Shown piece by piece: positions 1 through 32,000 of a DNA stretch of 32,000 bases (positions are counted from its first letter, which is position 1; the number at the start of each line of letters is the position of its first letter). This DNA comes from Ignicoccus hospitalis KIN4/I. GTDB lineage: Archaea; Thermoproteota; Thermoprotei_A; Sulfolobales; Ignicoccaceae. Both the position numbers and the translations under genes were made by a program. The DNA is taken from positions 750,001 to 782,000 of the forward strand of contig NC_009776.1 of assembly GCF_000017945.1 (NCBI RefSeq), given 5' to 3'. A model generated the notes under the pieces. It was given only the letters and a program-made list of their open reading frames with translations, ran no database searches and was not told the origin of the DNA.

Positions 1-2881
1 GCTAGTGGCCGCGTGGCCGATTAATTTGACCCTGACTTACGAGAACCCTGAAGCGGCGGCGAACCTTCAGCTGCCCTACCTCAAGGTCTCCTTAAGCGCT
101 GATTACGACCCGATATCCATGTCCTTGAGAAACGTGAGCGTTGCGGTGGACGCGGGGAGCGCCGAGGCGTCGAGGGCCGCTAAGGCGACTATAGTTTCGT
201 ACTTGAACGGGTGCGACCTAGCGCTCAAGGCCCCTCTGCTCGTGGTCTCCGAGTGTCTGTTGAACTCCGTGAAGGACATTATATCGATGTCACTGTTGAA
301 GTTTAGAGTCCTCGACTTGAGGGTCGGGAGCGACCTAACTGGGGTCGCCTACGCGAGCGAGGCCTCGGAAGTCACAGCCGTGGTTGCGGGAAAGGAGCTC
401 AAGGGCTTATCGCTCTACCGCGCAAAGGCCCTCGGGGGCGGACCGGAGGAGCGGGTAAGCGCGGCCCTCTCCGGCGACAAGGCCTACTTGCGCCTCGAAG
501 GGGCCTCCGGGCCCGCGGGGGCGCCCTCGCCTTACGCGCTAGCGCGGTGGCCCGGAGGGGCGGGCGTCATATCCTTGACTTCGGAGCCTTTGGTGGAGCC
601 CGTGATATCGGGTAACACGGTCTTCTTCAAACTGCCCATCGTGAGGTACTTCTTAGGTTTAGAGAAGGAGGGAGGGAGCTACTTCTACTACTTCGTCCCC
701 CCTAGGGACAGGGTGACCCTCCCCGCGGGCAACTTCAGCTTGACCTTGGGCGGCGCCGAGAGGGGGCGGGTCAAGGCCGCTTGCGCCTTGAACGTTGCGG
801 TCCTAGCTAAGGGGACTTACTCAATAGTTCTGAGGTCTCCGTCCTACGACGTTAAGGTAAGGGCCGTCCCCTTCTCATATGTGGCCGTGCCGACCCCTTG
901 TAACGGTTTGGCCGCCCTAAAGGTTAACGACTCCATTGCAATATTGAACCTAACAGAGGTCGCCAATAAGAACGTGGTCGTAGTGCCCGAGCCGGGCGCG
1001 TTGAGGCTGGTGAGGATAAATTCGACCGAGCCCTTCGAGGTGGTAGTAGGCAAGAGGGCGGTCTACTGTGACGCCAAATGTTATGCTCTGCTGCCGCCCC
1101 GCCAAGTGGCCTTACAAGCCGTGTCCGCGCTCAAGGGGACCACGACCTCGCTGATAATACCTCCTAGCGCGGAGGAGGTTGCGCTTTCGTTCCCGCCGGC
1201 GCCCCCCTCCAAGGGTTGCTTGGTCAAGCTGGTCTCCCCCTCGCCGGTTGAGGTAGAGGTCCAAGCGGGCCAAGCGGTCTTCAGCCTGCAAGTCACGAGG
1301 ACCCCGACTACCGTAGTCTTGCCTTGCGGCGAGGAGGTCAAGCTAAAGGTAGGTAGGTACGAGGCCCCGTTGAGGGCCTCCTCCGGCGAGTGGGTCTACT
1401 TGTGCCCCAGCCCCTATGCGCTCTCCGGCGAGAGCATCAAGATAAACACGACTATGAGACCTCCGATAAGCGTGAGCTGTGACGGAGGTCTCACGTGGGC
1501 GCTGGTAAACAACAGCACGTTCACATTCGTCAAGCCGAAGTACGCCTACGTCCTCCTTAAGGCCGTGGACTCGAACGGAAACAGCTTAGAAGTCATTATA
1601 CCAGAAGGTATAAAGGAAGTTAGCTTGAAGCCCGAGGGCGGAGGGAGGCGGACGGTCAAAGTTCCGTTGGGCGACTTGGACACCCCGGTGAAGGTGATCC
1701 TAAGGGGTATCCAGGAGGGACTGGTGACCTTGAGCAACGGGACCGCGAGCTTGAGCTACTACGTCAACGGCACGGCTTACGTGATGATACCCCGTCAGTG
1801 GGCCTCCCAGAAGCTTACCTTCAGCGTGACTACCCCCGAGGGGGCGTTGGCCAACACTACCTTGCCCCCGTTGGCCGCGGGGGAGAAGGTCACTCCGATA
1901 TATGCTATAATAAACAAGACTATGAACGTTAACTACTACAGCTTGAGGGTAGTGGTGGAGAGGGGCGGGGAAGAGGTTACTGTCCCGCTGACAGTCAACG
2001 GGGAGAAGGTTATAGTGAACGGCAGCGCGACGTTCGTCGTGCCCACCGAAGTGGTGACCTTAGAGCTCGACGGCAAGGTGGTGAAGGCCCTCGCCAACGG
2101 AGGGACGCTCGTGCTCAGGCTGCCGCCCCAGACCTCCACGGAGCTGACGGTCCCGGTATCGGTGGAGCTGTACGAGAATTGGAAGCCGGCCGAGGGCCTG
2201 GTGGAGTTCCGCCTGAACAACTTGACGTTGACATACCCCGTGCGGGAGAAGGCGACCGTACTCTTGCCCCCAGACGCCTTAAACGCTACGATGAAGATGC
2301 TGGTGATCGAAAAGGACAGGTCGTGCGAGGTGGCGCTGCCGCCCTTGCTCACAGCGCTCAACAACGAACAAGTGATCTCAAGCATAGCGGCCCAGCCGGG
2401 CGACGGGACGTGTTACGTGTACAAGATAGTTGTATTGGAAAAGAGGGGCTACTTCGAGAGGTTAGCCAACGCGAACGTGACCGTGGACGGGAAGAAATTG
2501 GAGGTCAAGGGTTCCTTGATACTCGTCTACGACAAACCCGCGCTCGAGGTGAAGTTGGGCGGGCAGTCTTTGAGGGCCTCTGCGGGGGGTACGGTGTACT
2601 TGTACGTAAGGCCCGAGGAGCGGGTCGAGAGGAACGCCACCGTGACCGCGCCCTCGGTAGCGTTGAGCTTGGCGAACGTCACGGAGAGGTGGAACCCGGT
2701 GGGCGAGCTCCCGGGGATCCTGAGCTTGAGCGCTGGCATGTTACTGGCCTTGGGAGTGATGAACTCTGTGGAGCCCTCCACTCCGTTATACGCGGCGGCC
2801 TACGCGGTGGCGTCGTTGAGCTTCTTGCTGGGCCTCGTAACAGCTACTATGGTACTCTTGAAGTACTTCTCTACAGGATGA
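1..2881 (+). CDS. Large membrane-anchored, N-glycosylation-sequon-rich extracellular protein (S-layer or surface glycoprotein-like), probably 5'-truncated by the window edge
   Basis: The ORF is open to the window edge, with no in-frame stop before the GTG at 5. It has about 19 N-x-S/T sequons (NLT, NVS, NFS, NDS, NST, NTT, NGT, NKT, NGS, NAT, NVT) and a Val/Thr/Pro-rich composition. Two C-terminal hydrophobic helices are present (GILSLSAGMLLALGV and LYAAAYAVASLSFLLGLVTATMVLL). No enzymatic motif was seen. Confidence 0.7.
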   Translation, partial: LVAAWPINLTLTYENPEAAANLQLPYLKVSLSADYDPISMSLRNVSVAVDAGSAEASRAAKATIVSYLNGCDLALKAPLLVVSECLLNSVKDIISMSLLKFRVLDLRVGSDLTGVAYASEASEVTAVVAGKELKGLSLYRAKALGGGPEERVSAALSGDKAYLRLEGASGPAGAPSPYALARWPGGAGVISLTSEPLVEPVISGNTVFFKLPIVRYFLGLEKEGGSYFYYFVPPRDRVTLPAGNFSLTLGGAERGRVKAACALNVAVLAKGTYSIVLRSPSYDVKVRAVPFSYVAVPTPCNGLAALKVNDSIAILNLTEVANKNVVVVPEPGALRLVRINSTEPFEVVVGKRAVYCDAKCYALLPPRQVALQAVSALKGTTTSLIIPPSAEEVALSFPPAPPSKGCLVKLVSPSPVEVEVQAGQAVFSLQVTRTPTTVVLPCGEEVKLKVGRYEAPLRASSGEWVYLCPSPYALSGESIKINTTMRPPISVSCDGGLTWALVNNSTFTFVKPKYAYVLLKAVDSNGNSLEVIIPEGIKEVSLKPEGGGRRTVKVPLGDLDTPVKVILRGIQEGLVTLSNGTASLSYYVNGTAYVMIPRQWASQKLTFSVTTPEGALANTTLPPLAAGEKVTPIYAIINKTMNVNYYSLRVVVERGGEEVTVPLTVNGEKVIVNGSATFVVPTEVVTLELDGKVVKALANGGTLVLRLPPQTSTELTVPVSVELYENWKPAEGLVEFRLNNLTLTYPVREKATVLLPPDALNATMKMLVIEKDRSCEVALPPLLTALNNEQVISSIAAQPGDGTCYVYKIVVLEKRGYFERLANANVTVDGKKLEVKGSLILVYDKPALEVKLGGQSLRASAGGTVYLYVRPEERVERNATVTAPSVALSLANVTERWNPVGELPGILSLSAGMLLALGVMNSVEPSTPLYAAAYAVASLSFLLGLVTATMVLLKYFSTG

Positions 2882-3563
2882 GGCTTACCAAGTTCTGGAA
2901 GCTTTCCTCGTCCATCCTCCTCTTGTACTTCCTCACGGCTTCCAACAGTAAGGTTTTGTTTATTCCGAGCTTCTCCGAAATGAGCGAGGCTGGCGGGGAA
3001 GGCTTCAACAACAGTCCGGACACCAATGACGTCACGTTCGAGGGGCGCCGGGCCTTAGAGGCGCTGCCGTAGTCAATTATCTTGACCTCGTCCCCAACTA
3101 ACACGTGCTTCCAAGGCCTCGTCAGCTCCCCGTGGTCTATTCCCTTCTTGTCGAGCTCTCTGCCGGCGCTCAGCACCTTGAGGACAACTTCCCTTAGCTC
3201 TTCGACGTCCAAGGCGTCGAGGACATTTTCTATGCTGGGGAGGGGCACGTACTCCATTATTATGAAGTCTCTGTCGTAGTCGAACACCTTCGGCGCTATG
3301 GGCCACGCGTACCTCTGGAGCTCCGCCTCCCTAGTCATGTCAACGTTCACGTCGGTCCTCCTCACTTTCAAGGCTACCTTCCTCCCCTTCCACTCGGCTA
3401 GGAACACCACCCCCCTGAAGCCGGCGCCCAGAACCTTGAACCCCATGAGGTCCCTGGGCCCGAAGTTGTAAACCCACTCGACGCCCCTCTCCTCTAAGAC
3501 CTCTCCCAGCTCACACTCCCCCTTGGGAAAGCAGAGGGGCGCCTCTTTGGGACGAACCTTCAA
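2871..3563 (-). CDS. Small archaeal protein-kinase-like protein (RIO/COG2112-type predicted Ser/Thr kinase)
   Basis: It has a Gly-loop plus Lys (LGAGFRGVVFLAEWKGRKVALKV), a catalytic-loop-like IDHGELTRPWKHVLV and a DFG-like IIDYGSA. I placed the start at the TTG at 3563 because it forms a TTGA overlap with the cca stop. The ORF track extends to a GTG at 3602. Confidence 0.6.
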   Translation of the reverse strand: MKVRPKEAPLCFPKGECELGEVLEERGVEWVYNFGPRDLMGFKVLGAGFRGVVFLAEWKGRKVALKVRRTDVNVDMTREAELQRYAWPIAPKVFDYDRDFIIMEYVPLPSIENVLDALDVEELREVVLKVLSAGRELDKKGIDHGELTRPWKHVLVGDEVKIIDYGSASKARRPSNVTSLVSGLLLKPSPPASLISEKLGINKTLLLEAVRKYKRRMDEESFQNLVSLIL

Positions 3564-4870
3564 GACCAAGGCGGCCTCCCCGAGACGAACTCCGCCAGCC
3601 ACCTCTCTTCTGCGAGCTCAACCCTTTCTATTTTACTGTTCTCGAGGATTAAGCTTTTTGCCTTCAACTTCTTCAATATGTCGGCTATTGCGCTCTTAGC
3701 TTCGGTGTACTTCCTCTTCCTCCTCGCGAATAACCTCCCCTCGTCCACCCACCAAGACTCCTTGTCTCGGAGGAACCTCAAAGCGTGGGGGCTCCAAGCC
3801 GGCGGCCCCTTTGCTACCTCCCACTCGGGCAAGGAGTCTTGCAAGAACTCGAGCGCGATCTTCGCTGCGCTCCCGTCGCTCCACAGCGCGAACCTAGTTA
3901 CTTCGAACCCGAGCGACCTCAAGTTCTTTACCAAGGACTTGGCCACTCTCCTCAGCTCCCCCCAGACGGTCTCCGGAGGGGCGCGGAGCGCGGGGACCTC
4001 CACCACGTACGTCGGCAAGACGGGCCTCGCGGGGGCGGGCTTAGGGGGGAAGAAGAACTTCTTCGAGGGCTTGACCGAGTAGAGCTTGGAGGCTATTATG
4101 AAAGTCGAGTAAGCGTTCAAGCTTACGGCCGCCGCGGCGTTGCGCTTGGGGTCCGTGGGGTCCGGCACCACCAACGGGCCTTCGAACCTCTTCAAGGCCT
4201 CTTCCTTAGGCAGCGAGGTCTCGAGCACCGTAGGGGGCCTCCACTCCCGCGCCGCCGCCTCTATGACCCCTCTGAAGCCCTTGTAGTACGTCGCGAGCAC
4301 CTCGCACAAGAAGCCGGAGAACCCTTGAACAGCTATCTCCGCTCCGTAGACTCCTATCCCCTTCATAAAGGCCTTGAGCAGCCTCACCTCGTCCCTTATC
4401 CAGTCCCCCAAGGCCCTCACTTGTTGGAGGAACCACTCCGTGTGGAACGGGGTTCGGTCCACGGCGGTTATTGCCTCGCTGGCGCTCCTTACCTTAAAAG
4501 CTGGCACTATCTCTACCGGGACTCCTTTGATGACCGTCCTCACGTAGGGGTGCTCGGCGAACCTCACCTCGGGCTCGCCCAGCGCTCTGGCCGCTTCCAA
4601 GAGGGCCGGGAAGGCGACCTCCTTTATCCACTCCTTGTCCTTGGGCGGGAACAAAACGAAGACGTCCAGCTCCAAGGAGCCCCTGAGCCAAGTCCCCTTC
4701 CTCGCGCTCCCTTGTAGGGTCACCTCGCCCTCCAAGCCCCTCTTCTTCAAGACGTCCTCGAGGACGCTTTTCGTTTTAACGAACAGCTCGTCCCTCAGCC
4801 TCACCTCCTCTCGCGTAGGCCTAAGCTCCTCGAGGACCTCCCTCTCTACTTCGGAGCGGGAGGGGGTCAA
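3560..4870 (-). CDS. cca: CCA-adding enzyme (archaeal class I tRNA nucleotidyltransferase)
   Basis: The hallmark GSARKGTWLRGSLELDVFVLFP nucleotidyltransferase motif is present, and the 436-aa length is typical of archaeal Cca. The TTG start overlaps the thpR stop (TTGA at 4867-4870). Confidence 0.9.
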   Translation of the reverse strand: MTPSRSEVEREVLEELRPTREEVRLRDELFVKTKSVLEDVLKKRGLEGEVTLQGSARKGTWLRGSLELDVFVLFPPKDKEWIKEVAFPALLEAARALGEPEVRFAEHPYVRTVIKGVPVEIVPAFKVRSASEAITAVDRTPFHTEWFLQQVRALGDWIRDEVRLLKAFMKGIGVYGAEIAVQGFSGFLCEVLATYYKGFRGVIEAAAREWRPPTVLETSLPKEEALKRFEGPLVVPDPTDPKRNAAAAVSLNAYSTFIIASKLYSVKPSKKFFFPPKPAPARPVLPTYVVEVPALRAPPETVWGELRRVAKSLVKNLRSLGFEVTRFALWSDGSAAKIALEFLQDSLPEWEVAKGPPAWSPHALRFLRDKESWWVDEGRLFARRKRKYTEAKSAIADILKKLKAKSLILENSKIERVELAEERWLAEFVSGRPPWS

Positions 4871-5424
4871 GCCAGCTCTACCTCTCTCAACGTCTCGTAA
4901 ATTGGTCCCCTAGGCGTCAAGGTACTCTTCTTCAGCCTTATGCTCTTTACCTCGAGCTCTCCTAGCTCTACGTCCTTCATGTCGTTAATCCACTTCACCA
5001 GAGCTTCCCTACCCCTCCCGCTCCTAACCCTAGCTAAGGTCACGTGGGCGGTAAAGCCTTTGGTCTCGGGCTTAAAGCCCAACCTCCTCAGCTCCCTTTC
5101 TATCCTTTCGAATATCTTCCTCAGCTCCTCATCTCCCTCAACCCCGACCCACACGACCCTCGGCCTCTCGGGGCTGGGGAAGGCCCCAACTCCCCTGAGC
5201 TTGAGCTTGTGCGGCTTAACCTCTCTTACTGCGTCTCTCATTATCTTTTCTATTACATCTATGCTCTCCTCGGGTACGTTGCCCAAGAACCTTATAGTGA
5301 TGTGGAAGTTCTCCTTTTCTACGAGCTTCACGTCAGCTCCCGTGCTCTTTAAGGACTCCGCGAGCCTGGCTAGCTTCTCGCTCAATTCCCCCTCTATGTC
5401 CACCGCTATGAAGGCCCTCAGCAC
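4867..5424 (-). CDS. thpR: RNA 2',3'-cyclic phosphodiesterase (2H superfamily, LigT/ThpR)
   Basis: Two H-x-T/S motifs are present (FHITIRFLG and AHVTLARV). The N-terminus (LRAFIAVDI) and the 185-aa size are typical. The start codon is GTG. Confidence 0.85.
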   Translation of the reverse strand: MLRAFIAVDIEGELSEKLARLAESLKSTGADVKLVEKENFHITIRFLGNVPEESIDVIEKIMRDAVREVKPHKLKLRGVGAFPSPERPRVVWVGVEGDEELRKIFERIERELRRLGFKPETKGFTAHVTLARVRSGRGREALVKWINDMKDVELGELEVKSIRLKKSTLTPRGPIYETLREVELA

Positions 5425-5584
5425 GCTTCAGCTCCCCCAGGAGGTCTAGGGCCGAGCGTAAGAGCTGTAGCGCCCTGAAGGCGTTCAGCCTCCCGCTCCA
5501 GTGGGGAGGGGACCTCAGGTAGGCCCCCTCCACCTCTTCCATCGCCTTCAACAACACCTTCTCGATCACTCGTACTCTCTCCAT
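5333..5584 (-). CDS. Possible small helical protein filling the TFS-thpR gap (hypothetical)
   Basis: An internal ATG at 5584 of ORF 5333..5689 gives MERVRVIEKVLLKAMEEVEGAYLRSPPHWSGRLNAFRALQLLRSALDLLGELKR... The first 55 aa or so look protein-like and cover an otherwise empty 141-nt gap. The ORF then runs 92 nt into thpR in another frame, which weakens the call. Confidence 0.25.
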   Translation of the reverse strand: MERVRVIEKVLLKAMEEVEGAYLRSPPHWSGRLNAFRALQLLRSALDLLGELKRAEGLHSGGHRGGIEREASQARGVLKEHGS

Positions 5585-5919
5585 ACGTGCCCGCACCTCG
5601 TGCACTTGTAGAACCTCGTGGGCGGCTCGTCTCCGGCCCTCGTCTGTACGAACCAGTAGTACGCCTCGTCGTGGCCGCACTTGGGGCATATGACGTCTCT
5701 GGTCTTCGGGAGGGTCTCAACTTTTATATTGTTGTCAATTACAACTGTCTTCTCCTTTACACTGTGCCTTATCTTCTTTGCAGTCCTTAAGGTGCTCTGC
5801 GCCCCGGTAACCTCCATCTCGTAGCCACACCTCATACATTTCAATATAGTCTTGCCGCCCACCCTCCTGGCCACCATCAGCGAGCCGCACTTAGGGCAGA
5901 ACCTCAACTTCTCGACCAC
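5566..5919 (-). CDS. tfs: Transcription factor S (TFIIS/RpoM-like transcript cleavage factor)
   Basis: There is an N-terminal zinc ribbon (CPKCG...CMRCG) and a C-terminal zinc ribbon (CPKCGHDEAYYWFVQTRAGDEPPTRFYKCTRCGHVW) carrying the acidic DE loop. The protein is 117 aa with a GTG start. Confidence 0.9.
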   Translation of the reverse strand: MVEKLRFCPKCGSLMVARRVGGKTILKCMRCGYEMEVTGAQSTLRTAKKIRHSVKEKTVVIDNNIKVETLPKTRDVICPKCGHDEAYYWFVQTRAGDEPPTRFYKCTRCGHVWREYE

Positions 5920-5943
5920 CGGCTGCGGAACGACGCTCAGAGG

Positions 5944-5957
5944 TTTATTGCTTAAAC
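5944..5957 (-). promoter_or_regulatory. TATA-like element upstream of tfs (possibly shared with divergent thrS)
   Basis: On the minus strand, GTTTAAG-CAATAAA ends 25 nt upstream of the tfs GTG at 5919. That spacing fits a leaderless crenarchaeal promoter. It is the only A+T-rich block in the 5920-6025 intergenic region. Confidence 0.35.
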
Positions 5958-6025
5958 AGCGACGCAGCTTGAATAGCGCTCCGACGCCCTCGTGCGGGGG
6001 CTTGAGCGTGAATCAGAAGGATCAC

Positions 6026-7390
6026 ATGGACTACGCCGTCGAGCTTGACATAGCCGTCAAGCCCACCACGCCGGTCCCCAACTTGGGCGCGGAGTACGGC
6101 TACTACGTGGGCGCGGGGAACCCGCTGTTCAGCGTCGGCGGAGGGGTCTTGAGGACCGCGCTGAAGCACGTGTTGCACAAGTACCACGCGAGGAAGGGTT
6201 ACTACGTCGTCGAGACTCCTATAATAGCTAGGACTACCCTCTACGAGCTCACGGGTCACTTGAAGTTCTATAAGGAAAACATGTTCTTGTTGAACATAGA
6301 GGGCGACGAATACGCAATAAAGCCTATGAATTGTCCCTTTCACGTCCTCATATTCATGAACTTGTTGCAGAAGTACTCATCTAAGGTAAAACTACCGTTC
6401 AAGATATTCGAGACCGGGACTGTGCACCGCTACGAGATAGCGGGGGCCTTGAGGGGGCTGTTGAGGGTAAGGGCCTTCACCCAAGACGACGCCCACTTGT
6501 TCTCTCCCGAGGAGCACGTCGAGGCATCTCTAATGGAAGTTTTCGAAATGATGAAGGACGTGTACGAGAAACTCTTCTACATACCGGTTACCTCGGAGAC
6601 AGTGAAGCTAAGGCTAAGCCTTTCGGATAAGAGTAAGATAGGCGAGGAGTTCATGGGAGAACCAGAGATGTGGGAGTTCGCCGAAGAGAAGCTGTTCAAA
6701 GTGGCTGAGGAAGTGAAGAGGAAGTACGGAATAGAATTCTTCGCCGAAGAGGGCGAGGCGGCCTTCTACGGCCCCAAGCTCGACGTGGTGGTCTACGAAG
6801 AGGGAGGGAAGGAGTGGCAGATAGGCACTGCGCAGTTCGACTTCAACCTCCCAAAGCGCTTTAAACTACACGAACTGATTAAAGAGACGCACGGCCTTGA
6901 CGCGAACTTGTACATGATTCACAGGGCTCTGTTGGGCTCTCTCGAGAGGTTCTTGGGCATATACTTGGAGATGTTTAAGGGGAGGTTGCCCTTCTCGCTG
7001 GCTCCCTTACAGGTTTTGGTAATCGAGATAACTACGGGTAACGAGGAGGTTGACAAAAAGATAAAGGAGCTCAGCTCGAAAGTTGTGAACTCTTTAAAAG
7101 AAAACGAGATAAGGGTTGCAAGCTTAACTAGCACCAAGACGCACTTGTCGAGGGACGTGAGGAAGGTGGAGTCGACCGTGAAGCCGCCTCTGATCTTGTA
7201 CATAGGCGGGAGGGAGGCCGAGGAGAGCGCGGTGGTCGCCAGGCCCTACGACCACAACAAGAGGAGGAGGGAGCAAATGAAGTTGAAGGCTGACGAGGTC
7301 CTCAAGGTCATAGAGGAGATGGAGAGGGGAGTGGTGGAGCTGGCCGGGGCGCCGGTGAGGGTGCCCGCGGACCCCTCCTACATGGTGTAA
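6026..7390 (+). CDS. thrS: Threonyl-tRNA synthetase, catalytic plus anticodon-binding domains only (ThrRS-cat type, no N-terminal editing domain)
   Basis: Class II ThrRS Zn and active-site motifs are present: MNCPFH, QDDAHLF, MIHRALLGSLERF. The C-terminal anticodon-binding domain reads LQVLVIEI...ILYIGGREAE. I placed the start at the ATG at 6026. The TTG at 6002 and GTG at 6008 are alternatives, and the part of the ORF upstream of them overlaps tfs antisense. Confidence 0.85.
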   Translation: MDYAVELDIAVKPTTPVPNLGAEYGYYVGAGNPLFSVGGGVLRTALKHVLHKYHARKGYYVVETPIIARTTLYELTGHLKFYKENMFLLNIEGDEYAIKPMNCPFHVLIFMNLLQKYSSKVKLPFKIFETGTVHRYEIAGALRGLLRVRAFTQDDAHLFSPEEHVEASLMEVFEMMKDVYEKLFYIPVTSETVKLRLSLSDKSKIGEEFMGEPEMWEFAEEKLFKVAEEVKRKYGIEFFAEEGEAAFYGPKLDVVVYEEGGKEWQIGTAQFDFNLPKRFKLHELIKETHGLDANLYMIHRALLGSLERFLGIYLEMFKGRLPFSLAPLQVLVIEITTGNEEVDKKIKELSSKVVNSLKENEIRVASLTSTKTHLSRDVRKVESTVKPPLILYIGGREAEESAVVARPYDHNKRRREQMKLKADEVLKVIEEMERGVVELAGAPVRVPADPSYMV

Positions 7391-7432
7391 CTCTTTCTTA
7401 CCTCTCTTCGGAACGCCCCCGGGGCGAATTGG

Positions 7433-8170
7433 TTGAAGCTCACCTTCTTCGACGCCAGAGTATGGAAGTACGTGATCTCCGGGGTTTCTAAAGTAGTCAA
7501 AGAAACTGTAGCCCATGTGAACGAGGAGGGCTTCAGGATAAAAACTATGGACGAGTCTAAAGTGGTGCTAATAGACTTCATGATACCGTCCTCCAGCTTC
7601 GAGGTATTTGAGGTTGAGAGCGACGTCAGCTTCGGTATTAATATGGAGGACTTGGCCAAAGTTATGAGGAGGGCGACGAAGGAGGACAAGTTAAGCATAG
7701 AAGTGGGGGAGAACAGCTATTCTATAATCTTCGAGGGCCACGGCTTGAGGAAGTTCACCCTACCTCAGTTGGAGGTGTACGAGGAAGAGTTGCCCGAGGT
7801 GGACCTCGAGCTCCCCGCTAGGGTCGAGATAACCTCCGACTCTTACAGAGAGCTGGTAAAGGACCTCGAACCCATAGCCGACACAGTGACCTTTAACTTG
7901 GAGCCGGGAACCTTAAGGGTTGAGGCGACCAGCGACTTGGGCTACGCGGAAGTGATAATCTCGGAGGACTCCGGCGTACTCTTGGACTACCAAGTGCCGG
8001 AGAGCGTTAAGTCCTCCTACGGCCTCGAGTACTTGACGTACGTGAGCTCGGTGTCCCAAGTGGCGGACAAGGTCGCGCTGGAGATAGGCAACGACATGCC
8101 CCTCCGCGCAACCTTCGAGATAGGAGAGGGGGGCAAGCTTGTCTACTTACTCGCGCCGCGTGTCGAATAA
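7433..8170 (+). CDS. pcn: DNA polymerase sliding clamp (PCNA)
   Basis: The 245-aa length and the N-terminus FDARVWKYVISGVSKVVKETVAHVNEEGFRIKTMDESKVVLID are typical of archaeal PCNA. The C-terminal end LVYLLAPRVE also fits. The start codon is TTG. Confidence 0.85.
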   Translation: MKLTFFDARVWKYVISGVSKVVKETVAHVNEEGFRIKTMDESKVVLIDFMIPSSSFEVFEVESDVSFGINMEDLAKVMRRATKEDKLSIEVGENSYSIIFEGHGLRKFTLPQLEVYEEELPEVDLELPARVEITSDSYRELVKDLEPIADTVTFNLEPGTLRVEATSDLGYAEVIISEDSGVLLDYQVPESVKSSYGLEYLTYVSSVSQVADKVALEIGNDMPLRATFEIGEGGKLVYLLAPRVE

Positions 8171-8180
8171 GCTGCACTTA

Positions 8181-9215
8181 ATGATACTCGACTATTACAA
8201 GGAAGCTAGGTTTGAGGTGCCGGAGGACTTAAGCCAGAGGGAGGTGGCGGTCCAAACAGTCGACGGCGGGATGGTAAGACACATGAGCGCTTCGGACGTG
8301 GAGGAGCTGAGGTCTATAGTCCTCAAGAAGCGTGGGCTGGACGTTTACGTTTCCACCGCTAGCTACCGGGACCCGGCGGCCCCCAGCATGGAAGCTAAGG
8401 GGTGGCTGAGGGCGGACCTACAGTTCGACATAGACGTGGACCACGCGCCCGGGTGCGGTCCGGCTTACAAGGTCTGCGGAGAAACGGTCGTGCCCTCCTC
8501 GGCGGACTGCGCCGGCGACCCCCTCCCTCTCTTGCCCAAGGAGTGTTTATACTTCGGCTTCGAGCGGGCGACGAAGCTTATCGACGTCCTCGAGAAGTAC
8601 TTCGGGGTAGAGAGGGAAAAGGTGGAGCTACACTTCTCGGGGAACAGAGGTTTCCACGTAGTCGCGCGCGACACCCAGTACGACGCCGCGGACCAAACCT
8701 TAAGGAGGGAGGTAGTAGACTTTATAGTGGGCGACCTCTTAATTAAAGAAAAGTTCTGTCTAAAGGAAAATTGCTTCGTTCCCAAGCCGGACGAGCCCGG
8801 GTGGAGGGGGAGGTTGGGCGAGGCCCTCTCGAAGCTCCTCCCAGAACGCGTTAGGCTCTGGGGGGAGGTGGACGACCCAGAGGCCCTCTTCGAACGCGCC
8901 CTCTCTTCGGCCAAAATAGACGTTGATAAACAAGTAACCGTCGATACGAGTAGGTTGCTAAGGGTTCTGGGAAGCGTCAACCGCAAGTCGGCGTTGGTTG
9001 TAAAGAGAGTAGATAAATTTGTGTGGGACTTCAGCTTAAGCCCGTTTGTGAGTTACGTGACCTTGGTGAGGTCCAGATACAATTTCAAGCTGGACGTCTT
9101 GGGTAAGCACGTATCGATGAAGAAGGGGGAGGTAGGGGAGCTCCCGGGGCCCGCGGGGGCCTACCTGGCGGCCAAGGGGTTGGTTGAAATACTTCGCTTC
9201 GACAGGGCCCCTTAG
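8181..9215 (+). CDS. priS: DNA primase small (catalytic) subunit PriS
   Basis: AEP primase motifs are present: DLQFDIDVDH (DxD) and HFSGNRGFHVV. A Cys-containing insertion lies between them (CGPAYKVCGE...SSADC). The ATG at 8181 lies 11 nt after the PCNA stop. The track ORF begins earlier, inside pcn. Confidence 0.85.
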   Translation: MILDYYKEARFEVPEDLSQREVAVQTVDGGMVRHMSASDVEELRSIVLKKRGLDVYVSTASYRDPAAPSMEAKGWLRADLQFDIDVDHAPGCGPAYKVCGETVVPSSADCAGDPLPLLPKECLYFGFERATKLIDVLEKYFGVEREKVELHFSGNRGFHVVARDTQYDAADQTLRREVVDFIVGDLLIKEKFCLKENCFVPKPDEPGWRGRLGEALSKLLPERVRLWGEVDDPEALFERALSSAKIDVDKQVTVDTSRLLRVLGSVNRKSALVVKRVDKFVWDFSLSPFVSYVTLVRSRYNFKLDVLGKHVSMKKGEVGELPGPAGAYLAAKGLVEILRFDRAP

Positions 9216-9903
9216 CGAGGTGGAGCTGCCGTTGCAAGTTTACTACGCCTTGAAGCACCCGGACGGCACTAAGTCGTTCGATTACTGGCTGCTGAAGCAA
9301 GCCCACTTAGCCAGGAAGTTCTACGTCGGGACTTACTATATACCCTCCAAAAAGATGTACACGGCAGTGTTCAAGAGGATAGGCGCTGCCGACCCGAGGG
9401 CGTTCGTCGAGGTTACCCCAAACGAGTTGAGGAACTCCTACAAGATGATCTGCATAAAGGGCTGCGGTCAGTGTTGCGAGAGGAACTCCGGCGCGGTGAT
9501 GCTCGAGACGGAGGCTCGCGATTTAGGTATAGAGATAAAGGATAAGCCCGCGTTCAAGGTGACCTTAGTGGACGGCGCCGAGGAGAGGGTGTACCGGCTG
9601 GACACCCGGCGCGCTGGCCAGTGCGCCTTCTTCAATAGGGCTAGGAGGTCTTGTGCGTTGGGGCGGAGGAAGCCAATCCTCTGCACGATCTCTTACTGCG
9701 GCGCCTTTGCTGAGAGGAAGGGGGAGAAGTACGTCAGAGTGTCCGGCAAGTTCTTACCAGATAACAAGGTAGAAATGGTCTTCGAGAGGGTTACGGACTC
9801 GGAGTGGGAGGAGCTCACGAGGATGGTTAGGTCCGGCGTTAACGTGTGGAGGGCAGTCGCGGAGCTGTTGAGGAGGAGGAATATTACTTCGCGGGCCGGT
9901 TAA
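9184..9903 (+). CDS. YkgJ/UPF0153-type cysteine-cluster (putative Zn/Fe-S binding) protein with a unique N-terminal extension
   Basis: The C-x3-C-G-x-CC motif (CIKGCGQCC) is followed by GQCAFFNRARRSCALGRRKPILC, matching the YkgJ pattern (CRPGCGACC...C...C...RP..C). The start is uncertain. The TTG at 9184 overlaps priS by 32 nt, and the GTG at 9220 lies 4 nt after the priS stop. Confidence 0.55.
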   Translation: MKYFASTGPLSEVELPLQVYYALKHPDGTKSFDYWLLKQAHLARKFYVGTYYIPSKKMYTAVFKRIGAADPRAFVEVTPNELRNSYKMICIKGCGQCCERNSGAVMLETEARDLGIEIKDKPAFKVTLVDGAEERVYRLDTRRAGQCAFFNRARRSCALGRRKPILCTISYCGAFAERKGEKYVRVSGKFLPDNKVEMVFERVTDSEWEELTRMVRSGVNVWRAVAELLRRRNITSRAG

Positions 9904-9944
9904 ATGGCTCGGAGGGGCACTATAACCGTTCCGGGAGAGAGGGC

Positions 9945-10142
9945 GTGGACCCCAAGAGGCTAATCGAGATGGAACTCGAGAAGCTAGAGCTTGAGATAAA
10001 GAGCTTGGAGAGGAAGCTCAAGCTGTTAGAGCCCATAGCCGAGGAAGACGAAGAGGCTAGGTTAGAACTGATAGGTACTAAGGCCCTCCTCAACTTGTAC
10101 CGGAGCGACGCCCAGAAGCTGGCCGAATTCCTAACAAGCTAA
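9945..10142 (+). CDS. Small coiled-coil protein (hypothetical, about 65 aa)
   Basis: The sequence is VDPKRLIEMELEKLELEIKSLERKLKLLEPIAEEDEEARLELIGTKALLNLYRSDAQKLAEFLTS, which is heptad-like and charged. The start could be the GTG at 9945 or the ATG at 9969. Its 3' end overlaps the convergent hydrolase gene by 53 nt. Confidence 0.35.
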   Translation: MDPKRLIEMELEKLELEIKSLERKLKLLEPIAEEDEEARLELIGTKALLNLYRSDAQKLAEFLTS

Positions 10143-10869
10143 GCCTATCCTTATACGACGGGAACTCCCTCCATTCTTCTATTTTATCCTTATCGAGCTC
10201 GGTTACGAGGAGTCCCTCGCCCTCGCCTAAGGTCGTTTCTCCCTCGGGCGTGGAGGAGGAGCTCCACCCGCCGAAGGGCCCGTGGAGGCCCTCTCCCCAA
10301 CGGTTAACCCCCAAGACGTAGCTCGAAGCCTCCACCGCCCTGGCCCGTAAGAGCGTGCGCCAGTGCTCCTTCCTCGAGGAGGGCCACGCGGCGGGGACCA
10401 CCAAGGCCTCGGCGTCCAGCACCCGCGCGAACAGCTCCGGGAACCTCAACTCGTAGCATATCAAGACTGAGAACTTTAGGTCCTTAAGGTAGAACGTGGT
10501 TGGGGGTTCGCCCCTCGCGAAGGTCTGGTGTTCCCCCATGGGCTCGAACAACATGAACTTCTTTCTGACGTGGAGCACGTCCCCGTCGCGGACGATCAAA
10601 TATGAGTTGTAAGTTTTATCTCCCTCGAAGTAGGTCGCGCCCACGCCTATAGCTACTCCGTCGCTCAGCTCCTTTATGCGGTTAACAGCCCCGCGCACGT
10701 CTTCCTTAGAGGGTATCGAAAATCCGGTCAGGGAGAGCTCGGGGGTGAAGGCAGCTTCCACAGAATAATGTTCAATAGCGTACTTCAATGATGCCTCAAT
10801 TCTCTTTAGGTTAGCGTGTACGTTCCCGTCCGTTACCTTCATCTGGACTAAGGCGACGCGCAAGCCCAT
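10090..10869 (-). CDS. Carbon-nitrogen hydrolase (nitrilase superfamily)
   Basis: An E-K-C triad context is present: AAFTPELSLTGF, HVRKKFMLFEP, VLICYELRFPE. I placed the start at the ATG at 10869 (MGLRVALVQM), the typical family N-terminus. The upstream 51 codons of the track ORF look non-coding. Confidence 0.8.
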   Translation of the reverse strand: MGLRVALVQMKVTDGNVHANLKRIEASLKYAIEHYSVEAAFTPELSLTGFSIPSKEDVRGAVNRIKELSDGVAIGVGATYFEGDKTYNSYLIVRDGDVLHVRKKFMLFEPMGEHQTFARGEPPTTFYLKDLKFSVLICYELRFPELFARVLDAEALVVPAAWPSSRKEHWRTLLRARAVEASSYVLGVNRWGEGLHGPFGGWSSSSTPEGETTLGEGEGLLVTELDKDKIEEWREFPSYKDRLSLLGIRPASGRRSGTS

Positions 10870-11028
10870 GTCCCCCTTAGGTTTCCGGAATGACGATTTA
10901 TTTTCCAAGCAAGCTCTGCAGCTCCACCTAGAGAAGGGGGTATATTTTATGAGAAATCTAGATCTAATATAGGCAACGTCTATACCTATATTCACATATC
11001 TGTCAAAAAGCCCGGCGCACAAAGTCCG
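10870..11028. promoter_or_regulatory. Divergent promoter/operator region between the C-N hydrolase and the PadR regulator
   Basis: This is an A+T-rich 159-bp spacer. On the minus strand, AAAATAAATC (10895-10904) lies 27-35 nt from the hydrolase ATG. On the plus strand, a purine-rich AGAAGGGGG precedes TATATTTTAT (10941-10950), which is BRE/TATA-like. Overlapping palindromes ATCTAGAT (10956-10963) and TAGATCTA (10959-10966) follow, and a second TATA-like TATACCTATATT sits at 10981-10992. Confidence 0.4.
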
Positions 11029-11418
11029 GTGGGGATGGAACTTTTGAGGAAATTAACCGAAGTTAAGATAGAACTTGGACACAGGTCCTACAAATTGAAC
11101 GTCCTCGGCCTCTACGTCCTCCACTCTTTGTCGAACGGGCCTAAGAACGGCTACGATTTATTGAAAGAACTCAAAAGGTTGACAAATAACAAGTGGGTAC
11201 CTCCCAAAAGTACAATCTACCCCTTGTTGAAGAAGATGGTGGAAGAGGGGCTGCTGGACGTAGACGAGCACGGCGTCTACAGCCTCACGGAGGCGGGACG
11301 GGCCGTGCTCAAGGCCTTGCGCCGCAACTCGGAGGCGATAAACGAGCTGGAGGAGAACATCAGCCTAATATTGAAGATAATAGAGGAGATAAAGTCCGAA
11401 GTACAGACGCAAGAATAA
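11029..11418 (+). CDS. PadR-family winged-helix transcriptional regulator
   Basis: The PadR signature is LYVLHSLSNGPKNGYDLLKELKRLTNNKWVPPKSTIYPLLKKMVEEGLLDV...YSLTEAGRAVL, followed by a C-terminal helix. The start is the GTG at 11029 or the ATG at 11035. Confidence 0.8.
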   Translation: MGMELLRKLTEVKIELGHRSYKLNVLGLYVLHSLSNGPKNGYDLLKELKRLTNNKWVPPKSTIYPLLKKMVEEGLLDVDEHGVYSLTEAGRAVLKALRRNSEAINELEENISLILKIIEEIKSEVQTQE

Positions 11419-11460
11419 AAGGCCCCCCGCCCTCCTCTGGCGGGACTTGGGTGGGAGCTA

Positions 11461-12675
11461 TTGCTCGACATAAAGTCGTTCATCGCTGACAGGGTCTCGT
11501 TAATGGAGTCGTCGGAGATAAGGGAGATACTGGAGCTAACTGAAGGTAAGAACGTAATAAGCTTGGCCGGCGGCCTCCCTGACCCGAAGTACTTCCCTAC
11601 CGAGGAGCTCGCCGAGATATCGGCGTACGTGATTAAGGAGTACGGCGCGCGCGCCTTGCAATACAGCATAACGAGGGGCTTGAGGGAGTTCAGGAAGGAG
11701 ATAGCGGCTTTCATGGAAAGGACCGGAACGCCCGGTGAGATGCCTTATAACATAATAGTCACTTCCGGAAGCCAGCAAGCCTTGAACCTCTTGGCCCAAG
11801 TCTTGGTGAACCCCGGAGACATAGTAGTAGTCGAAAAGCCAACCTACTTGGCGGCAATAAACGAGTTCAAGTCCGTAGGTGCCCTCTTCGAGGGCATACC
11901 CATAGACGACGACGGTATGAGGACCGATATCCTCGAGGAGAGGCTCAAGGCTTTGAAAGCCGAAGGCAAGAAAGTCAAAGTCGTCTACACCGTGCCCACC
12001 GCCCAGAACCCCTCGGGCGTCAGCATGAGCAACGAGAGACGCTCCCACTTGCTAGAGCTCGCGGAGGAGTACGACTTCTTGATAATAGAGGACGACCCCT
12101 ACAGCCACTTCATGTTTGAGGACGTGGACTTCAAAAGGCTAAGGAGTATGGACAAATATAGAGTGATATACACTAGCACCTTCAGCAAGATACTGGCCCC
12201 TGGGCTGAGGCTGGGGTGGGTGGCGGCGCACCCGGAGGTAATAGACGCCTTGGAAATAGCCAAACAGAACGCGGACCTACACACGCCGACCTTCAACCAA
12301 CTAATTGCGACCGAGGCGCTCAAGAGGGGGGTAGTGGATAGACACATCCCCAAGGTCAAAGAAGCTTACAAGAAGAAGAGGGACGCTATGCTAAACGCCT
12401 TGGAGGAGTACATGGACGGCGCGGCCAAGTGGACCAAGCCGGTCGGGGGACTCTTCGTCTTCGTCTACTTAGATGAGAACATAGACACTAAGGAGATGTT
12501 GCCCGCGGCCCTCTCGGCCGGCGTGGCTTACGTCCCCGGCAGCGCGTTCTACGTCGACGGCAGCGGGCGCAACACGATGAGGCTCAACTTCAGCTACCCG
12601 GACGAGGAGGAGATAAGGGTAGGCATCGAGAGGCTGTCCCAAGTAGTTAAGAGTTACGTCAGAGGTAGCGTTTAA
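11461..12675 (+). CDS. PLP-dependent aminotransferase, class I/II (ARO8/LysN-like)
   Basis: There is an N-terminal substrate-lid region (SSEIREILEL...ISLAGGLPDP), the motif TVPTAQNPSG and the PLP-lysine motif STFSKILAPGLRLGW. The protein is 404 aa with a TTG start. Confidence 0.8.
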   Translation: MLDIKSFIADRVSLMESSEIREILELTEGKNVISLAGGLPDPKYFPTEELAEISAYVIKEYGARALQYSITRGLREFRKEIAAFMERTGTPGEMPYNIIVTSGSQQALNLLAQVLVNPGDIVVVEKPTYLAAINEFKSVGALFEGIPIDDDGMRTDILEERLKALKAEGKKVKVVYTVPTAQNPSGVSMSNERRSHLLELAEEYDFLIIEDDPYSHFMFEDVDFKRLRSMDKYRVIYTSTFSKILAPGLRLGWVAAHPEVIDALEIAKQNADLHTPTFNQLIATEALKRGVVDRHIPKVKEAYKKKRDAMLNALEEYMDGAAKWTKPVGGLFVFVYLDENIDTKEMLPAALSAGVAYVPGSAFYVDGSGRNTMRLNFSYPDEEEIRVGIERLSQVVKSYVRGSV

Positions 12676-12708
12676 AATCCCAGATAGTGAAGGCGGGGGG
12701 AGACGAGC

Positions 12709-13188
12709 GTGAACAAGAGGAAGGAGAAGGGCAAGTCCCACTCAAAGAGGCCCGTGAGGAATACCCCGCCGCGCTGGGTGCCCTTCGGCCCCGAGGAGAT
12801 CAAGGCGCTAATAGTGGAGCTCAGCAAGAAGGGCTACGGACCCTCGATGATCGGAATAATATTGAGGGACCAGTTCGGAGTCCCTCTGGTAAAGCCCATC
12901 GTGGGCAAGAAGCTAGTAAAAATAATGGAAGAGCAGGGCGTCGCCCCTCCGATACCGGAGGACCTCTTCCACTTGATGAAGAGGGCAGTGAGGGTCAGGG
13001 CTCACTTGGCCGAGCACCCCAAGGACAAGCACTCCGCTAGGGGACTAATGGAGATAGAGTCCAAGATAAGGAGGTTAGTCAAGTACTACAAGAGGGTCGG
13101 CAAGCTGCCTCCGGACTGGAAGTACGACCCGGAGAGGGCGAGACTTCTTGTCCAGCAGTACTCAGCGCTCTTCGAGTCCGGAGCTTAG
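12709..13188 (+). CDS. rps15: 30S ribosomal protein S15 (uS15, S13e type)
   Basis: The N-terminus KGKSHSKRP...PPRWV and the stretch [26 protein letters not shown]...[11 protein letters not shown] are typical. The start codon is GTG. Confidence 0.9.
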
Positions 13189-14497
13189 CCTCGTCCAATT
13201 TTTGAAGAGCCACGAGGACGCGGCCTCACAGAAAGTGTTGGAGAAGGCTCTCGAATTCGTCGACTCCTTAAAGGACTACGGGTTTGTTAGAGTATACGCC
13301 TCCCCTACCTTCGAGGAGCTCGTAGCGGCCTCGCAGCTTCAACAGACCCTCGAGAACAACTCGATAAAGGCGATAGTAGACGTTTTCCCATTTAGGGAGC
13401 CAGACAATCAGTCTCCCCTCATAACCTTGGGCATGCGCGCGCCTAAGAGGAGCGGCCCCACGCTTGAGATAGTCCCCAGCCAGCCCTTGGTCACCGAAAA
13501 TAAGGTCAGCTTCTGGGTCAAGAACGCCAACTCTAGCACGATAGTAATAAAACTGCTTGAGGAGAGGTTCGTAGTTAAGGACGACCACAAGATATTCTCT
13601 ATAATAGCGTCTTACGCGGCCGAGGAGAACCCCCTAGAGGGCTTGACTTACCTAATAGTTGAGTCTTTGAAGGTAGCGAATATAGTTAAAGAAGACATAA
13701 CGTTCTCCTTGTACAAGTGGAAGAGCCTGCCCTTGTGTCACTCCGTGGCTTACACTGCCGTGCCCTTCTTCGTATCCTTGGCCGCCTCGCCTGAGAAGGT
13801 CTGCAATTACTTGAAAGAGAACAAAGTAGATATAGACGAGACTACTAGTATAAGGGACCTAATGCAGAGGAAGGAGAGCGAGGAGCTGGTCGAAATAATA
13901 AAGTTGTTAGTCTCCTACTTGGAGGAGGTCAGCAAGAGGCCCAACAGGGACCCCACGGAAATAATAGACCGAGGGGTGGAGCTGGAGGAGGAGGTCCTCA
14001 AGGAGAGGAAGCTCCCCCGCTCTCTGGTTCACGGCTTCAAGCAAGCGACCTACGTATTCCTAACAACGATAGACTTGAGCGCGTTCCACGTGATAGCCCT
14101 GCCCGCGCTGTCTTACTACTTCTACCGGGCAGACGAGCTCTACGTTAGCAGCGTTAGGTTCGCCGCGAGGGAGTTGCCGAACTCGCTCATAGGTTCCAAG
14201 ATAATAGTCCAGAGCGGCAAGAAGTTGACAGTGCTACCCTTAGATCAAGTCCCCCCTTCCCCCACTTTGCTCTACAGGATGGTAAGGGACTACGGCGTGG
14301 GGAGGGACGTGGGTCACGTAGTAGTGTTCAAGGTGGGCAAGAACGTCTTTATACCGATAGATTCTATAAAGAGAAGTGGTTTGGACTTGGAGAGGAGCGT
14401 GAGGAGGGCTGTGGAGGACGGTTGGGAGATAAGAGGAGGCTCGTTGGTGGCCGAGGACGAGAAGCTTGAGCGAGTCAAGAAACTGTTGTTCGGTTAA
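13148..14497 (+). CDS. RecJ/Cdc45-like protein with a degenerate DHH active site (candidate crenarchaeal Cdc45/RecJdbh); otherwise hypothetical
   Basis: The size (about 430-449 aa) and the position directly after rps15 match the archaeal RecJ/GAN neighbourhood as I recall it. No DHH or DxD catalytic motifs are visible. The region where motif I would sit reads [16 protein letters not shown], and the C-terminal IRGGS only faintly resembles the DHHA1 GGGH. The start is uncertain among the TTG at 13148, the TTG at 13202 and the GTG at 13235. Confidence 0.4.
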
Positions 14498-14741
14498 GCT
14501 GACCTTGAAGGTTATTACGGACTCGGAGGAAGAGGCAAAGAAGCTGCTCAGCGCGCTCAAGCCGGACGACGTGGAGGTCCCGGGTTTGGAGTACTCCTCT
14601 AGTGTGGATGGAAATTCAGTGATATATGTGTTCGACTACACGCCTAACGTGCTGAGGCTCAGAAACGCCGCGGACGAGGTCTTGGAGCACGCGTCTTTGG
14701 TTGAAGCAATTAAAGGGGTAACCCAAGCCCGCGAGGGGTAG
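14466..14741 (+). CDS. KEOPS complex subunit Pcc1-like protein
   Basis: This small protein fits the Pcc1 pattern: L.L.V...SEEEA..LL.ALKPDD.E then a strand then LRLRNAADEVLEHASLVEAI. Compare LAGE3/Pcc1, which read A..I..SL.PD.E ... LR..VNSFL. An alternative TTG start lies at 14505. Confidence 0.5.
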   Translation: MSESRNCCSVKLTLKVITDSEEEAKKLLSALKPDDVEVPGLEYSSSVDGNSVIYVFDYTPNVLRLRNAADEVLEHASLVEAIKGVTQAREG

Positions 14742-14747
14742 CAAGGG

Positions 14748-15386
14748 ATGTCTGCTAGGAGGAGGGGAGCGCTCAAGGATAAGTGGAAAATAAAGAAGTG
14801 GTATGAGATAATCACGCCGGACGTGTTCAACAATGTCAGCGTGGGCCAGACCCCGGCCGACGAGGCGTGGAAGCTCATCGGAAGGACCGTGGACACTACC
14901 CTATACGACATAACCGGCGACTTCACGTACGTACACGTCCACGTGTACCTTCAAATAAACAAGGTAGACGAAGAGGCGTTGAAGGCATACACTATATTCA
15001 AGGGTCACGAGCTCGCGAGGGATTACATAAGGAGCTTGACCAGAAGGAAGAGCTCCAAGATAGAGGGCATATTCGACGTCTGGACGAAGGACGGTTACGG
15101 CCTGAGGATCACCGTGGATACCTTCACCGCTTACAGGTGTCAGACCAGCCAGAAGAGGGCTATAAGGAAGATACAGAAGGAAGTGATAGAAGAGATGGTG
15201 CCTCAAATGACGTTGGACGAGGTAATAAATGCCATGCTCTTCGGCGACATAGCTGAGGAGATCTCAAACAGAGCTAGGAAAATCTACCCGATAAGAAGGA
15301 CCGAAATATACAAGTCGAAAGTCCTCTACATGCCTAGCCCGGAGGGCCCGATTAAGGCGGTCATCGTGCCGAAACCCCCCGCTTAG
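14748..15386 (+). CDS. rps3ae: 30S ribosomal protein S3Ae (eS1)
   Basis: The N-terminus is KDKWKIKKWYEIITPDVFNNVSVGQTPADE...LIGRTVDTTLYDITGDF, and the 212-aa length is typical of S3Ae. Confidence 0.9.
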   Translation: MSARRRGALKDKWKIKKWYEIITPDVFNNVSVGQTPADEAWKLIGRTVDTTLYDITGDFTYVHVHVYLQINKVDEEALKAYTIFKGHELARDYIRSLTRRKSSKIEGIFDVWTKDGYGLRITVDTFTAYRCQTSQKRAIRKIQKEVIEEMVPQMTLDEVINAMLFGDIAEEISNRARKIYPIRRTEIYKSKVLYMPSPEGPIKAVIVPKPPA

Positions 15387-15999
15387 GGCAGAGGTCGGAG
15401 AGCGGGCACTCCGAGCACAGAGGCTTTTTAGCCTTACAGTACTTCCTCCCGAGCAGTATTAGGTACATGTGCGCCTCCCTCGTCCTACCCTTGAAGAGCT
15501 CCTTGAGCCGGGACGAGACCTCCTTGTAAGCGTTTCCGTCGACCAGCCCCAGCCTCTTAGCGACCCTCTTCACGTGCGTGTCTACGGGGAACTCCTCGTG
15601 TCCGAAGCTCATCAACACGACATCGGCCGTTTTCTCGCCTATGCCCTTTATCCTAGTTAGGACGCCTTTGTCTCCCTTTTCTATGGCCTTCTTTACCTCT
15701 TCCCACTTGCGGGCAGCCTCCACGATGGCGGAGGCCTTCTGCTCTTGGAGCCCTGCGGGCCTTATGAGCTCCTTCAACCTCTCCGTTCCGAGCGAGAGGA
15801 CCGCCTCGGGAGTGACCCTCCCCAACGCCTCCTCTAGGTTCCTCCAAGCCGCGAAGGCGTTCTTCTCTGTGGTGTTCTGGGACAGTACGGTCGCCACGAG
15901 CACGGCGAAGGGGTCTTTGTACCTCTTGTACACGTAGTACGCGATGAACTCGTTCTCGTAGTCGTCCAAGTCGCCGAAGACTTCCCTCAGCCTCCTCAA
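15361..15999 (-). CDS. nth: Endonuclease III (HhH-GPD DNA glycosylase/AP lyase with a 4Fe-4S cluster)
   Basis: Motifs present are LVATVLSQNT, the catalytic-Lys region PAGLQEQKASAI, the HhH LTRIKGIGEKTADVVL, the catalytic Asp in VDTHVKRV, and C-x6-C-x2-C-x5-C (CKAKKPLCSECPLSDLC). I placed the start at the TTG at 15999, which forms a TTGA overlap with the upstream gene's stop. The upstream 125 codons of the track ORF are Arg/Pro/Gly-rich out-of-frame-looking sequence. Confidence 0.85.
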   Translation of the reverse strand: MRRLREVFGDLDDYENEFIAYYVYKRYKDPFAVLVATVLSQNTTEKNAFAAWRNLEEALGRVTPEAVLSLGTERLKELIRPAGLQEQKASAIVEAARKWEEVKKAIEKGDKGVLTRIKGIGEKTADVVLMSFGHEEFPVDTHVKRVAKRLGLVDGNAYKEVSSRLKELFKGRTREAHMYLILLGRKYCKAKKPLCSECPLSDLCPKRGVSAR

Positions 16000-16448
16000 C
16001 GTCTCCTCAGCGAGCTCACGAACTTCTGTAGGATGCCCAGCAAGTTCTCTTCCCTCCTCATCTTCTCTAGGGCCGCGAACATGTCGGACAGGTGTTCGAA
16101 CTGGGCCATCCAAGCCAGCACTCCGGCCATTAATACTATTATTAACGTTAGAGCCACTATCCCTACCGCCCTCATGGACATCCTCCAAACGTACCACCTC
16201 TTCTCTATAGGCAAGAGTTCCTTCCTCCTCAATATGTAGATGGTTAGGTCTCTGAGCTCTCTGAAGAGGAGCTTCCCGTCGTAGTACATAACCACGAGAA
16301 GGGGGACCGCGAGGACGCTCATGAACAAGTAGAGGTCGTTCTGGCGGACCCACGAGATCAGCTGGTCCCTCCATTCAATTATCAACTTGGGGAGGAGCCT
16401 TACCCTCGCGAGGAGGTCCTCCAAGGGCTGAGCGCCCTGCGCTCGCAC
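15996..16448 (-). CDS. Membrane protein, C-terminal portion or an independent gene (hypothetical)
   Basis: Protein-like sequence carries two TM helices (LYLFMSVLAVPLLVVMYY and AVGIVALTLIIVLMAGVLAWM) and a charged C-terminal helix. The start shown is the GTG at 16448, but the frame stays open and protein-like up to about 16560. See the frameshift finding. Confidence 0.5.
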   Translation of the reverse strand: MRAQGAQPLEDLLARVRLLPKLIIEWRDQLISWVRQNDLYLFMSVLAVPLLVVMYYDGKLLFRELRDLTIYILRRKELLPIEKRWYVWRMSMRAVGIVALTLIIVLMAGVLAWMAQFEHLSDMFAALEKMRREENLLGILQKFVSSLRRR

Positions 16449-16468
16449 GCTCGGGGAGAGCGCGACGA

Positions 16469-16783
16469 CTAGCGCTCCCTCAACAACAAGTAAGCGGGTA
16501 CGCTTCCCGGCGCGCAGCAGTAAGTTCTTAACCACAGCGGCCAACAGCGCCCCCTTCGGGCCCTCCACACGTTTACCAAGACTAAAAGCGCGAAGACGGG
16601 GTTGTGCAAAGCCAGCCAGAACGAGGCCAACGCGGAGAGGAAGGGGTGACCGAACAAGGCGTACGCCGCGCTGGAGGGGAGCCACTGGAGGGACCACAAG
16701 AACAGGAGCACCTCAACGACCAGACAGAGGGCTCCACTTGGACTAGGACCAATCATCCGTTCAGCACTCGGGTTCTTCTTCAT
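16469..16783 (-). CDS. Membrane protein, N-terminal portion (hypothetical; possibly disrupted)
   Basis: The ATG at 16783 forms an ATGA overlap with the queC stop. The first 75 aa or so contain TM helices (ALCLVVEVLLFLWSLQWL, FLSALASFWLAL, VFALLVLVNVW). The last 30 aa or so (RARRGRCWPLWLRTYCCAPGS...) look like out-of-frame translation. Confidence 0.45.
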   Translation of the reverse strand: MKKNPSAERMIGPSPSGALCLVVEVLLFLWSLQWLPSSAAYALFGHPFLSALASFWLALHNPVFALLVLVNVWRARRGRCWPLWLRTYCCAPGSVPAYLLLRER

Positions 16784-17562
16784 CGCCCCTTCCGTACGGA
16801 CCTAAGCCACCGGACGTACCACTCGGGGAGCCTCTCGTAACTCTCGGTCAGCGGGTCGGGCACGCCGGCCTCCATGAAGGCCCTCAACCTACTCACACAA
16901 GCCGGGCACGTGCCGCAAGGCCTATCCCCTCCCCTATAGCACGTCCAAGTGAGCTCCAACGGCACCCCCAGCTCTAACGCCCTCTTGACGACGTCCTTCT
17001 TCTTCAGCCGGACGAACGGGGCGTATATAGTTATCTTAGCCTCCCTGCCGGCCCTCTTGAAGTTGAATACTACAGAGGAGCCCTCGTTAAGGGCCCTCTC
17101 CATAGCCTCTACGAACTCCGGGCGGGTGTCCGGGTAGACCGGCTCCCCCGGGGCGTAGTCAGTTCCGTGGAAGCCTACTGAAATTACCCCAAGGCCGTCG
17201 TTCCTTTCTATCATCAACTTTTCCAGTATTGCTCCCGCCGAGGCCAGCAAGACGGCGTTCCTCTGGGGAACGTAGGTCGGGGGCACGAGGCCAGGGACGA
17301 GCTCTTCTGCCTCCGGGACCCCCCTCCCCCCGAGCAAGGCGCTCACTTCTTTTACCTTTTCGAACAAGTCGCTCAAGTCGACTACCAAGTGCTGGGCTCC
17401 GTAGAACTTGGCTACCTCCGCGGCCGCCTTAAGTTCCCTCGCGTGCCTCTGGCCGTAAACCACGGTGAGGGCAACCTTCACGTCCGGGTTGAACTTGTTT
17501 ATTGCGTCAGCGAAGGCGGTGGCGGAGTCCATACCTCCCGAGACCAAGCCTACGAGTATCAC
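16780..17562 (-). CDS. queC: 7-cyano-7-deazaguanine (preQ0) synthase QueC
   Basis: It has the PP-loop SGGMDS and the C-terminal Zn site CYRGGDRPCGTCPAC. I placed the start at the GTG at 17562 (VILVGLVSGG), which forms a GTGA overlap with the upstream radical SAM gene's stop. Confidence 0.85.
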   Translation of the reverse strand: MILVGLVSGGMDSATAFADAINKFNPDVKVALTVVYGQRHARELKAAAEVAKFYGAQHLVVDLSDLFEKVKEVSALLGGRGVPEAEELVPGLVPPTYVPQRNAVLLASAGAILEKLMIERNDGLGVISVGFHGTDYAPGEPVYPDTRPEFVEAMERALNEGSSVVFNFKRAGREAKITIYAPFVRLKKKDVVKRALELGVPLELTWTCYRGGDRPCGTCPACVSRLRAFMEAGVPDPLTESYERLPEWYVRWLRSVRKGR

Positions 17563-18653
17563 TCTACCACCCGGTATAGGTTGTCCCTCTCCTTGGCTAT
17601 ACACCCGGCCCCCTCTATCCACCTCCTCACGTCGTCCTCGTCCGGGAACTTAACCTTGAGGCCCGTTGCGGGTATCACGCTCTCCTCGTACAAGGTCCCT
17701 CCCCAGTCGTCTGCCCCCCACTTAAGGGCTAACTGGGCCACGTCCTTGCCTACGGTCAGCCAGCCCGCTTGGACGTGAGGTATGAGGTCCCCGAAGGTCA
17801 AGCGCGCGACCGCTATTACCCTTAACAGCTCCGCTCCCCCGTAGGGGTACTTTATTTTACGTTCCCTCGCCAGCTCCGTGTTCCCGGGTTCGAAGTTCCA
17901 AGCTATGAAGGCCAAGCTCCCCGGGGCCCTCTCTTGGAGCTCCCTCAGCTTGATCAAGTGAAGCGCCCTCTCGCTCACCGTCTCTACGTGGCCAAACATC
18001 ATGGTTACGGACGTGGGTATGCCCAGATTGTGGGCAGTTTCTACTATTTCCAGCCACCTTTCCACGGAAATCTTCTTAGGGCTGAGTATTTTCCTCACCC
18101 TCTCGACCAAAAGCTCAGCTCCCCCTCCGGGCATGCTTTCCATGCCCGCTTCCTTCAATCTGGAGAGGACTTCTTTCACACTGATCTTATGCTTCTTACT
18201 GAGGAAGTCCACCTCCACGGGGCTCAAGGCGTGTATGGCTACTTGAGGGGTGCGCTTGCGTATTTCCCTAAACATGGTCTCGAAATACTCTATATCTACC
18301 TTCGGGTTGACCCCGCCTTGGATTAGGACTTGCCTTATGCCCTTCTCCCTCGCCAGCCTCTCAACCGCGAAGGCGGCAGCTTCTGGGGAGAGCAAGTAGC
18401 CCTCTCCAACCCTCCTGTAGAACGCGCAGAACTTGCACTCAACCACGCACTCGTTGGTGTAGTTGAGTATCATGTTCTTTATGTACGTACACACGTTCCC
18501 GTACATCCGCTTCTTCAGCTCGTTCGCTGCCTCCCCTAAGGCCCACAAGTCCCAGCTGCTCAAGAGTTCTTCGACTTCCTTCACGCTGAGCTTTTCCCCC
18601 TCTAGGGCCTTCTCGATGATAGGTGCCAGGTCGCTCCTCTCCCACGTCCTCAC
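17559..18653 (-). CDS. Radical SAM enzyme of the MqnC/MqnE/CofH family (futalosine-pathway menaquinone biosynthesis likely)
   Basis: The CX3CX2C motif sits in NYTNECVVECKFCAFYR, and the protein is a 364-aa TIM-barrel type with GGVNP, GGGAE-like and WGADDWGGT motifs. I cannot separate MqnC from MqnE by eye. Confidence 0.7.
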   Translation of the reverse strand: MRTWERSDLAPIIEKALEGEKLSVKEVEELLSSWDLWALGEAANELKKRMYGNVCTYIKNMILNYTNECVVECKFCAFYRRVGEGYLLSPEAAAFAVERLAREKGIRQVLIQGGVNPKVDIEYFETMFREIRKRTPQVAIHALSPVEVDFLSKKHKISVKEVLSRLKEAGMESMPGGGAELLVERVRKILSPKKISVERWLEIVETAHNLGIPTSVTMMFGHVETVSERALHLIKLRELQERAPGSLAFIAWNFEPGNTELARERKIKYPYGGAELLRVIAVARLTFGDLIPHVQAGWLTVGKDVAQLALKWGADDWGGTLYEESVIPATGLKVKFPDEDDVRRWIEGAGCIAKERDNLYRVVE

Positions 18654-18666
18654 TAAGTGTTTACCC

Positions 18667-20085
18667 TTAAGGCGCGCCCCGGGGGAGGTTAATCCTTTTC
18701 TTCAACTCCTCGCTCAGCCGTCCCACCAAGCCTTCCAGCCTCTTGGGCGCGGCCAAGTAGAACTTGACGTGTTCTACCTTACTCAAGTTCAACGCGACGG
18801 GAGAGTGGGTTGACAAGTCGACCAGCTTGCCCTCGGAACGCACGAAGACGTTTAGTCTCTTGGCCTTGAACGGCCTTATCGAAGCTCCGTACGCCAGCAG
18901 CTCCGGCTCCTCGCGGGCGAGGTCGGCCAGAGCGACGCCGTCCACCTCAGTCTTGTAGGCGGGGAACCTCAGTCCCTCAACGCTCCCATTGACCGTTACG
19001 TTTAAAACTTCTTTTCTGACCAAGATTTCGTGCTTCCTCTTTAGTACAACTTCCTTCAAGTTGGTGAGGTCTTCCTCATCGAAGAGCGCCCTGTAGAACG
19101 CGCAGTCGTCCACGCGCTCCAGCTCCTCTTCCTCCCATATCTTCGGGAACGCGCCCTCCTTGAGCCACCACGCCATGAGCCTCGACGCCACTGAGCTGTA
19201 CAGAAGAGTGGTCTTGTGGTAGTAAACGTTCTCGTACATGTAGAACCTCGATATGAGCATGCTTTCTACCGAGGGCACCCCCTTATCCAAAACAGCCACC
19301 TCGAAGGGAGTCCCCCTGTCAGAAGGGACTATAGCTAACACGGAGTACAGCCTCTCGTAGTCGAACAAACCGATCCTAGTACCAGCCATTATAGCGTCCC
19401 TCATCAAGTAGTCTCCCCTGTCCACGTCTATCTCTCCGTTACTCAAGAAGGCGTAAATGGTCCTTATCCCTTGGAACAGTTCCTCGTCCCACAAGCCCGG
19501 AGAGGGCTCCAGCAGCGACTTGACCGCCTTTACTGGGTCCTCGCTACAAGGCCCGGGGTTCCCGGACTCCTCGCAGAGCCTCTCGGCTAGGGTGACACCT
19601 CCGCACTCCCCTTCCAACATCTTCAACGCTATCCTTTTCGACACGCTCTCGTGCAACTTCTTCTGTTGCGCCTCCGGCGCCTCTAATCCCCATATCAGCT
19701 TGGCCTCGAAGACCGCGTCCTCGTAGTTGTGGGACAGCGGCCCGTGGCCCACGTCGTGGAGCAGCATGAAGTACTGGAACCACGGCTTGAGCGAGTCCAG
19801 CAGCTCGAGGAGCTGCCTCGTCTCGGAGCGCTCTTGGGGACCAAGCTTAGGAATTACGTACCTCTCCGTGGACGCCCTCAAGCTGTCAAGCGCCCTGCCG
19901 ACCAAGTAGGCTGCCCCCAAGCTGTGTTGGAACCTAGTCCCGTCGTGCGACGGGTATACCAAGTGGCCTAAGCCTATCTGTTTGATCCTCCTGAGCCTCT
20001 GGAAGACCGGGGTGTCCACTACGCGCCTAACTAAGAAGTCCGGTAGCTCGATCACTCCGTAAACGGCGTCGGAAAACAGCATCAT
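18667..20085 (-). CDS. HD-domain phosphohydrolase (COG1078, SAMHD1/dGTPase-like architecture)
   Basis: The motifs RFQHSLGAAYLV and LLHDVGHGPLSH (H...HD...D metal site) are present in a long helical body. I placed the start at the ATG at 20085, which forms an ATGA overlap with the upstream stop. The track start is a GTG at 20094. Confidence 0.75.
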   Translation of the reverse strand: MMLFSDAVYGVIELPDFLVRRVVDTPVFQRLRRIKQIGLGHLVYPSHDGTRFQHSLGAAYLVGRALDSLRASTERYVIPKLGPQERSETRQLLELLDSLKPWFQYFMLLHDVGHGPLSHNYEDAVFEAKLIWGLEAPEAQQKKLHESVSKRIALKMLEGECGGVTLAERLCEESGNPGPCSEDPVKAVKSLLEPSPGLWDEELFQGIRTIYAFLSNGEIDVDRGDYLMRDAIMAGTRIGLFDYERLYSVLAIVPSDRGTPFEVAVLDKGVPSVESMLISRFYMYENVYYHKTTLLYSSVASRLMAWWLKEGAFPKIWEEEELERVDDCAFYRALFDEEDLTNLKEVVLKRKHEILVRKEVLNVTVNGSVEGLRFPAYKTEVDGVALADLAREEPELLAYGASIRPFKAKRLNVFVRSEGKLVDLSTHSPVALNLSKVEHVKFYLAAPKRLEGLVGRLSEELKKRINLPRGAP

Positions 20086-21134
20086 CTCAACCACTTAATG
20101 TGTTCCATTACCTTATCCAAAGGCGCTCTGTAAATCCCTATTCCGTAGTCGGCGACGCCACCAATCCAGTATATATACTCTTTGTGTTTGACCAGGCCGC
20201 AGCCGTAGATTACCATCGGCCTGTCGCCGTAGAGTTCTTCTATGTACTTGGGGTACAGTAAGTACTCCGAGATGCCCAACAGCTCGCCGTCGCCGTTCAC
20301 CACGGCCAGTCCGTTCCGGTAGGACAAGTCGTCCTTCATTATAGCGTGCCACCCTATCAAGTACTCGTCGGACCCTATCTTTACGGGCGTAGTGGACACG
20401 CCGACCTTCAGCTCGAAGCGTTCCGGGACCAAAGTAACCCTCATCGTAGAGGGGTCTACCACCCATTCTTCCGCGTCCACCGTAGCCCTCCATATCACTT
20501 CGTGCCCTTCGATCCACGGGCGCGTCAGGATGACCAGCCCTCTGCCCTCCGGCCTTATCATGGTGGTGTTCTTCCACGAGGGCGGGAAGACGTCGCCCAA
20601 CCTTAAAACGGACTTTTCGACGACTTCTCCGTTCTCGTCCAACACGGCCACGCCTTGTTTGGGCCACAAGTCACCGTCCTTCAAGCCAACGGCAGTATAA
20701 AAAACCAAGAACCCGTCGCCGTAAAGGTGGGCCCGGGGGTCTTCGGCCCCCCTCTTGACCTCGTGGACGGTCGTGGGGTAGATCACCAGCCTCGCGCTTA
20801 AGTTTAAGCAACACGCGTTCTCCAACTTTTCCAACTCGAAGGTACTCAAGCCTATAGAAGAGACGTAGCCGTAGTAATCAAATATAAAGCGGGTGAACAT
20901 GAAGACGCGCCCGTCCTTCACGACCGCAGAGGGGTTGAATGCGACCAACGGGTCGCGCGGGTAGTTCAACACTTTGAAGTTCTTGGCTGTTAGGTACCCC
21001 ACGCGCTCGAACGCGTCGTCTACAAGCGTTCCCTTCCTCAAGCCCACGAGTTTCTCTTTGGCCTCGAGGACTTCTTGCGTTAGGCGCTCGAGATCTTTCC
21101 TCAAGGGGGAGCGCCAGTTTGGGAGTGGGTACAA
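20082..21134 (-). CDS. GH130/DUF377-type (PH1107-related) beta-propeller glycosidase or glycoside phosphorylase-like protein
   Basis: Family-like motifs are present: AFNPSAVVKDGRVFMFTRF, GAEDPRAHLYGDGFLVFYTAV and repeated propeller-blade patterns. The protein is 350 aa. Confidence 0.55.
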   Translation of the reverse strand: MYPLPNWRSPLRKDLERLTQEVLEAKEKLVGLRKGTLVDDAFERVGYLTAKNFKVLNYPRDPLVAFNPSAVVKDGRVFMFTRFIFDYYGYVSSIGLSTFELEKLENACCLNLSARLVIYPTTVHEVKRGAEDPRAHLYGDGFLVFYTAVGLKDGDLWPKQGVAVLDENGEVVEKSVLRLGDVFPPSWKNTTMIRPEGRGLVILTRPWIEGHEVIWRATVDAEEWVVDPSTMRVTLVPERFELKVGVSTTPVKIGSDEYLIGWHAIMKDDLSYRNGLAVVNGDGELLGISEYLLYPKYIEELYGDRPMVIYGCGLVKHKEYIYWIGGVADYGIGIYRAPLDKVMEHIKWLR

Positions 21135-21143
21135 AACTTATAA

Positions 21144-22334
21144 TCACTCGACTATTACCCCGAGCTCCCTCAGGGCCGAGATCATGTCATAGTACGCCTT
21201 TATTCTAGCTTTGTTCCTAGCCTCCTTCGGACCAGGGTTCTTCATGAAGAAGGCGTTGACGTCGTAGAATGTGCCCTTAACGCCCTTTTCTAGCAGAGCC
21301 GCAGCAAGCCTGACCAAGTCCACGGCGAGGCCCGCCAACGCGGGCGAGTCATTAATCCTCATGTTAACTATAAGTTCGTCCACCAAGCCGTTGAAGGTTA
21401 TCCACTCTATGTCCATAGCTACGAACTTCCTGTCCCCTATAGCCTCCACGTAGCCCGTCGGCTTTATGTAGTGGGGGGCGTCGTAGCCTAGGATATCTTC
21501 CACCACGCTGGACTTCGTCTTCTCCTTCATCAAGTTCCTCTCAGGTATAGTCAACGCTAAGAAGTCGGTGTTGCCACCTATGTTGAACTGGACGATGTAC
21601 CGGACCTTTCTGTTCCTCTCCGCTAGGTGCTCCAACAAGTCTGCGGTCAGCGGCGTAGCCCCGGTGGCCCCGTCGTCCCCCAGTACGAGGGAGTTAGCGT
21701 CTTCGTAAAGTTTGACGAAGGCCGGGTCATTGGCCAAGGGCGTGGGTATTAAGTTTATGAACGCCACTGGCTTGCCGGAGTCTTTGGCGGCCAAGTAAGC
21801 TGCAAACGCGTAGGCTTGGCCGGCGCTCACCTCGCCCCTCTCCAAGGCCTTTGCGAGCTTCCCCTCGTCCCCGAAGGGCTCCGCGGGCTCGGTGGAGATC
21901 AAGTTCAAAACCACGTTGACGTTGTCACTCTTAAACTCCTTCGCTATCTCTTCTACGGCTTCCTTTAAGGGGAGCTTCTGATCCCTCCCCCTTACGGGGA
22001 ACATCTTGTCCAGTCCGGCCCCGGAGGAGGCGAGGACCCCTTCCCTGACCTCGAAGTCGGGGACGTCCGGGGGCACCGGGACAACTCCTTCCAGCTGCCT
22101 CTTCACTACCTCAGAGAGGGGCTTTCCCACCTTGTTGGCGTCTACGTCGTACGCGGAGACCACCTCCTCCTCTACGTAGTCTTTTATTACCTTGAACTTG
22201 GCCAGGGGGACCCCGTAGGGCTCGATTTCGGCCCTTTTTAACCTCTGGAGGCCTGCCGCGTAGTGGCTCGCTACGAGTCCGGCACCCACCACAGCGACCC
22301 TTATCAAAATCTCTTCCCGAGAGGGCGAGGACAT
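21144..22334 (-). CDS. myo-Inositol-1-phosphate (inositol-3-phosphate) synthase, archaeal type
   Basis: It has an N-terminal Rossmann motif (VAVVGAGLVASHYAAG), the motif QFNIGGNTDFLAL and a length of about 396 aa, typical of archaeal MIPS. Confidence 0.75.
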   Translation of the reverse strand: MSSPSREEILIRVAVVGAGLVASHYAAGLQRLKRAEIEPYGVPLAKFKVIKDYVEEEVVSAYDVDANKVGKPLSEVVKRQLEGVVPVPPDVPDFEVREGVLASSGAGLDKMFPVRGRDQKLPLKEAVEEIAKEFKSDNVNVVLNLISTEPAEPFGDEGKLAKALERGEVSAGQAYAFAAYLAAKDSGKPVAFINLIPTPLANDPAFVKLYEDANSLVLGDDGATGATPLTADLLEHLAERNRKVRYIVQFNIGGNTDFLALTIPERNLMKEKTKSSVVEDILGYDAPHYIKPTGYVEAIGDRKFVAMDIEWITFNGLVDELIVNMRINDSPALAGLAVDLVRLAAALLEKGVKGTFYDVNAFFMKNPGPKEARNKARIKAYYDMISALRELGVIVE

Positions 22335-22360
22335 CAGCAGAATAAGGGTTGCGGAACTAC

Positions 22361-22367
22361 TCTAAAG
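22361..22367. promoter_or_regulatory. Single central TATA-like element (TCTAAAG/CTTTAGA) in a 62-bp divergent intergenic region
   Basis: It lies 27 nt from the MIPS ATG (22334) and 30 nt from the PhoH-like ATG (22397). That is the spacing expected for leaderless transcripts in both directions. Confidence 0.3.
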
Positions 22368-22396
22368 CCCTCTCCGGAGGCCCCTAGGGACGCGAG

Positions 22397-23545
22397 ATGA
22401 AGAAGCTGCTCGGAATGATAGAGCCGAAGACTAAGGCGCAAGAGGCGCTGGTGGAGGCCCTAATGGACGACAAAATCGACGTGGTAGGCGCCTTCGGCCC
22501 CTCCGGGACAGGGAAGAGCTTGATAACTATAGCATATGCAATAGATTCGTTGCTCAACGGGAAGTACAAGAAATTCATAATAGCTAGGCCCGTGATAGAC
22601 GTGGTCACCGGGAAGGAGATAACGGCGGCGGACATAGGTGTGGAGGACTACTACAGGATAGCTTCGGCCTACTTAATAGACATACTGAGCGAGTACGTGA
22701 GCAAGGAAGAGGTCAGGAGGCTTTACGAGGAGGACAGGCTGATGTTGGTGGACACCCACTACTTGAGGGGCAGAACCTTCGACGACGCCGTCATCCTGCT
22801 AGACGACGCGCAGAACGCCGAGCCGGAGGCGGCAGTCGAGGCCTTGATGAGAATAGGAAAGAACAGCAAGTTCATAGTCGTGGGCGACCCCGTATTCCAG
22901 ACTCACGCGGAAATAGGCAAGGACGGCGCGAGCTTGCTCAGAGAGATACTGTTGAACGAGGACACGGCCAGGGTGATAGACCTAGGGATAAAGGACATCG
23001 TGCGCCCCGGCGCGCGCAGGGGCATAAAGTTCATGATGGAGCTTAGGATGAGGAAGAGGAAACTGAACGAACTCGAGCAAAAGGTCGTCGAGGCCGCCAG
23101 GATCTACGCCCCCGACGCGGACGTGATCACCGTGGTCGAGTTCACTGAGGAAAAGAGGAAGTTCGGCTTGGAGGAGAACCAACACGTCCCAGACGCCTTG
23201 GTCGTGCTAAAGGAAGGCCACGCGCCCAGGTTCATCGGTAGAGGGGGCGAGAGGATCGCGCGGATAGAGGAGGACAGCGGGCTCCGGCTGAGGACCGTCG
23301 AGCTCACCTTGAACCTAAAGGACATTATAGCGGCCATACACCCCGTGCCTTGGATACACAAACATATAGTTGACGTGGACTTCGCGGGTCCGTCCCTCTT
23401 GGTCAAGGTCAACGAGGAGGAGTTCGGCGCGTTCGTCGGTCAGAGGGGCTCCTACGTTAGGTTCTTGAGTGAAGTCATGAAGAAGCTATTAAGGGTGGAG
23501 GTGTGGGCTAGGGAGGTAGAGAGCAAGAAGAGGAGGCGCAGATGA
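22397..23545 (+). CDS. PhoH-like ATPase with C-terminal KH-type RNA-binding modules
   Basis: Walker A is GPSGTGKS and Walker B is VILLDDAQN. The C-terminal GxxG KH-like motifs are FIGRGGERIARIEEDSG and FVGQRGSYVRFL. Confidence 0.75.
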   Translation: MKKLLGMIEPKTKAQEALVEALMDDKIDVVGAFGPSGTGKSLITIAYAIDSLLNGKYKKFIIARPVIDVVTGKEITAADIGVEDYYRIASAYLIDILSEYVSKEEVRRLYEEDRLMLVDTHYLRGRTFDDAVILLDDAQNAEPEAAVEALMRIGKNSKFIVVGDPVFQTHAEIGKDGASLLREILLNEDTARVIDLGIKDIVRPGARRGIKFMMELRMRKRKLNELEQKVVEAARIYAPDADVITVVEFTEEKRKFGLEENQHVPDALVVLKEGHAPRFIGRGGERIARIEEDSGLRLRTVELTLNLKDIIAAIHPVPWIHKHIVDVDFAGPSLLVKVNEEEFGAFVGQRGSYVRFLSEVMKKLLRVEVWAREVESKKRRRR

Positions 23546-23638
23546 GGAGACCGCCAGTGTGTGACCCCGGATGAACGGAGCCGAGTTGGCCGAGAGCCGT
23601 TTTCTGCCCTCCCCTCCTCAGACCCGCGGAGCCCCGCC

Positions 23639-24811
23639 TTGAGGACTGCCGCAGTTCTCCTCGCCGCTGGGAAGGGCGAACGCATGTGGCCCCTCACGTC
23701 CACGCGCCCCAAGCCCTTGCTGCCCGTAGCCTTGGGCGAGAGCTTGTTGGAGCGATGGATTAAGGCGCTGAAGGAAATAACGGAAGACATCATCGTAGTC
23801 GTCAATAAAGAACACGTCAAATACTTTGAAAACTTAAGGTCCGAGTACGGAGTCGAGCTGGCAGTACAGATCGCCGCCCCTGGGACGGGGGCGGCGTTGG
23901 CCTCTGTGAAGCCCCCGGAGGCAGACTACGTGGTAGTGGCTTACGCCGACGTGTACTTGCAGAGGCCGCTCTTAGAGCTGAAGAGGCTCTTGGCCGAGGC
24001 CCCCTCGGTACTGGCCGTCCGAGTGGACGACGTGAGCCAGTACGGCGCGTTGGTCGTCGAGAACGGCGAGGTAAGGGAAGTGATTGAGAAGGAGATGAGC
24101 GGCCCCGGTCTCATAAATGGAGGCGTATACGTCTTCAGTAAGGAAATATTTGAGTTATTGAAGGAGTTAAAGCCTTCCAAGAGGGGCGAATACGAACTGA
24201 CGGACTTGGTCAAAGGGCTTAGGGCGGTGGAGGTCGCGAGCGGATGGAAGGACGTCGGCAGGCCTTGGGACATCTTCGACGTGATGAAAATGGAATTCGA
24301 GGTGAGGGAGGGCCTCGAGAACCCTTGGGGGCCCGGGAAAGTCTACGGCGAGCTGCCCGAAGTCAAGGGCGAGGTTTACGTGGAGGGGCCGGTCTACTTC
24401 GGCGAGGGCGTCGTTTTGGGCCCCTTCGCCCACGTGAGGCCCTACGTCGCCTTGCTAGACGGCGTGAAGGTGGGCCCGTTCGTACAAGTTAAGGAGTCTA
24501 TGATAATGGAGGGTTCGAGGTTGCCCCACTTGAACTACGTGGGGGACAGCGTGGTGGCCGAGGACGTCAACTTCGGCGCGGGCAGCGTCACGGCCAACTT
24601 GAGGTTCGACGAGAGGGAGGTAGAGGTAACCCTCAAGGGCCAGAGGGTCAGCACGGGGAGGAGGAAACTGGGCGCGATAGTGGGCGGGGGCGCCAGGATA
24701 GGGGTCAACGTGAGCTTGATGCCGGGGACTAGGGTGGGCGCCCGCTCTTGGATTTACCCCGGCTGCGTAGTGAGGGGCGACGTCCCGGACGGGGCTAGGT
24801 ACAAGTGCTGA
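23639..24811 (+). CDS. Bifunctional-type sugar-1-phosphate nucleotidylyltransferase with a C-terminal left-handed beta-helix (GlmU/ST0452-like)
   Basis: The N-terminal motif is LLAAGKGERMWPLTSTRPKPLLPV. The C-terminal hexapeptide repeats read GDSVVAEDVNFGAGSVTANL...GAIVGGGARIGVNVSLMPGTRVGA. I placed the start at the TTG at 23639 (MRTAAVLLAAGKG). The track ORF begins at a GTG at 23561. Confidence 0.75.
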   Translation: MRTAAVLLAAGKGERMWPLTSTRPKPLLPVALGESLLERWIKALKEITEDIIVVVNKEHVKYFENLRSEYGVELAVQIAAPGTGAALASVKPPEADYVVVAYADVYLQRPLLELKRLLAEAPSVLAVRVDDVSQYGALVVENGEVREVIEKEMSGPGLINGGVYVFSKEIFELLKELKPSKRGEYELTDLVKGLRAVEVASGWKDVGRPWDIFDVMKMEFEVREGLENPWGPGKVYGELPEVKGEVYVEGPVYFGEGVVLGPFAHVRPYVALLDGVKVGPFVQVKESMIMEGSRLPHLNYVGDSVVAEDVNFGAGSVTANLRFDEREVEVTLKGQRVSTGRRKLGAIVGGGARIGVNVSLMPGTRVGARSWIYPGCVVRGDVPDGARYKC

Positions 24812-24826
24812 GGCGGTGTTTAGGAA

Positions 24827-26371
24827 ATGAAGAGGGTACTCGTAGTAACGAGTAAGAGGTTGGAGAGCGCCGTCAAGGCCATGCTCAAGCCCCCTGAGGG
24901 CTACTCCGTGGAGGTCTGGGGGCTTCCGGTGGACGTGGTGGCCCTCCTTAGGCCGAGGAGCTTGAAGGAGTTGTTGAGGTTAGAGGAGAGGAAGAGGGGT
25001 ACCCCCCTTAGCTCCTTCGACTACGTCTTGGTCTCCGGAGCCATTCCCGGCGACTTGAGCGAGGTCGGCGAGGGGCTGGGCGCGAAGATCTATAAAGGGA
25101 CCAAGACCTTGAGTGACTTCGAAGTTATGATTAAGAACTTAAACGCGGTGGAGAAGTACTTGTCCCCCTCGGAGCCCCTCGACGAGGTGTTGAGCGAGCT
25201 GAAGTTGAAGGAGCTGAGGGAGTTCATAGAGACCTACGTCCCGGAGGAGTACGTCGTCGTGGGGGGCTTGAAGGTCCCGTTGAGGCCCCCGCCCGCCTTG
25301 TTGGCGGCGGAGGTGTTGGACAACGAAGACGTGGAGTCCCAGCTCCTAAAGGCCTCCGAAGTGGCCGACATGGTGATAGTCGGCTCCACCTCCACCTCTC
25401 CGGACCCCGAGAAGGCCCGGAGGCTGGTCGAGCTCGCCAGGAGGTACTTCCACACGGTAGGCTTCGACAGCATGTTTGTAAAGGAGATGAAAGCTGTGGA
25501 CGCGGACCTCATACTGTCTTTGGAGAGGTCGAAGCTCGAGGAGCTCGAGCCCTCAGACGACAAGGCCTTCGTCGTAATCCCGGGGGACGTGAAGAGGAAC
25601 TACTGGCCAAATAACGCCGAGGAGAAGGTAGAGTCACTCTTGTCTAACCTGAAGGTCGCCCAAGAGCGCGGCTTCGAGAAGGTTATAGTGGACCCCGTGC
25701 TCTCTCCCTTCCCGCATACTTTGGAAAGCTTCGTGGCCTTGAGAGAAATCTCAAAGAAAGTTAAGGCTCCCATAATGTTAGGCTTGAGCAACTTCGTGGA
25801 GCTGGTGGACGCGGACAGCCCCGGACAGCTGGCCGCTCTGACCTCCTTGGCCCTAGAGGGAGGGGCCTCGTTGCTCATGGTAACTGAACACAGCGACAAG
25901 TGTAAGGGCGCGTGGTCGGAAGCGAAGGCGGCCGCTATAATGACCTCATACGCCTTGTACAAGTCAACCCTGCCCAAAGACTTAGGCTTGGATTTGTTAA
26001 TACTTAAGGAAAAAAGGATAAGGAGAGAGAAAGTAAGCGTGGAGAACAAGAGAGAGATAGAGGTGAGGGACGTAAAGTTCAAGTTGGAGAATACTGTAGT
26101 TAGGATTTGGGTAGAGGGCGACGAGGTGAGGGCCTCCGTGGAGCCCCACGGCGTGTGGCTCAGGGGCGACGCCTACTTGATAGGAAAAACCATAATAGCA
26201 GAGGGGCTGGTGAAGGAACCGTCACACGCCCTCTACTTAGGGTGGGAGCTCCAGAAGGCCCACTTGGCGGCCAAGCTCAACAAGAGCTACGTACAAGACG
26301 AGGAGCTGCGCTTCGAACCTCCAAGGGAGAAACTTAGGGGGCTCCGAGAAGGAGAGGGGGACGCGAGTTGA
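24827..26371 (+). CDS. Dihydropteroate synthase-like (pterin-binding TIM barrel) protein with extra N- and C-terminal domains (MJ0107-like family as I recall it)
   Basis: The central region shows a DHPS-like pattern: VIVGSTSTSPDPE, VGFDS, ILSLE, IVDPVLSPF, GLSNFVEL, ALEGGASLLMV. The C-terminal domain ends HALYLGWELQKAHLAAKLNKSYVQDEEL, which resembles the DUF4346 type. The substrate is unknown. Confidence 0.5.
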   Translation: MKRVLVVTSKRLESAVKAMLKPPEGYSVEVWGLPVDVVALLRPRSLKELLRLEERKRGTPLSSFDYVLVSGAIPGDLSEVGEGLGAKIYKGTKTLSDFEVMIKNLNAVEKYLSPSEPLDEVLSELKLKELREFIETYVPEEYVVVGGLKVPLRPPPALLAAEVLDNEDVESQLLKASEVADMVIVGSTSTSPDPEKARRLVELARRYFHTVGFDSMFVKEMKAVDADLILSLERSKLEELEPSDDKAFVVIPGDVKRNYWPNNAEEKVESLLSNLKVAQERGFEKVIVDPVLSPFPHTLESFVALREISKKVKAPIMLGLSNFVELVDADSPGQLAALTSLALEGGASLLMVTEHSDKCKGAWSEAKAAAIMTSYALYKSTLPKDLGLDLLILKEKRIRREKVSVENKREIEVRDVKFKLENTVVRIWVEGDEVRASVEPHGVWLRGDAYLIGKTIIAEGLVKEPSHALYLGWELQKAHLAAKLNKSYVQDEELRFEPPREKLRGLREGEGDAS

Positions 26372-27183
26372 AGGTAAGGGTGGGCCACAGCCCAGACCCG
26401 GACGACGCCTTCATGTTCTACCCAATAAAGTTCAAGAAGATAGACTTGAGAGGCTATGAAGTGGAAGAGGTTGTGGAAGATATCGAAACCCTCAATAAGA
26501 TGGCCTTAAAAGGGGAGCTCGACGTAACCGCCGTGTCCGCCCACGCTTACGCCTACCTGGCCCCCAAGTTCGACGTCCTCTCCTCTGGGGCCAGCATGGG
26601 GAAGGGCTACGGCCCGGTGGTGGTCGCGAGGGAGGCAAAGGAGCTCTCCGGGGCTAGGGTGGCGATACCCGGCGAGCTGACCACCGCCGCGCTCCTCGCG
26701 AAAATGTACTTACCTAAGGACGTGGAATTCGTCGTTATAAAGTTTGACGAAATACCTCAAGCGGTCGCTAGGGGCGAGGTGGACGCGGGAGTCCTAATAC
26801 ACGAGGGCCAGCTGACCTACCCTAAGCTAGGTCTGAAGAAAGTTATGGACTTCGGGGAGCTGTGGTACGAGGAGACGGGCTTGCCCCTCCCCTTAGGGTT
26901 GGACGTGGCCAAGTGGGAGGTCTCCCAAGACTGGGCCGAGATATGGTACGAGGCCGTTAAGTGGTCCTTGGAGAACCCCAAGGAGGCGCTGTCGCACGCC
27001 CTCAAGTTCGCCCGGGGGCTCGACGAGGACACCACGGAGAAGTTCGTAAGGATGTATGTTAACGAATATACCCTTGATATGGGCGAAGAAGGGGAGGAGG
27101 CCTTGAGGGAGCTCTACAAGAGGGCCTACAAGTCCAAGGCCCTCGACTTCCTCCCCGAGTTCAAGGTAGTTAGGCCCTCTTGA
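26368..27183 (+). CDS. MqnA/MqnD-family protein, MqnD-like (1,4-dihydroxy-6-naphthoate synthase candidate)
   Basis: The N-terminus VGHSPDPDDAFMFY is followed by EDIETLNKMALKGELDVTAVSAHAY, GYGPVVVAR, AIPGELTTAALL, GEVDAGVLIHEGQLTY and TGLPLPLG. These match the periplasmic-binding-like MqnD fold pattern. The TTG start forms a TTGA overlap with the DHPS-like stop. Confidence 0.6.
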   Translation: MKVRVGHSPDPDDAFMFYPIKFKKIDLRGYEVEEVVEDIETLNKMALKGELDVTAVSAHAYAYLAPKFDVLSSGASMGKGYGPVVVAREAKELSGARVAIPGELTTAALLAKMYLPKDVEFVVIKFDEIPQAVARGEVDAGVLIHEGQLTYPKLGLKKVMDFGELWYEETGLPLPLGLDVAKWEVSQDWAEIWYEAVKWSLENPKEALSHALKFARGLDEDTTEKFVRMYVNEYTLDMGEEGEEALRELYKRAYKSKALDFLPEFKVVRPS

Positions 27184-28537
27184 TGCGGATTACCGTCCAT
27201 CCGGCCTCCCTAGCGTCCTCCGGGACCGTCCCCACCGTCACCAGCACGGCGGCCGAGGAGTACTTCTTAATCTTACGCATCACGTCAGTTACCTCAGTCT
27301 CGTCGAACCAGTAGCCGTCCGTGAGCACCACGACCACGTCCCCTCTCCTCATCTTTTTGTAGACGAATTCCAGCGCCGGCCGCGAGAGGGTGCCTCCCCC
27401 TCCCTTGACGCTCTTCTTGACGTAGTTGAGGAGCCTGCTCCTGCTCGCGGCGGTCACCACCAAGTTCGGCTCTACGTCCCAAGTGACTAAGTTTACCTTA
27501 CCTAACTTGGATATCGCAACTACTTCGGCTAAGAACGTTGAGAGCTCTTCGTCAGTTATCGAGGCTGAGGTGTCTACGAGCAACCACAAGTTGTTGCCGG
27601 TCCTCAAGTAACCCGGCACGCCTTCGAGGCCCCTTCTGTTGGGCACTTGCCAGCTCCTCACGCTCTTGATCGTCCCCTTTTTCAGCGCGCTCCTCAACAG
27701 CAAGGCCCACTGAACTTGCGGCTTGGAGGGCGCTACGAACCTCTCCAGCCCTCCCGGCAAGTTGCCCGCCCTCCTCAAGGAGACGGCCAGCTCAACCGCT
27801 TGCTCTACGACTTTGTCCTTCAATTTTGTAGGATCCTTAGTGTTCTTGAAGTACTCGTAAGATTTCTTAAATTCTTCCTCTACGTCCTTGCTGCCGTGCC
27901 AAAGCTTCTCCTTGGGGTAGACCCTCCTCTCCTCGTTGCTTACCGAGTCAACTACGTCGCTTACCACGACGGTGAAGTCGTAATAGGAGCGCTCCCCGCG
28001 GCCGTGGGCCTCCCTCTCGCCCCTCTGGTTCTCTATTACCAGCCTAAGCTCGTTGTTGTTGATGGAATTGAGCAACTTCTCGTAGATGAGCTCTGCGGGC
28101 TCTTTGGGTCCTACGCCTATGAAGCGGAACCTCCTCCAAGTTACCGGTTCCGAGCCCGTCAACTTTATCATTGAAGAATACAAGTTAGAGAACAATCCCA
28201 ATTCTTCTAATATGCTGTTGACTTCTATGTCGCACGCCAAGTTCCACAGCAGGGGGTGGGAGACCTTCCTCTCTTTCAAGTATATCCAGTGTCCGAGGAC
28301 CCCGTGGAGGGCTTCGTGAGCGAGTAACTCCCCCAAGCCTTTGTGGTCGAGCTTATACAACCACTCCTTAGAGACCACTACCGAGCCGTCTCGGTAGTCG
28401 AAGTACGCGTAGCCGCCTTCTCTAGCGCCGACCTTTACAGAGTACTTGGCGACGTGGCCGCCGAGCCCGGGATTCTTCGCCGAGAGGTACGCGATCGCCC
28501 TCTCTACTTTCTCTCTCAGCTTCAGCGACGCGTACAA
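27170..28537 (-). CDS. Two-domain protein with an N-terminal HExxH zincin-like domain and a C-terminal VWA domain (DUF2201/COG3864-like)
   Basis: The zincin motif is LLAHEALHGVLGH. The C-terminal VWA has a MIDAS-like LLVDTSASITDEE and a later GGGT, then VVVLTDG. The protein is 455 aa. Confidence 0.7.
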   Translation of the reverse strand: MYASLKLREKVERAIAYLSAKNPGLGGHVAKYSVKVGAREGGYAYFDYRDGSVVVSKEWLYKLDHKGLGELLAHEALHGVLGHWIYLKERKVSHPLLWNLACDIEVNSILEELGLFSNLYSSMIKLTGSEPVTWRRFRFIGVGPKEPAELIYEKLLNSINNNELRLVIENQRGEREAHGRGERSYYDFTVVVSDVVDSVSNEERRVYPKEKLWHGSKDVEEEFKKSYEYFKNTKDPTKLKDKVVEQAVELAVSLRRAGNLPGGLERFVAPSKPQVQWALLLRSALKKGTIKSVRSWQVPNRRGLEGVPGYLRTGNNLWLLVDTSASITDEELSTFLAEVVAISKLGKVNLVTWDVEPNLVVTAASRSRLLNYVKKSVKGGGGTLSRPALEFVYKKMRRGDVVVVLTDGYWFDETEVTDVMRKIKKYSSAAVLVTVGTVPEDAREAGWTVIRIKRA

Positions 28538-28558
28538 CCCCCGCGTCCTCTCCGGGGA

Positions 28559-29194
28559 CTACTCCTCCTCGATTAAAGGTACGAAGGCTACAGGCAGCAG
28601 CTTCTTTATTACATATCCCTCCGGAGTCTTGATTATCTTGTAGAGTACTTGATATCCCGGCTCCTCCTCCACTGGGATCACCATTATTCCCCCCACCTTG
28701 AGCTGCTTCAAGAGGGCCTCTGGAACCCTCTTCGCCGCGGCAGTTACTATTATCTTATCGTAAGGGGCGGCGGGCGGGTAGCCCTTGCTTCCGTCGCCCA
28801 CCAGCACGGTGACGTTGTTGTATCCCAACGCCTTTAGCCTCTCCCTCGCGCGCTCGGCGAGCTCGGGGATCCTCTCTATAGTATAAACGTGGCCCTCCGG
28901 CCCCACCAGCTCTGCCATTACGGCCGCGTGGTAGCCAGAACCCGTGCCCACCTCTAGGACCTTGTCGCCCCTCCGCAGCTCGGCAGCCTCGACCATGTAA
29001 GCGACCATGTGGGGCGCACTTATCGTCTGTCCCGCCCCTATCGGAAGGGGGGTGTCCTCGTAGGCCATGTGTCGGAGCTCCTCCGGAACGAACAGCTCCC
29101 TGGGCACCTTCATCATCGCTTCGGCTACTTCCTTCCTCTTTATGTAACCTTCAGCGATCAAGTTCCTTATCAATTCCCTCTTCTTCTCCTCCAA
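28559..29194 (-). CDS. pcm: Protein-L-isoaspartate O-methyltransferase
   Basis: The motifs QTISAPHMVAYMVE and the SAM-binding VLEVGTGSGYHAAVMAE are present, and the 211-aa length fits. Confidence 0.9.
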   Translation of the reverse strand: MEEKKRELIRNLIAEGYIKRKEVAEAMMKVPRELFVPEELRHMAYEDTPLPIGAGQTISAPHMVAYMVEAAELRRGDKVLEVGTGSGYHAAVMAELVGPEGHVYTIERIPELAERARERLKALGYNNVTVLVGDGSKGYPPAAPYDKIIVTAAAKRVPEALLKQLKVGGIMVIPVEEEPGYQVLYKIIKTPEGYVIKKLLPVAFVPLIEEE

Positions 29195-29275
29195 GGCCTC
29201 ATCCGAGGAACTCTTTCGAAGTAGTTACTTAAGAGATGTGGAGCGTCCGAGGGTAGGTGTCACAGTTTGAGCATA

Positions 29276-29310
29276 TCCTTGCCCTCCGCACCCCAAGTCT
29301 CCTTGCCCTC
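29276..29310 (+). repeat. 11-nt perfect direct repeat TCCTTGCCCTC x2 (29276-29286 and 29300-29310, 24-nt period)
   Basis: I read this directly from the sequence. It lies in the G+C-rich stretch between pcm and the A+T-rich Met-rich ORF. If the long ORF from 29267 is real, the repeat encodes SLPS twice. Confidence 0.6.
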
Positions 29311-29350
29311 GGGGGGTAGCGAGAGCCTAGTTACGGGCGTGATAAAGACT

Positions 29351-29626
29351 ATGGCAGACGTTATGACCAAAATGGCAATAATGATGAAAGATATGTACAC
29401 GTTAACTAAAGAGATGCACGACATTATGTTGGAGATGGCAAAGACAAACAAAGAGATACTGAAAGACATAAGACTTCTCATGAATGAGACGACGAATGAG
29501 ATGGTACATTCAATGAAAACGATGGACGCAATGATGTCCACAGTTATGCTCTACCAGCAGTTAATGCTAATAATGATGATTGTTGTTGTCCTAATTTTAG
29601 CGTTCTTAGTACTGCGGGGCGGGTAG
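29351..29626 (+). CDS. Methionine-rich small tail-anchored membrane protein (no recognised family)
   Basis: The 91 aa from the ATG at 29351 read MADVMTKMAIMMKDMYTLTKEMHDIMLEMAKTNKEILKDIRLLMNETTNEMVHSMKTMDAMMSTVMLYQQLMLIMMIVVVLILAFLVLRGG. There are 19 Met and a 3-4 hydrophobic spacing over about 68 aa, followed by a TM helix. GTGAT (SD-like) lies 8 nt upstream. The ORF ends 8 nt before hisS. It is also open from a TTG at 29267, and an antisense ORF (29260..29541) is open too, so strand and start are unproven. Confidence 0.45.
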   Translation: MADVMTKMAIMMKDMYTLTKEMHDIMLEMAKTNKEILKDIRLLMNETTNEMVHSMKTMDAMMSTVMLYQQLMLIMMIVVVLILAFLVLRGG

Positions 29627-29634
29627 GCGAGGCC

Positions 29635-30924
29635 TTGAAGCTGGACCCCGAGCCGCTCAGAGGGTTCAGAGACCTCTTCGGGGAAGAGGCGGAGGCGTTG
29701 GAGGCGGTCACCGAGGAGGCGGAGAAGCTGGCTAGGAACTGGTCCTTTGAAAGGTGCTACTTACCCACGGTGGAGCGCTTCGAGCTCTTTGCCATGAAGA
29801 GCGGTGTGGAAATAGAGAGAAGTATGTACGTGTTCGTCGACAAGGGCGGAAGGAAGGTCACCCTCCGACCGGAGGCCACGGCTTCCGCAGTGAGGGCTTA
29901 CTTGAGGTTGTTGCGTCCGAGGCCCAAGCCGGTGAAGCTCTTCACAGTAGTTAACGTCTTCAGGTACGATGAGCCTCAGTTCGCGAGGTACAGGGAGTTC
30001 TACCAAGCCGACTTCGAGGTCTTCGGGGCCTCGTCGCCGTACCAAGACTCGGAACTCTTGACCATGCTCCACGAGTACTACGAGAACTTGGGGCTCCCCC
30101 ACGAGATACTCCTCGGCAGCGTTAAGGCTCTGAGGGGCGTCCTGTCCGAGGAAGGCATAGAAGAGAGGGACCAAGACGTGGTCCTTCACTACGTAGACAA
30201 AGGCATGATAGATAAGGCCTTGGAGCTTGTGGAGAACAAGGCGAGGAGGCCGGAGAGGGCCAAGGAGGCGGTCGCCGTATTGTCGACCAAGGAGGGGGGC
30301 GAGGAGGTAATCAAAGAGGGGAAGGAGTTGATGGAGTCTTGGGGCTACAAGTACCGTTTCGAGGACTTAGAAGAGGTGTTGAAGTATCTCCCGGATGACG
30401 TGAAGAGTGTAATAAGGTTGAAGTTGGGCTTCGCCCGCGGCTTGGCGTATTACACTGGTTTAATTTATGAAGTAAGGGTGCCGGGGTTCCCGGTGTCGGT
30501 GGCCGGAGGGGGGAGGTACGACGCGCTCACGGAGGTTTACGGTTGGGAGAGGGTGCCGGCGACAGGCTTCGCCATAGGTTTGGACAGAACCGCCCTAGCG
30601 TTGATGAAAGAGGGAAGGAGGTTCGTGTTCAGACCAACCGTCGCCGTGTTGCCCTTAGCCGAGGAGGCGAGGAAGGTAGCCTTAGAGGTCCAGAGGGAGC
30701 TCGCCTCCTTAGACGTAAACTCCTTCTTGCTAACCGAACAGAAGAGTATTAAGAAGGCACTTTCCTTTGCCTCTTCCATGAATGCTAAGGTTGCTATAAT
30801 AATAGGGAAGAAGGAGGTAGAGGAGAATAAAGTTACCATAAAGAACTTGGAAAAGGGCCTCCAAGTGAGCTGCGGGCGGGCGGAGCTGTTGGACTGTTTG
30901 AGCGAGACGTTGAAAACTCCGTGA
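29635..30924 (+). CDS. hisS: Histidyl-tRNA synthetase
   Basis: Class II motifs are present: LRGFRD N-terminus, [16 protein letters not shown] (motif 2), GGGRYD and GFAIGLDR (motif 3). A C-terminal anticodon-binding domain follows. The start codon is TTG. Confidence 0.9.
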
Positions 30925-31514
30925 GCGAGAACAGCTCTCGGGGGACGCTCTTGAGTTTAGAGAAGCTGGGTCCCGGGAAGGACGCCCCCGAGGTCGTTAA
31001 CGTAGTGATAGAAATACCTATGGGAGGCTACGTCAAGTACGAGATGGACAAAGATACTGGGTTAATAAAGGTGGACAGAGTGCTCTACACCGCTATGTAC
31101 TACCCCTTCAACTACGGCTTCATACCGGGCACGCTGGAAGAGGACGGCGACCCCGTGGACGTCTTGGTCCTGAGCTACGACCCCTTCTACCCCGGCACCT
31201 ACCTAAAAGCCAAGCCGGTCGGCGTGCTCCTCATGGAGGATGAAGAAGGTCCCGACAGCAAGATTATCGCCGTCCCGGTGGAGAAGGTCGACCCGAGGTT
31301 CAAGGACATTAAGGACGTCAACGACATACCACAGATAATAAAGGACAAGATAAAACACTTCTTCGAACACTACAAGGAGCTGGAACCCGGCAAGTGGGTC
31401 AAGATAAAGGACTGGTTACCGAAGGAGGAAGCTTACAAGAAAATAAAGGCGGCCATCGACCGGTATCAACAAAATAAGCGCTCGAGCGCCCTAACGAGCG
31501 GGCAAGGGCAGTGA
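30921..31514 (+). CDS. ppa: Inorganic pyrophosphatase (family I)
   Basis: The core motifs are [17 protein letters not shown]...[24 protein letters not shown]...DSKIIAVP. The GTG start forms a GTGA overlap with the hisS stop. Short N- and C-terminal extensions flank the roughly 175-aa core. Confidence 0.9.
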
Positions 31515-31996
31515 TAACCTACGACGTACTCATTTTAACTCTCAGCGGAGTGCTGCTCGCCCACGGGTCCTTCGAGGTCCCCGCGGGGGACTTGTCGTGG
31601 ACCTTCTTCTACCCGTGCCCTCGCTGTGAAAACGTATTGGAGGTTATGTTAACTCCCCCGGAGAAGTTCTTGAACTTCGAGGGCGGAAAGTACGTGGGGC
31701 CCGGGGCCTTGGGCTTCCCAAACGGCATAATACCTTGTAACAAGTACGAGGTGGTTGAAGGGGGCGTCAAGTACTTGGTCTGCGCCCACAAGAACGTAAT
31801 CGTGTACGAGCGCTACCTCAAGGACTTCGCAGTACAGGTGAGCCTGAAGCCCACCTTAAAGGCCCTCGAGCTGGTACCCTTCGTCACCGACCCAGCCAGT
31901 CCTGGCAGTAAGGCAATAGTATCGTTCTTAGCGGCGCTCATAGCCACCTTTTCTGCGGTCGCTTTCCTAAAAAGGCACGAGCTGGTGGTGATGTGA
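31511..31996 (+). CDS. Hypothetical secreted or membrane-anchored Cys-containing protein
   Basis: It has an N-terminal hydrophobic segment ([14 protein letters not shown]), the Cys-containing stretches CPRC, PCNKY and LVCAHK, and a C-terminal TM helix ([19 protein letters not shown]). The GTG start forms a GTGA overlap with the ppa stop. No family was recognised. Confidence 0.5.
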
Positions 31997-32000
31997 GCTT

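Follow-up and report, generated by a model that had tools for sequence, protein, structure and literature searches.

Why a sharply A+T-rich patch should lie directly upstream of hisS, and whether it holds a gene at all, is the question raised by this locus. In the 32-kb stretch of DNA analyzed here (the window; mean G+C 56.5%), positions 29341-29580 contain 89 G+C in 240 nt (37.1%) and form the lowest-G+C stretch of that length, the next-lowest region having 41.7%; at 29641-29760, G+C accounts for 76 of 120 nt (63.3%). Both counts had been given exactly by the original prediction, which proposed a plus-strand ORF of 91 aa from the ATG at 29351. Our recount of that ORF (29351-29626) confirmed its 19 Met (20.9%), its lack of Cys, Trp and Pro, and its two His in Met contexts (M-H-D-I-M and M-V-H-S-M). 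Genes in the window average 1.6% Met, and no other ORF there exceeds 10% Met in any 60-aa stretch. The atypical codon usage also proved real: Lys is encoded six times by AAA and once by AAG in the small gene, compared with 104 AAA and 484 AAG codons (18% AAA) in the other window genes, and its synonymous codon choice is atypical as a whole (z = -7.2). Low G+C and aberrant codon choice of this kind favor a further proposal made at the outset, that the patch is an A+T-rich insert, recently acquired or without coding function, whose ORFs arose by chance. A replication-origin or promoter element is a related reading.

Upstream of the patch and divergent from it lies pcm (28559-29194, minus strand), which encodes protein-L-isoaspartate O-methyltransferase (PCMT; Pfam PF01135, 1.5e-77). 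Downstream lies hisS (29635-30924, plus strand), which encodes histidyl-tRNA synthetase (Pfam PF13393, 1e-50) and begins 8 nt after the stop codon of the small gene, consistent with the predicted position of the ORF just upstream of hisS; the neighbors of the small gene also include a VWA/metallopeptidase-like protein and ppa. An exhaustive phmmer search of 1.84 billion representatives returned one match (P0001, E = 1e-13), whose locus has the same order, PCMT/x/hisS/ppa. Retrieval guided by the neighboring genes recovered the same arrangement in L004, L005, L006, L007 (Ignicoccus pacificus DSM 13166), L009, L010, L011-13, L014 and L015/16. In I. pacificus (CP006868, region 962867-972141) the orthologue immediately precedes hisS. 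A scan of genome contigs matched only the MAG already found through P0001 and not the genome of the window itself, and no relative appeared in two scans of metagenome contigs or in a phage nucleotide search and a viral-contig scan. All 11 distinct orthologues, from I. pacificus and uncultured relatives, lie between PCMT on the minus strand and hisS on the plus strand, and the hisS proteins of these lineages are 60-75% identical to that of the window. Both pcm and the small gene are missing from beside hisS in a relative whose hisS identity is 57%. Judging from the sequences searched, the family is known only from I. pacificus and a few uncultured relatives from vents, and in each of them it sits between pcm and hisS.

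The orthologous loci also identify the coding strand. Frame +1 of the plus strand is the sole frame open in all 11 orthologues, and pN across the small-gene orthologues is 0.19-0.35 against a saturated pS of 0.65-0.83 (for comparison, pN of hisS is ~0.19). An antisense ORF of 93 aa (29260-29541, minus strand), which in one MAG has been annotated in place of the plus-strand gene, is a by-product of composition and not a gene; its -2 frame is closed in five of the 11 orthologues (L002, 49 codons; L005, 30; L006, 43; L009, 38; L011, 33). With these closed frames and a pN below pS, the orthologous loci conserve neither the minus-strand ORF nor the nucleotide sequence alone, and the prediction of a small plus-strand coding gene was upheld. 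Because synteny is conserved in 11 lineages, pN indicates purifying selection and the antisense ORF is so often interrupted, the proposal of a recent acquisition with fortuitous ORFs is refuted. An insert also finds no support in phage or viral matches, in Rfam at gathering thresholds or in a tRNA scan, all without a match (the last two over the whole window), and GC3 lies below that of hisS in every long-form orthologue, so that a foreign or non-coding element is barely credible. These comparisons show, at the level of sequence, that 29267-29626 on the plus strand is a vertically inherited, conserved protein-coding gene, neither foreign nor non-coding.

The unusual composition of the gene has two sources. 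From its amino acids and the codon usage of the window, a G+C content of 45.9% would be expected; 39.2% was observed, and the window has 56.5%. About 60% of the low G+C thus comes from amino-acid composition and about 40% from synonymous codons shifted toward A+T, and in the lineage of the window the small gene has undergone 34 GC-to-AT and 17 AT-to-GC changes. An old, vertically inherited gene can therefore form a sharp compositional island and have aberrant codon usage, most of the signal reflecting its protein and the remainder local A+T drift. A replication origin with an A+T-rich unwinding element was considered separately and ruled out, since the ORF here is conserved and under purifying selection. 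As for the direct repeat TCCTTGCCCTC, it exists because SLPS, which it encodes, is duplicated in the protein.

The start codon had to be reassigned. Protein conservation continues 5′ of the ATG at 29351, with LVTGVIKTM invariant among the long forms, and a TTG at 29267 is conserved in four of the five long forms. For both reasons the ATG, which the original prediction had taken as the start, is very probably internal; the true start would be the TTG, 84 nt upstream, giving a complete gene of 119 codons and a TAG stop (29267-29626). The N-terminal extension contains four Pro. A Shine-Dalgarno-like AGGTG (29255-29259, plus strand) lies 7 nt upstream of the TTG, and L002, L005 and L006 have GGTG equally far upstream of the conserved TTG. 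Further upstream, a TATA-like box (TTACTTAAGAGA, 29225-29236, assigned to no strand) with a palindromic CTTAAG core is about equally far (~36 nt) from TTG 29267 and from the start of pcm (29194, minus strand); the aligned position reads TTTAGATTAAG in L002 and L005 and TTTAGAATAAT in L006. This box is a candidate shared or bidirectional promoter element. Because the small gene adjoins hisS so closely (a gap or overlap of -4 to +2 nt in the orthologues), the two are probably carried on one transcript and are possibly coupled in translation. A leader or attenuator peptide for hisS was ruled out by the presence of two unconserved His only, a length of 80-147 aa and a conserved membrane anchor.

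Current annotation does not see this family. Its orthologues are called 'hypothetical protein' or left nameless, the window's own protein is not present in a collection of 15 billion proteins, and the 91-aa protein had no match in a word-index homology search. Scans of Pfam, NCBIfam and PHROG with the window protein and eight family members yielded nothing beyond sub-threshold coiled-coil noise (IKKbetaNEMObind, IMD, BORCS6, SlyX, prefoldin, SlaB and tape-measure proteins). A profile search of the PDB yielded only designed helical bundles and MCP helices (E 0.0025 or weaker), and a Foldseek search of the PDB with the single-helix model was uninformative (best E 8.6). We found no report of the family in the literature on Ignicoccus tail-anchored proteins and Met-rich coiled coils. 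The sensitive profile searches thus agree with the original statement that the protein belongs to no recognized family, finding no Pfam, NCBIfam, PHROG, PDB or SNARE relationship, and the family is a lineage-restricted orphan membrane protein, conserved but without a name.

What kind of protein, then, does the gene encode? The product is predicted to be a bitopic protein in four parts. The first would be a disordered Pro/Ser-rich N-terminus of 17-28 aa; in the window protein it corresponds to a Pro/Ser/Gly-rich segment, M/L-SISLPSAPQVSLPSGG (residues 1-17; 29267-29317), which is predicted to be disordered (AlphaFold2 pLDDT ~49) and in which P14 is invariant and P9 nearly invariant among 12 sequences. 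The second would be a tip with the conserved motif P-S-L-G-x-A-E-x-x-L-x-T-G-V-I-K-T/S-M. Here LVTGVIKTM (residues 21-29; 29327-29353), with the invariant K27, is the most conserved motif of the family and sits where the helix begins, at the end away from the membrane; in the DNA alignment of this region ATAAAG does not vary. The third would be one uninterrupted amphipathic helix of ~35-95 residues, represented in the window by residues 18-98 (29318-29560; 16 Met, 9 K+R, 11 D+E). Besides K27, its invariant residues are K41 and Q97, the latter at the membrane boundary, and N61 is conserved only in the five long forms, being Met in the I. pacificus type. The fourth would be a C-terminal transmembrane segment into which this helix runs on without interruption, followed by a tail of 3-6 residues.

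In the window protein this anchor is LMLIMMIVVVLILAFLVL (residues 99-116; 29561-29614), recognized by hydropathy and AlphaFold2 and present in all orthologues. The mean Kyte-Doolittle value is 3.15 over residues 98-116, and the 119-aa protein has no other hydrophobic segment, in keeping with the original description of one anchor followed by RGG and the stop codon (29615-29626, RGG plus TAG in the alignment). Orthologue tails read W/Y-R/K-x-L/V-x-G/S/A; the window copy has no aromatic residue there and ends 2-3 residues earlier. All subfamilies have just one hydrophobic segment, at the C-terminus, and all 12 sequences share this layout. A lone transmembrane segment within ~30 residues of the C-terminus, with no N-terminal signal sequence, places the protein in the tail-anchored class. 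Because there is no signal peptide and 20 charged residues precede the anchor, insertion would be post-translational with the helix left in the cytoplasm. Get3-type tail-anchor chaperones have been reported from both Euryarchaeota and Crenarchaeota (PMC6593721). As regards topology, the sole basic residue adjacent to the anchor is C-terminal to it (the R/K after W/Y), and the positive-inside rule weakly favors the orientation opposite to the one proposed.

Structure prediction for the monomer returned one helix from residue 18 to 118 in the window protein (pLDDT 74-91; mean 78.8) and from 29 to 143 in the I. pacificus-type protein, each behind a disordered N-terminus, and in both AlphaFold2 models the stalk helix is colinear with the anchor, with no hinge. 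The hydrophobic spacing of 3-4 residues described originally appears as a spectral peak at 3.55 residues in all eight sequences tested, a peak reached by 0-1 of 2000 shuffles for the long forms and by 30 of 2000 for the short form. A period of 3.55-3.6 would fit a coiled coil with stutters and a straight amphipathic helix on a membrane surface about equally well. Five perfect heptads make up the first 36 helical residues, and heptad-type periodicity along a long uninterrupted helix is characteristic of parallel coiled coils. The family spans 80-147 aa. The I. pacificus type carries two insertions of exactly 7 aa, a change of length that preserves the register, and the short forms (80-85 aa), which retain only ~35 helical residues, have a deletion of ~36 columns whose exact placement is uncertain.

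The reading that we hold to be probable, if by a modest measure, is a tail-anchored coiled-coil stalk, co-transcribed with hisS, that presents its tip to a hypothetical partner. The helix would pair with itself as a parallel coiled coil ~12 nm long, its a, d and e core positions filled by Met together with V/I/L. The stalk could vary in length, as it does by at least two indels of exactly 7 residues between subfamilies, with the tip motif, the membrane-proximal Y/V/L-Q and the anchor held constant. From this combination of variable length and constant ends, the most likely role would be that of a membrane-anchored stalk or tether holding the tip at a set distance from the membrane. The original suggestion of an amphipathic, heptad-like helix with a C-terminal anchor was thus right as to architecture.

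A different use of the same helix can be envisaged, in which its 80 residues, kept in place by the anchor, lie along the cytoplasmic surface of the membrane and sense or shape curvature or lipid packing in the manner of apolipoproteins, perilipins or PspA/Vipp1, with flexible Met side chains inserted between lipids. The spectral maximum of 3.55-3.6 rather than exactly 3.5, the wide hydrophobic face spanning the a, d and e positions, the polar face rich in T/S/N besides K/E/D, and the highly dynamic membranes of Ignicoccus (PMC5468417) would all suit such a helix. However, indels in exact multiples of 7 aa matter to the register of a coiled coil and not to a surface helix, and the five perfect heptads, the hinge-free colinearity of helix and anchor in AlphaFold2, and the lack of any conserved G/P break ahead of the anchor in the 12-sequence alignment argue in the same direction. 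We therefore think an in-plane helix unlikely.

Because the window protein is so rich in Met, two functions based on Met chemistry had been proposed, and the orthologues bear on both. The long forms have 19, 19, 13, 11 and 9 Met and the short forms 1-2; Met content varies from 1% to 16% among orthologues. The prediction held for only some positions: Met is conserved at 72 and at 89 and 90, and nearly so at 86 and 104, whereas at least 12 of the 19 positions alternate with L/V/I/T. The conserved Met cluster MKTMDAMM (residues 83-90; 29513-29536) stands out when codons are tabulated by column, ATG encoding M89 and M90 in all nine sequences of the long and I. pacificus types and M86 in eight of them. 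Since these few positions are shared by subfamilies only ~24% identical, Met may have some specific role. Neither His is retained in the orthologues, which have Y, N, T, G, K or E at these positions. Met falls on the hydrophobic face of the helix, and its extreme abundance in the window copy would be mostly lineage-specific drift, given that GC-to-AT changes are double AT-to-GC changes and that L/V/T-to-M substitutions are single-base steps where hydrophobicity suffices.

A Cu(I)/Ag(I)-binding protein, with thioethers at i, i+3, i+4 and i+7 lining a helix face or an oligomer core like SilE/PcoE or the Met rings of Ctr1, would account for the MxxM, MxxxM and MM spacings among the 19 Met, for the two M/H pairs and for the persistence of Met at 72, 86, 89 and 90. 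A sacrificial sink, in which surface Met scavenges oxidants at the membrane and is recycled by methionine sulfoxide reductase, would account for the very high Met content and for the divergent neighbor PCMT, a protein-repair enzyme. Because the His are unconserved, most Met are interchangeable and the short forms have 1-2 Met, neither is supported as the function of the family. Metal binding is further opposed by the lack of a signal peptide in a comparison with periplasmic SilE and PcoE (PMC5008109), of metal-resistance genes in the scanned ORFs of the window or the orthologous loci, and of any family match, and we consider it very improbable. A Met sink appears exceedingly improbable: the one named relative, I. 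pacificus, is an obligate anaerobe (PMC5468417), Met on the hydrophobic face would be buried rather than exposed, and no msr gene occurs among the annotated parts of the window.

What had been an odd A+T-rich patch thus becomes a defined gene family with 11 orthologues, its start and strand now corrected; one orthologue belongs to I. pacificus DSM 13166, which can be cultured. As modeled, it would be a conserved tail-anchored coiled coil of a sort seldom seen in prokaryotes, and it comes from the sole archaeal lineage noted for dynamic endomembranes, in which a link to tethering or fusion is circumstantial. The predicted helix of ~80 residues with largely Met core positions would also be an unusual natural 'Met zipper', in a host that lives near 90°C.

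Comparison with known systems places the stalk more precisely. VAMP2 is a 116-aa protein with a Pro-rich disordered N-terminus, ~60-75 heptad residues and a C-terminal transmembrane anchor, and it has no signal peptide. The window protein resembles synaptobrevin/VAMP in size (119 aa), in the order of its parts (~75 heptad residues, C-terminal anchor, tail of a few residues) and in having no signal peptide, which leads to the idea of a SNARE-like fusogen or tether that zippers across apposed Ignicoccus endomembranes and drives or prepares their fusion and constriction. The range of the family also fits, since Ignicoccus has membrane fusion sites and no known fusogen (PMC5468417). However, no SNARE, synaptobrevin or syntaxin profile was matched at E up to 10: in Pfam the window protein hit three sub-threshold non-SNARE families, and none of the 25 families listed for eight members is a SNARE. 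In hhalign the family alignment gave a probability of 0.7% with a hand-entered sequence of VAMP2 and 0.4% with one of the H3 and transmembrane region of syntaxin-1A. The helix has no conserved central Q/R corresponding to the zero layer in the 12-sequence alignment, and neither the phmmer search of 1.84 billion representatives nor the profile search yielded a partner paralogue. Helix length differs between orthologues (~35 to ~95 residues), whereas 53 residues is the constant length of the SNARE motif, and the relative with 57% hisS identity has no such gene beside hisS. The original suggestion of a SNARE-sized protein therefore survives in size and architecture and fails as to SNARE membership in the tests applied, and a SNARE-like function is distinctly unlikely. 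A bolder version, very doubtful in our estimation, is that the Ignicoccus lineage invented a brevin-like tail-anchored coiled coil that tethers or fuses endomembranes, a SNARE analogue independent of eukaryotic SNAREs, or, as a variant, that the a/d/e Met core forms a Met-lined helical barrel holding Cu(I) or S8 in a sulfur-reducing cell.

Among archaeal proteins, SlaB of Sulfolobales and tetrabrachion of Staphylothermus marinus are, like the proposed stalk, long parallel coiled coils with a C-terminal transmembrane anchor from hyperthermophilic Thermoprotei, and nonpolar cavities in the tetrabrachion core take up S8 (PMC6555900). One family member gave a weak, sub-threshold NCBIfam match to SlaB (E = 0.008), and there is no significant homology with either protein. 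Both are large, secreted with a signal peptide and outward-facing, whereas the members of the small-gene family have 80-147 aa and no signal peptide. Ignicoccus is not known to have an S-layer. Its cells have an outer cellular membrane in place of the usual envelope (PMC5468417).

SilE and PcoE resemble the window protein in being small and prone to helix formation, with Met and His spaced at i, i+3 or i+4 (PMC5008109). SilE has a 20-aa periplasmic leader, no membrane anchor, a place in a metal-resistance operon, and repeated, conserved MxxHxxxxxHxxM and HxxMxxxHxxM motifs (PMC5008109). The small-gene family differs in each respect examined: its Pro/Ser-rich N-terminus is without the hydrophobic core of an export signal, MxxH/HxxM motifs do not recur, the two His being conserved in no orthologue and most Met exchanging with L/V/I/T, and its context is pcm and hisS, with no metal-efflux or resistance domain in the scanned ORFs of the 32-kb window or the 20-kb orthologous locus.

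Use of Met on a helical surface has a parallel in protein targeting factors. The M domain of SRP54/Ffh has a Met-rich hydrophobic binding surface ('methionine bristles'). Helix 8 of Get3 likewise offers an amphipathic helical surface lined with flexible Met (PMC6593721). These are soluble globular GTPase or ATPase domains with 5-10% Met, whereas the product of the small gene, to which they show no homology, would be a single anchored helix with up to 16-21% Met, sharing with them an amphipathic surface of flexible Met side chains.

The original prediction described a 91-aa ORF from an ATG at 29351, just upstream of hisS, and allowed that it might be fortuitous. This ORF ends at the TAG at 29624-29626 and lies between pcm (PCMT; 28559-29194, −) and hisS (29635-30924, +). 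A word-index search with the small protein gave no match, and phmmer, run exhaustively against 1.84 billion cluster representatives, returned one match only, a 121-aa orthologue (P0001, E = 1e-13) encoded on a 146-kb metagenome contig and also present, as a ‘hypothetical protein’, in MAG JAADDE01. Gene order at the P0001 locus is as in the window: VWA/metallopeptidase-like (−), PCMT (−), small ORF (+), hisS (+) and ppa (+). Relatives were gathered via the hisS protein and their contigs then fetched. The best hisS matches were 75-57% identical, with I. pacificus DSM 13166 (62%) the nearest named relative by this protein and Hyperthermus and Pyrodictium the next named organisms at ∼45% identity. 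(The window hisS itself has a 100% match only as a 364-aa fragment, and the sole match to the window ppa protein is on a Logan contig of 4 kb, ERR9765744.) A small plus-strand ORF lies between PCMT and hisS in related loci L004, L005, L006, L007 (I. pacificus), L009, L010, L011-13, L014 and L015/16; locus L008 (hisS 57% identical) has neither PCMT nor the small ORF beside hisS.

The orthologous ORFs align with one another and fall into three subfamilies: the long form, to which the window protein belongs, has 119-125 aa, the I. pacificus type 141-147 aa and the short form 80-85 aa. Frame +1 is the only frame open end to end across 11 distinct loci; the antisense frame, a 93-aa ORF in the window, is interrupted in 5 of the 11. 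Pairwise comparison of long forms gave 0.19-0.35 nonsynonymous changes per site vs 0.65-0.83 synonymous changes per site (saturated), a substitution pattern like that of hisS and pcm at ∼1.5-2 times the hisS protein rate, and phage, viral, Rfam and tRNA searches gave no match for the region. Together these observations settle the coding question; that the gene exists, on which strand, roughly where it starts, that it is conserved and that few taxa carry it are all shown. An insert or accidental ORF is ruled out, and the proposal of non-coding or recently acquired DNA, confronted with a conserved plus-strand ORF in 11 loci, retains only a negligible probability. We conclude that the small gene codes for protein on the plus strand, is old and has been inherited vertically. 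In MAG GCA_054020855.1 (L014) the public call between PCMT and hisS is an antisense 124-aa ORF (630-1004, −), and the true family member is an uncalled 141-aa ORF (649-1074, +); because the antisense frame is open only in Met-rich members, gene callers can choose the wrong strand at this locus.

Although the feature is real and was accurately seen, its start was misplaced, since protein conservation reaches upstream of ATG 29351. Residues 21-29 of the long ORF (LVTGVIKTM) are invariant among long forms, and a P-S-L-G-x-A-E-x-x-L motif is common to long and short forms. Three loci (L002, L005 and L006) have a TTG in alignment with the one at 29267, with a conserved GGTG 6-8 nt ahead of it and, ∼30 nt further upstream of GGTG, a conserved TATA-like box, TTTAGATTAAG (window version TTACTTAAGAGA at 29225-29236); the spacer from pcm to the start is 57-85 nt across all loci. 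The upstream protein conservation, with the conserved TTG, GGTG and TATA-like box, points to a gene at 29267-29626 (+) encoding 119 aa, and the next TTG, at 29279, may be an alternative start. The window element at 29225-29236 is palindromic with a CTTAAG core. It sits in the 72-nt spacer between the divergent starts of pcm (29194, −) and the small gene (29267, +), ∼36 nt from each, and three orthologous loci have the TTTAGATTAAG box in the corresponding position; pcm and the small gene may share it as a bidirectional promoter. The stop lies 8 nt ahead of the hisS start in the window, and in orthologues hisS either adjoins the small gene directly or overlaps it by 1-4 nt, a tight spacing that suggests a single transcript. 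The tail beyond the C-terminal anchor reads W/Y-R/K-x-L/V-x-G/S/A in orthologues and is shortened in the window (29615-29626), where L-R-G-G replaces W-R-V-L-V-G. This short tail and the 8-nt gap, compared with abutment or overlap in all orthologues, suggest a recent change at the junction with hisS in the window.

The reported A+T-rich island was counted correctly, with 89 G+C in 240 nt (37.1%) at 29341-29580 and 76 in 120 (63.3%) at 29641-29760. No other 240-nt stretch of the 32 kb is as low in G+C as the former (runner-up 41.7%; window mean 56.5%). The second-lowest stretch, 10760-11000 (∼42-43%), covers the 5′ end of a carbon-nitrogen hydrolase ORF (10090-11022, −) whose Pfam domain runs only from residue 55 on, so that its listed start may be too far upstream. 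Codon usage in the small ORF is atypical for Lys (AAA 6, AAG 1; elsewhere in the window 104/484), and its synonymous-codon log-likelihood is 7.2 SD under the expectation from the window's own usage. When codons of the 91-codon part were re-drawn from window usage with the amino acids kept, the expected G+C was 45.9%, vs 39.2% observed and the 56.5% window mean, so that ∼60% of the deficit reflects amino-acid composition and ∼40% synonymous choice. GC3 (non-Met codons) is 0.53-0.67 in long-form genes, all under hisS at 0.75. The window gene shows 34 GC-to-AT and 17 AT-to-GC differences from the consensus of the other long forms, and its closest relative (L004, 951-1328) shows 28 vs 17; the three remaining lineages are balanced. 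GC3 of hisS stays at 0.75-0.76 while the small gene, its putative operon partner, drifts to A+T in the window lineage and L004.

As first described, the 91-aa ORF holds 19 Met, no Cys, Trp or Pro, and two His; the His lie in M-H-D-I-M and M-V-H-S-M. Other window genes average 1.6% Met, and no 60-aa stretch of the other window ORFs exceeds 10%, vs 23% reached in the small ORF. Leaving out the initiator at non-ATG starts, there are 19 Met in the window protein, L004, I. pacificus (L007) and L010, 13 in P0001, 11 in L005, 9 in L006 and 1-2 in short forms. Met 89 and 90 are ATG in all 9 long and I. pacificus-type genes, Met 86 in 8 and Met 72 and 104 in 7; the remaining window Met positions swap with CTN/TTG (Leu), GTN (Val), ACN (Thr) and ATH (Ile). 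Met thus serves mostly as a residue of the hydrophobic face, and one small Met cluster, M-K-T-M-N/D-S/A-M-M, is conserved. Given this alternation and the 34:17 and 28:17 excesses, the A+T island and the very high Met content of the window protein are partly one phenomenon, in which local A+T drift in a fast-evolving gene has turned Leu, Val and Thr codons into ATG at positions tolerant of any hydrophobic residue. Both window His are substituted in every orthologue. Metal binding, as a Cu(I)/Ag(I) sponge, is very unlikely and a Met oxidant sink less probable again; either would be an add-on of Met-rich lineages, leaving two of the four original hypotheses unsupported as a function of the family.

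AlphaFold2, run on a 6-sequence alignment, gave disorder for residues 1-17 of the window protein (pLDDT ∼49) and one continuous helix for residues 18-118 (mean pLDDT 78.8), with the same picture for an I. pacificus-type member (helix 29-143). The sole strongly hydrophobic segment (residues 98-116, mean hydropathy 3.15) is C-terminal, as in every subfamily, and the 81 helical residues before it include 9 K+R, 11 D+E and 16 Met. The prediction of one long helix ending in a C-terminal anchor is well supported, and in operational terms the small protein belongs to the tail-anchored class; Get3-type chaperones are documented in the archaeal Euryarchaeota and Crenarchaeota (PMC6593721). The hydrophobicity spectrum of the helix peaks at 3.55 residues in 8 of 8 sequences tested, matched for long forms by at most 1 of 2000 shuffles. 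By manual reading, five perfect heptads span residues 22-57, in which position a is mostly Met, position d is V/I/L/M and position e is an extra hydrophobic residue; later heptads contain stutters. The main rival reading, which we consider unlikely, has the amphipathic helix lying in the plane of the membrane and acting on its curvature. The I. pacificus type carries two insertions of exactly seven residues each, and the short form is without ∼36 columns of the Met-rich middle; across the family, the length of the putative stalk varies and tip and anchor are constant. P14, K27, K41 and Q97 are invariant, the last just ahead of the anchor.

We favor, at somewhat better than even odds, a cytoplasmic parallel coiled-coil stalk that would hold the conserved tip motif away from the membrane. 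Twenty charged residues and no signal peptide would place the helix on the cytoplasmic side, and the lone basic residue after the anchor is a weak argument against this. The helix would self-associate as a parallel coiled coil; its heptads, its seven-residue indels and a broad hydrophobic seam at a/d/e point to at least three strands.

ORFs with little or no Pfam similarity occur elsewhere in the window. Two large ones, 5-2881 (+, 958 aa) and 13148-14497 (+, 449 aa), matched nothing in Pfam at E up to 0.001. Each orthologous locus also has, after ppa, two consecutive unannotated ORFs of ∼161-167 aa and 155-158 aa (window 31511-31996, +; L002:12236-13205; L004:3205-4176; L005:5881-6866). With nothing beyond a faint TrmB match in Pfam, they add a further conserved, uncharacterized pair to the syntenic block that holds the small gene.

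No Pfam, NCBIfam or PHROG model matched any family member at threshold, the weak matches being generic coiled coils; a PDB profile search found only designed helical bundles and chemoreceptor helices (E 0.0025 or weaker), and Foldseek was uninformative for a single helix. Neither phmmer over the 1.84 billion representatives nor a profile search found paralogues. By these comparisons, the small gene and its orthologues are a new, narrow, unannotated family, whose predicted products are helical membrane proteins of the tail-anchored kind; the Met-rich core is unusual. SilE/PcoE proteins have a periplasmic leader, repeated conserved MxxH/HxxM motifs and a metal-resistance context (PMC5008109), all missing from the small protein. 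A SNARE-like tether or fusogen would suit Ignicoccus, which has unexplained tethers as well as sites of membrane fusion and constriction (PMC5468417), but architecture is its one positive argument, and we regard it as distinctly unlikely. Profile comparison with VAMP2 and syntaxin-1A gave probabilities of <1%. Although the small protein is without the conserved central Q/R of SNAREs, its layout and size resemble those of synaptobrevin.
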